Source: a virus. From it: 64,000 bases of DNA. The notes below the pieces were generated by a model. The model saw only the letters and a program-made list of their open reading frames with translations. It made no database searches and was not told the DNA's origin. The first letter of the stretch is position 1. Every line of letters starts with the position of its first letter. The position numbers and the translations under genes are program-made. This document shows positions 1 through 64,000 of this stretch, piece after piece. Where the stretch lies: positions 4,768 through 68,767 of IMG/VR virus record IMGVR_UViG_3300031787_011232; one strand, given 5' to 3'.

Positions 1-1
1 A

Positions 2-283
2 CCGTATACTAGAATATGCGAACATAAACACTTTGAAAATTCAAATTCGAAAAAAACGGTAATAACTAAAGAATATCCAGATGAATGGAATCCAGGAAAA
101 GAGAAATATTATCCGATAAATAACGAGAGAAACAATTTACTCTACGGAAAATATAAAAAAATGTCTGAGGCTTTATCCGAAAAATATATATTCGGTGGAA
201 GACTAGCCGAATATAAATATTATGATATGCATCAAGTGATTGGAAGTGCAATAAGTAAATTTAATAATTTTAATTCTAAATAG
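2..283 (+). CDS. glf: UDP-galactopyranose mutase, 3' part (truncated by window start)
   Basis: Own translation of frame 2: PYTRICEHKHF...TVITKEYP...YYP...IFGGRLAEYKYYDMHQVIGSA, TAG at 281-283; typical Glf C-terminal motifs. Not in ORF track. Confidence 0.9.
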   Translation, partial: PYTRICEHKHFENSNSKKTVITKEYPDEWNPGKEKYYPINNERNNLLYGKYKKMSEALSEKYIFGGRLAEYKYYDMHQVIGSAISKFNNFNSK

Positions 284-288
284 AACAG

Positions 289-1137
289 ATGATCAGTTTC
301 CAGAATATAGGGTACATGGGAAGACTGGGAAACCAGATGTTCCAGTTTGCATCCACCGTAGGAATAGCAAAAAGAAGGGGATATGATCCAAAGTTCCCCA
401 TTGAAAATTGTTCAATTAGTCATATGGTAGGTCCTATAGATGTAAAAACCGGGTCTGTTACCCCAGTAAAATGTGATCTCTTGGAATGTTTTGATATTCC
501 TCAAGAATATTTTATACCTTCTACAAGAATACAGGTTTATACTCTTTTCAATGAGAGCAGATTCGAGTACGATCCTAACACAGAATTAATATCCGACGGA
601 ACTGCAATAAACGGATATTATCAAACGGAAAGATATTTTTCTAATATAAAAGAAGAAATAAAAAAAATATTTTCTTTCCGAAAAGAAATAATTGAAGAAG
701 GAGATAGGATTTTGGATCAAATGTCGGAAGGAAAAGAATTGGTTTCCATCCACATTAGAAGAGGGGATTACACTCTATATCCAGATCACCACCCTACTTG
801 TGATCCCACATATTACACAAGGTGCCTGGAAGAGATTAAAAAGATAACTAATAGAGATCTAAAAGTAATCGTATTTTCCGACGATAAACAATGGTGTCTA
901 GATAACATGAAAAGTTATATAGGAGAAAATTTTACTATAACTAATAGCGAAAATCCTTATGTTGAATTATATATGATGACTAAGTGTGACTATCACGTTA
1001 TTGCGAATAGTTCTTTTAGCTGGTGGGGGTCTTGGCTTTCAGATAGCAAATTAACAATAGCTCCATCTAGGTGGTTTGGCCCTTTAATTCCTAAAAATAC
1101 TGAAGATGTTTATTGTAAAAATTGGATAAAATTTTAA
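289..1137 (+). CDS. Alpha-1,2-fucosyltransferase, GT11 family
   Basis: GRLGNQMFQ, HIRRGDY, VFSDD, IANSSFSWW motifs. Confidence 0.92.
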   Translation: MISFQNIGYMGRLGNQMFQFASTVGIAKRRGYDPKFPIENCSISHMVGPIDVKTGSVTPVKCDLLECFDIPQEYFIPSTRIQVYTLFNESRFEYDPNTELISDGTAINGYYQTERYFSNIKEEIKKIFSFRKEIIEEGDRILDQMSEGKELVSIHIRRGDYTLYPDHHPTCDPTYYTRCLEEIKKITNRDLKVIVFSDDKQWCLDNMKSYIGENFTITNSENPYVELYMMTKCDYHVIANSSFSWWGSWLSDSKLTIAPSRWFGPLIPKNTEDVYCKNWIKF

Positions 1138-1814
1138 TTTTAGAAATGGAAGGAGGGCTGAACAAAAAGATAGGAGTTATATTTTTTCACGGAAACCTTT
1201 TTAGAATACACGATCCTAAATGGTCAAATAGATGTATAGAAAGCATAAGAAATCAAACCATAAAAGATTTAAATTTTTATGAAATAAATTTCGGGGACGA
1301 CGAACTTAGACTTTTACCGGATTCTAAATTCTTTCACGTACAAAAAAAGAATTATGTAGATGCTATGAATTTTATAATAACAGAAGCATTTAAGGATGGA
1401 TGTGATTATGTTTTTAATACGAATATAGACGATATCTACCACCCTGAAAGAATAGAAAAACAAATAGAATTTTTAAATCAGGGGTATGATTTAGTTTCTT
1501 CGGATTTTTGCTATATAGATTTAGAGGACAAACCTTATAAATACATGAATATAAAATCTTTTGGGGATATTAAAAATAATCTAAACTCTGATCATAATGT
1601 TATATCTCATCCTTCTGTAGCATTTAGAAAAAATTTTTGGTTGGATAAATTGAATAGGTATAATATAAATAATGTGGGGAGGGAAGATTTAGATTTATGG
1701 AAAAGTTCTATTAATAGGGGATATAAGTTTTATATAGTAGACGAAATATTATTAAATTATAGAATACACGGAAATCAAGTGACCACTAATAATACGGTAG
1801 GGCTTAATAGATAA
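1122..1814 (+). CDS. Glycosyltransferase, GT2/GT-A fold (start may be ATG 1146)
   Basis: CIESIRNQT, NIDDIYHPERIEKQ, HPSV, EDLDLW, YRIH. Confidence 0.8.
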   Translation: MDKILILEMEGGLNKKIGVIFFHGNLFRIHDPKWSNRCIESIRNQTIKDLNFYEINFGDDELRLLPDSKFFHVQKKNYVDAMNFIITEAFKDGCDYVFNTNIDDIYHPERIEKQIEFLNQGYDLVSSDFCYIDLEDKPYKYMNIKSFGDIKNNLNSDHNVISHPSVAFRKNFWLDKLNRYNINNVGREDLDLWKSSINRGYKFYIVDEILLNYRIHGNQVTTNNTVGLNR

Positions 1815-2472
1815 TTTTATTTATAAAATTTTTTATATTAATTTCATAATAATCTTCTTTAAAAATTTCGTAGGGATAATCTTCCCTTAAAGGGATTTTA
1901 AAAAAATTTTTTCCTTCAAATTCTATAATTTTTGATTTCATTTTTAAATTTTTCTCAAGTGATTCGACTATTTTTTTAACTTTTATGTTTTTAGGATTAC
2001 CGATATTTATAATTTCCTTATTGCAATTTTCTATGTACTTTAAAACTATAAATTTTACATCATTAATAGAAATAAGATTTCTTTCGAAATTTTTATAAAC
2101 GTTAAATTGTATTCCTTCTTTGATGTTTAAGGTAAAATTGTATAGTAAATTATTTTTATTCCCGCCTCCAATTATTTGCGATACCCTGTATATTATCCAA
2201 CTTTTGCAATTATCTTTAATGATAGTTTCCATTTCAAATTTGTGATTTAAATATTTAGAATTTTTTTTGGAATCGTAGAAATCACAAGTACTAAAATATA
2301 TTATCTTTTTATTAAAATTCTCATATATAGTTTTTAATAAAAGTTTTTTTTCTCTATCAAATTCGGAAAGATTTTCCTCTTTTGAATTGGATACCCCGCT
2401 AGCAAATATTATTATATCTTTTAAATCACTATCTAAAAATGAATTTGCTATGAGGCCATTTCCAATAATCAT
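1804..2472 (-). CDS. Short NAD-dependent epimerase/dehydratase-like protein
   Basis: MIIGNGLIA Rossmann start, FASGVSNS, YFST, YxxxK (YLNHK). Confidence 0.75.
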   Translation of the reverse strand: MIIGNGLIANSFLDSDLKDIIIFASGVSNSKEENLSEFDREKKLLLKTIYENFNKKIIYFSTCDFYDSKKNSKYLNHKFEMETIIKDNCKSWIIYRVSQIIGGGNKNNLLYNFTLNIKEGIQFNVYKNFERNLISINDVKFIVLKYIENCNKEIINIGNPKNIKVKKIVESLEKNLKMKSKIIEFEGKNFFKIPLREDYPYEIFKEDYYEINIKNFINKIIY

Positions 2473-2501
2473 GTAGAGTTATATTTAATAGATATTATAT
2501 A

Positions 2502-2530
2502 GGAACAAAAGGAATATATTTCTATATAAT
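2502..2530 (+). promoter_or_regulatory. Class A promoter candidate, GGAAC-N18-TATAAT
   Basis: Variant of the recurrent GAAAC-N17/18-TATAAT motif, upstream of 2548. Confidence 0.45.
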
Positions 2531-2547
2531 AGAATAAAAATTAAAAC

Positions 2548-3249
2548 ATGGTAGAATTTGAATATAATGATTCTTTTAAAAAAGCCCAGATCTACGAGAT
2601 CCGATCTAATAATAAGTGGCAAGAAAATAATTCTAAGATATTATTGGAAGAATTAAATAAATTTAAAAAAAATAAAGAGATATCTTGGCCTTCCGAAAAA
2701 GAATGGTTAGAGGAATTTTTCAACTCTTCTAAAGAGGAATTTTTAAAATTTAACAACGAGGTAAAATCTAAAAATAATTTAGAAATAGGCCCTGGCCCAT
2801 TTGGATTTTTGCAGTGTTTATATTGGTTAAAAAATAGAATTACAATAGATCCTCTGTTAAATGAATATCGGGATAAACAAATAGAAATACTAGGGGAAAG
2901 TTGGTATACTGGGGAAGAACAAAAATTTTATTCCCAGCCGGCAGAAATCTATATTTCAGAGTTGGTAAATTCTATTGATGGATTTATTGTTTGCAGAAAT
3001 TGCTTGGATCATTGTCAAGATTGGGAAAAAGTTTTAAATAATATTTCTAAATACGCTAAAATAGGATCGTATTTTTTATTATGGACAGATCTTACCCACA
3101 AAAATTCTGACGATGGGCATTTCCATATTACGGACGATATTGATTATTTCAGAAATATAATTAAGGATTTAGGGTATGAAATAATAAGAGAAAAATCGCT
3201 GGAAAGCGGTGAATTGAATTTTGGTTGTTTTGCTAAAAAAATAATTTAA
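2548..3249 (+). CDS. Class I SAM-dependent methyltransferase
   Basis: NLEIGPGPFG motif I, IDPL, CRNCLDH. Confidence 0.7.
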   Translation: MVEFEYNDSFKKAQIYEIRSNNKWQENNSKILLEELNKFKKNKEISWPSEKEWLEEFFNSSKEEFLKFNNEVKSKNNLEIGPGPFGFLQCLYWLKNRITIDPLLNEYRDKQIEILGESWYTGEEQKFYSQPAEIYISELVNSIDGFIVCRNCLDHCQDWEKVLNNISKYAKIGSYFLLWTDLTHKNSDDGHFHITDDIDYFRNIIKDLGYEIIREKSLESGELNFGCFAKKII

Positions 3250-3268
3250 TTAAATAAATAAACAAAAA

Positions 3269-3931
3269 ATGAATATTTTTAATGATTTAATATCAGAAAA
3301 CTCTTTATGCTTTGATGTTGGAGCAAACATAGGTAAAAAAACAGATTTATTTTTAAGCTTGGGGGCAAAAGTGATTTGCATAGAACCTCAAATAAATTGT
3401 ATAGATATCTTATCGGAAAAATTTAGGGATAACGAAAAAATAAAAATTGTAAATATTGCTTTAGGTGAAAAAGAAGACGAATTAGATATTTTTATTTCTC
3501 CCTCGGATACGGTATCTACTATGTCTAGAGATTTTATAGAGGCAACGAGTTTAGAAAGATTTAAAGGAATTATTTGGGATAAAAAAGAAAAGGTTAAGGT
3601 GACCACATTAGACAATATAATTTCCGAATATGGATTACCCCATTACTGTAAAATCGATGTTGAAGGATACGAATTAGAAATTCTAAAAGGTCTTACCAAA
3701 AAAATAAAATTCATAAGTATAGAATTTACCCCGGAGTTAAAAAATAAAACATTTGAATGTATTTCCACCATCGATAAAATAGGGGAATATGAATATAACT
3801 ATTCTGAAGGGGAATCTCATTTATTTGCCTTTGATTCGTGGAAAACCTCCGAAGAAATAATAGATTTTCTTAAAGAAAATAATGATTTCCGAGTATCTTT
3901 TGGTGATCTATACGCCAAATTAATAAAATGA
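3269..3931 (+). CDS. FkbM-family methyltransferase
   Basis: FDVGANIG, IEP, TTLD, KIDVEGYE. Confidence 0.9.
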   Translation: MNIFNDLISENSLCFDVGANIGKKTDLFLSLGAKVICIEPQINCIDILSEKFRDNEKIKIVNIALGEKEDELDIFISPSDTVSTMSRDFIEATSLERFKGIIWDKKEKVKVTTLDNIISEYGLPHYCKIDVEGYELEILKGLTKKIKFISIEFTPELKNKTFECISTIDKIGEYEYNYSEGESHLFAFDSWKTSEEIIDFLKENNDFRVSFGDLYAKLIK

Positions 3932-4623
3932 TATCAATTGCTATCCCAACATATGAAATGAATGGGGTTGGATGTATTTTTTTGAAAAAAAGTTTAGAAC
4001 TAATATCTCTTCAGACTTTTAAAGATTTTGAAGTAGTAATATCCGATCATAGCATTGATGATTCTATTAAAAATATTTGCGAAGAATTTAAAGACTCGTT
4101 AAAAATAATTTACCTAAGAAATGAAGTGAATAGGGGGAGTTCATCTTCGAATATGAATAATGCTATATTAAATTGTAAGGGGGAAATAATTAAATTTCTT
4201 TTTCAAGATGAATACCTATACAAAACTAATTGCTTAGAAGACATCAAAAATTATTTTGATAATAATGGGGAATACTGGTTAATAACCGGATGCTCTTACG
4301 GGGAGAGTCCTGATCAAATTATAGGAAACATGATTCCCCGTTATGAAGATAAAAGTATCATTCAATCTATTAATACTATAGGAAGCCCTAGTGTAGTTTC
4401 AATAAGAAATAGGGATTTAGAATTATTTGGGGACAATTTACTGTGGATTATGGACTGTGATTACTACAAAAGAGTTTTTGATCGTCACGGAGAACCTGGG
4501 GTTTTAGCTGACAATAAAGTATTTATTTGTCAACACAAAAATCAGGTAAGTAATCTGATAGATTCGGGATTAAAAATTAAAGAAGAAAATTATTTAAAGA
4601 ATAAATACCAATATGAATCTTGA
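3928..4623 (+). CDS. Glycosyltransferase, GT2 family
   Basis: ISIAIPTY, QTFKDFEVVISDHS, FQD, GSPS, MDCDYY. Confidence 0.88.
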   Translation: MISIAIPTYEMNGVGCIFLKKSLELISLQTFKDFEVVISDHSIDDSIKNICEEFKDSLKIIYLRNEVNRGSSSSNMNNAILNCKGEIIKFLFQDEYLYKTNCLEDIKNYFDNNGEYWLITGCSYGESPDQIIGNMIPRYEDKSIIQSINTIGSPSVVSIRNRDLELFGDNLLWIMDCDYYKRVFDRHGEPGVLADNKVFICQHKNQVSNLIDSGLKIKEENYLKNKYQYES

Positions 4624-5314
4624 AAAATATATAAATGATCCTATTCCTATCGAAAAAGAATTAAATTATTATTTATCAAAGGAAAAAATAATAATTTTTG
4701 ATGTTGGCTGTTGTGAGGGAGAAGATACCATAAGATATTCTAATCTTTTTCCGGAATCTATTATTTATTCTTTTGAACCCCATCCGGATAATTTTAAAAA
4801 AACTATTTCTAATTTAGAAAAATATAAGATCAAAAATTCTAAAATCTTTAATCTTGCTTTAAGCAATGTAGATTCATCTATAGATTTTTATTTATCTGAA
4901 GGACATCCTTTAGATATACCTATTACTGAAGAATGGGATTATGGAAATAAATCTAGCTCTATTCTTCCGCCGAAAGAGATTCACGAAAAATATGATTGGC
5001 TTAGGCTAAAAAATAAAATAAAAGTAGATTCAATAACAATAGATAAATTTTGCAAAAGAAATAAAATTAAAAATATAGATTTATTGCATTTAGATGTTCA
5101 GGGAGCGGAAATTTTAGTTCTGGAAGGATCTAAAAATATGATAGATAATATTAGTATAATTTGGCTAGAAGCAGAAACCGTTGAATTGTATGATAATCAG
5201 CCATTAAAGAACGATGTTATAGAATTTCTAAATCCCAATTTTGAAAAGGTAAAAGAAATAGATAACTATTTATCTTGTGATATGATGTTTATTAATAAAA
5301 AATTAAAAAAATAA
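4613..5314 (+). CDS. FkbM-family methyltransferase
   Basis: FDVGCCEG, SFEPHP, SSSILPP, HLDVQGAE. Confidence 0.88.
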   Translation: MNLEKYINDPIPIEKELNYYLSKEKIIIFDVGCCEGEDTIRYSNLFPESIIYSFEPHPDNFKKTISNLEKYKIKNSKIFNLALSNVDSSIDFYLSEGHPLDIPITEEWDYGNKSSSILPPKEIHEKYDWLRLKNKIKVDSITIDKFCKRNKIKNIDLLHLDVQGAEILVLEGSKNMIDNISIIWLEAETVELYDNQPLKNDVIEFLNPNFEKVKEIDNYLSCDMMFINKKLKK

Positions 5315-5315
5315 T

Positions 5316-5885
5316 ATGGATGAAATAAATTTAAAATATAATTATTTATGCTCTACTCCTTCCGATATAAATGAGCATTTACCAGTAATAAAAAAATATG
5401 CTGAAATGTGTGAAACTGTAACGGAAATGGGGGTAAGATACGTAGTTTCTACCTGGGCCCTTCTGTCTGCAAAACCTAAATCGATAGTTTGCTATGATAT
5501 TTTAGAAGGGCTAGACATGAACATTTTTAATCATAATATAGGGGAGATATACAAATCCGCTAGTAATATAGGGGTAGATTTTAATTTCATCCATTCAGAC
5601 GTATTAAAAATAGAAATAGAAGAAACGGATTTATTGTTGATAGATACCTACCATGAATATAATCAGATAAAAGAAGAATTAAAATTACACGGAAATAAAT
5701 CTAAAAAATTTTTAATATTCCATGATACGACTACCTACGGGGATTTTGGTGAAACTTTTAAAACCCCTAACACTATCGGAATTTGGCCTGCTATTGAAGA
5801 ATTTTTGAAAGAAAACCCTCATTGGTATATAGAAGAAAGATTAACTAATAATAATGGTCTTACCATATTAAAAAGAAAAAAATGA
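5316..5885 (+). CDS. Class I SAM methyltransferase (Methyltransf_24-like)
   Basis: SDINEHL, TEMGVR, DLLLIDTYH, IFHDT. Confidence 0.75.
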   Translation: MDEINLKYNYLCSTPSDINEHLPVIKKYAEMCETVTEMGVRYVVSTWALLSAKPKSIVCYDILEGLDMNIFNHNIGEIYKSASNIGVDFNFIHSDVLKIEIEETDLLLIDTYHEYNQIKEELKLHGNKSKKFLIFHDTTTYGDFGETFKTPNTIGIWPAIEEFLKENPHWYIEERLTNNNGLTILKRKK

Positions 5886-6652
5886 AATTAGAATTAGAAT
5901 TTTTAAAAAGAATACTTACAGATACGGTTTTTGATGAATCTATTAGAAATGATTTTTTCGAAAATAATAAAATACCTTCATATGAAATTATAGAAGAAAT
6001 AATTAAAAAAAATGTAGATTCTTCTAGACTAGAAGGATTGGATTGGCCGGAAAGAGCCCATACTATGATTGGGATAAAAAGATTAAATAACCTGGAAGAA
6101 TCCCTAGATTATATTAGAAAAAATAATATAAAAGGAGATTTTATAGAAACCGGAGTTTGGAGAGGAGGGGCTTCAATTTTTATTAAATTTTATAATGATT
6201 TGTATAAGATGAATAGAAGAGTTTTCGTTTGTGATTCTTTTGAGGGATTACCGAGACCTGATTTAGAAAAATATCCCCAAGACGCTAATGATACCCATTA
6301 TCAAATAGATTATCTTAAGGTTTCTTTAGAAGAAGTGACTTCCAATTTTGAAAAATATGGGGTTTTAGATAATAATGTTATATTTCTAAAAGGGTGGTTT
6401 TCAGATACACTTAAAGATCAAAGAATAGAGGATTTGAGTCTTCTTAGATTCGATGGAGATATGTATGGTTCTACTATAGACGTATTGGAAAATCTCTATT
6501 TCAAATTAAATAAAAAAGGAGTATTGATAATCGATGACTATTGTTTAGAAAATTGCGTTAAAGCAGTTACGGATTTTAGAAATAGATATAATATATCTGA
6601 TAAAATATCAGTAGTAGATAAATGCGGGGTTTTTTGGTATAAAGAAAATTAA
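5882..6652 (+). CDS. TylF/MycF/NovP-family sugar O-methyltransferase
   Basis: AHTMIG, GDFIETGVWRGG, DSFEGLP, KGWFSDTL, LRFDGDMYGST, IIDDY. Confidence 0.93.
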   Translation: MKLELEFLKRILTDTVFDESIRNDFFENNKIPSYEIIEEIIKKNVDSSRLEGLDWPERAHTMIGIKRLNNLEESLDYIRKNNIKGDFIETGVWRGGASIFIKFYNDLYKMNRRVFVCDSFEGLPRPDLEKYPQDANDTHYQIDYLKVSLEEVTSNFEKYGVLDNNVIFLKGWFSDTLKDQRIEDLSLLRFDGDMYGSTIDVLENLYFKLNKKGVLIIDDYCLENCVKAVTDFRNRYNISDKISVVDKCGVFWYKEN

Positions 6653-6689
6653 AAATTATTAATAGAAAAATTCACTAATCTATTTTTAA

Positions 6690-6717
6690 GAAACTTTTTT
6701 TATTTTTTCCGTATAAT
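6690..6717 (+). promoter_or_regulatory. Class A promoter candidate, GAAAC-N17-TATAAT
   Basis: Recurrent motif; -10-like box 4 nt before ATG 6722. Confidence 0.6.
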
Positions 6718-6721
6718 TTTC

Positions 6722-7438
6722 ATGATTAAAAAATCTATATTGAATGTAATTGCAACAGGAAAATATGAAAAATATATTGACGGAATAGTAAATTCTTCGA
6801 TTAAAAATTTTTTAAGAGAAACTGAATTAAAAATAATTGTATATACTGATTCTAAAAAAATACTAAAATCTAATAATAAAAATATAATACCTATTAAAAT
6901 AGATTATGAGTCTTGGCCATATCCTACTTTAAAAAGATTTCATTATTTTGATTTAGCTTTGGAACACATAGAAAAATCCGATTATTCTTTTTATATAGAT
7001 GTTGACAGTTTTTTTAGAAAAAAAATAGATTTAAAAAAACTAGGACTTTTAGATTTTCCTGGAATTGTAGGAACTATTCATCCTGGTTTTTACGGGTCTT
7101 CAGGAACACCTGAGACTAGGAAAGAATCCACCGCTTATATACCAGAAAATTACAGATTTGTTTATCACTGTGGAGGGTTTTTTGGAGGTAATTCACAAAA
7201 TTTTATTCACCTAGCAAAAACTATTAAAAATAATATAGATCAGGATTTATCAAAAAATATTATTGCTATATGGCACGACGAATCTCATTTAAATAGATAT
7301 TTTTTAGATTATCCTCCTATTAAATCTATGGGTAAAGGATTTTCTTCTCCCGAAGAATTTTTAGGACAAGAAAAATACAAGGATCCTTATATAGTTTTTA
7401 TAGATAAATCCGAGGATTTAAAAAATGATAAAAAATGA
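6722..7438 (+). CDS. GT6 family (ABO-type) alpha-1,3-Gal/GalNAc transferase
   Basis: IATGKY, YIDVD, GTIHPGFYG, STAYIP, GGFFGG, AIWHDESHLNRYF. Confidence 0.92.
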   Translation: MIKKSILNVIATGKYEKYIDGIVNSSIKNFLRETELKIIVYTDSKKILKSNNKNIIPIKIDYESWPYPTLKRFHYFDLALEHIEKSDYSFYIDVDSFFRKKIDLKKLGLLDFPGIVGTIHPGFYGSSGTPETRKESTAYIPENYRFVYHCGGFFGGNSQNFIHLAKTIKNNIDQDLSKNIIAIWHDESHLNRYFLDYPPIKSMGKGFSSPEEFLGQEKYKDPYIVFIDKSEDLKNDKK

Positions 7439-8259
7439 TAAATTTAGAAAGTACGACTTTTATTATTCCTATAAAAATAGAACATAAAGATAGGTATAGA
7501 AATTCAGAAATTGTTTTAAATTTTTTGAATTCTAATTTTTACACTAATGTTTTTATATATGAGACTTCTTCTAGTGGAGAAACAAGATTGGATTTTTTAG
7601 AAAATTTAAATAATTTGAATATAAAGCACTGGTGTATTCCAGAAGAAGATTCGTTTCATCGAACAAAATATTTAAACATCATGTTGGACGAAGTCCAAAC
7701 CCCGGTGGTAGTAAATTATGACATTGATGTAATATTGGATCCCCAAAATTTTCTAGAATGCCAAAATGAAATATTAGAAGGAAAATCTAAGGTAATATAC
7801 CCTTACGAGAATGGAAACGGGCAGATTATGATTTTAGAATCTTTCGATTATAATGGGTTTAAAAATTCAAATTATTCAATGGATTTTATAAATTCTTCCC
7901 CTGAAAGGAGAGAACATAGCGCAGAATGTGGCCATTGTATATTTTTCGATACCCATACTTATAGATTATGGGGAGGGGAAAACGAAGATTTTATATCTTA
8001 TGGCCCAGAAGATAAAGAAAGAATGTACAGATTCCAAAAATTAACAAATTCTGTATCCTGGAGACAAGGGAAAAAGGTTTATCACTTCGAACACTATAGG
8101 GGAAATGATAGCTGGATAAGTAATCCCCATTTTAGAAACAACTGGAAAATTTTTGAAGATATACAAAGAATGGATATTCTTTCTCTTATAAACCATTACA
8201 GGGACACGAGTTATTCTAATAAATATAAAACCCTCTGTAAGAAAGAACAAGTTCAATGA
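7435..8259 (+). CDS. GT7-like / GT2 galactosyltransferase-type glycosyltransferase
   Basis: FHRTKYLN, NYDID, WGGENEDFISYGPEDKE, YHFEH. Confidence 0.7.
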   Translation: MINLESTTFIIPIKIEHKDRYRNSEIVLNFLNSNFYTNVFIYETSSSGETRLDFLENLNNLNIKHWCIPEEDSFHRTKYLNIMLDEVQTPVVVNYDIDVILDPQNFLECQNEILEGKSKVIYPYENGNGQIMILESFDYNGFKNSNYSMDFINSSPERREHSAECGHCIFFDTHTYRLWGGENEDFISYGPEDKERMYRFQKLTNSVSWRQGKKVYHFEHYRGNDSWISNPHFRNNWKIFEDIQRMDILSLINHYRDTSYSNKYKTLCKKEQVQ

Positions 8260-9167
8260 GTATTTTAATAACTGGAGGATCTGGTCTTGTTGGATCGCAA
8301 TTCAAATCCGAAAATTACAAAAGGATTTCTTCAAAGGATTTAAATCTGCTAGACCAAAAATCCATTAAAGATTATTTAGAATCGAATAAAGAAATAGATT
8401 CTATAATCCATTGTGCGGCAAGGGTTGGAGGGGTAAAAGCAAACATGGAATATCCAGCAGAATTTACTTATGAGAATCTAAAGATGAATACGGGAATTAT
8501 AGAAGAAGCTAAAAATGCAGGGATTAAAAATTTAGTTTGTTTTTCTTCTACCTGTGTTTTCCCAGATAAAGTCGAGTATCCATTAAGCCCAGATAAAATA
8601 CATCTAGGTCCTCCTCACCCGTCCAACTACGGGTATGCGTATGCGAAGAGAATGGCGGATACCCAGATCCAATCTTATAGAGAACAATATGGGCTAAATT
8701 ATTTTACGGTTATACCCTGTAATATTTACGGGCCAAATGATAACTACCACTTAGAAGATGCTCATGTCGTTCCTTCTCTTATACATAAATTTTATTTAGC
8801 AAAAAAGAATGGACAAGACGTTACTATATGGGGAAGCGGATCCCCTTTAAGGGAATTTATTTACTCCGAGGATGTAGCTAATCTAGTAGAAATACTTCTA
8901 GAAACTTATAAGGACGCGTCTCCTGTGATACTATCAACTTCTAATGAAATCTCTATTAAGGACCTAGTTTATCTAATAGCGGACATATACGGGCATAAAG
9001 GTAAGATTATATGGGATACTTCTAAACCGGAAGGACAATATAGGAAACCAAGTGACAATTCGGTAATAAAAGAATTAGCACCTAATTTTAAATTTACTCC
9101 TATAGAGGAAGGTTTAAGAAAATCTATAGAATGGTTTATCGAAAACTATGACAACTCAAGGAAATAA
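8256..9167 (+). CDS. fcl: GDP-L-fucose synthase
   Basis: ITGGSGLVG, AARVGG, SSTCVFP, YGYAYAKR, PCNIYGPNDN, WGSGSPLREF. Confidence 0.95.
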   Translation: MSILITGGSGLVGSQFKSENYKRISSKDLNLLDQKSIKDYLESNKEIDSIIHCAARVGGVKANMEYPAEFTYENLKMNTGIIEEAKNAGIKNLVCFSSTCVFPDKVEYPLSPDKIHLGPPHPSNYGYAYAKRMADTQIQSYREQYGLNYFTVIPCNIYGPNDNYHLEDAHVVPSLIHKFYLAKKNGQDVTIWGSGSPLREFIYSEDVANLVEILLETYKDASPVILSTSNEISIKDLVYLIADIYGHKGKIIWDTSKPEGQYRKPSDNSVIKELAPNFKFTPIEEGLRKSIEWFIENYDNSRK

Positions 9168-10242
9168 AAAAAGGGCATTAATAACAGGTATGGAGGGACA
9201 GGACGGATCCTACCTCTATGATTTTTTAACAGAAAAAGGATATCAAGTATTTGGAACTAGAATGAAAAAAAGAGCACTAATAACAGGAATTAATGGTCAG
9301 GATGGATCATATCTTTCCGAATTTTTAATTGATAAAGGGTATGAGGTATTCGGAACGGTAAAAAGAAATTCAGTTTCAGAAACCCAAACAACAAGAATAG
9401 ATTCGGTATATCCCCAAATAAAAGACAATCTTATCTATGCAGATCTTAATGATTTATCTTCTTTGATACATGCATTGAAGACATCGGATCCTCATGAAGT
9501 CTATAACTTAGCTGCTCAAAGTCACGTTAGAATTTCTTTCGATCAGCCTCTCTATACTGCTCAGACCACAGGCGTAGGTGTTTTGAATATTCTAGAAGCT
9601 ATAAGAATACATAATCCTAAAATTAAAATGTATCAAGCATCTTCTTCCGAGATGTTTGGTAATTCTATAGACTCGGATGGATATCAAAGAGAAACTACTC
9701 CTATGAATCCCGTGTCTCCGTACGGATGCGCGAAGGTGTTTGGGTATAATATATGTCGAAACTATAGAAATTCCTACGGCCTTTTCGTTTCTAACGGAAT
9801 ACTTTTTAATCACGAATCCCCAAGGAGAGGAACTAATTTCGTAACCAATAAAGTTTGTAAAGAAGCGGTAAGAATAAAATTAGGGTTGACCGACAAATTA
9901 AATTTAGGAAATTTAGATGCTACGAGGGATTGGGGGCATGCTAAGGATTATGTAGAAGCTATGTGGATTATACTTCAGCAGGATCATCCAGATGATTACG
10001 TTTGTTCTACTGGGATATCACATTCGGTTAAGGATTTAGTAGAATATGTTTTTGGTAAATTGGAATTGGATTGGAAAAAATACGTAGTACAAGATCCAAA
10101 ATTTTTAAGGCCTGAAGAGCTAAATGATTTAAAAGGTGATTGTTCTAAATTAAAATCCCACACTGGGTGGTCTCCTAAATACACTTTTGAATCTATGTTA
10201 GATGAAATGATAGAACATTGGTTAATCGAATTATCTAAATAG
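9148..10242 (+). CDS. gmd: GDP-mannose 4,6-dehydratase with duplicated N-terminal motif (canonical start ATG 9262)
   Basis: ALITGINGQDGSYL, NLAAQSHV, YQASSSEMFG, SPYGCAK, GILFNHESPRRG, RDWGHAKDY. Confidence 0.96.
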   Translation: MTTQGNKKRALITGMEGQDGSYLYDFLTEKGYQVFGTRMKKRALITGINGQDGSYLSEFLIDKGYEVFGTVKRNSVSETQTTRIDSVYPQIKDNLIYADLNDLSSLIHALKTSDPHEVYNLAAQSHVRISFDQPLYTAQTTGVGVLNILEAIRIHNPKIKMYQASSSEMFGNSIDSDGYQRETTPMNPVSPYGCAKVFGYNICRNYRNSYGLFVSNGILFNHESPRRGTNFVTNKVCKEAVRIKLGLTDKLNLGNLDATRDWGHAKDYVEAMWIILQQDHPDDYVCSTGISHSVKDLVEYVFGKLELDWKKYVVQDPKFLRPEELNDLKGDCSKLKSHTGWSPKYTFESMLDEMIEHWLIELSK

Positions 10243-10265
10243 CAAATAATAATATTTTTATATCG

Positions 10266-10273
10266 GATATATA
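10266..10273 (+). promoter_or_regulatory. Late promoter candidate GATATATA
   Basis: Recurrent octamer resembling T4 late TATAAATA, upstream of 10295. Confidence 0.65.
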
Positions 10274-10294
10274 AAATACTAGAAAGTATTTTAT

Positions 10295-11842
10295 ATGCAA
10301 AAAAAATCTCTTTTAAATTTTAGACAATTTAGCGGAATTTTCGAAGAAGGTGAACCTTCTGATGAAGGAGAAGGAGGAGAAGGTCTTAAGGCTATAGATA
10401 TAGTCATAAATATTTTCTTTCAGATATATGGAATCGTAGTTACGCGAATAGGAGGGTACAAGGATGCAGTAAAAGATTATCAGGCCATAGCAAATTCCGA
10501 AAACGAAAAGCGGGGAGAACTTATGGTAAATACCATCAATAAAATATCCGATCTTGCTCTTACAAAAAATCCAGAATTAAAGGATTCAATAGGCCAATAT
10601 AAAAAATCTATGGATTTTTTAAACAAGGCATACGAAAAAATATTAACCGAAGATAAATCTCAGCTTTTTAATATAAAAAAGAAAATAAAAGATATAATTA
10701 TCGATTATTTGGAATCCCTAGTAGATAACGTAAAAAATACAAAACTTCCAGAATTAGAAAAAAAGAATGAGTCTTTTGAATATTTTGGGGATTTAATTCT
10801 AGAGAAAGATTTATACATTAAAGAAAGAAGAAAAGTTATAAAATCTATTTTGCCTTTGAGAGCAAAAACAGTAGATCTAGCAGATAAATCTATATTTCCG
10901 GAGATTAAAACTATTGCTAAAGGTGCTTTGAAGAAGTATGATGCTATTATAAAAACCCTACAGGACGATAATTTATTCGATAAGAAAAAAAGAACTGAAA
11001 GAGCAGAAGAAATCCAAAATTCTAGATTTTCAGCTATTTCCATAGAGAATGAATTGAATTCTTCTCTTTCTAAAATAGCTATCAAATACGGGATAGCAAA
11101 AGAAATAGATGATCTTATAAAAAAATCTTTAGAGTCTCTAAATTCTGCGAATACCTCTTTAGAAAAAGTAGAAAAAAAACAAGCAGAGGAGTCGGAAAAA
11201 AGTAAAATAGAGGATTCCGAAAAAGAAGAAAAGAAAAAAGAAGATGGCTCTAAAGAAACTATAGAATCCTACGGGTGGAAATCTATAAAAGACGGGGAAG
11301 ATAAAAAAGTCTACTATAAAAAACAAGATTGGGATAATTCTAAAAAAATAGAAGATCAAAAGGATAAAATAGCAATAGGAAAAATAGTAAAAGGCTCCAT
11401 CGACGAGGAAAAGAAAGAACTTAAAATATACAACGAATCCGAGAAAAAAGAATTTAAGAAATCTTTTTCCGATATAATAGATAAATCCCAAGCTGATAAA
11501 AATTCTAAAGAAAAAATAGAAAAAGAAGAAAAAGAAGAAAAGAAAAAAGAAGGGTATAAGGAAATAAAAGAGGGGGATAAAAATCAGGATTCGGTAAAAG
11601 AAATAAAAAAGACATTGAATCGAATACTCCCTAAAGGTAGTTCTTTAGAAGAGAATGGGGATTATGATAAAAAATTAAAAGAATCTTTATCTACTGCAGT
11701 AAAATTAATGAAATCTCTAGGTATTTTAGATCCTAGTTACAAAGAAAATACTGGAAAAATAACAGTAGAATTCCAGAAAAAATTGGAAGAATATATAAAG
11801 AAGATAGAATCCGTTAGAAAGGATTTAAAAAATTTAAGTTAA
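10295..11842 (+). CDS. Hypothetical K/E-rich protein, possibly internal virion protein
   Basis: Long ORF; late promoter; N-terminus LLNFRQFSGIFE. Confidence 0.6.
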   Translation: MQKKSLLNFRQFSGIFEEGEPSDEGEGGEGLKAIDIVINIFFQIYGIVVTRIGGYKDAVKDYQAIANSENEKRGELMVNTINKISDLALTKNPELKDSIGQYKKSMDFLNKAYEKILTEDKSQLFNIKKKIKDIIIDYLESLVDNVKNTKLPELEKKNESFEYFGDLILEKDLYIKERRKVIKSILPLRAKTVDLADKSIFPEIKTIAKGALKKYDAIIKTLQDDNLFDKKKRTERAEEIQNSRFSAISIENELNSSLSKIAIKYGIAKEIDDLIKKSLESLNSANTSLEKVEKKQAEESEKSKIEDSEKEEKKKEDGSKETIESYGWKSIKDGEDKKVYYKKQDWDNSKKIEDQKDKIAIGKIVKGSIDEEKKELKIYNESEKKEFKKSFSDIIDKSQADKNSKEKIEKEEKEEKKKEGYKEIKEGDKNQDSVKEIKKTLNRILPKGSSLEENGDYDKKLKESLSTAVKLMKSLGILDPSYKENTGKITVEFQKKLEEYIKKIESVRKDLKNLS

Positions 11843-11852
11843 GAAAATCAAA

Positions 11853-12629
11853 ATGGAAATAATAAATTTTTCAGATTTTTTATTCGAAAAGGAAAAAAAG
11901 AAGGAAAAAGATTCCCAAACTAAACCGGATGCCAAGGCTGCCGATGGTGAATGGAAGAAAAAGTGGGACAAAAACTGGAGTATTCCTATAGATCCAGAAA
12001 GAATAAAACCGGTTGCAAATCAATTAGAATTATGCGTGAGAAATTGTAAACGTTCTATCGAAAGAATAAATCTCTTATTTTCTGAAGCTGATCAGAAAAA
12101 ATCCGAAACCCCCATCAAAGATCTTAATGCATATGTGGATGAAATAACGAAAATGCGATTAGGAGGAGGAAATGGAAAAGGGGTGGTAAAAGACGGTATA
12201 ATAAAAAAAGCAGAAAATTTTTGGGAGGATTGGTCCAAAAACGAAGGAAATCGGGCATCTCTCATTGAGAGCTCAAAAGGAATAACCCAAGAAGAAAGAG
12301 AAGAATTTATAGATAAAATAGTGGGATCAAAATTGGAAATAGATAAAGCAAGAAAATCTGTAGATACCGGGGATATTTCTAGTGCAGAATATATCCAAAA
12401 CATAAAAAATTATATAAAAGATAAAGAAGGAAGGGGTATAGGATTCGAAGAAGGAATGAAAAAAGTTATGTATGAAACTATAAAAGAAGGCATATCTGAC
12501 CTACAAAGTTCTATAGATAATTACATTAAAGCTTTAGATGAATATACAAGTGTTTATAATACTTTCATGGATAATGTTCAAAAAGGTGCTATTGAAATTA
12601 TCAATCAGAAGAGACATAAAAATAATTAG
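11853..12629 (+). CDS. Hypothetical protein, possibly internal virion protein
   Basis: N-terminus MEIINFSDFLFE. Confidence 0.55.
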   Translation: MEIINFSDFLFEKEKKKEKDSQTKPDAKAADGEWKKKWDKNWSIPIDPERIKPVANQLELCVRNCKRSIERINLLFSEADQKKSETPIKDLNAYVDEITKMRLGGGNGKGVVKDGIIKKAENFWEDWSKNEGNRASLIESSKGITQEEREEFIDKIVGSKLEIDKARKSVDTGDISSAEYIQNIKNYIKDKEGRGIGFEEGMKKVMYETIKEGISDLQSSIDNYIKALDEYTSVYNTFMDNVQKGAIEIINQKRHKNN

Positions 12630-12644
12630 AATAAAAAATTAAAA

Positions 12645-14024
12645 ATGCCAAGATCTATATTAGAAATATTATTAGAGAAAAAAAATCCTCCTTTGGTTTA
12701 TCCTTCGGAGTCACACGTTTATAATACTTTAAATATTTTATTGGATCAGGTTTTAAATAATCTATCAGCCCTTAAAGCTATGAGGGGATTTGGCGGGGTT
12801 GAAGTTTTCGGAAAAATATCCGAAGAATTAAAAAGCTTTAGGGAAGGAATAGAATCCGATATAAAGGATCTAGATAATGGAACTAAAAAATGGAACGATC
12901 CAAAATTCCAGGAATCTATAGGAGGTAAAGATGGAAAAGGGGGAAAAATTAAAGAAATAGTCGATCTCGTAGAAAAGCTAGGAGAAGCTAGAATAAATTC
13001 GCTAGGAGAAAAAGATGCTTTTAGTAAGGGAAATACTTTCTTTGAAACCGGAGAATCTTTAGTAAGATCAGCAGAAAAAAAATTCTTAGAAATTGCAACT
13101 ATTAGGGATAACCAGATTAAATCCGCAGAACAGAGATCTACTACAGATCTTTTTTCTTCTAATAAATTCGATACAGATAAATTGGACATAACAGCTAAAA
13201 AAACTGATCCCAGTTCAGGAAAAAATGACAAAGAAAAGAAGGAGATCGAAAAGCAAAATGATATTATAGAGGAAACGAACAAAAGACTTAGAATGGGATT
13301 ATTCTATTATCTTGCAATGATATTATCATCTACCCAAAGCGAAATAGAAAAAGGATGGGGAAATGTAGAATTTAAAGAAGAAAAACCGGCTAAAGCGGGG
13401 GAAACGGCTGCGCAGAAAAAAGCAAGAGAGAAAGAAAATGAAGAAATAAAGAAAGAAAACGAGAAAATTAAACCAGATATAGAAAAGCAGAGAGCGAAAA
13501 GACTAGAGTATTTGCAAAAGGCTTTACCCTTTATAGAATCCATTACAGGAAAAGATTTTGACGATAAAGATCCTGCATCGGATGAAATCTATATGAAAAC
13601 TTTAATGGCTTTAGCTAGTTATACCCCGGGATTCAAAAATTATGAACCCGATATTAAAGAAGAAAATATAAAAATAACAGGGGATCAATACAAAAAAATA
13701 TCCGAAAAAGTAGGAAGTGACAAGAAGAATATGCTAGATAAACTAGATTTGATATTAAAAAGACACGGGAAAAATGATATCAAAGACACCAAAATAAGAG
13801 AAAAAATAGAAGAAGCTAAGAAAGAATTAGAAAAAGTAGATCCAAAAACTGCTTGTGATTATGAATCCCTAAAAAAACTACAAGAAGCAAAAGCGGATAT
13901 AGCAGAGAAGATAAAAGAATACGGAAAGCATTTAGAAGAAGACGACAAAAAAGATCTAGAAGAGATATCAGTAATAATAGACGCGATATTCGATTATTGT
14001 TATTCCAAAGAATATAGTAAATAA
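12645..14024 (+). CDS. Hypothetical K/E-rich helical protein
   Basis: Long ORF in same operon; N-terminus MPRSILEILLE. Confidence 0.55.
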   Translation: MPRSILEILLEKKNPPLVYPSESHVYNTLNILLDQVLNNLSALKAMRGFGGVEVFGKISEELKSFREGIESDIKDLDNGTKKWNDPKFQESIGGKDGKGGKIKEIVDLVEKLGEARINSLGEKDAFSKGNTFFETGESLVRSAEKKFLEIATIRDNQIKSAEQRSTTDLFSSNKFDTDKLDITAKKTDPSSGKNDKEKKEIEKQNDIIEETNKRLRMGLFYYLAMILSSTQSEIEKGWGNVEFKEEKPAKAGETAAQKKAREKENEEIKKENEKIKPDIEKQRAKRLEYLQKALPFIESITGKDFDDKDPASDEIYMKTLMALASYTPGFKNYEPDIKEENIKITGDQYKKISEKVGSDKKNMLDKLDLILKRHGKNDIKDTKIREKIEEAKKELEKVDPKTACDYESLKKLQEAKADIAEKIKEYGKHLEEDDKKDLEEISVIIDAIFDYCYSKEYSK

Positions 14025-14165
14025 TAAAATAAGGGGGGTCCGAAACTTTTTATTTAAAAACCAACTAAGATAATTATCTAATTACCCGGGGATGATCTTA
14101 TATCTAAGAGAGTCTAATACCCAAAACTTTAAATCGTTATTTTATAAAGAATAGCCCAAACTTTT

Positions 14166-14194
14166 GAAACAAGACCATTTCTTTTCGGTATAAT
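14166..14194 (+). promoter_or_regulatory. Class A promoter candidate, GAAAC-N18-TATAAT
   Basis: Recurrent motif upstream of uvsX. Confidence 0.65.
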
Positions 14195-14211
14195 TAGAAA
14201 ATAAAAGAAAT

Positions 14212-15396
14212 ATGGCAAAATCTCAAGCTACACAATCAAGTAAACCTTTTTCATTTTTAGATTTAGATAAAGAGTTATCTAAAATAGAAGGATTTGAGTT
14301 GGGATCTATACTATCTAACAACACGTTCAGTGAAGTTGATGAGTGGATTCCTACCGGTAATTACCTTCTTAACGGTCAGTTATCAGGAACACTTTTTGGT
14401 GGGATCCCTAATACAAGATCTCTTGGTCTTATGGGGGATCCAGGAACAGGTAAATCTTTCGTGTGTCTTAATGTCGTTAGAGAAGCTCAAAAGAAAGGAT
14501 ATGATGTGGTTTATTGCGATACAGAAGGAGCTATAGATAAATCTTCAGCTCTTAAATTTGGTATAGATGCAAATAAAATAAGATATCAACCTATTAAAAC
14601 GGTTTCCCAATTCCAGACTTTTGTTGCGAATCTTGTAGATATGGTAAATAAAGCAAGATCGAAAGGAGAATCTCCTAAAATACTTTTAATTTTGGATTCT
14701 ATTGGAATGCTTTCTACGGATAAAGAGATTGCAGATGCTATTAGAGGACATAATGCAGCAGATATGGGTGCTAAAGCTAAGGAGCTAAGAAAGCTATTCA
14801 GAGTTATTACCCTTGATCTTACCGCTGCTAAGATTCCTTTAATTTGTACCAATCACGTTTATACCGGAGGAGGATTTATGCCAACCAAAGAAAGCTCCGG
14901 CGGGGATGGTCCTATATTCTCTATGTCAGTAATTTCTTTCCTTTCCAAAGCTCAGCTAAAAGAAGGGTCTAGCACAACAAGAACCGGTATAGTTGTGACG
15001 TCTAATCTTAAAAAAAGTCGTTTTACTGTACCAGAGCCCGTTAAATTCCATATATCATTTGCAAACGGTATGAATCCTTACGTGGGGCTTCAGGATTACG
15101 TTTCTTGGGACGTTTGCGGAATAGAGAGAGGTAAATTAGAAGAAGTTAAAAATTCAGAAGGTAAAAAAGAACTTAAATTTACAGCTAATGCTTCTTCTAC
15201 TAGATGGGCGGTAAGACATTTAGGAAAAACTGTTACAACTTCTGAATTATTTACTTCTAAAGTTTTTACCCCGGAAGTTCTAATAGATCTAGACGAAAAA
15301 GTAATTCAGAAGAAATTCAAATTGCCAGAGCTTACGGATTATAGCGATATGATAGATTCTGTTGATTCTGATTTTGAAGAAAGCGGGGATGAATAG
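14212..15396 (+). CDS. uvsX: RecA-like recombinase UvsX
   Basis: LSGTLFGG, Walker A GDPGTGKS, DTE, ILDSIGML, TNHVY, KKSRF. Confidence 0.9.
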   Translation: MAKSQATQSSKPFSFLDLDKELSKIEGFELGSILSNNTFSEVDEWIPTGNYLLNGQLSGTLFGGIPNTRSLGLMGDPGTGKSFVCLNVVREAQKKGYDVVYCDTEGAIDKSSALKFGIDANKIRYQPIKTVSQFQTFVANLVDMVNKARSKGESPKILLILDSIGMLSTDKEIADAIRGHNAADMGAKAKELRKLFRVITLDLTAAKIPLICTNHVYTGGGFMPTKESSGGDGPIFSMSVISFLSKAQLKEGSSTTRTGIVVTSNLKKSRFTVPEPVKFHISFANGMNPYVGLQDYVSWDVCGIERGKLEEVKNSEGKKELKFTANASSTRWAVRHLGKTVTTSELFTSKVFTPEVLIDLDEKVIQKKFKLPELTDYSDMIDSVDSDFEESGDE

Positions 15397-15667
15397 AAAT
15401 CAGATAAAATTAAAATACGTATTGAATCTTTGGAAATCCCTTCCGGGTTATCCTACTAAAGAAGATGTTCTTTATGAAATAAAATCTTTTTTAGTTAGGG
15501 ATTCGAGGCCCGGAGAATTTTCTCCACAAACTCTAAATGCAGTATTTGGACCTAAATGGGAAAAAAGCGTCTATGGAAAATTAGTAGATGAATTAATAGA
15601 AGAAGGTCTAATAGAGGAAACTAAAAAAGCATCTGCATCTAAAAAGTGGTATAAACTAAAAAAATAA
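15389..15667 (+). CDS. Hypothetical protein, possible winged-helix (ATG 15389 preferred over track start 15362)
   Basis: VDELIEEGLIEE...KWYKL resembles a wHTH wing; fills uvsX-helicase gap. Confidence 0.45.
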   Translation: MNRNQIKLKYVLNLWKSLPGYPTKEDVLYEIKSFLVRDSRPGEFSPQTLNAVFGPKWEKSVYGKLVDELIEEGLIEETKKASASKKWYKLKK

Positions 15668-15677
15668 TTCTTATTTA

Positions 15678-16979
15678 ATGGAGCTTTCTCACTCAGAAAA
15701 CATTATACTAAGGTATATAATTGAAAATCCTGTCTATTTAGAAACCTGCATTCCCTCCTATTTCAATAATGAATCATTAGGAGAAATAATGAAAGTGGTT
15801 TCTGATTTTTGGGAAAGATACCACGAAATACCTAAAGGGGATCAGATAGTAGAATCTTTTAAGATTCAGGGAAAATCCGACCTAGTTTCTTCTGACGAAA
15901 TAAGATCTCTTTTTTCTATAGACCTAAAAAAATACGAAGATGTTTGGTTAAAAGAGACCACAGAATTTTTTATAGAATATAAAACTCTGACTAAATCAGC
16001 GGTAGATGGTCTAAAATATATCCAATCAACTCCTGTAGATTCCGAAAGCATAAGGGGAGTTATAGATAATTTCAAAAGAATAATTTTAGAAAGAAATAAT
16101 ATAGATTTTAATTTTGACGAAGGTCTAGATTTCTTTAATCCCGATAGTCATAAGCAGCTTTCCCATAAAACTTTTTCCAGCGGATACCCTTTTATAGATA
16201 CTGTGTTAGGAGGAGGATTTTCGGCAAAAGCTCTTTATGTTTTTATGGGCATGCCTAAAGTAGGTAAATCTCTTTGGATGGGTAATCTTGCAATCCAGGG
16301 TATGAAAAAAGGTCATAACGTCGCTATCATATCTTTAGAAATGGGGGATAGAAAATACGCAAAAAGAGTCGGATCTAATCTCTTAAATATTCCCATTTCA
16401 GAATACAACCAGGTATCAAACGATGAAGAAACAATGAAGAAAAAGCTTAACAATGTAGCTTATGATAACTTCAGCGTTCCCGGGCAATTCCTAATTAAAG
16501 AATTTCCAACTTCTCAGGCTTCCACAAATGATATAGAAAATTATCTAAAGAAAGTGGAAGAAATGAGGGGAATTAAATTCAAGATGGTTGTTATAGATTA
16601 CATCAATATTATGAAGAATTGGAGAAATCCTAATTCAGAAAATACCTATATGAAGATTAAACAGATAGCAGAAGATCTTAGAGGAATGGCGGTTAGAAAC
16701 GAATGGGCTATAATCACTGGAACCCAAACCAAACAAGGAGATTTCGATGCATCCGATTTATCTATAAATTCAGCAGCAGAATCTTCAGGACTTGTAGCAA
16801 CCGTAGACGGAATGTTTGGTATTATACAAGATCCTATAATGTATTCTAACGGAGAATATAAACTTAAATTATTAGCTAACCGCGAGGATGGATATAAAAA
16901 TGCTTATAAAATTTTTAATGTTGATTACAAATACATGAGAATTATAGAAGATATATCTAAAGCCATGCACACAGAATAA
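15678..16979 (+). CDS. gp41: DnaB-like replicative helicase
   Basis: SGYPFIDTVLGGG, GMPKVGKS, SLEM, IKEFPT, VIDYINIM, IAEDLRGMA, AESSG. Confidence 0.92.
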   Translation: MELSHSENIILRYIIENPVYLETCIPSYFNNESLGEIMKVVSDFWERYHEIPKGDQIVESFKIQGKSDLVSSDEIRSLFSIDLKKYEDVWLKETTEFFIEYKTLTKSAVDGLKYIQSTPVDSESIRGVIDNFKRIILERNNIDFNFDEGLDFFNPDSHKQLSHKTFSSGYPFIDTVLGGGFSAKALYVFMGMPKVGKSLWMGNLAIQGMKKGHNVAIISLEMGDRKYAKRVGSNLLNIPISEYNQVSNDEETMKKKLNNVAYDNFSVPGQFLIKEFPTSQASTNDIENYLKKVEEMRGIKFKMVVIDYINIMKNWRNPNSENTYMKIKQIAEDLRGMAVRNEWAIITGTQTKQGDFDASDLSINSAAESSGLVATVDGMFGIIQDPIMYSNGEYKLKLLANREDGYKNAYKIFNVDYKYMRIIEDISKAMHTE

Positions 16980-16986
16980 AAAAAAT

Positions 16987-17454
16987 ATGAACAAAGACCA
17001 TCTTGAAGAAAATCAACCACAAAAATCTTTAGGAGATAAGATTTTAGGAGCTCACAATAATCCCACTAAAGATTATGAATATGTTGATAGCTATGATGTA
17101 GATTCCGAAAGCTCTTTTCTAGATCAATATTACGACGAAGAAGAGCACAACCACAAAATAAAATTAGAGGAATTAATCTATAGCGCATTTCAAGAATCCA
17201 GATGGTTTCCCTTGAATTACAAAAAGAAAATACCTAAAGATTTAGTTCCCCACGTATTTGAAGAAGTTCTAGATAAATTAGAAGAAAGTGAATATTCTTT
17301 TTCTGAAAAATTTGTTTCTATATGTGATTATATAGGAGTTAATTATGCAAAAGCCTATGAGATAATTCCTATAAAATACAAAGAAATGGTTATAAATGAA
17401 CTTGAAACTAAGTTCAATATTCTATCTAAAAAGAAGATAAAAAGACTCTTTTAA
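16987..17454 (+). CDS. Hypothetical protein, C-terminus possibly gp33-like late transcription coactivator
   Basis: FSEKFVSICDYIGV...IIPIKYKEMVINE pattern is reminiscent of gp33; weak. Confidence 0.35.
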   Translation: MNKDHLEENQPQKSLGDKILGAHNNPTKDYEYVDSYDVDSESSFLDQYYDEEEHNHKIKLEELIYSAFQESRWFPLNYKKKIPKDLVPHVFEEVLDKLEESEYSFSEKFVSICDYIGVNYAKAYEIIPIKYKEMVINELETKFNILSKKKIKRLF

Positions 17455-17455
17455 T

Positions 17456-18568
17456 ATGAAATATCCCATAATTAAAAATCTAAACGGGAAAAGAGTGTGG
17501 TTCATAACGGATACTCATTTAGGAATCCGAAACAGCTCAAACGAATGGCAATCTATAATAAGAGAATATTTCTTTGATTGGTTTTTTCCTTTGGTTAAAA
17601 AAAATTATAAGCCTGGAGATATCCTAATACATTGCGGGGATTTTTACGATTCCAGACAAAGCTTAAATCTCAAAGTTTTGAATCTTGGGGTTGAGGTAGT
17701 TGAAGAGATGTCAAATATATTCAAAGACGGAGTTTATTTCATAGTTGGGAATCATGATATATTTGGTAAAATGACAAATACCGTAAATTCCCTTAAATCT
17801 ATAAAATGGATCCCGGGAATTACTATATTGGAAGATCCACACACATTAATTTTAGGGGATAAAAAATTCTTTATGATGCCTTGGAGAAAAGACCATAAGG
17901 AAGAAGAAGAGACTCTGGATAATGCTGATCCCCACGATTATCTTTGCTGCCATGCCGATATAAGGGGATTAAGTTTTAGCCGTCACGTAAAAGTAGAAAC
18001 CGGTACCGAAATTAAAAAATTCTCTAAATTTGCTAGAGTTTATTCCGGTCATATTCATTATGCTCAAGAAGTTGGAAACATTAGAATGCTAGGATCCCCT
18101 TACGAGTTAACAAGATCTGACATGGGAAATCCGAAAGGAATACTTTTTTTGGATCTGGAAAAAAACGAAGAAAAATTTTTTATTAATGATTTTTCCCCTA
18201 GATTTAAAAAATATATTTTCGATCAGATACTAGAAAAAACTATAGAAGAATTAGAATCTGAGTTTAGAAATAATTTTATAGATATTATGATAGATCCTAT
18301 CATGTCTTTAAAAGCTCCTTTAAGTATTTTAACAGATTCTATACAAACCCAAAGATCCATAAATTTTCACCCTTACGATCCCAACCAAGCAAATAATCTT
18401 ACCCAACAAATTTTAGATACCGAGGGTAGAATATTTAATGTTATGGATTTTATAAATGAATATGTTAAAAGCATGGAAATAGACGAGCCTAGCAAAAATA
18501 AAATAATATCCAGTCTTAAAAAATTACACGATCTAGTTTCCGAACAAGATCAAAATCCTATAAGATAA
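17456..18568 (+). CDS. gp47: Mre11/SbcD-like recombination nuclease
   Basis: TDTHLG, GDFYD, GNHD, SGHIH, GSP. Confidence 0.92.
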   Translation: MKYPIIKNLNGKRVWFITDTHLGIRNSSNEWQSIIREYFFDWFFPLVKKNYKPGDILIHCGDFYDSRQSLNLKVLNLGVEVVEEMSNIFKDGVYFIVGNHDIFGKMTNTVNSLKSIKWIPGITILEDPHTLILGDKKFFMMPWRKDHKEEEETLDNADPHDYLCCHADIRGLSFSRHVKVETGTEIKKFSKFARVYSGHIHYAQEVGNIRMLGSPYELTRSDMGNPKGILFLDLEKNEEKFFINDFSPRFKKYIFDQILEKTIEELESEFRNNFIDIMIDPIMSLKAPLSILTDSIQTQRSINFHPYDPNQANNLTQQILDTEGRIFNVMDFINEYVKSMEIDEPSKNKIISSLKKLHDLVSEQDQNPIR

Positions 18569-20232
18569 TGAAAATACTAAAGATAGAATGGAAGAATTTT
18601 TCTTCTTACGGAAATAAAAAGCAGTCTCTTTCTTTCACCGAAGCAAATGGTCTTTTTCAAATCATCGGGGAAAACGGAGCAGGTAAATCTTCCATATCCC
18701 AGGTAATTACTTTTGGACTTTATGGTAAGATAGAAGGTAAAAAACTTTCCGATATACCAAATAGAATAAATGGACACGCAGAGGTTTCTATAGAATTTGA
18801 ATCAAACGGAAATATAGTAAGAGTAGAAAGAGGACTTGAGCCTTCTTATTTAAATCTCCATTTAAATGGAGTTCTTTACGATCAAGCAGGATCTAGAAAC
18901 GTACAAGATTACCTTACTGAGGATCTTATAGGAATACCCTATTATGTGTTTAACAACACTATCTCTTTATCTATAAATGATTTTAAATCTTTTATTAAAA
19001 TGAGTCCTCAGGACAAAAGAGCTATAGTAGACAAGATATTCGGATTTCAAATTCTTAATAGAATGAGGGATACTTTGAAAGAAGAATCTAAAAAAATAAA
19101 AGATCGCCTTGATGTTATATCTGGAAATTTAGAATCTGTAAATAATTCCATTCTTAAATCGAATAAAGAAATGGATTCTTTATTGAATGAGATAGAAGAA
19201 GAAGCAAAGGAAGAAATTAATAGTCTTAATGAGGAATTAAATAAATTTAAAACCCTCCAGAATATTCACAGTAAACACATAGAAGATTTTAAGAATGACG
19301 AATCCGATTTTTATTCTTTAATGAAAGAATCCAATCAGACTTTAGTTGAGAATAGATCTTCCTACCAGGATTTATCCAGAAGACTTAAGCTATATGAATT
19401 AGACAAATGCCCAACCTGTGAAAGCTCTTTAGATACTGAATTCCATAAATCCGCAAAAGATTCTTTCTCCGAAGAAAAAGAAAAATATTCAGAAAAAATA
19501 AAGGAATTAGAATCGGTTTTATCGGATCTTAGAATTAAAGAAAATGAAATCAAATCCCGGAAGAATGATCTTATTTCTAAAGGAGCAAAAATAGAAACTC
19601 GGATATCTACTATAATAAGAGATCTTAAAAAAATAGAAAATAAAGATAGTGATAAGCAAATTCAAGCTTTAAAAAGAATTATAGAAAACATGGAGCTGGA
19701 TAGAGAAAATCTGTCAAATGAATCATTTAAAACCGAGGAAAAAAATAATTGGCTGAGACTACTTGACGATATATTAGGAGAAAGGGGGGTTAAACAGATG
19801 GCGGTTAAAACCATATTGCCTTCTTTAAATTCAGAAATATTTGATCTAATGAGGGAAATGCACTTGGATTATCAAGTTATATTCGATGAAGAATTTAAAG
19901 CATCTCTTTATCACATGGGTATTGAAATTCCAATCCAGACTTTAAGTACTGGAGAAATGAAAAAAATAGATTTTGTTGTTTTAATTTCTATAATGAAACT
20001 TATGAAATTGAAATTTAGTTCTATAAATCTTCTTTTTCTAGATGAATTATTTAGTTCTGTAGATCCAGATGGGGTTCATTCTATACTTAAAATACTCCAA
20101 AAAAGTTCTAGAGATATGGGATTAAATATCTTTGTTATAAATCACGCCCCAATGCCTCATGAAATATTTGATTGGAAATTAGAAGTATCTAAAACCAATA
20201 ATTTTTCTTCTATACTTCTAGATAAATTCTAA
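18568..20232 (+). CDS. gp46: Rad50/SbcC-like ATPase
   Basis: KNFSSYG, GENGAGKS, coiled coil with CPTC hook, LSTGE, LFLDE, INH. Confidence 0.93.
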   Translation: MKILKIEWKNFSSYGNKKQSLSFTEANGLFQIIGENGAGKSSISQVITFGLYGKIEGKKLSDIPNRINGHAEVSIEFESNGNIVRVERGLEPSYLNLHLNGVLYDQAGSRNVQDYLTEDLIGIPYYVFNNTISLSINDFKSFIKMSPQDKRAIVDKIFGFQILNRMRDTLKEESKKIKDRLDVISGNLESVNNSILKSNKEMDSLLNEIEEEAKEEINSLNEELNKFKTLQNIHSKHIEDFKNDESDFYSLMKESNQTLVENRSSYQDLSRRLKLYELDKCPTCESSLDTEFHKSAKDSFSEEKEKYSEKIKELESVLSDLRIKENEIKSRKNDLISKGAKIETRISTIIRDLKKIENKDSDKQIQALKRIIENMELDRENLSNESFKTEEKNNWLRLLDDILGERGVKQMAVKTILPSLNSEIFDLMREMHLDYQVIFDEEFKASLYHMGIEIPIQTLSTGEMKKIDFVVLISIMKLMKLKFSSINLLFLDELFSSVDPDGVHSILKILQKSSRDMGLNIFVINHAPMPHEIFDWKLEVSKTNNFSSILLDKF

Positions 20233-20245
20233 TTTTTCTTTTTCT

Positions 20246-20253
20246 GATATATA
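20246..20253 (+). promoter_or_regulatory. Late promoter candidate GATATATA
   Basis: Upstream of 20269. Confidence 0.65.
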
Positions 20254-20268
20254 TGGAAAAGAAAAGAA

Positions 20269-21156
20269 TTGAGACCCAGACAAACCCCGAATACAAGTAA
20301 AAACTTAAGCTCTAGACAGAAGCAAGATCAACTTCTAAAAGAAAATAGTAAAATAGCAGGATTGAATAAAATTCCTGTGAATCTTTTTGAAGAAAATAGT
20401 AGCGGGGAAGGACTTTTCGGAACTGGAAAACTCAAGGAAAGACCAAAACTACCTATTCCTTTTACCGATAAGGTAAATTCACAAGGAAGACCCGTATTTA
20501 ATGAAGTTCAAAATTTTTCTTATTTTTTCGTTAAATTTGACAGTCCTAATGGGGTTGGAATAGGAGCTTTAATTAAAAATTTCATAGTAGTTAATACATT
20601 AAACCCAATGACTACTGTGGATTTTTCCCAAATGTCGGGATATCCAATATCTAATATTTCTTCTCTTACTTTATCTGATTACGAGACTGGATCTTTTACC
20701 CATCCGACTTACAGAAACAATTCGGGAAATTTTTTATCCGTAAGATATTCTGAAATATCTTTACTTAAGCAAAGAACCCCTGGAAGGCTTGACGATACCC
20801 CTATAGGGTATCCGGATTTTGATTCTACCCCAAATACAATAATTTCTAGAAAAGGACCTTATCCTTCTGCTCCTTATACTAATTTTTCTACTGCAACGGG
20901 ATCGACTTCTACAGTTACTATAGTTCCTGGAGGAACTGTAGAATTTAAAGACACTAGTCCTTATCTTCCCTTTAATGCAGGACCTACAGGATGGAATTGG
21001 GATTTCGGGGCAACTGCTTCCCCTACTGGAAGTACGGCTCAAAATCCTATGGTCACTTACGGGGTTACTGGAATTTATAGCGTAACTTTAACTGCTTCCA
21101 ATTCTACCGGATCTACGACATTTACGAGAACTAATTTTATAAACGTAACTTTTTAA
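20269..21156 (+). CDS. PKD-domain virion protein
   Basis: C-terminal VEFKDTS...WNWDFG...STAQNP..TY...GIYSVTLTASN; TTG start. Confidence 0.75.
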   Translation: MRPRQTPNTSKNLSSRQKQDQLLKENSKIAGLNKIPVNLFEENSSGEGLFGTGKLKERPKLPIPFTDKVNSQGRPVFNEVQNFSYFFVKFDSPNGVGIGALIKNFIVVNTLNPMTTVDFSQMSGYPISNISSLTLSDYETGSFTHPTYRNNSGNFLSVRYSEISLLKQRTPGRLDDTPIGYPDFDSTPNTIISRKGPYPSAPYTNFSTATGSTSTVTIVPGGTVEFKDTSPYLPFNAGPTGWNWDFGATASPTGSTAQNPMVTYGVTGIYSVTLTASNSTGSTTFTRTNFINVTF

Positions 21157-21160
21157 TTTT

Positions 21161-21907
21161 ATGAGCGGATTTTTAGAAAAATATAACATGGATGATGTTT
21201 TTTTAAGAAATTTAATAGTTGCACTGTTAAATTCTCTTAATGACAGACTTAAGTATATCCAGGTTAACGATCAACAAGAAGTTTTGGAAGTTTATGTTCC
21301 TTTTTATTTTTCTCTAACCGGAGATGAGCCTTTTTTACAAGATAATTTTTTGGAATATGTAAATTGCAAAACGGACGAAATTCACGCAGAAGGAAATTAC
21401 GATATAATACCTAGAGGAGTTGTTACTTTCGGGGGAGTTGATTTAGATACTGGGGGTCTTACGAATAAATTTACAAGAATGAATTATACCGTGGAAGATA
21501 AAACGGGACAGATGAAAACTTTTTCTTCCTACACAAATTCTATCCCATTGAATGTTCCTTTCACGGTAGCTATGAAAACCGATACTCTTTTGGATGCTTT
21601 TAAGTTATTCCAGAGCGCTGTTACTATATTTTACAAAACTTATACTTTTAGTTTTGAATATGAAGGGTTTAGAATTCCGGTTCAAGTCGGGTTTCCTGAA
21701 CAATACGAGATAACAAAAAGTACAGAATTTACTTTTCAAAGCAACCCTCCTTTTATAGATTTTAATTTTTCTCTAGCTCTTGAAACTTATTTCCCTGAAA
21801 AAGATCTATCTACGGAAAGATTTAAAGGTAATATTATGAGAAGCGGAATAAAGATGAATTTAAAAACGGGAGAAACTTCTTCAGATGACGGAAGAGAATT
21901 ACTTTAA
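21161..21907 (+). CDS. Tail sheath terminator/stabilizer, gp15-like
   Basis: FLRNLIVALLN, VYVPFYF, IPR, IPLNVPF, ETYFP resemble T4-like gp15; position among structural genes. Confidence 0.6.
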   Translation: MSGFLEKYNMDDVFLRNLIVALLNSLNDRLKYIQVNDQQEVLEVYVPFYFSLTGDEPFLQDNFLEYVNCKTDEIHAEGNYDIIPRGVVTFGGVDLDTGGLTNKFTRMNYTVEDKTGQMKTFSSYTNSIPLNVPFTVAMKTDTLLDAFKLFQSAVTIFYKTYTFSFEYEGFRIPVQVGFPEQYEITKSTEFTFQSNPPFIDFNFSLALETYFPEKDLSTERFKGNIMRSGIKMNLKTGETSSDDGRELL

Positions 21908-21914
21908 TTCTTTA

Positions 21915-21922
21915 GATATATA
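21915..21922 (+). promoter_or_regulatory. Late promoter candidate GATATATA
   Basis: Upstream of collagen fibre gene. Confidence 0.65.
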
Positions 21923-21936
21923 AGAAAAAAAATCAG

Positions 21937-24324
21937 ATGGCTTTTAGAGTACAGATAAGAAGAGATACCGCTTTAAATTGGACAACTAACGATCCTATTC
22001 TTTTAGATGGAGAATTTGGATACGAAACAGATACCGGAAGGTATAAAATAGGAAATGGAATAGACACTTGGAGCGATCTAATTTACTCTTTAGTCGGTAT
22101 AACAGGAGCAACAGGTTCTCAAGGACCAACAGGATCTACAGGACCAACAGGTTCTCAAGGGCCAACAGGATCTACAGGACCAACAGGTTCTCAAGGCCCA
22201 ACAGGATCTACAGGACCAACTGGAGCAGATTCTAATGTTCCTGGTCCTACTGGACCTACTGGACCCCAGGGATTTATAGGATTACAAGGTCCAACGGGTT
22301 CCCAAGGAATACAAGGCCCAACGGGGAATACGGGCCCTCAAGGATATGGATCCGGTAAATTGTATTATTTTAATACCTCAATTTCAGGATCTTTACCTAT
22401 TCCATCAGGGACTTATTATCAAATTTCTCCCAATCAATCCGGATCCGGTTTAACCTCCGCAAGCCAAACTATAGCTAGTGGTGCTACCGGGTATATTTCT
22501 AATTATATAACGGATTTAAATGATCCGGGTATATCCGTTCTTCCGGGAGGAAGAATCTCGTTTTATCTACACCTAGATTCTTTTAATGGAGGAAATTTTG
22601 ATATAAATACCGATATATTTATATGGGACGGAATTACAGAAACATATTTTGGAAGTTCTGATGTAATTTCAGTATTTTTGCCGAATTCTTCTATCGGGAA
22701 TCCTTTAATGGTAAATAGTGATCTAATAGCTCCTACTACTTCTCTTAATCTAAATGATAGATTTGTAGTAAAAATAGTTGCAAAAAATAATAATTTATCA
22801 ACCGATACTGTATATTTTTACAGCGAAGGATCACAAGAATATAGTTACGTAATTACCCCCATTTCTCCTTCCGGAGGGCCAATTGGGCCAACTGGACCGA
22901 TAGGTCCAACTGGAAATATAGGACCAACTGGACCGATAGGTCCAACTGGAAATATAGGACCAACTGGGGATATAGGACCAACTGGGGATATAGGACCAAC
23001 TGGGGATATAGGACCAACTGGGGATATAGGACCAACGGGTCCTATAGGGTTAACCGGAGATATAGGATCAACCGGTCCAACCGGAAATACAGGTCCAATT
23101 GGTCCAGCCGGTCCAACCGGTCCAATTGGTGCGACTGGTTTTGGCGGGGCTCAAGGAAGTTATGCTTATTTATATTCTGATACGACACAAATTAATGGGG
23201 GGACTTCTTCTTCAAATCTAGTAAATTACGATTCTATGTCTTCTTCTCCGGATATATCTTATATCGGAGGATCTATTATATTTGATACTTCTGGAATTTA
23301 TAGTTTTCAAATTTCTGCACAAGCTCTTAAGGGATCTTCAGGATCCCAAAGTATAAATTTCTGGTTATCCCAAAATTCTGTAGAAGTTCCTAATTCTAGA
23401 CTAATACAAAGCATGTCTAGTACTACTTCTAATGGAATATACAATAGGGAATATCTTGTAAACGTATCCTCGGGAGACATATTGGAGGTTTATTGGAGTT
23501 CTACGGATCCTTTAATGTCTTTAATATATAATCCTTCTACGGTATCTCCTTCCAGACCAGAACAACCTTCTTTTTCTTTAACTATACATCAAGTTCTCTA
23601 TACCCAGCTTGGACCTACTGGACCTACTGGTCCCTCAGGAGGACCTATTGGCCCTACTGGCCCTACGGGAATAACAGGAATTCAAGGAGATTTAGGGCCT
23701 ACTGGTCCTACGGGTAATATCGGGGATCCTGGTCCTACTGGTCCTACTGGTCCCCCAGGAGGACCTATTGGACCTACTGGACCTACTGGTCCTACGGGAA
23801 TTCAAGGAGATTTAGGACCTACTGGTCCTACGGGTAATATCGGAGATCCTGGTCCTACTGGTCCTACTGGACCTTCAGTTGCATATTCTTCAGGAAATAA
23901 GATAATACAAAATTGGACTTTTTTCAACGGGACTCAAAATACAACAGGAGCTACAACTTTTCAATCTCTTCAAAGATTTATAATGGATTTAGGAAATACG
24001 GCTAAATGGAATCCCACAAATTGTTCCCTTCCTGTCATAACAGTAAGTTTTTTAGGATGGATATCTTCCGCAGCAGGAGGAGCAGTTGCAGAATTTGAAC
24101 TATATAATAACGATACTTCTACCTCTATTTCAGGTTCCCAGGTTACCACTTCTGCAGCATCCGAAGGATCCGCTGTAGTTGTTACCTCAGGCCCTCTAAA
24201 CCAATCGGATTTTCCTAACCTTACAACTTCACAGGTACAAGTTAGATTCAGGAGAAATGGGGGAAGTGGAGGAACTGTAAATATAAAATCAATACTAATC
24301 CAAGCGGAATGGACAGTAAATTAA
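21937..24324 (+). CDS. Collagen-like fibre protein with Mtd_N-like anchor, three G-P-T collagen tracts and a C1q/BclA-like domain
   Basis: [36 protein letters not shown]; (G-X-Y)n tracts; [11 protein letters not shown]-containing globular domain. Confidence 0.85.
22111..22218 (+). repeat. 36-nt coding tandem repeat x3 ([12 protein letters not shown])
   Basis: ACAGGTTCTCAAGGnCCAACAGGATCTACAGGACCA at 22111, 22147, 22183. Confidence 0.9.
22957..23028 (+). repeat. 18-nt coding tandem repeat x4 (GPTGDI)
   Basis: GGACCAACTGGGGATATA four exact copies. Confidence 0.9.
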
Positions 24325-24336
24325 AAATAAAAAAAG

Positions 24337-24537
24337 ATGGAAATTAAATATTTTTCAACTTCCTATATAGGGGATATGGAAAGAATAAGAGAAAGAATTT
24401 TCTTTTATTTAGAAAGAAATAATTTTATAATTGAAGTTGATGATTGTGTAATTTTAACTTTCGAAGAAGAACTTACCAAAGAAGAATTTTTAAAAGTAGA
24501 AATTTCTATGTGTAGTATGGGGTATGTTAGATATTAA
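24337..24537 (+). CDS. Small hypothetical protein
   Basis: A-rich leader and ATG, follows fibre gene. Confidence 0.45.
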   Translation: MEIKYFSTSYIGDMERIRERIFFYLERNNFIIEVDDCVILTFEEELTKEEFLKVEISMCSMGYVRY

Positions 24538-24553
24538 AAAATATTTTTACGTC

Positions 24554-24581
24554 GAAACTATTTTAATTATTTTTGTATAAT
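24554..24581 (+). promoter_or_regulatory. Class A promoter candidate, GAAAC-N17-TATAAT
   Basis: Recurrent motif upstream of 24594. Confidence 0.65.
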
Positions 24582-24593
24582 AAATAAAAAAAT

Positions 24594-24866
24594 ATGTCAG
24601 AAGAAATTAAGATAAACGAAGAATTATTTTCAGAAATTGAAAAATTGAAAACCGAATTGACTGAAAACATTATTAAAATCGGTAGATTGAGAATTGAGAT
24701 TTCTTTATACGAAAAAGATCTTCACCTAATGAATTTACAGCTCGGAAATCTTTGCGATGAAGCAGAAAAAATTAGAACAAGAGAAATAGAGTTAAAAAAG
24801 AAATTAGATGAGCAATATGGACCTTGTGAATATAATTTTGAAACCGGAACTATAAAAATATTATAA
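24594..24866 (+). CDS. Small coiled-coil hypothetical protein
   Basis: Heptad pattern; own promoter. Confidence 0.6.
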   Translation: MSEEIKINEELFSEIEKLKTELTENIIKIGRLRIEISLYEKDLHLMNLQLGNLCDEAEKIRTREIELKKKLDEQYGPCEYNFETGTIKIL

Positions 24867-24890
24867 CACAAATCGATTTTGTTCGCTTAG

Positions 24891-24898
24891 GATATATA
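24891..24898 (+). promoter_or_regulatory. Late promoter candidate GATATATA
   Basis: Upstream of 24915. Confidence 0.65.
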
Positions 24899-24914
24899 AT
24901 AATAAATAGCGGAC

Positions 24915-27632
24915 ATGAATTTTTATCCCCAGGACAAATTTCCTAAAAAAGGAACCCCAGTATATAACGGAAACGGTGAACAATACAATTTATCGGATCC
25001 CAGATATGCTTATCAGGATGGGCTACAAAATACAAAAAAATATAAAGAAAGTTCTACTGGAAATCTTTATTCCACGATAGATTCTGCTTTAGCAAGAGCT
25101 AAACAAATTGGATGCGAAGGGTATCATCAAGTAACCCAAGACGGAATTTCTTATTATAAGCCATGTTCAACTTCTAATGAATATGATTTAAGAATAGAGC
25201 AATTGGATAGTTCTCTTAATTTCACTTATATTGGGAATTATAGAGTTCTTACCTGGGATACCCCATTCGAAAGAGCTACATCATATAACGGATGGATAAT
25301 AAATACTTTAAATAGTAACAACGACGGAGTTGCTTTAGATTCAGAAGATATTTCTATAGAATTTAGATATTCTGTAGATGGAAAAACCTGGTCTTTGTGG
25401 GAAAACGTTGGTACCGCATTAAACGGATTAACTAATAATTTTTCAGAGGTTTATCAAATACCTTTAGATCCAAATAATAAATTCTATCCGGAATTCAGAT
25501 TTACCTCTATTTTAAAAAATCCAGATGGAACTTTTATAGAAATCCCGGATTCTCCTATGGATTCTAATATAATAATAACTCAATTTGAGCTAGATATAAC
25601 TTATGGGGATTCCATAGAAATTCCTATAGTTTATCCTTCACCTATATGTTCTAATGAAATATCCAAAAGACCTATAATATTTTCCGATTGCAAATTTACT
25701 TTTAGACCTTATAATGTCAATAAAGCAGTTAATCTATATAACGATCTTAGTTATATGGTTAATAATATTTTTGGTTTTGATGTGAATTATTATTCGGTCC
25801 AACCCCAAGCAAGGGGGAGAGATGTTTCCCTCAGGGAATATACTATATTTGATGTCGTAGATGAAAAATGTGTCAAAGTAATGGTTCCGGGAAATCAATT
25901 TCCTGATAATAAAATAAATTTTGACCCTTTTGGATTACAGTTCGATGAACCTTTTGAAATACATATAGATAAAAGATATTTTGAGCAAAATTTTGGTAAT
26001 GGATCCCAGCCAAGAAAAAGAGATATAATTTATTTTCCTTTAACTAATAGAATATACGAAATAAATTCTATGTATCTTTTTAGGGATTTTATGTATTCCC
26101 CGGTTTATTTCAAAATAGAGCTTAAAAAATATCAGCCTAAGAGCAATACGTATTACCAGGATCCTGCTTACAAAGAAGAATTGGAAGGGATAGCTTTAAC
26201 TACGGAATCTTTATTTGGACAAGAAATATCGGAAGAGGAAAAGAAGATAGCAAAACCCCAACAATATGGAACTATAAATTCTCTAAGCCAGGACTTAGTT
26301 AGATCTTATATTTATAAAGATCTTTCTATAGTTGGGTACGATCTAAATAATAATTGGACTATAGTTTTTAATCACTATTACGATTTATCTTCCGCATTTA
26401 ACTACGTTCCTCAATTTACTACGGAAGCAGGAAGCTATAGAAATGCAATAAGATATAAGCAATTTCCTAAATTATCTTCCGGAGAAGAACTTGCTTATAC
26501 TTGTTGGTTTTCTATGAAAAATATTTACAACCCCCAAAGTCTTTCTAAGAGCTCTTATCCGGTAAGAAATATTTCTTTAGTTAGCAGTACTCCTAGCATT
26601 CTTACTTTCTCTTCTTCCCCTGCTAAGCACGGTCTTTCTACGTGGACTTCCTATTCAAATAATCCCGAAGGATATGTTTCTGTATTAGGAGATCAGACAC
26701 ATACCGGAGGATATAAAGTCAGAAGCGTAATAGACGATTATACTTTTACCGTGGAAAATAAGTCTACTAATTTTTCACAAGTTCCTATAACTTGGAAAAT
26801 GCAAAAGGCTCAAAGTAGAAATTTGATAGATGGAATTTATACTTTAGATGGAAACTCATACGGATTAAGAATTGATATAATACACTCAGGGGTAACTGAC
26901 GATAAAGGAATAAATTTTTTAAATAGCGGAAGTTTTTTAATAAAAATAAATGATGAAGAATATAATTCTACTCTTCAATTTACACCTACCTATTCGGAAT
27001 GGTACGGAATTGTATTTAATCTTTCCAATAAATATAAACAAATATCAATAAATGGATGGGCTTTGTCTTATAATCCCGAAGACACATTAGAACAATCCTC
27101 CAATCTCTCTTTGGTCCATCAAGATCTCAGAAGCTTCGTGGATAATTTCATTTTTGAAGCACCGCCAAATCCCCAGCCTTCTTATCTTTCTAGTTCGGAT
27201 TCATATTTTGAATTGGGAGCATCAGGAAGTTTATCGATAGAAAAAGAATTGCCTTATATTCCTGGACAATCTATTAACATCTATAAATCAGCTAGCAATT
27301 ACCAAATCTCTAATGTCGTATCTTATAATTCTGTAACAGGATCTTTATCTTTTGACGACCCGAGTACTATAATAGGAGGAACTGGATCTACTGGATTTAA
27401 TTGGATAGTTAATTTAACAGAAGATCCTTTTTACGGAACCGATAATAATACTTACAAGATATGGACAGGACCAATATACTTAAGTAATGTGAGATTATTT
27501 AAAAATATGATAGATATAGATGTACAGTCCACGGTATTAAACCAAAATATAGTTAGAGACGAACAAAATTCAATAATAATTGATAATTGTAAGCCTTTAT
27601 TAGGATTGCCTAAATTTGCAAGAAATAGATAA
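24915..27632 (+). CDS. Multidomain neck/head-completion protein with gp14-like core
   Basis: FGFDVNYY...FGLQFDEPFEIHIDKRYF...PRKRDIIYFPLTNRIYEI; extra N- and C-terminal beta-rich domains. Confidence 0.7.
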   Translation: MNFYPQDKFPKKGTPVYNGNGEQYNLSDPRYAYQDGLQNTKKYKESSTGNLYSTIDSALARAKQIGCEGYHQVTQDGISYYKPCSTSNEYDLRIEQLDSSLNFTYIGNYRVLTWDTPFERATSYNGWIINTLNSNNDGVALDSEDISIEFRYSVDGKTWSLWENVGTALNGLTNNFSEVYQIPLDPNNKFYPEFRFTSILKNPDGTFIEIPDSPMDSNIIITQFELDITYGDSIEIPIVYPSPICSNEISKRPIIFSDCKFTFRPYNVNKAVNLYNDLSYMVNNIFGFDVNYYSVQPQARGRDVSLREYTIFDVVDEKCVKVMVPGNQFPDNKINFDPFGLQFDEPFEIHIDKRYFEQNFGNGSQPRKRDIIYFPLTNRIYEINSMYLFRDFMYSPVYFKIELKKYQPKSNTYYQDPAYKEELEGIALTTESLFGQEISEEEKKIAKPQQYGTINSLSQDLVRSYIYKDLSIVGYDLNNNWTIVFNHYYDLSSAFNYVPQFTTEAGSYRNAIRYKQFPKLSSGEELAYTCWFSMKNIYNPQSLSKSSYPVRNISLVSSTPSILTFSSSPAKHGLSTWTSYSNNPEGYVSVLGDQTHTGGYKVRSVIDDYTFTVENKSTNFSQVPITWKMQKAQSRNLIDGIYTLDGNSYGLRIDIIHSGVTDDKGINFLNSGSFLIKINDEEYNSTLQFTPTYSEWYGIVFNLSNKYKQISINGWALSYNPEDTLEQSSNLSLVHQDLRSFVDNFIFEAPPNPQPSYLSSSDSYFELGASGSLSIEKELPYIPGQSINIYKSASNYQISNVVSYNSVTGSLSFDDPSTIIGGTGSTGFNWIVNLTEDPFYGTDNNTYKIWTGPIYLSNVRLFKNMIDIDVQSTVLNQNIVRDEQNSIIIDNCKPLLGLPKFARNR

Positions 27633-27635
27633 TTT

Positions 27636-28439
27636 ATGCCTAGAAGAAAACCGAAACCGGAAAAAGTCATAGAAGAAAAAATAAAAGAAAATCTAGATTC
27701 TATAATTATGGAGGAATCTTTAGATTCTGTTATAGATGCTAATACCACAGATCTTCCAAGATTAAAATCTACGGATTTAATGGATTACAATGAAGAAAAA
27801 TCTACGGCTTTCACCGAAGCAAAAACTCTATTGGATTCTTTAACTAATTTTTATGTAGATCCAGATAAAATGGGATCTGCTGATCATCTAGAACAAAAGA
27901 AAAAAATGGACGCAGTAAATCTTTCGGCCATGATGTTCCAGCTAAAATCTGCTCAGCACGCCATAACCAAAATTCTTGAAGAAATAGAACTAGGGAATAC
28001 GCATCCTCGTCTCTTTGAAGTTTTAGGACAGCTACAATCCCAAATAATGCAAATGCCAAAGGATTATCAGACCTACATGGATAAAATGGAGCAGGGATAT
28101 AAAAGACTAAGAAATGAAATAGATCAAAAAAATCATAATAATGGTATATCTATGGAAAGATCACAAGAAGGAGATCTTTATATACCATCATCTTCTTCCA
28201 GTGAATCGGGAACTATAAAAAGTAGAGGAACTAAAAACATGATGGAGGGTTTAAGAGAATTATTGGGAGGAGAAATACAGGATGTTAAACCAGTAGAAAT
28301 TGACGAAGAAAAAATAAAAGATTTAGATCCTAATAGTGTAGTTAATGCTAGGTATAAAAAAATAATTGATGTAGATAGAATCTCTTCGGACGATCAGGAA
28401 TCGGAAGACGAATACACATTGGATGACGATCTTTTCTAA
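27636..28439 (+). CDS. Terminase small subunit, gp16-like
   Basis: HPRLFEVLGQL resembles the T4 gp16 PR..EV motif; directly upstream of large terminase. Confidence 0.6.
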   Translation: MPRRKPKPEKVIEEKIKENLDSIIMEESLDSVIDANTTDLPRLKSTDLMDYNEEKSTAFTEAKTLLDSLTNFYVDPDKMGSADHLEQKKKMDAVNLSAMMFQLKSAQHAITKILEEIELGNTHPRLFEVLGQLQSQIMQMPKDYQTYMDKMEQGYKRLRNEIDQKNHNNGISMERSQEGDLYIPSSSSSESGTIKSRGTKNMMEGLRELLGGEIQDVKPVEIDEEKIKDLDPNSVVNARYKKIIDVDRISSDDQESEDEYTLDDDLF

Positions 28440-28448
28440 TCCCTCTAT

Positions 28449-30290
28449 ATGGCAGAAAATAAACAATCGCAAGAAACCCAAGACGAAAGTAATTATTGGT
28501 CTTCTGAAAGAGTAAACGAGCTTTTAAGGAAAGCTGACGAAGAAGGTTTAGATTTTAAAAGCGTAGAAAATCCATTCCATGATAATAATCCAGAATTTAA
28601 AAGAGCAAATATTTTATTCGAATACACGAAAGAAGAACTAATTGAGATTAAAAAATGTGCTGAGGACGTAACCTATTTTTCTAAATATTGTCAGGTAATG
28701 ACAGATAACGGTCTTAACTATATAAATCTCAGAGATTATCAAACTTCCGTTCTAAAAGAATATCAAAATCACAGATTTAATATATTTTTAGCCCCCCGAC
28801 AAGTTGGTAAATCTATAACTTCTTCTATAATTTTGGTTTGGTACCTTCTTTTCAACCACGATAAAAATGCTATGATTCTTGCGAACGTAGGTGATACCGC
28901 GGAAGAGTTAATGGATAAAATAAAACACATAATAAAAGGACTTCCATTCTTTCTAAAACCCGGAATGCAGGTTAACAATGTCATGTCCATGAGGTTTGAC
29001 AATGGATGTAGAATACTTGCTAAAACCACAACTAAAACTTCAGGTATCGGTTTTACTATTCACTTCCTATACATGGACGAATTTGCCCACATTAATCCTA
29101 ATTTTATCGAAGCATTTTTTAGATCTACTTATCCCACAGTTTCCTCTTCTAAAGTTTCCAGAATTATAATAACTTCTACACCTAACGGTATGAATAAATT
29201 CTACGAAATTTATCAGTTAGCTCTAGAAGGTAAAAATAGTTTTAACCCGATAAGAGTAGATTGGTGGCAAGTACCAGGAAGGGATGAAGTTTGGAGAGAA
29301 AAGGAGATAGCTAACTTAGGAAGTGAAGAACTTTTTAATCAGGAATATGGAAATCAGTTTTTAAGTTCTTCTACTCTTCTTCTAGGATCGAATGAACTGA
29401 AAAAAATAAAGAAAAATGAATGCGAATTTTCGTGGAAAGAAATAGAATGTATTCACGATACTGGGATTAATTACGAAAATCTTATATGGCATCCCAAATT
29501 TAATTTAGATGAATGCGATCATCCGGGAAAGAAATTTGTTTTTTCTATAGATCTTAGCGAAGGAAATAGAGGAGACTATACGGTTCTAAATATATTTAAA
29601 GTTTCTCCTTTACCGAAACAGGTCATAGAAAAAATAAATGATTTTGAAGACGAATCCGATTTTTTTAGCCTAATACAGGTAGGATTGTTTAGAGAAAACA
29701 GTATCAATCTAGAGGATTTCACCAAATTAGTAACTACTTTAATTCTTAAAGTATTTTCCGAAGAAAGAGTTAAGATAGCTCTCGAAATGAATTATAAAGG
29801 GGACATGTTCTATGAAAAAATAATATCCAAAGATGATTTTTACGATGAAATGTTTCTTTTCACAAAACATACCGAAAATGCCAGAATAGCTAAACCAGGA
29901 ATAAAATATAACGAAAAAGTAAAAATGAAATACTGCGAGCTCCTAAGATCTTTAGTTAGGAGAGATAGAATAATTATAACTGAAAAAAAATATACGGTTT
30001 TAGAACTTTTTACTTTTGGACTTAATTCTAGAGGAACTTATTCAGCCCAAAGCGGCCACGACGATGTTGCCATGACCTTAGTTAATTTATCGGGTCTTTT
30101 TGATGGATATGATTTTGGGCAGATGGTAGGGGAGCTTTTTGATGAATTAGAGGATAGCGAATATAAAAATATAATCATAAATAAAATAGAAGGGTTAAAC
30201 TCAATTGATTTTGATCCGGAAAGTGGATCTAAAAATATTTATGTGACCAAAGAGGGTAAAAGTTATAAGGATTTTAGCGGTTTAATCTAA
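28449..30290 (+). CDS. gp17: Terminase large subunit
   Basis: LRDYQ, APRQVGKS, YMDEFAH, TSTPNG, FNQEY, SID, GHDD. Confidence 0.95.
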   Translation: MAENKQSQETQDESNYWSSERVNELLRKADEEGLDFKSVENPFHDNNPEFKRANILFEYTKEELIEIKKCAEDVTYFSKYCQVMTDNGLNYINLRDYQTSVLKEYQNHRFNIFLAPRQVGKSITSSIILVWYLLFNHDKNAMILANVGDTAEELMDKIKHIIKGLPFFLKPGMQVNNVMSMRFDNGCRILAKTTTKTSGIGFTIHFLYMDEFAHINPNFIEAFFRSTYPTVSSSKVSRIIITSTPNGMNKFYEIYQLALEGKNSFNPIRVDWWQVPGRDEVWREKEIANLGSEELFNQEYGNQFLSSSTLLLGSNELKKIKKNECEFSWKEIECIHDTGINYENLIWHPKFNLDECDHPGKKFVFSIDLSEGNRGDYTVLNIFKVSPLPKQVIEKINDFEDESDFFSLIQVGLFRENSINLEDFTKLVTTLILKVFSEERVKIALEMNYKGDMFYEKIISKDDFYDEMFLFTKHTENARIAKPGIKYNEKVKMKYCELLRSLVRRDRIIITEKKYTVLELFTFGLNSRGTYSAQSGHDDVAMTLVNLSGLFDGYDFGQMVGELFDELEDSEYKNIIINKIEGLNSIDFDPESGSKNIYVTKEGKSYKDFSGLI

Positions 30291-30326
30291 TTTCAAGGTA
30301 TTTCCGAGGAAATTGAAATTAAATAC

Positions 30327-30334
30327 GATATATA
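30327..30334 (+). promoter_or_regulatory. Late promoter candidate GATATATA
   Basis: Upstream of sheath. Confidence 0.65.
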
Positions 30335-30359
30335 CACTGACTAAAAATATATTTTTATA

Positions 30360-33300
30360 ATGGCAAGTAAAATTAAAATAGACTACTCTCAGTTTAGAGC
30401 TTCTGGAGTTTATACATTGGAGTTTGACGCTTCCCAAAACGTTATACTAACCTCTCAAACGATCCGTTTGGTCGTAGGATTCTCTAACGTAGGACCTTTT
30501 AATACCCCGGTATATATACCGGATGCTACAACAATGATAGCTATATTTGGAGATATAGATAGATCTTTAGAAAATAAAGGATCTTTCTTCCACAGATCGG
30601 TTTTCACTTGTTTATCTCAAGGTCCTGTTTTTGCGTTAAATCTTCTTAATTTAAATAACGATGAATCTAGCGCATCCCCGGATGTAGTTACCTACAAATC
30701 GTTTTCTTTAGATACTGAGCAGTACAACGGGGAAATTACGGAAAGACTTTATTCTTCTTATTATAACAAAGAAAGATTTTGGTTTCCAGATCCTGAGTAT
30801 TTCTTAGCTACTCTTAGCGTAGCAGATCAAGGTAAACTTTTTAACCTAACAAATCTGGGAAAAAGCCCAATGAGTGTAATCGTTAGAAAATCTACCGATT
30901 CAGTCAATCCTCTTTTAGGATTTAATATTTTTGCTATAGATTGGTACGGAGCAAATAACGTTCCTTCTTTTATGCACCCTTACGATTACATATCTGATTA
31001 TTTTATTGATGTAATAGCTGTTTCGGGTGATTGGACCGATTATCAGGCTCTATCCGTAGATCCTAAATGGAGTTCTTTCTTTACCAATAATGGATTCGTA
31101 AAAAGTCAAATAGATAATTTCTTGTCTAACCAAGATGTGAATATAGTAACTTCTGTTACCGGATGTATAATTCCGGATTTCGTAGATCTTAACGGTAATA
31201 ATCAATACATTCAAACTTTAGTAAATCAAAATACTCCTTCTACAGGTTTATTCTGTGCTATAGATGAACAAGCTTTTGATGATATCTGTAATAGTACTTA
31301 TAAAATAGATCTAGTAGGAAACCATTTAATAGATGAACTTTCTGGAGATAGAGATCTTGCAAGTCCTAGGATAAAATTCTTAAGCTATGATCAACTTTTG
31401 ATAGCAGACTATCTTTACACCCAAAATGTTGTGGGTGTTACTGGTTCAGCTGCTTTTCCTCCTATTTCTCCGGCAGGAGCAACTGTTTTCACAACAGGTA
31501 CTAAAGTAGGTACTTTATTCTCTTTAACCCCAGGAATTACTGGATCTACTTCGGGAATTATTTATCAATCTTTTGCGGCATACGATCCTAATGCTACAGA
31601 CGGGGGATACCACTATTTACAAACTTCGGGAACTACAGGAGCTACGGGAGGAATTTCTTCAGCTTCCCAGAAAGCAGAATTAAGTAATTTCTTAAGTGTC
31701 ACTTCTTCTAACGATCAAAAATTTATTTTAGGGGTAGTTCAGGGAATTTCTGGATTGAATAATCCTACTACCAACCAATTTAATGAAGGAGATTTAGTTA
31801 AACTTAAAGTCGTAGAAACTAAATTTGTTAGTTCGGAATTAAGAATTAAATTTTTCCATCCTTTAGATACCGCAGCATTTAAATCATTAGGGGTTTCGGT
31901 TAATCCTACTTTTAATTTAACATCTTATAATACGGGAGCTTCTGGAAGTAACAGACCTTTCTATACCGATTCATATCAATTTGGTAATTCTGATTATTTA
32001 GATATAGTAAGTATAAGTACTCCTAATGGGGTAACTGGGCCAAATGCTCCTTTAGGGGTTTCTAATTCTTTGGTGGGCTATAACGCTTCAGATCTTTATC
32101 AGGATAATAAATTTTCTGAGATAGTAGACGGAGATTATATTTGGCTAAATCCTACCGGTTCTTCTATACAGTATTTAGGTTTTCAACAAACTAAAGACAA
32201 AGACGATTTCAATCTTGTTTACACTAGAGCATTTACAAATGTTTCTAGAAATAACACTACTATTACTAACATAGCAACTTTCGGAGGAGGTATAAATCCA
32301 TCTTATGCTTCAGATAATTCGGGATTACCAGTAGCAGATCAGAAGATTGATTTGATCTCACAAGCAGGGGGAATATCCGAATATGTGGATATATTAGCTC
32401 AGGTGAGTCCTACCACATTTACTGTTCAGGAGATTAATGGAAATGTTCCTTTCTCTGTAGGAGATTTGATCGTATCTACCGATTTAGATATATGCACTCC
32501 TTCTACTGGAAATAGACAGTATAGACTTGCTAAAATTACTACGGTAGCTGCTACGACAACTTCCGGAATATACACCGTTATTTGTGCGAGACCGATCTAT
32601 TATTACCCAGGAATCGGTACGGAAAGAGTTCAGAAATTTAAATCTATTCCTGAATTTACTGTTTCTTTTGATTTTACATACCTTTCAGGATTTACGATGA
32701 AAGAATCTCATCGACCAAATGGAACAGATGCTAGAATTTCTGAAATTTTAGATGTTATGTATGACACTAATATAGCTAAAACCTTAGCAGCTAAAGATAT
32801 AATTAGCTTTAGATACGTTGTAGATACGTTCTCCGGACAAATCTTACCTAACTCTAAATACCAATTAAGTAAATTGGCTAAGAATAGACAACAAGCTATG
32901 GCTTTAATAAATGCACCTTCTATAGCTCAATTCAGAAATAGCACGGATCCTAGATTTACAGATGCTCCTACGGCGGTAAATCCTTTCCCTGCTCTTAAAA
33001 CTAAATATATAGCAGACGGAGGAAATTTATCTTTAAATCCTTCTTATACATTTAGTTTACCTACCGAAGATGATGGATCTAAATTCTGTGGATTCTTCTC
33101 TCCTTATATTACAGTAAGAGAGTCTAATAGAAATATAAGTGTCCCACCTGCAGCTTTCGTTTCTAATAATTACGTTAGAAAATTTGCATCCGGCGAACCT
33201 TATTCTATAGTTGCAGGACAAAAGAGAGGAGTCCTTTCGGGAGCTTCTATAGTAGGAGTAGAATATGATTTTACCGATGAGGATAGAGGAAATTTAGAGC

Positions 33301-33728
33301 CCTTCGGAATAAATCCTATAATAAAAAGAACAGGGGTGGGTGTTGTTATATTCGGTAACCAAACCGCATATCAAACCGTAAATTCTGCATTTAATTTACT
33401 TCATGTAAGAGATTTATTAATTTCGGTAGAAACTGATGTTCAGACTATCCTTTCTAACTATCTATTTGATTTTAATGAAGATTCAATCCGATTAGAGATT
33501 AAAACATTAGTAGATAACTATTTAGATGGGGTTCAATCCGGAGGAGGGATTTATGCTTATCAAACTATTATGGATACTTCTAACAATACACCAGAAATCA
33601 TAGATATGAATATGGGTATTATAGATATTATTATAGAACCAGCTAGAGGAATACAGAAATTTATAAACAGAATTACTGTTACTAGAACTGGGGGTATTGC
33701 TTCTGGAGGATTTACTCAATTTGTTTAA
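30360..33728 (+). CDS. gp18: Contractile tail sheath protein (1122 aa, large insertions)
   Basis: SGVYTLEFD, GPFNTPV, VPPAAFV, AGQKRG, GINPI, FGNQT, HVRDLL, FDFNE, MDTSNNTPEIID. Confidence 0.93.
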   Translation: MASKIKIDYSQFRASGVYTLEFDASQNVILTSQTIRLVVGFSNVGPFNTPVYIPDATTMIAIFGDIDRSLENKGSFFHRSVFTCLSQGPVFALNLLNLNNDESSASPDVVTYKSFSLDTEQYNGEITERLYSSYYNKERFWFPDPEYFLATLSVADQGKLFNLTNLGKSPMSVIVRKSTDSVNPLLGFNIFAIDWYGANNVPSFMHPYDYISDYFIDVIAVSGDWTDYQALSVDPKWSSFFTNNGFVKSQIDNFLSNQDVNIVTSVTGCIIPDFVDLNGNNQYIQTLVNQNTPSTGLFCAIDEQAFDDICNSTYKIDLVGNHLIDELSGDRDLASPRIKFLSYDQLLIADYLYTQNVVGVTGSAAFPPISPAGATVFTTGTKVGTLFSLTPGITGSTSGIIYQSFAAYDPNATDGGYHYLQTSGTTGATGGISSASQKAELSNFLSVTSSNDQKFILGVVQGISGLNNPTTNQFNEGDLVKLKVVETKFVSSELRIKFFHPLDTAAFKSLGVSVNPTFNLTSYNTGASGSNRPFYTDSYQFGNSDYLDIVSISTPNGVTGPNAPLGVSNSLVGYNASDLYQDNKFSEIVDGDYIWLNPTGSSIQYLGFQQTKDKDDFNLVYTRAFTNVSRNNTTITNIATFGGGINPSYASDNSGLPVADQKIDLISQAGGISEYVDILAQVSPTTFTVQEINGNVPFSVGDLIVSTDLDICTPSTGNRQYRLAKITTVAATTTSGIYTVICARPIYYYPGIGTERVQKFKSIPEFTVSFDFTYLSGFTMKESHRPNGTDARISEILDVMYDTNIAKTLAAKDIISFRYVVDTFSGQILPNSKYQLSKLAKNRQQAMALINAPSIAQFRNSTDPRFTDAPTAVNPFPALKTKYIADGGNLSLNPSYTFSLPTEDDGSKFCGFFSPYITVRESNRNISVPPAAFVSNNYVRKFASGEPYSIVAGQKRGVLSGASIVGVEYDFTDEDRGNLEPFGINPIIKRTGVGVVIFGNQTAYQTVNSAFNLLHVRDLLISVETDVQTILSNYLFDFNEDSIRLEIKTLVDNYLDGVQSGGGIYAYQTIMDTSNNTPEIIDMNMGIIDIIIEPARGIQKFINRITVTRTGGIASGGFTQFV

Positions 33729-33759
33729 TTGAGTAATTTTTTATATTTTTTAGAAAATA

Positions 33760-33767
33760 GATAAATA
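33760..33767 (+). promoter_or_regulatory. Late promoter candidate GATAAATA
   Basis: Variant octamer upstream of tail tube. Confidence 0.55.
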
Positions 33768-33782
33768 TACTAAAAAAACACT

Positions 33783-34337
33783 ATGGCAGGATTACCACAT
33801 TTTTCTAACTCCCAGGCTTCTTTAAATAAATATGAGCCGGTATATCTTAACCAGTTTGAGGCACAAATAACTTGTCCCCCGGGGGTAGGAGGAGGAAATC
33901 TTCTTATAGAGCACGTAACAAAAGTTAGTGGTTTAGCTGTAGATAAAAGCCCAGGATTAGCTACTCAAAAATATAAATTCGCAAAAAGGAATTATGCTGG
34001 AGCTAAACCTTCAGAAACTACTATGAACGTTAGTATTTCATTTACGGTCAACCTAAACGATGCTAACTCTATGTATATCTTTAAAACCCTTAGACAATGG
34101 TCAGATTTGATCTACAATCCTTTAACAGGAGCTATGGGGCTTAAAAAAGACTATACAGGAAATATTTTAATATCTATCTTTAATAAACAAGGAGATGTTT
34201 ATAGAAGAATTAATTGTAGAGATGTTTTTCCTTTAAAAGCTCTTCCTGAAATGGGATTGAATTACACTGACGAAACGATATACACAGTTAATGATATGGA
34301 ATTTGCTGTTGATTATTGGGATGATTTATTTTTATAA
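33783..34337 (+). CDS. gp19: Tail tube protein, paralog 1
   Basis: Follows sheath; RNYAG, LRQWSDLIYNPLTG, KKDY, VFP, DYW. Confidence 0.8.
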   Translation: MAGLPHFSNSQASLNKYEPVYLNQFEAQITCPPGVGGGNLLIEHVTKVSGLAVDKSPGLATQKYKFAKRNYAGAKPSETTMNVSISFTVNLNDANSMYIFKTLRQWSDLIYNPLTGAMGLKKDYTGNILISIFNKQGDVYRRINCRDVFPLKALPEMGLNYTDETIYTVNDMEFAVDYWDDLFL

Positions 34338-34349
34338 TTTTTAATTAAT

Positions 34350-34928
34350 ATGGCCGGACTTCCACATTTTAGTAATTCTACTGCTTCTAGGCTTAACTAT
34401 GAACCTGTTTATCTTAACCAATTTGAGGTTATAATAAATCCTCCTGCAGGAATACCTCTTGCTGCTCAAAGATTCAAAGGAGAAGGAATTTTAGCTCAAG
34501 GAGTAAAAAGTATTTCAGGGTTAGCTGTTGATATTGCTCCTTCTGCAACTATAGATCAAAATTATAAATTTGCTACCAGAAGATATGCTGGGGGAGAACC
34601 TTCAACCACGGATATGACAGTATCTATGGAGTTTGAGGTTAATTTAAATCCTGAAAGTAATTCCATGGAAGTTTATAAAATTCTTAGACAATGGTCAGAT
34701 TTAATCTATAATCCACTTACTGGAGCTATGGGACTTAAAAAAGATTATGTGGGATCTATGGTTATATCAATATTCAATAAAAGAGGAGACGTATTTAGAA
34801 GAGTTTCTATACCTTCGTGTTTTCCTTCTGAAGCTATTCCTGCAATGGATTTAGATTATGAGCAAGCAAACAATTATAGTATATCCCTTTCATGGATATG
34901 CGATTACTGGACAGACACATTTTTATAA
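34350..34928 (+). CDS. Tail tube protein, paralog 2
   Basis: Aligns end-to-end with paralog 1. Confidence 0.75.
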   Translation: MAGLPHFSNSTASRLNYEPVYLNQFEVIINPPAGIPLAAQRFKGEGILAQGVKSISGLAVDIAPSATIDQNYKFATRRYAGGEPSTTDMTVSMEFEVNLNPESNSMEVYKILRQWSDLIYNPLTGAMGLKKDYVGSMVISIFNKRGDVFRRVSIPSCFPSEAIPAMDLDYEQANNYSISLSWICDYWTDTFL

Positions 34929-34945
34929 GATTCGAAATATTTTTG

Positions 34946-34976
34946 AAAAAAGAGACATAAATTTGTCTCTTTTTTT
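34946..34976 (+). terminator. Intrinsic terminator (possibly bidirectional)
   Basis: A-run, AGAGACA-TAAATT-TGTCTCT, T-run. Confidence 0.8.
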
Positions 34977-35009
34977 GTGTTTTGTTATATAATATAAATA
35001 AAGAAAATT

Positions 35010-36152
35010 ATGGACAATTTACTAGGAATATCTCCAGAAGAATTACTAAGGAGTAAAGAATTAGCAGGGGGATTGGAATACGACCCCATTCCTTCCCACG
35101 AAACCCCAGCAGAAACTACTTCGGGTATTTCTACGGAAATCATTGAAAAAGAGGAAACGAGAATGACCTTTCCTGCAAATGTTGAAGGTTCGGAAGAATT
35201 TAACGAAGCAAATAAACAAATTAGGGAGGAAATAAAAGAAGTATCACATTCTGTAAATTCCCCAAATAGAGAACAATATATTACCCCCAAAGAAGAAACG
35301 AAAGATGCTGTTTTTGAAATCCATTGGAAAAATTTACCTATACACCTTCTTCCTTCTAAAGGTTTGTTTTACCCGGAAGGAACCCGAATGGCGATAAGAC
35401 CTTGCGATGTTAAAGAAATAAGACATTTTTCTACTATAGACGAAGACGATTCGTTAGATATAGAAAGAAAGCTTTCTTTTATTTTGGAAAGATGTCTTAG
35501 GATAGATTTTCCTGGGATAGGTGTTGTTAGCTACAAAGACCTTAAACAGGAAGATAGATTTTATATAATAATGGCAATTAGGGATCTTACTTTCCTAAGA
35601 GGAGAAAACTCTTTAATGCTTATTCCTAATAAAAAATGTAAAAACACAAAAGATTGCAGAACCGTAGAGGGATTTGAATTAAGATCCGGTAATCTTTCTT
35701 CTTATGAATTAGAAGAAGAAATACTTAAAAGATACAATCCCGAAACCCGATCTTTTATATTTACACTAAAAAATGAAAATAGATCATTTGAAGTTTTTGT
35801 TCCTAGTATAGGGATAACACAAGTTCTTTCTGATTTTGCTACTATATGTGCAAAAAGAAATATAGAAATAGAAGATGGATTTTTAGAAATAGCTCCTTTT
35901 ATTATACCAGAATGGAGGGGTTTAACTTTTGATTCGGTTTTAAATATAATGAAAAGAACTTCTGTCGAATGGAACAATAAAGAATACAGTCTTCTATATC
36001 AATTATCGGAAAGAATAAAAATAGGAACTAAAACAGAAGCAAAGCAAAAATGTCAAGTTTGCGGTGAAGGGGAGGTCACCGCCGAAATTACCTTTCCCGG
36101 AGGGATCAGATCTCTTTTCCTTATTTCAGATATCTTTAGAGAACTACTTTGA
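35010..36152 (+). CDS. gp26-like baseplate hub / tail assembly chaperone
   Basis: LPSKGLFYP, DRFYIIMAIRDLT, CxxxxxC and CQVC; preceded by TATAAATA at 34993-35000. Confidence 0.65.
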   Translation: MDNLLGISPEELLRSKELAGGLEYDPIPSHETPAETTSGISTEIIEKEETRMTFPANVEGSEEFNEANKQIREEIKEVSHSVNSPNREQYITPKEETKDAVFEIHWKNLPIHLLPSKGLFYPEGTRMAIRPCDVKEIRHFSTIDEDDSLDIERKLSFILERCLRIDFPGIGVVSYKDLKQEDRFYIIMAIRDLTFLRGENSLMLIPNKKCKNTKDCRTVEGFELRSGNLSSYELEEEILKRYNPETRSFIFTLKNENRSFEVFVPSIGITQVLSDFATICAKRNIEIEDGFLEIAPFIIPEWRGLTFDSVLNIMKRTSVEWNNKEYSLLYQLSERIKIGTKTEAKQKCQVCGEGEVTAEITFPGGIRSLFLISDIFRELL

Positions 36153-36324
36153 TATAAAATTTAGACTGTGGAGAGAGCAAGGGATGGATTTATCTTACAT
36201 AGAAGATCTTCCTTTTTATGAATACCAATTATGGATTGAAAAAATAAATCAATCTATCGAGATGGAATCTCAAGAAGATATGGAATCTAAAGGGTTTAAA
36301 CAAGTCTTTAACCTTAAGAAATAG
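36064..36324 (+). CDS. gp51-like hub assembly domain; start uncertain, possibly frameshift extension of upstream ORF
   Basis: SLENYFDIKFRL...SYIEDLPFYEYQLWI resembles T4-like gp51; first in-frame ATG only at 36184. Confidence 0.55.
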   Translation: MKGRSPPKLPFPEGSDLFSLFQISLENYFDIKFRLWREQGMDLSYIEDLPFYEYQLWIEKINQSIEMESQEDMESKGFKQVFNLKK

Positions 36325-36339
36325 ATAATTACATTTCTT

Positions 36340-36347
36340 GATATATA
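36340..36347 (+). promoter_or_regulatory. Late promoter candidate GATATATA
   Basis: 4 nt before ATG 36352. Confidence 0.6.
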
Positions 36348-36351
36348 GATC

Positions 36352-37995
36352 ATGGATCTTAATAAAAAACTAATAGACCAATTATCCGATCTTAGCAGGA
36401 ATATAAAATCTTTAACCTCCGAAGTAAAAGAAAATAAACCTGCTGTTTCGGCAGAATCGACTAAAAAAGAATCTACCGAAAAGACTAATTCTGTCGAGGA
36501 AGAGAATAAAAAATTTCTAAAATCCTTAGAGGAAATATTCAAAAAAGGGGTATCCGAAATTACCAAATCCAATACGGAATCAAAAGGAATTTTAAAGGAT
36601 GCTATGGGTTCTATAAATTCAAAAGGAATAGAATCTGCATTAAGTGCTATAGCTCCTCTTAAAAATAAGGGGGTTCAAGAGATCGCTTCAAACGTAAAAC
36701 TACCTAAGGAAGTTAGCGGCCTTTTAGGAAAATTACCAAAGTTTGCTGACGGGGGGACTATGAAAAAAGACGGTCTTGCTGTTGTAGGAGAAAAAGGACC
36801 AGAGGTAGTTAAATTGGACAAAGGGGATAAAGTAATCTCAAATCAAAAATCTAAAAGCAGGGATGAAATTGAAGCTGAATTACTTGCTATGGAGCTGGAA
36901 GAAAGGGACCGGGAAATGGATAAGTTTAGGAGGGATACTAGAATCAATCCGGATAGTTCTACAATGAAGACTGCAGACCAAACTCTTTCCCCTCCTGCTA
37001 AGATAAAATTAACGGAAAATTCTACTTTGGAAGAAGTTAAAGCAAAATTAATGCAAGAAGACCCAGATTGGTATTCGAATCATCCGGAGGATCTAGAAGA
37101 AGAAGCACAATATGAATTTGAAAATTTAAAACAAAAATACGAAACTTTTACTTTAGAAGATATAAAAAAATTAGGAACCCCAGTAAGTACTCCTACTCCT
37201 GCATCTCCTTCTGCCGAAGAGAAAAAAGAGCCCTCAAAAAAAGAAAAAAGAAAAGAAGCTAAAAAATTAAAAAAAGAGGAAGACCTATTAAAAAAATCTC
37301 AGAAAAAAGAAGAAAAATTAAAAGAAAAAGATTTAAAAGAAGGAGAGGAAAAAGAGGAAGAGGGAGAAGAAAAAAAGGGACCCAGTTTAATGGACAAAGG
37401 AAAAAGCTTCTTAAAAGAAAAAGGAGTATTGGATAAAGGAAAAAATCTCCTTTTATCCCAAGGAAAAAATCTCCTTTCCGGGAAAACCCCAATGGGGGAT
37501 TTACTTAAAGACCCTTCTTCTCTATTAGGAGATAAAAGTCAATTATTAGGAAAAGGAATCGGAGCTGCAACTTCTCTACTTTCTAACAAGGGATTAAGAG
37601 AAAAGGGAATGGAAAAATTAAAAGGATTAAAAAATAAAAAAGAGGAAGAAAAAACTTCTTCTAATATATCTACCGAATCCCCAGAGCTTAAAAAACCTAA
37701 ACCCGAATCTAAATCTAATGAAGGAATTAAAAAAGAAGAGGAAAAAAAAGAAATACAAAAAAACATAGAAGAATCTAAAAAAGAAGTTAAATCTCCAACT
37801 CCCGAAAAAGAATCCCCCAAAGAAGAACCAAAAAAATCAAAATCTGTATCTTCTAAAAAAGAATCGGAGGGATTAAAGTCTTCTGATATAGATGATATAA
37901 AATCTCTTTTGGGAAAAATAGCTTCTTTATTGGAAGGACCTCTTTCTATAGAATCTATGGATTCCCCATTTAGACCCGATTCTAGAAGATTTTAA
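36352..37995 (+). CDS. Tape-measure-related K/E-rich protein
   Basis: FADGG...VVGEKGPEVV motif typical of tape measure proteins; position after chaperone genes. Confidence 0.5.
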   Translation: MDLNKKLIDQLSDLSRNIKSLTSEVKENKPAVSAESTKKESTEKTNSVEEENKKFLKSLEEIFKKGVSEITKSNTESKGILKDAMGSINSKGIESALSAIAPLKNKGVQEIASNVKLPKEVSGLLGKLPKFADGGTMKKDGLAVVGEKGPEVVKLDKGDKVISNQKSKSRDEIEAELLAMELEERDREMDKFRRDTRINPDSSTMKTADQTLSPPAKIKLTENSTLEEVKAKLMQEDPDWYSNHPEDLEEEAQYEFENLKQKYETFTLEDIKKLGTPVSTPTPASPSAEEKKEPSKKEKRKEAKKLKKEEDLLKKSQKKEEKLKEKDLKEGEEKEEEGEEKKGPSLMDKGKSFLKEKGVLDKGKNLLLSQGKNLLSGKTPMGDLLKDPSSLLGDKSQLLGKGIGAATSLLSNKGLREKGMEKLKGLKNKKEEEKTSSNISTESPELKKPKPESKSNEGIKKEEEKKEIQKNIEESKKEVKSPTPEKESPKEEPKKSKSVSSKKESEGLKSSDIDDIKSLLGKIASLLEGPLSIESMDSPFRPDSRRF

Positions 37996-38049
37996 TATTT
38001 TAAAGATTCTAATTTTTTTATTACGTAAAAATTCATATATTTATTCCGT

Positions 38050-38613
38050 ATGAATAAAAACTACGAAGAGAATATTAGTGAAGACCCAATATGTAATTAT
38101 TTAAAAAATAATTCCGAGTTAATTTACCTAGAATATTATGCCATTAAAAAAGATTCTATAGAATTTAAAATAGATAAAGAATCTAAAGAGACTAAATCCG
38201 ATCTTATATATTTAAAAATGGCTAGTGTGTGGGGATCTTCTTCCCACTGTAAAAGAATGAAAGTTGGATGTCTAGTAGTTAAAGACAAATCTATAATATC
38301 TGATGGGTATAATGGGCCTCCCTCCGGGTTCCCGAACGTGTGCGAAAGCGAGGACATGATCACCCTCCCGTACGTACTCCACGCGGAAGCTAACGCTATA
38401 ACTAAATTGGCTAAAACTACTCAAAGCTCTATAGGATCTACCATGTATGTAACCTTATCCCCCTGTTTTGAATGTGCTAAATTGATAATACAATCCGGAA
38501 TAAAAAGAATAGTATTTTCTGATGTCTATAGAAATATAGATCCTATTATTTTTCTTTCCGAAGGTGGAGTGGAAATAACTAGAATAAGTCCTAAATATCT
38601 TTCTGAAAATTAG
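38050..38613 (+). CDS. dCMP deaminase
   Basis: KVGCLVV, GYNG, LHAEANAI, TLSPCFEC. Confidence 0.93.
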   Translation: MNKNYEENISEDPICNYLKNNSELIYLEYYAIKKDSIEFKIDKESKETKSDLIYLKMASVWGSSSHCKRMKVGCLVVKDKSIISDGYNGPPSGFPNVCESEDMITLPYVLHAEANAITKLAKTTQSSIGSTMYVTLSPCFECAKLIIQSGIKRIVFSDVYRNIDPIIFLSEGGVEITRISPKYLSEN

Positions 38614-38662
38614 TAAATCGTTTAAACTATATAAAATAAAAAAGTAAAAAGTAAATTTAATT

Positions 38663-39289
38663 ATGAAAAGACAAAACAACATTCAATTCCTAGCTGAATC
38701 TTTCATCGAGACAAAAAGCTCAAAATCCTTTAAAAGTCTGTATGAAAGATTAAAGCCAGGAATAACAAACCACTGTTACCTTATTCTTAAAAGCCAAGAA
38801 CTTGCTGAAGATGCATTTTCCAATACTATGACGAAAATATGGCAAAAAATACATCAGTACGACAAAGATAGAGCAAATTTTTCAACCTGGACTTATAATA
38901 TAGCTAGGAACGAATCTCTCTTAATTCTAAAAACCGGAAAAAGATTCTTTTCCCATAGCGACGAAGAAATGGAATATTTTTCTAATAAATCCACAATAGG
39001 AGATTTAGGTGGTCAATATTTTATGGAAGAAGATCCAGCATATTCTTTTCTTTTCGAGGATAAAAATATAGATACTGTTTATGAGTCTGTTTTAGATGAG
39101 ATAAGAGAATTGCCTGAAATTTACAGAGAAATTATGGTGGATAGAGAAATAAATGGGATGAAATATAAAGACATTGCAGAAAAATACGGGATAAAGAAAA
39201 GATCCATTGCTACAAGAATAAGAAGAGCAAGAGCAAGAATAAGAAAAAAAATGGACCCGAAACAAACCGTTAAAAAGAAAATAAAATAA
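38663..39289 (+). CDS. ECF-type sigma-70 factor
   Basis: Region 2 AEDAFSNT...FSTWTYNIARN; region 4 LPEIYRE...GMKYKDIAEKYG...TRIRRAR. Confidence 0.9.
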   Translation: MKRQNNIQFLAESFIETKSSKSFKSLYERLKPGITNHCYLILKSQELAEDAFSNTMTKIWQKIHQYDKDRANFSTWTYNIARNESLLILKTGKRFFSHSDEEMEYFSNKSTIGDLGGQYFMEEDPAYSFLFEDKNIDTVYESVLDEIRELPEIYREIMVDREINGMKYKDIAEKYGIKKRSIATRIRRARARIRKKMDPKQTVKKKIK

Positions 39290-39291
39290 TC

Positions 39292-39726
39292 ATGTTTAGG
39301 CTATTTAAAGTAATAAAAGAAATTAAACTATATTACGAGTATAGAAAAATAATAAGAAAAGAAGAATTAGATTCTCCTAGATGGTCTAAAGCAAATTTGC
39401 GTAGGGATTGGATTTATAGAATTTATACTGTTATAAATTTGCCTCCTCAAGTAACAATGTCTCCAGATTTTCCTGAAGAATCTAAGCCTTCTTTTGTTAT
39501 GTCAGAGATTAAACCAGTTAACGATTATTTAAAGTATCTTAATCTTGAAGAGTTGTTGACCATGTCTATTAATCCGATAGAAGGAACCCAAAATAATTCT
39601 TGGCTGATAATTTATCAATTTTTATTTAGACACCTTAGCTGGTTATGGATTTTTTATTTATCCCTACAGATAACCGCAATAATTCTTTTAGCTTTCTATT
39701 TTCCTTTAATCGTTAGTTCATTTTAA
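39292..39726 (+). CDS. Hypothetical protein with C-terminal transmembrane helix
   Basis: WLWIFYLSLQITAIILLAFYFPLIV. Confidence 0.6.
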   Translation: MFRLFKVIKEIKLYYEYRKIIRKEELDSPRWSKANLRRDWIYRIYTVINLPPQVTMSPDFPEESKPSFVMSEIKPVNDYLKYLNLEELLTMSINPIEGTQNNSWLIIYQFLFRHLSWLWIFYLSLQITAIILLAFYFPLIVSSF

Positions 39727-40559
39727 TGACATTTACTCTAAACAAAGAATACGATCCTAGACTTTTAGAATATAAGAAAGAGATAGATCTTAAATTATCT
39801 TTTTTTAAAGACGAAAGATTTAAATTTGAAGAAAAATCCCACGTTTATACATATTCAGATAAAAAATTTGATTCCGTTACGACATTATTAAAAGTCTTTA
39901 AAAAACCTTTTGATAAAGAATATTGGTCAAAAGAGAAAGGAAAAGAAAGAGGAGTAGACCCTTCCGTTATATTAAATGAATGGGAAGTTAAATCTCAAAT
40001 ATCTATGGATCTTGGAACAAAAGTCCATAAATTTATAGAAGATTTTTTGAGTGGTCTAGATCCTAACATGGACGAAAATGAAGACCCTATTTATAAAGAT
40101 AGAATACATAAATTTATTTATATTTACGAAAATAGGCTTAAATTCCTTTTACCTTTAGAATCTGAACTCCGTATATTTTGTAGAAAGTGGAGATTGGCAG
40201 GAACTATAGATCAGCCTTTTCTTTATTTAGATCCAAATTTCAAAAATCCTTTTTTAGTATTGGGGGATTGGAAAACTAATGGGGATTTTACCCATGATAA
40301 TCACCCTAAAGGAAAATATAATAAATTACTTAGACCTTTTACTGGATTATATCAAAATCATTTAAATGAATATTCTATACAGATAAGCATGTATAGATTA
40401 ATGCTTTATGAAGAGTTAGGAATAGAAACACAGGATGGATTTCTATGTCATATAGGTCCAGATGAACCGGCTAAACTTTATAAGTGTAAAGATCTCAGAG
40501 AACCATTGAAAGTTTATTTAGATCACAACAGAACTGAATTTGATATTTTTGATGTTTAA
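39726..40559 (+). CDS. PD-(D/E)xK exonuclease (RecB/Cas4-like)
   Basis: SVTT, GTKVH, ESE, AGTID, DWKT, QISMY. Confidence 0.85.
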   Translation: MTFTLNKEYDPRLLEYKKEIDLKLSFFKDERFKFEEKSHVYTYSDKKFDSVTTLLKVFKKPFDKEYWSKEKGKERGVDPSVILNEWEVKSQISMDLGTKVHKFIEDFLSGLDPNMDENEDPIYKDRIHKFIYIYENRLKFLLPLESELRIFCRKWRLAGTIDQPFLYLDPNFKNPFLVLGDWKTNGDFTHDNHPKGKYNKLLRPFTGLYQNHLNEYSIQISMYRLMLYEELGIETQDGFLCHIGPDEPAKLYKCKDLREPLKVYLDHNRTEFDIFDV

Positions 40560-40561
40560 TT

Positions 40562-40589
40562 GAAACAATTTTAATATATTTTCTATAAT
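40562..40589 (+). promoter_or_regulatory. Class A promoter candidate, GAAAC-N17-TATAAT
   Basis: Recurrent motif upstream of 40615. Confidence 0.65.
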
Positions 40590-40614
40590 TTAAAAATAAA
40601 AAATAAAAAATAAA

Positions 40615-41139
40615 ATGGCAAAAAAAGAATCAACACCTTTAAATTTAAATTCTAATAATTTACCCGGAGGATCTTCTCAAATTGATTTTAATGATTCGGA
40701 GATTAATGTTTCGGTAGATCAAGAATTAATAAATTCTTTAGAGAAAGAAGTTGAATTAAAGAAAAAAGAAAATAGAGAAAAATTATATGCTATCTCTATG
40801 AACAAATCTTTACTTGAAAAATATGAAGATTTTATTAGGGAAGAAGCAGAATGGAATTCTACTGAAGCTTTGGGTGTTATTGAGGTTTATAAACAAATAC
40901 AAAGAATAAAATCCGAAAAAATTAAAGATAATGTTATTTACATGGGAGCTCTTCCTGTAGAAGCAACTCATTATTTTTTAAACAAAGTTAAAGGAGTTGG
41001 AGTAGAACAAGCTAATAATTTTATTGAATTGTACAGATCTTTCGATCAAGTACTTAAAGATGTTAAAACTGATAATCAAATCTTACAGGATTTAGAAAAG
41101 AAACTTGCTGCGGCTATGCAAGGTATTTCTTTAGGTTAG
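40615..41139 (+). CDS. Hypothetical protein (monocistronic)
   Basis: Own promoter and terminator. Confidence 0.65.
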   Translation: MAKKESTPLNLNSNNLPGGSSQIDFNDSEINVSVDQELINSLEKEVELKKKENREKLYAISMNKSLLEKYEDFIREEAEWNSTEALGVIEVYKQIQRIKSEKIKDNVIYMGALPVEATHYFLNKVKGVGVEQANNFIELYRSFDQVLKDVKTDNQILQDLEKKLAAAMQGISLG

Positions 41140-41161
41140 TTTTTTCTTTTATAATTCGTTT

Positions 41162-41192
41162 AAGCCAAGGAGAATTTCTTCTTGGCTTTTTT
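41162..41192 (+). terminator. Intrinsic terminator
   Basis: AAGCCAAG...CTTGGCTT plus T-run. Confidence 0.8.
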
Positions 41193-41208
41193 AATGATAT
41201 AAGTAATG

Positions 41209-41216
41209 GATATATA
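41209..41216 (+). promoter_or_regulatory. Late promoter candidate GATATATA
   Basis: Upstream of 41231. Confidence 0.65.
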
Positions 41217-41230
41217 TAGAAAATAAAAAT

Positions 41231-41515
41231 ATGAAAACAATAGAAAAAATTAAAAATTATTCATGGGCGATTACTTTAGTACTTATTCTTTTCGTCTTAA
41301 TGAGACAGTGCGGGGTTAATAGAGATATCGACAGAATGGAAAAATCTGTTAAATCGATTAATAATAGGGTAGATTCTTTAGAAATACCTAATAAGGAAGA
41401 GATAAGAAAAGAAATGAATGAAACTATGTTTAATTTTCTCATTTATGAAGATGATTTCGATAAAGGAAAAGCTTCTCTTTCGGATATAAAATCTAAAATA
41501 AATACCCAAAAATAA
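41231..41515 (+). CDS. Membrane-anchored coiled-coil protein
   Basis: N-terminal hydrophobic helix ending MRQC, then heptads. Confidence 0.6.
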   Translation: MKTIEKIKNYSWAITLVLILFVLMRQCGVNRDIDRMEKSVKSINNRVDSLEIPNKEEIRKEMNETMFNFLIYEDDFDKGKASLSDIKSKINTQK

Positions 41516-41520
41516 TTTAT

Positions 41521-42144
41521 ATGAAAAATAAAGGAGTCCACATATTTATAATATCGACCTTTGTTTTGCTTTATTTGGTAGTCTCTATCATCTCAACTAT
41601 ACACGTTATAGATTTTTTTGATTTAACCAACCCAAGGTGGCTTTCTGTTTTTTTAGCTATAGCTTTTGAAATAGGGGCAGCTGCTTCTTTAGCTTCTATA
41701 ATTGTTCTGGATAAAATGAACAAATTTATAGTTTGGTCTTTATTTTTTATTTTAACTGCAATGCAAGCTATAGGAAATACCTATTTTGCATATACCCATT
41801 TATCTGATTTTTCTTCTTGGAGCGAACTTTTTGGACTTTCGGAGGAAGAACCGATATTCCAAAAAAGAATACTTGCTATAATAAGTGGGGCTATACTTCC
41901 TTTGGTTTCTCTGGGATTTATAAAAGCATTAGTTGATTATATCAGACCTGGGAAAAAAGAAGAACTTTTAGAAGAAAAGGAAGAAACAATAGATCCTGTA
42001 ATAAATTCCGAAGAAATTGAAATCCCCGGAGAAAAATTAGAGAACGATCCCCAGCAATTACAAGAAAACAAAGATAAACCAGAGGGAGCTAGAAAATTAA
42101 AGGATACCATTTATTATGATTTAGACCCAACAAAAATATCCTAA
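41521..42144 (+). CDS. Four-helix integral membrane protein
   Basis: Four hydrophobic segments, acidic tail. Confidence 0.65.
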   Translation: MKNKGVHIFIISTFVLLYLVVSIISTIHVIDFFDLTNPRWLSVFLAIAFEIGAAASLASIIVLDKMNKFIVWSLFFILTAMQAIGNTYFAYTHLSDFSSWSELFGLSEEEPIFQKRILAIISGAILPLVSLGFIKALVDYIRPGKKEELLEEKEETIDPVINSEEIEIPGEKLENDPQQLQENKDKPEGARKLKDTIYYDLDPTKIS

Positions 42145-42145
42145 T

Positions 42146-42817
42146 ATGATAGACCAGAATGATGAAATATTAAATATAGACGGGGGTAGCTCTTTAAATT
42201 CTAGCCCAGAAATATCCGGGGGAGATTCTTCTTATCCTTTAAGTCCTCAGTCTTCTGGATCTACAGGAGGATTTTTTACCAATTATACCAATGTTGCTTT
42301 ATTAAATAGGGATCTAAGAAGAATAAATGCAACTTTTAGAAGATTTAACGATTCTCCTAAAGTTAAATTTATAAAAGAATATTACTCAGTAATAAGAAAA
42401 GAAGAGACTATGGATAAAATATCTCTTGCAGATTTTTTCCATCCTTTACAATCTTTTTCGGATTACCAAAAACAAACTATAGTAATAGATCCATTAACTA
42501 CGATAAATTTAGATCCTTCCTTTTATTCTACGGAAGGAGAGGTTTCTTTAATAGTAGCTAAAGCAGAATATCTTCCAGAAGCAGAAAATAATGAGAAAAT
42601 TTTATTTTGGGATTATGGAAATACCCCGAGAAAAATTATGGGATCTATTATGATATTGTCAGGAGCTATAAAAAATGGTTCTTCTTGGCACGGATGGGAC
42701 GTAGATCCATTTTCGGATTACGAACATTCTTCTCCCCCGGATATAAACGAGGGAGGAATATCTTTCACTAATCCCACAGAAAAGACCGTAAAATTAACCA
42801 TTTTAACCGCTAACTAA
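42146..42817 (+). CDS. Hypothetical protein, paralog A
   Basis: MGSIMILSG...GW...GGISFTNP shared with next ORF. Confidence 0.6.
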   Translation: MIDQNDEILNIDGGSSLNSSPEISGGDSSYPLSPQSSGSTGGFFTNYTNVALLNRDLRRINATFRRFNDSPKVKFIKEYYSVIRKEETMDKISLADFFHPLQSFSDYQKQTIVIDPLTTINLDPSFYSTEGEVSLIVAKAEYLPEAENNEKILFWDYGNTPRKIMGSIMILSGAIKNGSSWHGWDVDPFSDYEHSSPPDINEGGISFTNPTEKTVKLTILTAN

Positions 42818-43302
42818 TGGCAACTAGACCTGTAAAATGCCCATATGATGAAGATTCCGGATTTAGATTTAATAGAGGATTTTTAGTTTTAGATACCCCT
42901 ACTACAAATTATCCGGAAAAATTTATTAGAATGGACGATATATTTGAAGAAATAACTTCTTATTCTAAACTTAAAATAAATCTTCCGCCTTCTTCTTGTT
43001 ATCTTTTAAGCCAAACCGATATATCAGACAGCGAAGGATTTGTAAATTTCATATTAGTAAAATCCACTTTTCCGGAAGGTACTTTAGAGACCAGAAAATA
43101 TTTAACCTGGGAATATGACGGGGGAATTTACAATATGGGAAAAATTATGTTACTTACAGGATCTGATATTACCGATGTTTCTTCCCAGCCGTTAGGGTGG
43201 AATATATCTCAGCCGGGAACCGTTTACGATAATGGAGGAATAATATTTTGTAATCCCCATTCAGATATAACAATTAAATTAGAAATTCTTGTTGCAAGAT
43301 AA
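42817..43302 (+). CDS. Hypothetical protein, paralog B
   Basis: MGKIMLLTG...GW...GGIIFCNP. Confidence 0.6.
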   Translation: MATRPVKCPYDEDSGFRFNRGFLVLDTPTTNYPEKFIRMDDIFEEITSYSKLKINLPPSSCYLLSQTDISDSEGFVNFILVKSTFPEGTLETRKYLTWEYDGGIYNMGKIMLLTGSDITDVSSQPLGWNISQPGTVYDNGGIIFCNPHSDITIKLEILVAR

Positions 43303-43330
43303 TAAATTCTAATTTTTTTATTTTGGAAAA

Positions 43331-43338
43331 GATATATA
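43331..43338 (+). promoter_or_regulatory. Late promoter candidate GATATATA
   Basis: Upstream of 43363. Confidence 0.65.
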
Positions 43339-43362
43339 GATCACAACTTAAATAGACAAAAA

Positions 43363-45531
43363 ATGGATTTCGTAAATCAAATTAAAAAATTAAAAGATCT
43401 AACAAAATCTCCTAAAGTTAGAGAATTGTGCGAGAGCTATCTAAATGGAGGAATGAAATTGGATCCAGAATCTTTTTTTAATCAAATCAATGAAGAAGAT
43501 TCTAATTTTTCTGATAATATAAAAGAGCATGTAGATGCTATTAAAAACGAACAAGCAGAGATATCTAGAAGATCTGCTCAGCAGCTAATGGAACACTGGG
43601 AAGGAGTTAAAAATTTATCTTTAGATAATAGTGGAACTTTCCTTAACAATAAACCTAGCAATTCTTTAAATGAATCATTAGTTGAAAAATTAGAAGATTT
43701 ATCATTGGTTGACGGTAGCGTTAAATCTTTCAGAGAAGCTCAAAAATTAAATAACCTTGGAATTTTAGAATCTTTAGAATTTTTAAAAAGTAAAGCTGTA
43801 TATTCATATCCTCAAACCAAAATAATATGTGAGCAATTTAGAAATTTGGTACAGGACAGGGGAATTAAAGAATTTTTATTGGCAGAATCCTACTTGAATG
43901 AGCTTTCTAAAATAGGATGGGATTCTGATGTAAAAGATGTCATAGAAACAATATCGGAAAAAACAAAAAGATATTCTAGAGAGATTGAAGTTTCTAAAGT
44001 ATTAGAAAATTTAAGAAACGGGGGTAGTAGAAATTTCTATTCGGATTTGATAGACGATTTAGATTCTTGGTTAGTTACTGAAAATAAATCAACAGATCTT
44101 TTATTGAAAAAAATAAAAAGATGGGAATTTAACCCGGTGATTAGAAATTTATCAAATTCTATAAAAATTAATGAATCTAGAAATAGCGGTTATTTAAATT
44201 TACCTAGAGTTAGCCAAGGAGAATCTAGAGTAGAATCTTTATTTGCCCCGGTATTAATCGAAGAGGGAAGAACAGTATTTCCTTTAGGGGGAGATTTATT
44301 TTCTGGTGGATATACCGGATTTAATAGACTTAGCGAATCGGAAATTAAAAAAACAGTTCCTAGTTCTTATTTGAATCTACTTTCTATTTGTTCTAAACCT
44401 AATATTAGAATAGATGAAAATGGAGCTTATATTGCTATTGGAAAAAATACTATAAAAATAGTAGAAGAAGGAACTAAAAATTCTGTTTATCTAGGAAAAA
44501 GTAAATTAAATTTTAGAAATAGTGTGGATCTTGCAAAAATAGTAGGATTAGAAGTTACTTCGAATCTAGGAATGATGGAAAGTACTTTAGTCAACGATGT
44601 AGTTACTATCTATGAAAATTATGATAGCATCGTAGAACTGGATTTTGCAAAATCTATAATTTCTAATATCTATGAAGGAGTTTCTATAAACTTAATAAAA
44701 TGGGAAAACCAAATTTACCTTCAGAAGGTAAATGAATCTATGAGAGAAAAATCCCTATATAAAGTAAATGGATCTCAAGCAGTTAAAGCGGTTAAGGATT
44801 ATTTAAGATATGATATATCGGAAGGTCTTACAGAATTTTTAGAAGGAGATTATAAGAGAAAATCTATTATGATAAATGACAGAAATGAAATTCTAAATAA
44901 CATTACCATAATAGAATCTGAGATAGAAAAGATAGAAAGATTTTTTGAGAGCAAACCTGAATTAAAAGAAAGCCAAGAACTAAAATCAGCTCATTACAGT
45001 TTATCTAAAGAATTATCAGTACTTAGAGAAAAATGGAACCATTTAAATATCGAAATAGAAAGAGTAGAAGACAATCTCGTTGAAATTGATGATGATATTT
45101 TCGAAGATGAAAAATTTAAAATAGGAGATTTTGTTAAAGTCAAAGAATCAGGAGAAACTGGAAAAGTTCTATCTGTAGACGGAAGTTCTGGTAGATATAC
45201 AGTTTTATTGGATAGCGGAAAAACTTCAGATTACACGGTAGGAGAAATATCAGATTTAGAAGAAGCTTTAAATAAAGCAGCAGAGGAAAATGAGGAAGAA
45301 TCAGATGAGGACGGAGAAGAAGGAATTAAGGAAGCAAGAAAAATAAGCAAATCTGAATTGAATAAACAAAGAGGGTATTTAGGAAAATTTAAAGATTCTC
45401 ATGGATTCTCCGTAGCTCCTGGAAAAAAAGAAAAGATAGGATTTGAACTTAAGAATTCAACTTTAGACATAGATCATAATCACGGATACAATACAACTCT
45501 TAACGAAGAAGAGTTACTAAAAAAAAAGTAG
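43363..45531 (+). CDS. Large late protein, probable prohead core/internal protein with KOW/SH3-like motif
   Basis: Many I/L-x-E sites (INE, LNE, ILE); FKIGDFVKVKESGETGKV; ends in A9 run. Confidence 0.6.
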   Translation: MDFVNQIKKLKDLTKSPKVRELCESYLNGGMKLDPESFFNQINEEDSNFSDNIKEHVDAIKNEQAEISRRSAQQLMEHWEGVKNLSLDNSGTFLNNKPSNSLNESLVEKLEDLSLVDGSVKSFREAQKLNNLGILESLEFLKSKAVYSYPQTKIICEQFRNLVQDRGIKEFLLAESYLNELSKIGWDSDVKDVIETISEKTKRYSREIEVSKVLENLRNGGSRNFYSDLIDDLDSWLVTENKSTDLLLKKIKRWEFNPVIRNLSNSIKINESRNSGYLNLPRVSQGESRVESLFAPVLIEEGRTVFPLGGDLFSGGYTGFNRLSESEIKKTVPSSYLNLLSICSKPNIRIDENGAYIAIGKNTIKIVEEGTKNSVYLGKSKLNFRNSVDLAKIVGLEVTSNLGMMESTLVNDVVTIYENYDSIVELDFAKSIISNIYEGVSINLIKWENQIYLQKVNESMREKSLYKVNGSQAVKAVKDYLRYDISEGLTEFLEGDYKRKSIMINDRNEILNNITIIESEIEKIERFFESKPELKESQELKSAHYSLSKELSVLREKWNHLNIEIERVEDNLVEIDDDIFEDEKFKIGDFVKVKESGETGKVLSVDGSSGRYTVLLDSGKTSDYTVGEISDLEEALNKAAEENEEESDEDGEEGIKEARKISKSELNKQRGYLGKFKDSHGFSVAPGKKEKIGFELKNSTLDIDHNHGYNTTLNEEELLKKK

Positions 45532-45680
45532 ATCGTAATTTTTATTTTGCTCCTTCATTTAAAAATCAAAAAGAAACAAAAGAAAAATTTGATCAAGATC
45601 TTTCCCGATTCATGTCAAGAGCTCCAAAGGAATCCACTAATAAAAAAATAGAAGAAGAAGGAGAAGAAAAAACAAAATAA

Positions 45681-45708
45681 AAAAAGGGAATCTTAGGATT
45701 CCTTTTTT
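45681..45708 (+). terminator. Intrinsic terminator
   Basis: GGGAATC-TTAG-GATTCCT plus T-run. Confidence 0.8.
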
Positions 45709-45765
45709 CTTGATCGAAATTTTTCATTTTTTTCTTACTACAAACTCTAATAACAAAAAACAAAA

Positions 45766-46125
45766 ATGGCTAAAATATACGTAAAAAACAAAGACCTACT
45801 AGCGGCATTTAAAGATTCTAAAGAAAAAGGAAGTCTTAATCCGGAAATAGTGGGAATGTTTTATCTTATAATAGATGGAATATCTAAAAAAATGTCTTAT
45901 AAAGATCCATCGGATAAAGAAGATTGCATGGCTTTTGCGATGGAAGATCTTTGTAAATATTGGGATAGATTCAATCCCGATAAATCGGACAATGCATTTT
46001 CTTATTTTACCCAGATAGCAAAAAATGGATTTGCAAAAGGATGGAAAAAAATACACCCTCCAAAAAATCCAAAAACTATACCATTTAGTTATATCACGGG
46101 GGAAGATAATACATATAATGTATAA
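45766..46125 (+). CDS. gp55: Late-transcription sigma factor, minimal gp55-like
   Basis: YVKNKDLL, FNPDKSDNAFSYFTQIAKNGF. Confidence 0.85.
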   Translation: MAKIYVKNKDLLAAFKDSKEKGSLNPEIVGMFYLIIDGISKKMSYKDPSDKEDCMAFAMEDLCKYWDRFNPDKSDNAFSYFTQIAKNGFAKGWKKIHPPKNPKTIPFSYITGEDNTYNV

Positions 46126-46129
46126 TTTA

Positions 46130-46137
46130 GATAAATA
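46130..46137 (+). promoter_or_regulatory. Late promoter candidate GATAAATA
   Basis: Upstream of gp4. Confidence 0.55.
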
Positions 46138-46154
46138 GATCATAAAAAAGATCT

Positions 46155-46640
46155 ATGACGGATATAAAAAAAGTAAAACCCAACGGAGAATACAAATCTG
46201 GTAAATTTGTACCAAAAAATCCAGATAAATACATAGGAGATATACATAATATCATATTTAGATCGTCGTGGGAGCAAAGATTTTGTATTTACTGTGATAC
46301 CAATGAATCTATAATAAAATGGAGCTCCGAGCCTCTAAAGATCCCGTACTACAATCCATTAGATAAAAAAGAACACGAGTATAATGTGGATTTCTATATG
46401 AAAACTTTAAAGAATGACGGGGAAGAACAGGAATGGATAATAGAAATAAAACCGGAAAAACAAACCCAAAAACCGGTTTATGAGGGGAATATGACAACAG
46501 CTAAACTTAAAGCCTACAATAGAAATATGCAGATATGGATAACTAACCAATCCAAATTTAAAGCTGCAAAATTATGGGCAGAACAAAGAGGGTTTAGGTT
46601 TGGAGTCATTAATGAAAATTTTTTATTTAAGGGTAAATGA
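46155..46640 (+). CDS. gp4: Head completion nuclease (TnsA-N-like)
   Basis: GKFVPKNPDKYIGD, FRSSWE, WSSE, YNVDF, EIKP, NQSKFKAA. Confidence 0.9.
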   Translation: MTDIKKVKPNGEYKSGKFVPKNPDKYIGDIHNIIFRSSWEQRFCIYCDTNESIIKWSSEPLKIPYYNPLDKKEHEYNVDFYMKTLKNDGEEQEWIIEIKPEKQTQKPVYEGNMTTAKLKAYNRNMQIWITNQSKFKAAKLWAEQRGFRFGVINENFLFKGK

Positions 46641-47233
46641 AAAACTTCGAAGAATTATTAAAAGAATATTCTTACGAATATAAAAGCCAAGAAGGCAGAA
46701 TAAAGGAATCTAATAATTTTTTTTCTAAGAATTATTTAGAAAATTCTAAATATTCTTCCTTTTCTCTTCCTTTTGTTCCTGGGATTATTTATTCTTTTCA
46801 ATATAAAACCCCGGCCAAGATATCCGAAAAAAGAAAATTTATAAATAGAAATCCTATTTTTTTATTTTTAAACTACACTAAAAGCCAAGAATACGGGAAC
46901 ATTTTACACGGAATAGATCTTTCTACTTCTCCTTACGAGGCTAGAGAAGTTATTTTATCTAGAATCTGGAATTTATTTAAGGAGAAAATATCCAAAAATA
47001 GTAATCCTAAAGAAAAAAAAGAAGCTCTTCCTTTATCTCCTGAAAATTTAGATTCTATTTTAAATAAAACCGGATATAGAAAATCTATTTTTGGATTTAA
47101 ATATGAATATTTTTACAACACAAAAGAGATAAAATCCGAGGATTGGGTGAGAATTCCCTTTTTAGAACTAAATACGTTCGAGGGCCTGAGTTCTTTTGAG
47201 ATATATAAAGAATATAAATCGAAATTAAAATAA
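46637..47233 (+). CDS. DNA end protector, gp2-like
   Basis: PGIIYSFQY, NRNPIF, GIDL, EDW; synteny with gp4. Confidence 0.55.
   Translation: MKNFEELLKEYSYEYKSQEGRIKESNNFFSKNYLENSKYSSFSLPFVPGIIYSFQYKTPAKISEKRKFINRNPIFLFLNYTKSQEYGNILHGIDLSTSPYEAREVILSRIWNLFKEKISKNSNPKEKKEALPLSPENLDSILNKTGYRKSIFGFKYEYFYNTKEIKSEDWVRIPFLELNTFEGLSSFEIYKEYKSKLK
47200..47207 (+). promoter_or_regulatory. Late promoter candidate GATATATA (in 3' end of gp2-like gene)
   Basis: 55 nt upstream of portal 1. Confidence 0.55.
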
Positions 47234-47262
47234 AAAAATAGGTATAATACCTAATATCAATT

Positions 47263-48885
47263 ATGGCAGGATTCGTAGAAAATAATAAACCTTCAAGCCC
47301 GGGAGCTATAGATCGGATAAGACAATCCGTAAAAAATCTAAGCACCTTTGGTATGAAGTACGAAGATATGGTCATAAGAAATTCTCAAGCAGTAGGGGTG
47401 ACTGAGGCCAGCTTTTTAAACAAAGACGGACACGCAGGAAAAGAAGATGAAAATTTATCGTGGGCTTTAGCAAAACAAGACGTAACTACAAAACAGTATA
47501 TTACCTATTTCGATAAGGATTATAAAGGAAAAAGAGATTACTTAAGAAAATTTTCTCTAAACCCCGAGATAGAATGGGTTTTAGATACTATCTGCGACGA
47601 ATCAATCTCTTACGACCCTGCAAATTATTTTGCTTATCCTTCTTTCTTAGATCTTACCGACATAAATGAAAAATTTAAGAATGATCTTTATGATTCATAT
47701 AAAAAATTATATGATATATGGGGATTTTCCGATGATATAACCGCTTGGCAATATTTTAGGCAGTTTTTAGTAGATGGATTTTTATCTTTCGAAATAATAT
47801 TTGACGATGATGGGAAAAATATAATAGGATTTAAAGAATTAGATCCGGTTACTCTTGTTCCTAGTGTAGAAAAACAGCCAGATGGAAGTTTTTTAAGTAC
47901 TTGGACCCAATATCCTCAGGACCCTAAAAAAAGAAGAATTCTATACGAACCCCAGATAATATACATCTCTTATGCTAAGGGGAATGCTATTTCTAGAATA
48001 AGTTACGTAGAAAGATTGATAAGACCTTTTAATATTCTAAGAACAATAGAATACACCAGAGTTATATGGTCGGTTATGAATTCTCAATTTAGAATGAAAA
48101 TGACAGTTCCGGTTGGAACTAAATCGATGCAGAAAGGTATGCAAACTCTAGGAGAATTAATGAGTATTTATAAGGAGGATTTTGATTTAAATGATCAGAC
48201 CGGGGAATTAATGATAGACGGTAAACCTAAAATACAGTTTTATAAGAATTATTTAATGCCTTCGGGACAAGGAGGAACCCCTACTATAGAGCCAATAAGT
48301 AACGAAGGGCCAAATTTAAATGATTCTTCTCCTTTAAATTATTTTTTCGATAGATTTATACAGGAAAGTAAGATTCCCCCATCTAGATTTTCTACTCCCG
48401 AGGGCGGAAGCTCGGCCGCTTACTCGAACGTCGCGGAAGGTTTCGATAAAGACGAGATAAGATTTTTTAAATTTATAGAAAGACTAAGAACAGTTTTTCA
48501 AGATATCATGATAAAACCTCTTTGGGTTCAAATGGTTAAAAAACACAAAGAGTTAGAAAAAGATTTCGTATTTAAATCCCAATTGGGTTTAGATTTTTTT
48601 TCGGACAATCCGTTTAAGCTAAATCAGGAGATAGATGTTATAAACAAAAGAAAAGAATCCGTAACTGCTATGATTGGATTAATGGGAGACGACGAAAAAC
48701 CATATTTTTCCGTTCCCTTTCTAATAGAAAATTTCTTAGGAGTAGATAAAAAAGATCTAAAAGTAAACGAAGAAGTAAAAGAAAGAAAGAAAAAAGAAAA
48801 AGAAAAAGAAGGTAAAAAAGAGGGGGAAGAAGGAGCTGCAGAAGGAGCTGAAGGAGGAGGAGAAACCCCGGCGGTAACAATATAA
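47263..48885 (+). CDS. gp20: Portal protein, paralog 1
   Basis: PEIEWVLDTICDESI, FRQFLVDG, ELDP, SYVERLIRPFNILR, KIPPSRF, DEIRFFKFIERLR. Confidence 0.88.
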   Translation: MAGFVENNKPSSPGAIDRIRQSVKNLSTFGMKYEDMVIRNSQAVGVTEASFLNKDGHAGKEDENLSWALAKQDVTTKQYITYFDKDYKGKRDYLRKFSLNPEIEWVLDTICDESISYDPANYFAYPSFLDLTDINEKFKNDLYDSYKKLYDIWGFSDDITAWQYFRQFLVDGFLSFEIIFDDDGKNIIGFKELDPVTLVPSVEKQPDGSFLSTWTQYPQDPKKRRILYEPQIIYISYAKGNAISRISYVERLIRPFNILRTIEYTRVIWSVMNSQFRMKMTVPVGTKSMQKGMQTLGELMSIYKEDFDLNDQTGELMIDGKPKIQFYKNYLMPSGQGGTPTIEPISNEGPNLNDSSPLNYFFDRFIQESKIPPSRFSTPEGGSSAAYSNVAEGFDKDEIRFFKFIERLRTVFQDIMIKPLWVQMVKKHKELEKDFVFKSQLGLDFFSDNPFKLNQEIDVINKRKESVTAMIGLMGDDEKPYFSVPFLIENFLGVDKKDLKVNEEVKERKKKEKEKEGKKEGEEGAAEGAEGGGETPAVTI

Positions 48886-48887
48886 AA
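48823..48887 (+). repeat. Direct repeat copy 1 (portal 1 3' end)
   Basis: GGGGAAGAAGGAGCTGCAGAAGGAGCTGAAGGAGGA(GGA)GAAACCCCGGCGGTAACAATATAAAA. Confidence 0.92.
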
Positions 48888-48892
48888 AAGAA

Positions 48893-50512
48893 ATGGCAGG
48901 ATTTTTAGATCATCAACAACCAAATACATCAGCTTTCGGTAATATTATAAGAAATCTGGGAAAGATATCTAGTTTCGGGATGAAATATGACGATATGGTT
49001 GTTAGAAATTCTCAAGCTATCGGTAAAACTGAAAGTTCTTTTTTTAATTCCGAAGGGACTGGATTCACCCAAGATGATGCTTTTAAATGGATACTTTCAC
49101 ATCAAGATGTAAAGATAAGAAAATATATTGCTTATTTTGATAGAGATTATATAGAAAAAAGAAAATTTCTTAGAAAATTTTCTCTTAACGGGGAAATAGA
49201 ATTTATATTAGATACTGTTTGCGATGAATCTATAACATATGACGATAGAAATTTCTTTGCTACCGCTTCTACTTTAAATATAGATTTAAAGGATAAAATA
49301 TTAGAAAAAATAACAGATCACTATAATAGGCTTTATAATGTATTTGGATTTCAACAATCTAATTTAGCCTGGCAGTATTTTAGACAACTTTTGATAGATG
49401 GATTTTTAGCTTTCGAAATCATTTATGATAACAAAGGGAAAGAAATTATAGGATTTAAAGAATTAGATCCTACGTCATTACAACCGGTTGTCGAAAAAAT
49501 AGGGGAAAAAGATTATCAGCAATTCTGGATACAGTACCCTGCAAATCCACAGATGTCCAGAAAACTTACTAACGAACAAATAGTTTACATATCATATGCA
49601 AAAGGAAATTCTGTTTCTAGAGTTAGTTATGCAGAAAGATTAATAAGATCTTATAACATTCTTAAAATAATGGAAAACACCAGAATTATTTGGAATGTTA
49701 TGAATGCTTCATATAGACTTAAATTCGTAATTCCTACGGGAACTCAATCTCAACAAAAAGCTTTACAGACTCTAGGGCAAATTATGTCGAATTACAAAGA
49801 AGATATATCCATAAATGACAATTCTGGGGAATTAACGATAAACGGTAGACCCAAAGTTCAATTTTATAAAAATTACCTTTTTCCAGAAAAAGATGGTCAA
49901 ACCCCCGATATATCTTCCTTAAATCCTAGTGGTCCTGATTTTAATATAATGGACAACGTTCTCTATTTCTTTAATAAATTAAAGATGGATTCGAAGATCC
50001 CTTATGCTAGATTTTCTTCCCGGTCTTCAGCTCCTATAAACTATCAGACTGGAGTAGATCAGATGCAAAGAGACGAAATAAGATTTGAAAAATTCTTAAG
50101 AAGACTTAGATCTATTTTTCAAGAAATATTAGTTAAGCCTCTTTACATCCAGATGTGTTTAGATCATCCCGAACTGGCAAAAGATAGGAATTTTAAAAGT
50201 AAATTAGGGTTAAACTATCACAGAGAAAGTGAATTGGAAGAAATGATACAAATGGGGGGATTCACTAAAAGAATAGAATTTGTTAACGGATTATCCGAGA
50301 TAAAAATGAAAATAGGAGAAACCGAAACTCCTTATTTCGATAAAGAATTTCTCATTAATAGATTTTTGGGAATTACTCCGGATCAAGCTAAAATGAATGA
50401 AGACTATAAGAAAAAAGAGGAGAAAGAAGCTAAAAAAGCGGAGAAAAAAGGAGGGGAAGAAGGAGCTGCAGAAGGAGCTGAAGGAGGAGAAACCCCGGCG
50501 GTAACAATATAA
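48893..50512 (+). CDS. gp20: Portal protein, paralog 2
   Basis: GEIEFILDTVCDESI, FRQLLIDG, ELDP, KIPYARF, RDEIRFEKFLRRLR. Confidence 0.88.
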   Translation: MAGFLDHQQPNTSAFGNIIRNLGKISSFGMKYDDMVVRNSQAIGKTESSFFNSEGTGFTQDDAFKWILSHQDVKIRKYIAYFDRDYIEKRKFLRKFSLNGEIEFILDTVCDESITYDDRNFFATASTLNIDLKDKILEKITDHYNRLYNVFGFQQSNLAWQYFRQLLIDGFLAFEIIYDNKGKEIIGFKELDPTSLQPVVEKIGEKDYQQFWIQYPANPQMSRKLTNEQIVYISYAKGNSVSRVSYAERLIRSYNILKIMENTRIIWNVMNASYRLKFVIPTGTQSQQKALQTLGQIMSNYKEDISINDNSGELTINGRPKVQFYKNYLFPEKDGQTPDISSLNPSGPDFNIMDNVLYFFNKLKMDSKIPYARFSSRSSAPINYQTGVDQMQRDEIRFEKFLRRLRSIFQEILVKPLYIQMCLDHPELAKDRNFKSKLGLNYHRESELEEMIQMGGFTKRIEFVNGLSEIKMKIGETETPYFDKEFLINRFLGITPDQAKMNEDYKKKEEKEAKKAEKKGGEEGAAEGAEGGETPAVTI

Positions 50513-50514
50513 AA
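50453..50514 (+). repeat. Direct repeat copy 2 (portal 2 3' end)
   Basis: Identical to 48823-48887 except one GGA codon. Confidence 0.92.
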
Positions 50515-50537
50515 TCTAAAATATTTAAAATTTAATT

Positions 50538-50565
50538 AAATAGGGAAACTTTCCCTATTTTTTTT
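50538..50565 (+). terminator. Intrinsic terminator overlapping a class A promoter
   Basis: AAATAGGGAA-ACT-TTCCCTATTT plus T-run. Confidence 0.8.
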
Positions 50566-50572
50566 GTATTAT
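50545..50572 (+). promoter_or_regulatory. Class A promoter candidate, GAAAC-N17-TATTAT
   Basis: Upstream of clamp loader. Confidence 0.5.
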
Positions 50573-50589
50573 GTCTATAAAAATAAAAT

Positions 50590-51534
50590 ATGATACAAGA
50601 ACTATTAACGGAAAAACTAAGACCAAGAGAACTAAAACATATGATCCTCCCTCAGAGAATTAATAAAATTTTTCTAAATGGATTAGGACACAATGTACTT
50701 TTATCTGGCTCCCCCGGATGCGGAAAAACTACATTAGCTAAAATACTTGCGTCTTCTTTTCCCCATCTATTTATAAACGTTTCCGATGAAAGTTCAGTAG
50801 ATACTATTAGAAATAAGATAAACGATTTCTGTTCTAGCGTATCTGTTATGGATGGAAAATCTTCTAAGAAGATAGTGGTGCTTGACGAGTTTGACGGAGC
50901 ATCAGATCAATTCTATAAAGCATTAAGAGGAACGATAGAAAAATTTGCGGCTAACACTAGATTTATAGCGACTTGCAACTACATAAATAAAATTCCAGAA
51001 GCTATTCAGAGTAGATTCGAAGTTATAGATTTTAACCCTATAGATAGTTCAGAAGAGAATTCTTTAAAAGAAGAATGGAAAAGCAGAATAAGAATAATAC
51101 TTAATAAGATAGGAATTTCTATAGACGACGAATCATTAGAAACTTTTCAAAAAAATTATTATCCAGATTTTAGATCTGCTCTTAACAGAATACAGACCTG
51201 GATGATAGAAGGGGTAAAAGAAGTGGATTCCCAAAAAATAAAAGAGTTCGGGTGGTCTTATGAGGATCTATATAAAATGATAGTTGATTCTAAAGACCCA
51301 GTAAAAAATTATCAAATTATAGTAGGTGAATATTCCGGAAAAGTAGATGATATAATGTCCGCTTTAGGAAATGAGTTTATAGACTGGATAATAGGAAATA
51401 GACCGGAATTATCTAAAATAATTCCTGGAGTTATAATTCTAGTAGCAAGTCATCAATCACAGAGAATTCAGGTAATAGATCCTATGATTTCTCTTCTTTC
51501 TTTATTTTGTAGCATACAAAAATTAATGGAATGA
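50590..51534 (+). CDS. gp44: Sliding clamp loader AAA+ subunit
   Basis: EKLRP, GSPGCGKTT, VLDEFD, FIATCN, IQSRF, YPDFR. Confidence 0.92.
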   Translation: MIQELLTEKLRPRELKHMILPQRINKIFLNGLGHNVLLSGSPGCGKTTLAKILASSFPHLFINVSDESSVDTIRNKINDFCSSVSVMDGKSSKKIVVLDEFDGASDQFYKALRGTIEKFAANTRFIATCNYINKIPEAIQSRFEVIDFNPIDSSEENSLKEEWKSRIRIILNKIGISIDDESLETFQKNYYPDFRSALNRIQTWMIEGVKEVDSQKIKEFGWSYEDLYKMIVDSKDPVKNYQIIVGEYSGKVDDIMSALGNEFIDWIIGNRPELSKIIPGVIILVASHQSQRIQVIDPMISLLSLFCSIQKLME

Positions 51535-52049
51535 AAAGAATAATTATATCCGGAAAAGGTGGATCTGGAAAAGATTACCTTAGAAAAATAATGGAAGGAT
51601 TTGGATTTACCTATTGCAGATCTTACACAACTAGGCCTATAAGAGAAGGAGAGAAAGAAGGAGAAGACTATTTTTTTATAGAAGAAAAAGATATACCCGC
51701 CGAAAAAGAACTCTATGAAAGTGTTTATTTTAACGGGTGGTTTTACGGAACTTCCAAAAAAGAATTTAAAAAATCTAATCTTTTTATAATGACCCCGAAA
51801 GGAATATCTTCTCTGAAGAAAAAAGATAGAAAAGATTCCATAGTAATTTATATCGATTGCGACGAACAATCTAGAAGATCTAGATTGCTAGAAAGAAAAG
51901 ACGCGGATGACGTAGAGAGAAGGATTAAAGCAGACGAGGAAGATTTTAAAGAATTTAAAGACTTTGATCTGGTTATAAACAATTCAAAAAAAGAGGAAAA
52001 TTCTAGTTCCGAATTAATTTCTCTTATAGACTATTTAGTTAAAAAATAA
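51531..52049 (+). CDS. gmk: Guanylate kinase-like protein
   Basis: GKGGSGKD, SYTTRPIREGEKEGEDYFF, FYGT. Confidence 0.85.
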   Translation: MKRIIISGKGGSGKDYLRKIMEGFGFTYCRSYTTRPIREGEKEGEDYFFIEEKDIPAEKELYESVYFNGWFYGTSKKEFKKSNLFIMTPKGISSLKKKDRKDSIVIYIDCDEQSRRSRLLERKDADDVERRIKADEEDFKEFKDFDLVINNSKKEENSSSELISLIDYLVKK

Positions 52050-52051
52050 AA

Positions 52052-52080
52052 GAAATATTATAGATAATTCTTTCTATAAT
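52052..52080 (+). promoter_or_regulatory. Class A promoter candidate, GAAAT-N18-TATAAT
   Basis: Variant upstream of RNase H. Confidence 0.5.
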
Positions 52081-52097
52081 TAAAAATACTAATTATT

Positions 52098-53240
52098 ATG
52101 GTAAACATATGTATAGATGGAAATTATATTTTCCACAAAACTTTTGGAGTATTTGCAGGGTATTCTGGGATAGACCCAGGAAAAACTCTTTCTGATAAAA
52201 AAGATAGATCCCTTTTCATAAGAAAAATAGCAACAGATCTATGTTCTTCCCTAAGAGACCTTCCAACTGGGGGAAGATTAATTTTTACCTCCGATAGCAG
52301 AAGTTGGAGGAAGAAAGTAGAAATAGAAGGGGGAGGATATAAATCCGATAGAATAAAAGACGAAAACGTCGATTGGACTATATTTTTTGAACTGCTACAA
52401 GAATTCGGAAAACATCTAGAAAAGATGGGATTTATTTACTCTAAAGTAGAAGGAGCAGAAGGAGACGATCTTCTTTTGTATTGGAGTGAATATTTTAATT
52501 CAATAGGAGAAAATTGTTTTATAATATCGGGGGATAAAGATTTATATCAGTTAGTAAAAATAAAAAATAATTCCTGGACTTGTACATGGAATACTAACTC
52601 TAAAAGAAATATCTTAAGCATACCTAAAGGATGGAAAGAAAATTGGCTAGAAAATAAATCCGATATTTCTATTTTCAACACGATGGATTTTATAGATTCG
52701 GATAAAGAAAAAATGTCAAACCTTTTGAATAAAATCGAATTAATAGAAATCGAAGATAAAAAATTTATATTTAATAAAGTTTTAGTAGGAGATAAAGGGG
52801 ATTGTGTTCCTAGTGTTTGGGAAACTAAAAAAGGAGAAAAGACCCAAACTTTTACCCAGAAAAAAGCAGATTGTATTATGGAATCTTTTATAGAATCTGA
52901 GTGGTATAATAGAGATGTTATAGAAATAATAGAGGATCAGGATTTTTTAAATTGGATTTCTGGTTTTATACTAAGGACTTCTAAAGATGTAGATTCTTCC
53001 GAAAATAGAGAAAAAGTTATTAAGAATCTAATAAGAAACTTTAATCTCATGTGGTTAAATTCTGAAATGATACCGGAATATGTTACAGAAGAAATGGAAA
53101 AAGAAATAAAAAGAGGAATAGAAATACCTAAAAGAAATATAACAATAGATAGGATAAAAATATTAGAGGGAACAGAATGGATAGCTAGTGAAAATTCTAC
53201 ACCTAAACAATTTGATCCTTTTTCATTTTTTAATTCATAG
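52098..53240 (+). CDS. rnh: T4 RNase H-like 5'-3' exonuclease / flap endonuclease
   Basis: IDGN, SWRK, YK..R, AEGDD, SGDKDLYQL, GDKGD.VP. Confidence 0.88.
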   Translation: MVNICIDGNYIFHKTFGVFAGYSGIDPGKTLSDKKDRSLFIRKIATDLCSSLRDLPTGGRLIFTSDSRSWRKKVEIEGGGYKSDRIKDENVDWTIFFELLQEFGKHLEKMGFIYSKVEGAEGDDLLLYWSEYFNSIGENCFIISGDKDLYQLVKIKNNSWTCTWNTNSKRNILSIPKGWKENWLENKSDISIFNTMDFIDSDKEKMSNLLNKIELIEIEDKKFIFNKVLVGDKGDCVPSVWETKKGEKTQTFTQKKADCIMESFIESEWYNRDVIEIIEDQDFLNWISGFILRTSKDVDSSENREKVIKNLIRNFNLMWLNSEMIPEYVTEEMEKEIKRGIEIPKRNITIDRIKILEGTEWIASENSTPKQFDPFSFFNS

Positions 53241-53246
53241 AAACAA

Positions 53247-53660
53247 ATGCAGCTATTCGATATAATTAAAAAGATGTTTTCGGATAAGAATTGGGGGGAT
53301 GTGGGCAAAAACGATAAAGCAAGGAATTTTTTTATGATTAATCGGATAATGTCTATAAATTTTCCGATACAAGCAAATCAATTTAATCATCTTAAAATAA
53401 ATCCTTCTTCTGCCGTGGACTGGTGGCACGGAACTTTAATTAATCTCTACACCAAGCCTCCGTATTGGATATATACAAAAACTAAGAAAAAAGAAACCCA
53501 GAAATCCGAAAATAAAAAAGATTATTCTGAAGTTGAATTATTTTTAAGAGAAAAATATCAAATTTCAAAAAGGGATTTATTAAATCTTAAAACATTTTAT
53601 CCAGAAAAATATGAAAATTGGGTAAAAGAAATTAGGGAGCAAATAGGAATTAAAAATTAA
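53247..53660 (+). CDS. Possible clamp loader small subunit, gp62-like
   Basis: FMINRIMS...ANQFN...KYQIS resembles T4-like gp62; near gp44. Confidence 0.45.
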   Translation: MQLFDIIKKMFSDKNWGDVGKNDKARNFFMINRIMSINFPIQANQFNHLKINPSSAVDWWHGTLINLYTKPPYWIYTKTKKKETQKSENKKDYSEVELFLREKYQISKRDLLNLKTFYPEKYENWVKEIREQIGIKN

Positions 53661-53663
53661 CCT

Positions 53664-54194
53664 ATGAATAAAGAGAATTCAAAATTAATAGAAAAAACTA
53701 TATCTAGTTTAGATTGGGATTCTATATGCAGTGCAGGAAAAATTTTTAAATTCGGGGTTGGAGAAGGGGTTACTGCAATACCAGGAATGAAAAAAAAGAA
53801 CTACACAGAAGAAATAACTAAGGGAGAATATAAAGCAGAATTAAAAACTCTTCTTAAATACGTAGTAGAAAACGATATAAGTGAATTTATTTATGGACCT
53901 TGGGTTATATTTTGGTTTAACAGCGAGTGGGATTTAGATATAGAAGAAGATGAAGAAGAAATAGAAGATGAAATCCAATTAGGATCTTCTATAGAAGTTA
54001 TCTATTCGCCCCAAAGAATTTGTTTATCGAATATTTCGGGTAAACCTGATTACAGAATAGAAGAATCTGATTTCGATAGATTAGAAAATATGCTTAAAAA
54101 AGCTATAGATTCTGAAAATTATGAGTTGGCTTCAAAAATAAGGGATGTAATTAAAGTTCACAATAGCGAATCCAAAGATAAAAAGGATATATAG
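53664..54194 (+). CDS. Protein with C-terminal UVR (UvrB/C) motif
   Basis: LKKAIDSENYELASKIRDVI. Confidence 0.65.
   Translation: MNKENSKLIEKTISSLDWDSICSAGKIFKFGVGEGVTAIPGMKKKNYTEEITKGEYKAELKTLLKYVVENDISEFIYGPWVIFWFNSEWDLDIEEDEEEIEDEIQLGSSIEVIYSPQRICLSNISGKPDYRIEESDFDRLENMLKKAIDSENYELASKIRDVIKVHNSESKDKKDI
54186..54193 (+). promoter_or_regulatory. Late promoter candidate GATATATA
   Basis: 5 nt before ATG 54199. Confidence 0.6.
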
Positions 54195-54198
54195 ATTA

Positions 54199-54693
54199 AT
54201 GAAACACCTTAAATCTATATACGAGGATTTTGCAGGAGGGGATAACGCTTACGGAGACACATATGGATTCGGAGGGGCTAACGGAGTTCTTAAGATAAAC
54301 TATAAGCCTTTCGATGATTTATCCGTATCCGTAGGAAGAGACCCAAACATTCCAAATAATGTAAAAGGAGCAAAATTCCAGATAGGAGATGCGGTAATAG
54401 GAAAATCCGTAAAATCTAAGGACGATAAAAAATATAATGGAGTAATAGTTAGAGCGTTTAGAACTCCAGATAATAGAGAATACAGATATTTCATACAGGT
54501 CTACAATAAAGGAAAAAAGACAGAAAAAGTAATAGAAATAAAATCCGATAGTATTAAATTTGCTCCAGGCGGGGATCACGGGCACGTAGAAATAGATTCT
54601 AGAGATGGTAGAAATCAGAGTGTTCCTAAAAAGTACAACTCCGATACTGTTTATACATCTAATGAATTAGGTCTCGAAACGACCGGAGGATAA
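54199..54693 (+). CDS. Hypothetical late protein with SH3/KOW-like segment
   Basis: MKHLKSIYE leader; FQIGDAVIGK. Confidence 0.55.
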   Translation: MKHLKSIYEDFAGGDNAYGDTYGFGGANGVLKINYKPFDDLSVSVGRDPNIPNNVKGAKFQIGDAVIGKSVKSKDDKKYNGVIVRAFRTPDNREYRYFIQVYNKGKKTEKVIEIKSDSIKFAPGGDHGHVEIDSRDGRNQSVPKKYNSDTVYTSNELGLETTGG

Positions 54694-54738
54694 AGGAAAC
54701 TATTTTATATTTTTCTTCTAAAAAGAAGAAAGAATAAA

Positions 54739-55641
54739 ATGAATAATATTGGATTTTCCGAAATAACTTATCTTGGATTTCCTCTTTCTTTTAATAATTC
54801 TAAATATTTTTTAAATTCTAAAAAGGATCTTTTGGAACTTATCTACAGATCTCTTTTAGAAAATTCTAAAAAAGGAATAAAAAATATTTGTATAGATTCA
54901 TCTGAGATTGAATTTTCCGAAAATTTTTTTAAGGATTGTTTAGAAGAAGAATTGGAAGAGATTGGGAATCTTTTGAACGGAATAAATAAAATTATAATAT
55001 TACATTCTTCTAAGATATTTTTTTATTGCTCTAAAGAATATTTTTTAGCTTCGCAGATGGAAGAAGTAAAAAGAAAGACTGTAGATCTTCTGAATTCTAT
55101 TTCTAATATTTTTGATTCTTTAGGGATTGATTATCCTTCTATAATAGTAAGAATAGGATCTGCTTATGGGAACAGAAAAGAAACCATGAAATCTTTCTGC
55201 TCAAGAGTTTCTGAATTGAAGCAAGACGTAATATCAAAGATTACAGTAACTAATGATGACAAGCCAAGTCTATTCTCGGTTACGGATCTTCTTTCTGGGG
55301 TTTATTATGAAACCCAAATACCTATAACTTTTAGATTCATGGGTCACGTATTTAATAACGGGGGACTTACTGCTAGAGAAGCTATGTTTCTTTCTAATTC
55401 TACGTGGAAAGGAGAAACTCCTATTTTTATTCATTCCGAATCTAAAGAAAGAGATTCCGAAGGAAATTTTCTTTCTTCTTCGCCTTCTCAATATCTTACC
55501 AATAGAATTCCTACATTTGGATTAGGTCTTAATATCATATTAGAAGTAAATAAGAAAGAAGATGCTTGCTTTAGGTATTCCAGAGAATTACTTTCTTTGG
55601 CTCCTATAATTTTTACTAAAAAAATAAAAAAGAAAAAATGA
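54739..55641 (+). CDS. UvsE (UV damage endonuclease)-like protein with degenerate active site
   Basis: IGSAYGNRKET, TVTNDDKPSLFSV, IPITF, GGLT.REA...STW, HSES. Confidence 0.75.
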   Translation: MNNIGFSEITYLGFPLSFNNSKYFLNSKKDLLELIYRSLLENSKKGIKNICIDSSEIEFSENFFKDCLEEELEEIGNLLNGINKIIILHSSKIFFYCSKEYFLASQMEEVKRKTVDLLNSISNIFDSLGIDYPSIIVRIGSAYGNRKETMKSFCSRVSELKQDVISKITVTNDDKPSLFSVTDLLSGVYYETQIPITFRFMGHVFNNGGLTAREAMFLSNSTWKGETPIFIHSESKERDSEGNFLSSSPSQYLTNRIPTFGLGLNIILEVNKKEDACFRYSRELLSLAPIIFTKKIKKKK

Positions 55642-56345
55642 TAAGAAAATCCGAATTAGATAAATTACTTTATTTTGATTTAGAAACAATCTCTCAATTT
55701 TCTTCGATAGAAGAATTAAAAGAAGAAAATTTTAGACTTTACCAATGCTGGAAAAAAAGAGAAGATTACTATAGAAAATCTTATTCCGATTTATCTGATC
55801 TTAGCTCGAATGAGATATACATGGATAAATCTCCTTTAGAGCCAGAATTTGGAAGAATAGTATGTGCTTCTTTCGGGGTTTTGGAAGAAAATGGAGAGAA
55901 AAGATTTATAAGTTTTTGTCTAGATAATGAGATAGAAATACTGGAAAAATGCAAAAAAATAATAATAAATTCCGAACACAAGGGATTTAGACTTTGCGGA
56001 CATAATGTAAAAGGATTTGATGTTCCTTATCTAGGGAAAAGAATGGTTTACAATAAAATAATTCCCCCTTCTAGTTTAATGGTTTCAAATAAAAAACCTT
56101 GGGAAATAAACATACTAGACACAACCGAATTATTCTCTTTCGGGAACCATATACAGGGAAGATATTTAGGATTGGAAGTTTTGTCCTGCAGCTTAGGAGT
56201 GGAATCCCCAAAAGTAGAAATGGAAGGGTCTAAAGTAAATTCTACTTACTGGGACGAAAAAGATCTGGATAAAATAAGGAGGTATTGCGAATTGGATGTT
56301 GATTCCGTAATAGAAATCCTATCTTCAGTTTCCTTTGATCAATAA
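55638..56345 (+). CDS. DEDD 3'-5' exonuclease (PolB exonuclease-related)
   Basis: FDLET, PEFGRIVC, GHNVKGFDVP, LDT, YCELDV. Confidence 0.88.
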   Translation: MIRKSELDKLLYFDLETISQFSSIEELKEENFRLYQCWKKREDYYRKSYSDLSDLSSNEIYMDKSPLEPEFGRIVCASFGVLEENGEKRFISFCLDNEIEILEKCKKIIINSEHKGFRLCGHNVKGFDVPYLGKRMVYNKIIPPSSLMVSNKKPWEINILDTTELFSFGNHIQGRYLGLEVLSCSLGVESPKVEMEGSKVNSTYWDEKDLDKIRRYCELDVDSVIEILSSVSFDQ

Positions 56346-56362
56346 ACCTCTGTTTTTATATT

Positions 56363-56370
56363 GATATATA
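56363..56370 (+). promoter_or_regulatory. Late promoter candidate GATATATA
   Basis: Upstream of 56389. Confidence 0.65.
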
Positions 56371-56388
56371 CAGTATAAAAATAAAGAT

Positions 56389-57177
56389 TTGAATAATATC
56401 TTAAAAATAACCGATTTTTTGTCAGAAGGAAGAATAAGTCCTTTTTATAGTGACGAGTTAAATCCAGATATATGGTCTTTAAAAGAAATAAAAGGAAAAT
56501 CCCAATGGACTCTAAATGAACCTATAAGAAAAAGATTACTTGAGATAGGAGAAGATTTTTTTTCTAAATACGAAGAGATTTTCGGGGAAAGAGAATATAA
56601 AGATATAATTCTTACAGGATCTTTAGCAAATTACAATTATACCGAGTTTTCTGATTTCGACGTTCACATTCTTATGGATTTAAAAGGGATAGACGATGAA
56701 CATCCGGAGATATTAAACGAAGCAATTCAAGGAATAAGATTTAGATGGAATCTTAGACATGATATAAAAATAAAAGGATATGATGTAGAGTTGTTTCTCC
56801 AAAGCTTAGACGATCCCGATGCTTCCACTGCAACTTATTCTTTGGTAAATAATACTTGGATCAAACACCCAAAATATGATGTTCCTTCCGTGGATGAAAT
56901 TGAGCTAGAGAGAAAATATCTTGGGTATGTATATGATATAGATCAATTAGAAACTAGACTCCTTCATGCATCTAAAATTCCCTCTAATTCAAGAGAATTA
57001 TATAAAAGAGCAAAATCAGTAAAAGAGAAAATTCAAAAAATGAGAACGGAATCTCTTTCTAAAGAAGGAGAATTTTCCATAGGAAATCTAGCCTTTAAAA
57101 AGCTAAGAAATACGGGATATATAGAAAAAATTATAAACATAATAACAAAGTCTTACGACAAAATTTTTAGCGATTAA
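56389..57177 (+). CDS. Pol-beta superfamily nucleotidyltransferase
   Basis: LTGSLANYNYTEFSDFDVH, GYDVEL, GEFSIGNLAFKKLRN; TTG start. Confidence 0.85.
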   Translation: MNNILKITDFLSEGRISPFYSDELNPDIWSLKEIKGKSQWTLNEPIRKRLLEIGEDFFSKYEEIFGEREYKDIILTGSLANYNYTEFSDFDVHILMDLKGIDDEHPEILNEAIQGIRFRWNLRHDIKIKGYDVELFLQSLDDPDASTATYSLVNNTWIKHPKYDVPSVDEIELERKYLGYVYDIDQLETRLLHASKIPSNSRELYKRAKSVKEKIQKMRTESLSKEGEFSIGNLAFKKLRNTGYIEKIINIITKSYDKIFSD

Positions 57178-57181
57178 TAAG

Positions 57182-60100
57182 ATGGAAGATAAATCAATTA
57201 AAGAGTATCTGATAGAATGTTTATTCCCCGACGAAGTAGTGGGAATAAATGAAAAAAATGGGGAAAATTTAAAAGGATCCGGAGGAGGGACCGGCCCTTC
57301 TGCTCCTGCTAATCCGGTAAATGATCCAGATAAAAATGCAGAAAACCCAGATCCTAGTGATCTTTTTATTAATCATAGATCTGTTCTATTTCTAACCGCT
57401 TCTAACGACGATGGAATTATAAAAAGAGGAGAAGGTATGGGATTTTTGGAGCTAAACGAAGAAGCTATAGAGCAAGGCCTTGAGGTCGATCTCGAAGATT
57501 TTCAGTGGTGGTGTTTAGCTAGTGAGTTCGAAAAGTATTTAGAAGAAACAGGAAGAAAATACAATTCTTCTAGCGGGGAATGGACTAGTGAAAGCGAAGA
57601 GCCTTACGAGACGGAAAGAGAAAGAAAAATATCAAGCTATTCAGATTTTTTAGAAAATAAAAAAGAATTAAATGAAACAGATTTTATAGATCTTGCGGGA
57701 GGAACGAAAAAAACCTCAATGGGAACTGAATATTCTGGAAAATCTCCAGATTTCCAAAGAGGAAAATTAACGGACACTCAAAGAAAATTTATAAAGTTTA
57801 TTTTTACGCGAAATAGTTTAAGGAACGAAGGAAAAATTCAAGAAAAATTAGACCTAAAAACTTTAGAAAAAGGAAATATTTGTGAGATTTTTGTATCTGC
57901 TTTTGATCCTTCTACGGGGGAAACAGATGAAACCGCAACAATAGGAATAACTTTAAAAGTAATTGCAAAAATCGAAGGGGGAAAAACCCCTATCATAGTT
58001 TGTCAGATAACTCAAATAGCTCCTAATCTCGGAGGGGATCCGAGCGTATCTGGATTTGATAGTGTTCTGGAGGCAGTAGTACAAAGGATATATAGTTTTT
58101 CTGACGAATTCACGAATATCCTTGATTCGACTTCGGGAAAAATATTTACTATGCTTGGTGCCCTTTCAGCTATGCAAGGAGCAGGTATTATTGGAACCAT
58201 CGGCTTATGGAGACTATTAGCTCCTTTTAGAAGTCTTGCAAGATCTCAAGCTGTTTTAGCCGGGGCTAGACCTGGAGTTATAGCTAGAGGATTTTCATAT
58301 TTGAAAGGAAGAGGTAAAAATTTTTTAAAATATCCATTTAAGCAGTCAACTTGGAAAGGAGGGGCGAAAAATGCAGCAAATGCTTTAAAATGGCCTTTTA
58401 AAGCATTAAAAAATTATAAAACCTATAAGAAATATGCATTCTTAAACAAGGGTAAAAAAGCCCTTAAAGGATGGAAATTAGCTAGATACCTTGTTTTTGG
58501 AAGAAAAATAGCAGGGACAGCATCGAAAATTTCCAGGGGAGCTAGAGTTTTATCGGGGGTTGCAAAAATCACCAATCCTCTAGGATGGATATTAATACTT
58601 AGCGACGTCGTTGGGTCTGCTTTAAATTATACTAGCGACAATCAAGCTCCTTCTTGGGATCCTATGATAGGAGGGAAAGAAGATGCCATGAAAAATTATT
58701 CCAAGACCATTTGTCCTAGCGCTAGCAACGTTTTTAACCCTGGGGATATACCACAAGGAGAAACTATAACTCTTTGTTGGACTCAAAATCCGGAAAAAGG
58801 ATGGGGACTTGCTTTAAGCTTTGTAGTTTCTAATTCTACTAGAACTACAATGAACATTACTAAGGTATACGATTTCAAAGGCAATAATGAAACTTCTCCT
58901 TCCATGTCTTTATTTATTATAAATTCCGTTAATTATAAGGATCTATGGGACAAGATTAAAGGGTATGATATTAAATTCTTGTTCATAAAATCCAATACGT
59001 ACTCGGAAGGATACAGGGACGATAATATAGGAGCTTATTTCTTAGGAGGAAATTCGCCAGACCCTAAAAATATACCTCCTCTAGCTTATTACGGACATTG
59101 TAAATTTGAAGAATTTAAACCTAGATACGAGGATGCTCCCGATCAGTTAGTAATTATAGATGGAGATGCTCCGAAAGATTATAAATTTTATTTTTATGAT
59201 TCTGAATCTAATCCCATAAATGTAATAGGGACAAAAGTAAAAGATGTAGATATAGAAGATGCTTCCGAAGAAGAGATAAATTCTTTTTTTGACGTTGAAC
59301 CCATTTCTTCTTATATAGGAGATCCCGAGGGAGAAACAGAGGAGGAAAGAGCTCAGAGAGAAGAAGCGGAAAATAATTATAGAGCATCAAAGACTCAGGG
59401 AGAAGACCAGGAAGAATCCGAAGAGGGAGAAGAAGAGGATCTTGCAAAAAATGAAAGTATTAAGTGGTATTCTTCTATACAAGAACCTAAGCCAATAACA
59501 TCTTTTAATGACTTTAGAATAATAAAAGAATCCATCCTGGAAAATAATGGGGACGGAAAAGAAATTCTTAAACCTGTTGAAGAATTACCAACAGGGGAAA
59601 AAGTTGGAGAGCCAGGAGAAAAAGAAAATGCGGACGATCCTTCTAAAGTCTCAATTTCAGACCGGGTATTAACAGCAAAACAATTCCAAGAAAATTTTGA
59701 AAAAATACTAAATACTGTAGAAAAACCAGCAGAATTTGCTATTTATTTTGTCGAGAAAAAAGAATATGCCGATCCTAGTCTTCGGAATATTTATAAGCCC
59801 GGAACTTTTACTAATTTCCATATTACCACAGATGCAATATCTGCTTCCAATAATTCTCCTATAGAAGGAGAAGTACAGGTAAATAATCTTGATTTTTTAA
59901 TAGACCCTAGAAAAGGAGAATATACTCTTTCTTCTGAGGAGAAAAAAGAAAATCAGTCAGAAAGGGATCAAAAAAGAGGAAAGGGTTACTATTCCGAAAT
60001 AGAAGCTAGTGACGATATCCTAACATCAAGCCTCTATTCGAAGGAAAAAAAGAAAGAAGTTTTTGATGTTTTCACCTCAAAAGAAAAAGAAGATAAAAAA

Positions 60101-60367
60101 TTAGGGGTAATTCAAAGGATAGATCCTGACATTCTAAAATCCGTAGGAATAACAGAATGGAATGACGTAACTAGTGTAAAAATAATAAAAGATAGAGAAG
60201 GAAATCCAAAAATCATAAAAATAAATAACAAAAAAGCCAGCATTGGAGATAAATTAAGAAGATTTGAAAAAGGAGATCCTAATTTTGAAGATGCTTTAAA
60301 GGTAGCAGACGCATATAGAGATAAGATAGAAGACGAAGAAGAATTAGAAAAACAGGATAAAAGATAA
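57182..60367 (+). CDS. Large hypothetical protein, possible internal/ejection protein
   Basis: 1061 aa; hydrophobic and basic amphipathic middle region between acidic domains. Confidence 0.6.
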   Translation: MEDKSIKEYLIECLFPDEVVGINEKNGENLKGSGGGTGPSAPANPVNDPDKNAENPDPSDLFINHRSVLFLTASNDDGIIKRGEGMGFLELNEEAIEQGLEVDLEDFQWWCLASEFEKYLEETGRKYNSSSGEWTSESEEPYETERERKISSYSDFLENKKELNETDFIDLAGGTKKTSMGTEYSGKSPDFQRGKLTDTQRKFIKFIFTRNSLRNEGKIQEKLDLKTLEKGNICEIFVSAFDPSTGETDETATIGITLKVIAKIEGGKTPIIVCQITQIAPNLGGDPSVSGFDSVLEAVVQRIYSFSDEFTNILDSTSGKIFTMLGALSAMQGAGIIGTIGLWRLLAPFRSLARSQAVLAGARPGVIARGFSYLKGRGKNFLKYPFKQSTWKGGAKNAANALKWPFKALKNYKTYKKYAFLNKGKKALKGWKLARYLVFGRKIAGTASKISRGARVLSGVAKITNPLGWILILSDVVGSALNYTSDNQAPSWDPMIGGKEDAMKNYSKTICPSASNVFNPGDIPQGETITLCWTQNPEKGWGLALSFVVSNSTRTTMNITKVYDFKGNNETSPSMSLFIINSVNYKDLWDKIKGYDIKFLFIKSNTYSEGYRDDNIGAYFLGGNSPDPKNIPPLAYYGHCKFEEFKPRYEDAPDQLVIIDGDAPKDYKFYFYDSESNPINVIGTKVKDVDIEDASEEEINSFFDVEPISSYIGDPEGETEEERAQREEAENNYRASKTQGEDQEESEEGEEEDLAKNESIKWYSSIQEPKPITSFNDFRIIKESILENNGDGKEILKPVEELPTGEKVGEPGEKENADDPSKVSISDRVLTAKQFQENFEKILNTVEKPAEFAIYFVEKKEYADPSLRNIYKPGTFTNFHITTDAISASNNSPIEGEVQVNNLDFLIDPRKGEYTLSSEEKKENQSERDQKRGKGYYSEIEASDDILTSSLYSKEKKKEVFDVFTSKEKEDKKLGVIQRIDPDILKSVGITEWNDVTSVKIIKDREGNPKIIKINNKKASIGDKLRRFEKGDPNFEDALKVADAYRDKIEDEEELEKQDKR

Positions 60368-60407
60368 TTTAAATTTTTTAAAATCTAAAAAAATAAAATT
60401 CTTTTTG

Positions 60408-60415
60408 GATATATA
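60408..60415 (+). promoter_or_regulatory. Late promoter candidate GATATATA
   Basis: Upstream of gp21. Confidence 0.65.
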
Positions 60416-60432
60416 ATTAAATTATAGATGAG

Positions 60433-62496
60433 ATGAAAGGATTAAAGTCTTTAAATGAAGATTTCGTTTTTATACTAGAAAAGCAATCTAGCATATTAGA
60501 ATCTAAAAAAAATTCTAGCGACGAATATGTTTTAGAAGGTATAGCAGCAGTTTTCGGAAAAGAAAATAATAATCATAGAATATACGAAGAAAATGAATAT
60601 CTTCCACATTTAGATTATCTTCAAGACAAAATAAAACAGCAAAGACTTTTAGGAGAATTAGACCATCCAGAAAAATTCGATATTTCCCTAAAAAATATTT
60701 CCCATTTAGTTACGGATTTATCTTATAATAAAGGAGATAGAAATCTAAAAATAAAAGTTAAATTATTAGATACGCCAGCAGGAAGAATAGCAAAAAGTCT
60801 TGTTGATGCTGGTATTCCTTTGTCAATTTCTTCTAGAGCTGCTGGCTCGGTAGGATCAGATAAAAAAGTTCAGATCAAAAAAATATTTACTTACGATTTA
60901 GTTGCAGATCCAGGTTTTAAAAATGCACAGCTTGAAAGAGTTTATGAAAGCTGTGGATATAGCCCTTTCGAGTATGCAAAGATCAAAGGTAATAGTATAA
61001 TAAATCATCTAGAATGTCTAAATGAAAGTCTGGGTTTAAAAAATCAAGATTCAATGATGATATATAGAGTTGATGATGAGGAAGAATTTGAAAAATTATT
61101 AAACAAGAAAGAAAAAACAGCCAACCTTATGGAAAAAAATGAATTTGTTACATCAGAAGAACTTGACCAATATTCTATCTTCTTGAAGAAAGAAATGGAT
61201 TCTATGAAATCTGAAATGTCAAGATTGAGAAACACCTCAGTTTCTGAATCTAATTCTAGTGATACAGACCTTAGAATTTCTAAATTAGAAAAATATGCAG
61301 AATATCTTGCAGAGTCTTTGGAGAATACAATTAAGTATAACGAATATCTTGCTGAGAATTTGGATAAATCTATTTCTTATTCTAAGTATCTTGCCGAGAA
61401 TGTAGATAAAAATATTTCTTATTCTAAGTATCTTGCTGAGAATATGGATCAAAATATTTCTTATACCGAATACTTGGCTGAGAATTTGGATAAATCTATT
61501 TCTTATTCTAACTATTTAGCAGAAAATGTAGATAAGAATATTTCTTATACCGAGTATGTAGCAGAGAGCGTTGATAAGAATATTGAATACTCTAAATATT
61601 TAGCAGAAAAATTAGATCAAAATATTTCTTATTCTGAGTACCTTGCTGAGAATGTGGATAATAACATTTCTTACTCCGAGTATTTAGCAGAAAATATAGA
61701 CACTAATATTTCTTATACTGAATATTTGGCAGAAAATTTAGATAATAGCATCAAATATTCTGAGCACATTGCAGAAAATTTAAATAATAATATTTCTTAC
61801 TCTGAGCACATTGCAGAAAATGTTAACAATAACATCGAATATTCTGAGTATTTAGGAGAAAACCTAAACAACGGAATTGAATATACAGAGTATTTAGCAG
61901 AAAAACTTGGAAAATCAATTGAGTATTCTGAGTATATTGCAGAATCTATCGAAGGAAAAGATAGATTTGCAGGACAAAAGATAAACGAGAACGTAGATCT
62001 TACCGCAGCATCGGGATTAAAATCATCGGGATATGCTGGTAACTACACAGATTTATCTTCAAAAATCGATAGCTTACTAGAATCAGTTCAAACCCAAAAG
62101 ACTGAAGCTACTTCAAATAAAATTGGAGGATATTTCGCCGACACACTAAAGGCACCAAAAAATCCGTTATTCGAATCTGCTCAAGAAGATGAGAATCCAA
62201 ATGCAGTTGGTATCAAATTTATAGATGAGATGCCAGATGAATATAAGCCGGTTTGGGAATCTTTAACAGAAGGACATCAGCAATCAATTATTGCACAAAG
62301 TCATTTCTATAATTTAAATACCCCTTACCAAATTAGAAACTTCTGGTCAACTAGAAATTTGGGAGTATCTCCTGTAGGACTTCAAAAACTTCAAGAAAAT
62401 GAATCGATTAACGAAAACCAAAAACCTTCTTTTGGATATTCAAACGACTATATGAATTATATCGCTGAATCTCTAGGGAAAAAATTTAACAGATAA
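60433..62496 (+). CDS. gp21: Prohead protease fused to scaffolding domain
   Basis: LEGI, NNNHRIY, LGELDHP, SH, LDTPAG, SISSRAAGSV, YDLVADPGF; repeat-rich C-terminal half. Confidence 0.9.
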   Translation: MKGLKSLNEDFVFILEKQSSILESKKNSSDEYVLEGIAAVFGKENNNHRIYEENEYLPHLDYLQDKIKQQRLLGELDHPEKFDISLKNISHLVTDLSYNKGDRNLKIKVKLLDTPAGRIAKSLVDAGIPLSISSRAAGSVGSDKKVQIKKIFTYDLVADPGFKNAQLERVYESCGYSPFEYAKIKGNSIINHLECLNESLGLKNQDSMMIYRVDDEEEFEKLLNKKEKTANLMEKNEFVTSEELDQYSIFLKKEMDSMKSEMSRLRNTSVSESNSSDTDLRISKLEKYAEYLAESLENTIKYNEYLAENLDKSISYSKYLAENVDKNISYSKYLAENMDQNISYTEYLAENLDKSISYSNYLAENVDKNISYTEYVAESVDKNIEYSKYLAEKLDQNISYSEYLAENVDNNISYSEYLAENIDTNISYTEYLAENLDNSIKYSEHIAENLNNNISYSEHIAENVNNNIEYSEYLGENLNNGIEYTEYLAEKLGKSIEYSEYIAESIEGKDRFAGQKINENVDLTAASGLKSSGYAGNYTDLSSKIDSLLESVQTQKTEATSNKIGGYFADTLKAPKNPLFESAQEDENPNAVGIKFIDEMPDEYKPVWESLTEGHQQSIIAQSHFYNLNTPYQIRNFWSTRNLGVSPVGLQKLQENESINENQKPSFGYSNDYMNYIAESLGKKFNR
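61059..61066 (+). promoter_or_regulatory. Internal late promoter candidate GATATATA inside gp21
   Basis: Just after protease domain, 62 nt upstream of in-frame ATG 61129. Confidence 0.5.
61129..62496 (+). CDS. Putative nested in-frame scaffolding protein (gp22-like, 455 aa)
   Basis: In-frame ATG (MEKNEF) with A-rich leader and upstream late promoter motif. Confidence 0.45.
   Translation: MEKNEFVTSEELDQYSIFLKKEMDSMKSEMSRLRNTSVSESNSSDTDLRISKLEKYAEYLAESLENTIKYNEYLAENLDKSISYSKYLAENVDKNISYSKYLAENMDQNISYTEYLAENLDKSISYSNYLAENVDKNISYTEYVAESVDKNIEYSKYLAEKLDQNISYSEYLAENVDNNISYSEYLAENIDTNISYTEYLAENLDNSIKYSEHIAENLNNNISYSEHIAENVNNNIEYSEYLGENLNNGIEYTEYLAEKLGKSIEYSEYIAESIEGKDRFAGQKINENVDLTAASGLKSSGYAGNYTDLSSKIDSLLESVQTQKTEATSNKIGGYFADTLKAPKNPLFESAQEDENPNAVGIKFIDEMPDEYKPVWESLTEGHQQSIIAQSHFYNLNTPYQIRNFWSTRNLGVSPVGLQKLQENESINENQKPSFGYSNDYMNYIAESLGKKFNR
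61294..61944 (+). repeat. 42-nt (14-aa) coding tandem repeat x16, consensus YSEYLAENLDKNIS
   Basis: First Tyr codon 61294, sixteenth 61924 (15 x 42 nt). Confidence 0.95.
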
Positions 62497-62529
62497 GTTT
62501 AAACCTTTAAAAACAAAAAACAAATAAAA

Positions 62530-64000
62530 ATGAAACTAATTAACGAACAAGAAATCTACGATACCTGGACTCCGATCATCGAGAGCAAAGCTGGTATCAC
62601 AGATGAAGGCAAAAAAGGATGGTTATCCAAATATTGCCACTATCACTCATTAAACGAGTCTGCCGGTGCTTACAACTCTTTAGGTGTTGTTAACGGTATG
62701 GGACTTGTTGCTCCTCCTGCATTCCCAGGAATGGGTAACTTTACTGGTTCTAACGGTGCTGGCGTGGCTGGTTACGGTGCTAACCAAGGATTTTACAATG
62801 CTTCTAACCAAGGATCTGGTGATAAATTTCCATCACTTCTTCCATTGGCTATTCAAGTAGCTGCTAAAACTGTTGGTTTTGATATCGTTCCTGTTATTCC
62901 TATGTCAGGTCCTACTGGAATCCTTTCTTACTTGGATTATGTATATGCTGGTGGTAAAGTTGCTGGTGCTACTTCTGCTACATCTGGTGACAGTTTAGCT
63001 AAAGCTCCTTCAGTAATTAAATTCCCAGTTTATCAAGGTTCTGCTACAGGTATTACTGGTGCTACAGCTGGTTCATTCGCAGTTGGTACTTCTTACACAG
63101 TAGTTAACGGCGGTACTTTAACTTTAACTTTCGTTGGTCTATCAAGAATCGATGGTTTCCCAATCTTCGAAATCACTAACATCACTGATGGTTATAACGT
63201 AGCTGGAATTATCAGCGGAGTTTCTGTACAAGTTGGTACTTCTGGTCTTTACACTGGTACTGCAGCTTCTTCTAACGGGTACACTGCTCAGTTAGTTAAA
63301 GCTCTTGAAGATCACATCCAAGGATTCTCTGGTGCAGGATTTAACAATGACCAAGATTGGCAAGGTCCTTACGTAGATGGTACTAAGACTTACAATCCAA
63401 TGTTAAGAAACGTTGGGGAGAGTACTTATTACAACTCAATGGGTCTTTCTACATTTACTAAGTTTATCGAAGCTGAAACTTTCCAAGTAGCTGCTTCTGT
63501 TACAACTGAGCAAATCCAAGATCTTAACAAACAATTCGGTATCGACGTTATTTCAATGATCGAGAACGCATTGGTTAATGAGGTATCTCAAGCAATTAAC
63601 AAACACATCCTTTCTAGAGCATTTGCTTTAGGCTGGTCTAACCACAATCAATTCTTCGCAGTAGAAAACCAAAACCTTAACTTGAACTTGGTTATCGCAG
63701 GACCTGTTGGAACTACTTCATCTTATATCAATAAGATCGATCAAGCACAGTCTATGCCGATTCCAGCTGGTCCAGCTTCAGGAGGTTACGAGAACCTTTC
63801 TACTCTACAAAGAAGATTGTTCTCTAGAATCTTAGCTGCTGCTAACGTTGTTGCTAACAGAGGAAGAAGAGGACCTGCTAACTTTATCGTTACTAACGCT
63901 AACGTAGCAAGTGCACTTCAAGATATCTCTCAGTTCACTTTTGCTCCTTTCTCAAACACTCTAACTCAAAACAACGGTACACTTTACCCTGTTGGATCTC
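62530..64000 (+). CDS. gp23: Major capsid protein, 5' part (truncated by window end)
   Basis: Own translation: MKLINEQ...HSLNES...LLPLAIQVAAKTVGFDIVPVIPMSGPTG...TTEQIQDLNKQFGID...RGRRGPANFIV; strong GGT/GCT/ACT codon bias. Not in ORF track. Confidence 0.92.
   Translation, partial: MKLINEQEIYDTWTPIIESKAGITDEGKKGWLSKYCHYHSLNESAGAYNSLGVVNGMGLVAPPAFPGMGNFTGSNGAGVAGYGANQGFYNASNQGSGDKFPSLLPLAIQVAAKTVGFDIVPVIPMSGPTGILSYLDYVYAGGKVAGATSATSGDSLAKAPSVIKFPVYQGSATGITGATAGSFAVGTSYTVVNGGTLTLTFVGLSRIDGFPIFEITNITDGYNVAGIISGVSVQVGTSGLYTGTAASSNGYTAQLVKALEDHIQGFSGAGFNNDQDWQGPYVDGTKTYNPMLRNVGESTYYNSMGLSTFTKFIEAETFQVAASVTTEQIQDLNKQFGIDVISMIENALVNEVSQAINKHILSRAFALGWSNHNQFFAVENQNLNLNLVIAGPVGTTSSYINKIDQAQSMPIPAGPASGGYENLSTLQRRLFSRILAAANVVANRGRRGPANFIVTNANVASALQDISQFTFAPFSNTLTQNNGTLYPVGS

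Follow-up and report, generated by a model that had tools for sequence, protein, structure and literature searches.

Two tandem T4-type portal genes, kept since one old duplication in a clade of uncultured huge phages, suggest a portal ring of two kinds of subunit

In tailed phages and herpesviruses the portal is conserved more than any other machine, and models of how DNA is packaged and ejected turn on its symmetry mismatches (12 against 5 in the capsid, 12 against 6 in the tail). To our knowledge every description gives it twelve copies of a single protein, and we know of no portal that is built from retained paralogs. In phage T4 one gene gives a homo-dodecamer, 12 subunits per virion, in which adjacent subunits are joined largely by salt bridges and the tunnel loops touch those of their neighbours (PMC4493910). 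A description of a two-portal arrangement was not found in the literature searched (the results were mostly medical uses of the word "portal"), and the accessible parts of PMC4493910, PMC12619734, PMC7824862 and PMC12484599 make no mention of two portal genes. Phage records that match the first of the two genes described below have one portal place in 1963 of 1965 cases.

The window, a stretch of 64,000 nucleotides from the IMG/VR record IMGVR_UViG_3300031787_011232, belongs to a metagenomic contig; it stems from an uncultured jumbo phage and, at about 22% completeness, is a fragment. An earlier note on this DNA had reported two open reading frames of 540 and 539 aa, here called A and B (Table 1), as portals that align end to end. 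Both were found exactly where it had placed them, on the plus strand, and the two peptides that it quoted are present and aligned. The T4 portal family model PF07230 (433 positions) matches A with 185.9 bits at model positions 7-429 and B with 222.1 bits at positions 8-433, in both cases over most of the model and above the curated cut-off of 22.9 bits; the portal profile phrog_213 also matches both. With B as the query, the solved T4-like portals 9LU6 and 6UZC were matched with E-values of 2e-21, next to 3JA7. By BLASTP A and B share 246 of 507 positions (49% identity, E 4e-180) over residues 1-504, and since their last approximately 20 residues, beyond the BLASTP span, are nearly identical, the alignment is truly end to end. 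An AlphaFold2 monomer model of B from 31 close orthologs (mean pLDDT 45.3, pTM 0.38) was too poor for a fold search, and at this low confidence its order of secondary structures is merely compatible with the clip-stem-wing-crown fold. Among the 61 non-overlapping ORFs of the window only two paralog pairs were found at E ≤ 1e-5, the portals and the tail tubes; the portal pair is far beyond chance.

Table 1. Positions in the window of the portal pair, the tail-tube pair and neighbouring features
Feature	Position	Strand	Basis or remark
Tail tube paralog 1, 184 aa	33783..34337	+	Paralog search
Tail tube paralog 2, 192 aa	34350..34928	+	55% identical to paralog 1, 12 nt downstream
gp55-like late sigma factor, upstream of A	45766-46125	+	Profile matches
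gp4-like head-closure nuclease, upstream of A	46155-46640	+	Profile matches
gp2-like DNA end protector, upstream of A	46637-47233	+	Profile matches
TATAAT, -10-like box, possible promoter of the pair	47243..47248	+	About 15-20 nt upstream of the ATG of A
Portal paralog A, 540 aa, T4 gp20 type	47263..48885	+	ORF; PF07230 E 1.5e-54; phrog_213
3' tract of A identical to that of B, tail ...EEGAAEGAEGGGETPAVTI	48823..48887	+	Sequence identity
A-rich 7-nt spacer, stop of A to ATG of B	48886..48892	+	1-23 nt in relatives
Portal paralog B, 539 aa, T4 gp20 type	48893..50512	+	ORF; PF07230 E 1.5e-65; 3JA7 E 1.2e-21
Matching 3' tract of B, tail ...EEGAAEGAEGGETPAVTI	50453..50514	+	Sequence identity
Terminator-like hairpin, 10-bp stem, 3-nt loop, T-run	50538..50560	+	26 nt after B
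gp44-like clamp loader, downstream neighbour of B	50590..51534	+	Profile matches

Related viral contigs carry 76 distinct pairs of full-length, intact A and B. In a first scan both genes were present in 73 of 78 loci, both with at least 500 aa in 66 of these 73; the remaining 7 have one gene truncated at a contig end. The 5 loci without a pair comprise 3 that end at the gene and 2 single-portal outgroups. A second batch gave two portals in 100 of 152 loci, 84 of the 100 with at least 1700 nt on either side. The earlier note had named frequent loss or decay of one paralog in relatives as the finding that would speak against it. Both genes are intact at every locus with room for them, and no locus with room for both but missing one was found among the related loci scanned. 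In each of the three complete genomes with terminal repeats (373-434 kb; the complete genomes of the clade span 319-434 kb) there are exactly two PF07230 matches, which are the tandem pair, and the record of the window likewise holds two PF07230 genes rather than one. The orthologs in relatives are 63-96% (A) and 66-96% (B) identical. The clade has no cultured member: among 50,697 phage records, the nearest match has a single portal and an identity of 44.6%, and a megablast of the region against the phage records gave no match. A Bacteroidota host is probable, judged by the nearest cultured phages and by the label of one mis-binned MAG; a large protein collection contains at least 1976 relatives.

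Two trees, one of 57 rows (24 selected loci, the window and 7 single portals) and one of 63 rows, were calculated by a quick LG+G4 search with no mixture model; the portal of a Lak phage (L086), which under table 11 is broken into pieces, was excluded. In both trees the A clade and the B clade have an SH-aLRT support of 100 and A plus B of 99, and the A+B clade is nested among single-portal lineages. The stems of A and B are 0.388 and 0.386 long and their crowns 3.96 and 3.98; the trees of A and B mirror each other, with a correlation of r = 0.93 between patristic distances. One alternative, in which B groups with all sister single portals, was rejected in the AU test (delta lnL 178, p 7e-38). 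The portal was thus duplicated once, in tandem, on the branch that leads to a large uncultured clade, an old event followed by retention, for which the earlier note had suggested a phylogeny as a check, and both copies have stayed intact, adjacent and equally constrained ever since. Of 17 genome pairs, omega could be computed in 15 for A, with values of 0.005-0.036, and in 14 for B, with values of 0.004-0.028; these are rough because dS is saturated in many pairs, and the three least saturated genome pairs gave 0.004-0.014. Purifying selection is equally strong on A and B.

The two genes are separated by 1-23 nt in the 38 distinct junctions of relatives, too short a spacer to leave room for a promoter or a terminator, and a scan of the region found no terminator-like site between them. 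The hairpin behind B is also carried by the closest relatives, and other lineages have other hairpins and T-runs there, in a terminator scan that for the region overall is at chance (4 sites found, 3.7 expected). Most relatives have, by eye, boxes similar to the TATAAT (TAGAAT, TAAAAT, TATAAATA) at a comparable distance upstream of A. Promoter-like sites of the sigma-70 type are not in excess in the region (26 found, 27 expected), nor is the T4 late-promoter motif TATAAATA enriched in the window (17 matches, 19.3 expected), and since these scans are at chance level the box upstream of A is a visual impression only. A low fraction (0.06) of the words was present in only two sequencing runs: one is a metatranscriptomic library with a 241-nt contig identical to positions 49934-50174 in B, although contigs cannot show transcription, and the other is probably DNA and contains mostly diverged relatives. 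The earlier note had the pair co-transcribed, which is well supported by the short gap, the lack of a terminator within it and the hairpin after B. Transcriptional control cannot act on A and B separately. A fusion of A and B by read-through or frameshift was considered and rejected, since a stop codon and the spacer separate the genes in all junctions.

Both proteins close with an acidic, low-complexity tail that ends in the same C-terminal peptide, P-x-VTL/I. A and B tails are more identical within a genome than across genomes, to an extent matched in 0 of 2000 shuffles; two internal control stretches gave 281 and 386 of 2000 in the same test. In most genomes the third codon positions of the tails differ between A and B, which indicates that selection acts on the tail protein. 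In the window itself the 3' tracts are identical over 29 plus 31 in-gene bases and 2 bases past the stop, with one 3-nt indel at 48852-48854, and outside this tract the DNA of A and B is 40-78% identical; the 60 identical in-gene bases point to a recent, short gene conversion. The VTL end has been lost in A only in some lineages (L034-L042 and L079, for example) and in B only in others (L057-L060, L063 and L077), and the shared tail is therefore not strictly needed on both copies.

Identity between A and B is 55-56% in the wing, 52% in the clip and 67% in stem helix alpha5; it falls to 27% in helix alpha7, 27% in the tunnel loop and 30% in the crown. Divergence is concentrated in the channel-lining stem helix alpha7, the tunnel loop and the crown, and within their clades A and B are equally conserved in every domain. 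At 45 sites the A and B clades are fixed for different residues. Of the 9 such differences in the clip the outgroup state is kept by B at 6 and by A at 1; of the 9 in alpha7 and tunnel loop it is kept by A at 5 and by B at 1. The derived residues of A thus lie mostly in the clip, and those of B mostly in stem helix alpha7 and the tunnel loop. The body of A has a net charge of about -10, like the single-copy outgroups, and that of B is near neutral (about -1); A is the more negative in 73 of the 76 distinct pairs. In a comparison made to look for compensating changes, the charges of A and B across genomes correlate with a raw r of -0.32 and with r = -0.13 over 34 sister-pair contrasts, of which 4 have the same sign, 3 the opposite sign and 27 one side unchanged.

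The duplicated tail tube, with which the earlier note had drawn a parallel, is also there: the window holds two tube genes in tandem (Table 1). Single-portal records have one tube gene (7 of 7), and double-portal records two (7 of 7 evaluable, and the window). Among the 469 ORFs of a complete genome there are only 7 paralog pairs, of which the portal and tube pairs are the two strongest, and a second capsid, sheath or terminase gene was found nowhere among them. The tube and portal duplications lie on the same branch, which makes the parallel stronger than originally stated; resting on a single branch, the co-occurrence counts as one coincidence and not as a repeated association. A single segmental duplication of an adjacent tube-portal block was ruled out, the two being approximately 12 kb apart here and approximately 21 kb in a single-copy relative.

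What do the two genes make? Two retained portals suggest, as a candidate reading of the sequences, a ring of two subunit kinds. We propose that one short transcription unit yields both proteins at the same time and that they would co-assemble into a single mixed ring at the sole portal vertex, possibly with A and B alternating (A6B6). The capsid-facing wing and the clip, which faces terminase and neck, would remain alike in both subunits, and the channel lining (alpha7, tunnel loop and crown) and the overall charge would have specialised, A being acidic like the ancestor and B near neutral. The common flexible, acidic tail with its P-x-VTL/I end presumably docks on a shared partner inside the head. 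The hetero-dodecamer put forward in the earlier note would be in best accord with the evidence, all of it indirect: the coupling of the two genes, their symmetric divergence, the conserved outer surfaces and the co-varying tail. A complex prediction for residues 18-510 of A and of B (score 0.01, mark 0.32), made from 31-row alignments with no controls, bears neither way. One old tandem duplication with both copies kept and co-assembling into one mixed ring is in our judgement the best explanation overall, and we give it about an even chance.

The strongest competitor, clearly less probable though to be taken seriously, places the two proteins in separate homo-dodecameric rings that do different work, each of them part of the particle. 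One example is a true portal with a second ring, stacked or adaptor-like, on its axis; another is a pair of alternative portals used by different particles. Every portal domain and the same internal tail are kept in both proteins, as a second in-head ring would also need; the conserved charge gap could equally mark two assemblies, and most of the arguments for a mixed ring (retention, equal constraint, co-expression and the shared tail) would suit two in-head rings as well. Tail-tube ring paralogs are known that initiate or terminate a stack, and the tube is duplicated here too. Against two rings speaks the closeness of the genes: at 1-23 nt with no signal between them, the proteins appear together, and co-expressed ring paralogs of 49% identity would need interface changes to remain unmixed, of which there is no evidence. 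Moreover, a relocated ring should have altered its clip and wing, the surfaces for terminase, neck and capsid, and these are alike; nor is symmetric divergence what is usually seen when one of two copies acquires a new function. Two particle types, one of the options in the earlier note, received no specific support, capsid, sheath and terminase not being duplicated. Its separate vertices for packaging and ejection fared no better, as only portal and tube are duplicated and transcription is not separate.

Alternatively, one copy could be the structural portal and the other act outside the ring or the virion, as an assembly initiator, a chaperone or a decoy against host defences. Defence systems that sense the portal and the tail tube are known, both having been reported as triggers of abortive-infection sensors, and exactly these two genes are duplicated; B, moreover, is no longer acidic as the ancestor was. 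Against this, equal conservation within the clades in all domains and equal omega should not be needed by a decoy or chaperone, and the rates since the duplication are symmetric, neither copy was ever lost in the 76 distinct pairs, and a second copy leaves the first still visible to the sensor. We regard this as quite improbable.

Very little remains for mere redundancy, two interchangeable portal genes that raise expression, although this is the common starting point of tandem duplicates and gene conversion is still active at the 3' end. The copies, with 49% identity and 45 fixed differences, have stayed distinct clade-wide even though conversion is possible, and interchangeable copies should sometimes vanish, yet no loss was seen; a need for dosage is also unlikely given the single ring of 12 portal subunits per virion in T4 (PMC4493910). 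An assembly artefact or chimera, conceivable for a metagenomic contig, is refuted by the comparative data: many independent contigs, three of them complete genomes with terminal repeats, carry the pair in 76 distinct forms, and the trees of A and B are mirrored.

Returning to the mixed ring, we note that the tube is the other ring-shaped part of the DNA conduit, and its duplication on the same branch suggests a linked remodelling of the whole channel. The whole conduit might then be paired: an obligate, alternating A6B6 portal (C6 and not C12), in which six subunits are acidic and six near neutral and the tunnel loops are of two sorts, followed by a tube of two alternating proteins. This extension we hold to be plausible, with somewhat less than an even chance. 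If true, it would mean a lower channel symmetry for packing and ejecting a genome of 320-430 kb, and with an A6B6 ring a hetero-oligomeric portal would be seen for the first time in any tailed phage or herpesvirus. A large, widespread clade with two portal and two tail-tube genes since an old duplication is in any case a natural experiment. A mixed ring would change the symmetry rules and reveal where in the subunit specialisation is possible (channel loops, charge); two rings would mean a new virion component. Annotators of huge phages should be cautious about collapsing the tandem pair into one "portal".

Of the known systems T4 is the reference. The family model of gp20 (PF07230; PDB 3JA7, 6UZC, 9LU6) is nearly full-length in both A and B, and the T4 gene order of terminase, sheath, tube, portal, protease and capsid is found here likewise, the window encoding terminase, sheath, tube, prohead protease and major capsid protein as a T4 core context. 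Unlike T4 with its single gene, this clade has two, 49% identical and fixed clade-wide, and unlike gp20 each product carries the added acidic low-complexity tail with the P-x-VTL/I end.

Closer by sequence are single-portal huge phages, which have one portal gene and one tail-tube gene. The portals of LR756500 (uncultured, 462 kb) and of a sister clade in IMG/VR (L084/L085 and relatives) are 41-46% identical to A and B; those of LR756501/LR756502 (approximately 34-37%) and of the Lak megaphages of Prevotella (35%) belong to the same subfamily and are more distant. The N-terminus MAGF is common to LR756500, the sister clade, A and B; LR756501/LR756502 start with MASY. A Gly/acidic-rich tail with a hydrophobic last residue is found in the portals of LR756500, the sister clade and LR756501/LR756502, and its end differs from that of A and B, e.g. 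..VDLGF. In addition to its portal, LR756501 contains an open frame of 101 aa that weakly matches the C-terminal part of portals.

In T4 the major capsid protein gp23 has the vertex paralog gp24, duplicates that are specialised within one shell. Here, too, an old duplication of a virion building block was kept in both copies, in the reading we prefer for the same assembly, the difference being that gp23/gp24 build a capsid lattice and not a portal. Contractile systems, for their part, have tube paralogs, as in T4 (gp19 with gp48, gp54 and gp3) and in the tube proteins of Afp/PVC. These resemble the present tube pair as ring-forming tube proteins with paralogs in one machine, but they are far more diverged and serve as initiators or terminators, whereas the tube pair of this clade is 55% identical, lies in tandem and arose together with the portal pair.

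The source contig in IMG/VR is 68.8 kb long, of which the window covers 64 kb, and it has a CheckV completeness of about 22%; the window's phage is therefore a jumbo phage with a genome of roughly 300 kb. The GC content of the window is about 30%. Its gene neighbourhood is a T4-like core (see the table), and elsewhere it encodes a large terminase, a sheath, two tail tubes, a prohead protease and the major capsid protein. The two portal genes, A and B, lie head to tail on the same strand with a spacer of 7 nt. Their products are 49% identical (246/507, E = 4e-180, residues 1-504) and both cover the Portal_T4 model (PF07230) almost entirely; B matches the solved structure of the T4 gp20 portal, 3JA7, at E = 1.2e-21. 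The observation of the earlier note, two full-length, diverged portal genes in tandem, is correct in all particulars: coordinates, family matches and alignment all agree.

Features of the window discussed in the text
Feature	Size	Position	Strand	Remarks
Run of consecutive ORFs	about ten ORFs, 189-282 aa	289-8259	nearly all +	no mutual similarity at E<=1e-5
Collagen-like tail-fibre protein	795 aa	21937-24324		in the window's one GC-rich stretch (GC 0.41 vs ~0.30)
Sheath protein	1122 aa	30360-33728		unusually long; sheath families match the C-terminal third only
Tail tube 1	184 aa	33783-34337		
Tail tube 2	192 aa	34350-34928		
Protein, family not assigned	722 aa	43363-45531		just upstream of the late sigma factor; acidic C-terminal stretch; weak SH3-like (MSSS) match, below the Pfam cut-off
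gp55-like late sigma factor		upstream of A		
gp2-like DNA end protector		upstream of A		
gp4-like head-closure nuclease		46155-46640, upstream of A		TnsA-like endonuclease N-terminal domain, PF08722, E 3.7e-18
ORF A, T4-type portal	540 aa	47263-48885	+	PF07230 E 1.5e-54; PHROG 213
3' tract of A shared with B		48823-48887		
ORF B, T4-type portal	539 aa	48893-50512	+	PF07230 E 1.5e-65; PHROG 213
3' tract of B shared with A		50453-50514		
Hairpin followed by a T-run	10-bp hairpin	50538-50560		26 nt past the B stop
gp44-like clamp loader		downstream of B		

The domain found in the gp4-like protein agrees with the view of gp4 as a nuclease, which appears in the title of a paper in the reference list of PMC7824862.

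The region had no nucleotide match among 50,697 phage records. At the protein level the nearest record was the uncultured 462 kb phage LR756500 (44.6% identical), followed by other huge uncultured phages and then by the Lak megaphages (35%). A matches 1965 phage records, in 1963 of them at a single place; the other two are duplicate entries of one 735 kb genome, in which the second match is a fragment of 101 aa. In this uncultured phage (LR756501), which has one full portal, the 101-aa open frame (15166-15351, minus strand) sits far from the portal gene and has a weak match (22.4 bits) to the portal profile, in its C-terminal part.

A first scan of IMG/VR with B as query yielded 78 loci, 73 of them with A-type and B-type genes in tandem (66 with both at full length, 7 with one gene cut by the contig end); three others ended at the gene, and two (L084, L085) had a single portal, 42-46% identical to both A and B. 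Two further scans, which started from the most basal double-portal lineage and from the single-portal outgroup, added 152 loci: 100 with the pair (84 having at least 1700 nt on both sides), 3 with B-type genes at the contig start, and 49 from the sister clade with one portal (30 with room on both sides). Deduplication left 76 distinct A/B pairs of full length and 27 distinct single portals of the sister clade. In each of three complete genomes, 373, 430 and 434 kb long and with terminal repeats, the tandem pair are the only PF07230 genes. No loss, truncation or decay of A or B was seen among the loci examined; retention of both copies is universal in the double-portal clade sampled.

In a tree of 57 rows (24 selected loci, the window and 7 single portals; quick LG+G4 search) the A clade, the B clade and their union had SH-aLRT values of 100, 100 and 99, and the union was nested among single-portal lineages. 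A tree of 63 rows, to which basal double-portal lineages and 14 sister-clade portals had been added (again a quick LG+G4 search), had the same topology, with stems of 0.388 (A) and 0.386 (B). Total crown lengths were 3.96 (A) and 3.98 (B), and the patristic distances of A and of B between the same genomes correlated with r = 0.93. The sole alternative topology tested, in which B groups with the sister-clade single portals (an older duplication followed by loss), was rejected by the AU test (delta lnL 178, p 7e-38). These results show one tandem duplication on the stem of the double-portal clade, after which the copies were strictly co-inherited and diverged with striking symmetry. The portal of the Prevotella phage Lak-A1 was excluded from the trees, being broken under table 11 into pieces of 173 and 146 aa, as a non-standard reading of stop codons would give; the abstract of PMC8346664 describes alternative coding in Lak genomes. 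By the method of Nei and Gojobori, applied to 17 genome pairs with the low-complexity tail excluded, omega was 0.005-0.036 for A (15 computable) and 0.004-0.028 for B (14 computable), with dS often saturated, and 0.004-0.014 in the three least saturated pairs. Constraint on the two copies is equal and strong, and neither is relaxed.

That the tail tube is duplicated too, as had been noted from the sequence, was borne out: the two genes, 12 nt apart, are 55% identical and form the only other paralog pair in the window. The second tube protein is the more acidic (-5 vs -1 for the first in the window, -8 vs -1 in a complete relative). Among the 469 ORFs of at least 70 aa in a complete 373 kb relative there are 7 paralog pairs (E<=1e-10 with 60% coverage), of which the tube (56%) and the portal (51%) are by far the strongest, the others being 25-40% identical. 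One tube gene was present in 7/7 single-portal records examined, and two in 7/7 evaluable double-portal records and in the window, an eighth record being cut at the gene. Since tube copy number tracks portal copy number, both duplications map to the same branch and are evolutionarily a single coincidence. The genes are not adjacent; they encode the two proteins that form rings and line the DNA conduit.

The terminator scan found no terminator-like site between A and B, and among relatives the 38 distinct junction sequences all have a spacer of 1-23 nt. A hairpin with a T-run, differing in sequence, follows B in many lineages. A -10-like box about 15-25 nt before the ATG of A was seen by eye in the window and most relatives and gives the impression of a promoter upstream of A, where promoter scans were at chance level; unlike the promoter, the tight coupling of the two genes is a solid point. 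As one predicted transcription unit A and B would obligatorily be co-expressed.

Both proteins end in a Lys/Glu-rich stretch, a Gly/Ala/Glu/Pro-rich stretch and the motif P-x-V-T-L (or I), a tail found in no other ORF of the window or of a complete relative. Its variable residues agree within genomes: for example, two subclades have PQVTL and PAVTL, respectively, in both copies, and the window's group has PAVTI in both; in a few lineages the motif has been lost in A only or in B only. Over the last 4-20 residues the identity of A and B within genomes was above all 2000 shuffles (50 distinct genomes of 67); two internal control stretches did not stand out in this way (281 and 386 of 2000), and the N-terminal stretch was borderline (75 of 2000). 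The third codon positions of the tail differ in most genomes, and the match is therefore one that is kept in the protein. The window's A and B share their last 29 + 31 in-gene bases, with one 3-nt indel, whereas they are only 40-78% identical in DNA outside this tract, which is thus a recent, short gene-conversion tract specific to the window's lineage. That conversion is possible and the cores are still 49% identical clade-wide argues that selection keeps the copies different.

With domain limits from the T4 portal (PMC4493910, section 6), offset by alignment to the T4 structure, A and B of the window are 46% identical in the N-terminal region, 55% and 56% in the two parts of the wing, 67% in stem helix alpha5, 52% in the clip, 27% in stem helix alpha7, 27% in the tunnel loop and 30% in the crown; within the clade each domain is as conserved in A as in B. 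A and B have thus remained alike in the wing, which in T4 is turned towards the capsid, and in the clip, which there meets the terminase and the neck, whereas parts lining the channel or projecting into the head have diverged. At 45 positions the A and B clades are fixed for different residues. The outgroup residue is found in B at 6 and in A at 1 of the 9 such positions in the clip, and in A at 5 and in B at 1 of the 9 in alpha7 and the tunnel loop. In net charge the folded body of A, at about -10, resembles the three outgroups (-10.0), and that of B is near neutral. A is the more negative in 43/44 genome pairs (-10.6 vs -0.4) and in 73/76 distinct pairs (-10.2 vs -1.3; first 500 residues), the difference lying mostly in the first wing segment, the clip and alpha7/tunnel.

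We infer that A and B act in one and the same structural setting. The reading we consider most likely, with about an even chance of being right, is their co-assembly into one mixed portal ring, since the two are produced jointly and share as ancestor a ring subunit that associates with itself. In the T4 portal, according to PMC4493910, salt bridges do most to hold adjacent subunits together, and the tunnel loops of adjacent subunits are in contact; the differences in charge and tunnel loop may therefore plausibly mark two complementary types of subunit. Two separate rings, each with a role of its own, are possible but rather doubtful, the joint production of the copies favouring the mixed ring. 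That only one copy is the true portal and the other, although equally well conserved, has a non-ring role, for instance as assembly factor or defence decoy, is unlikely. Redundancy of two copies that selection keeps different is very improbable, and an artefact that recurs in complete genomes can practically be dismissed.

A search of the full-text literature, which took in few subscription journals and no supplements, yielded neither a phage with two portal genes nor a hetero-oligomeric portal; neither is mentioned in passages of a T4 portal structure paper, a comparative review of jumbo phages, the moraphage paper and the phage G paper. The canonical portal is the product of a single gene, whereas this clade has two fixed paralogs, both genuine T4-type portals, in what appears, as far as the literature was searched, to be a new arrangement of the known T4-type portal.
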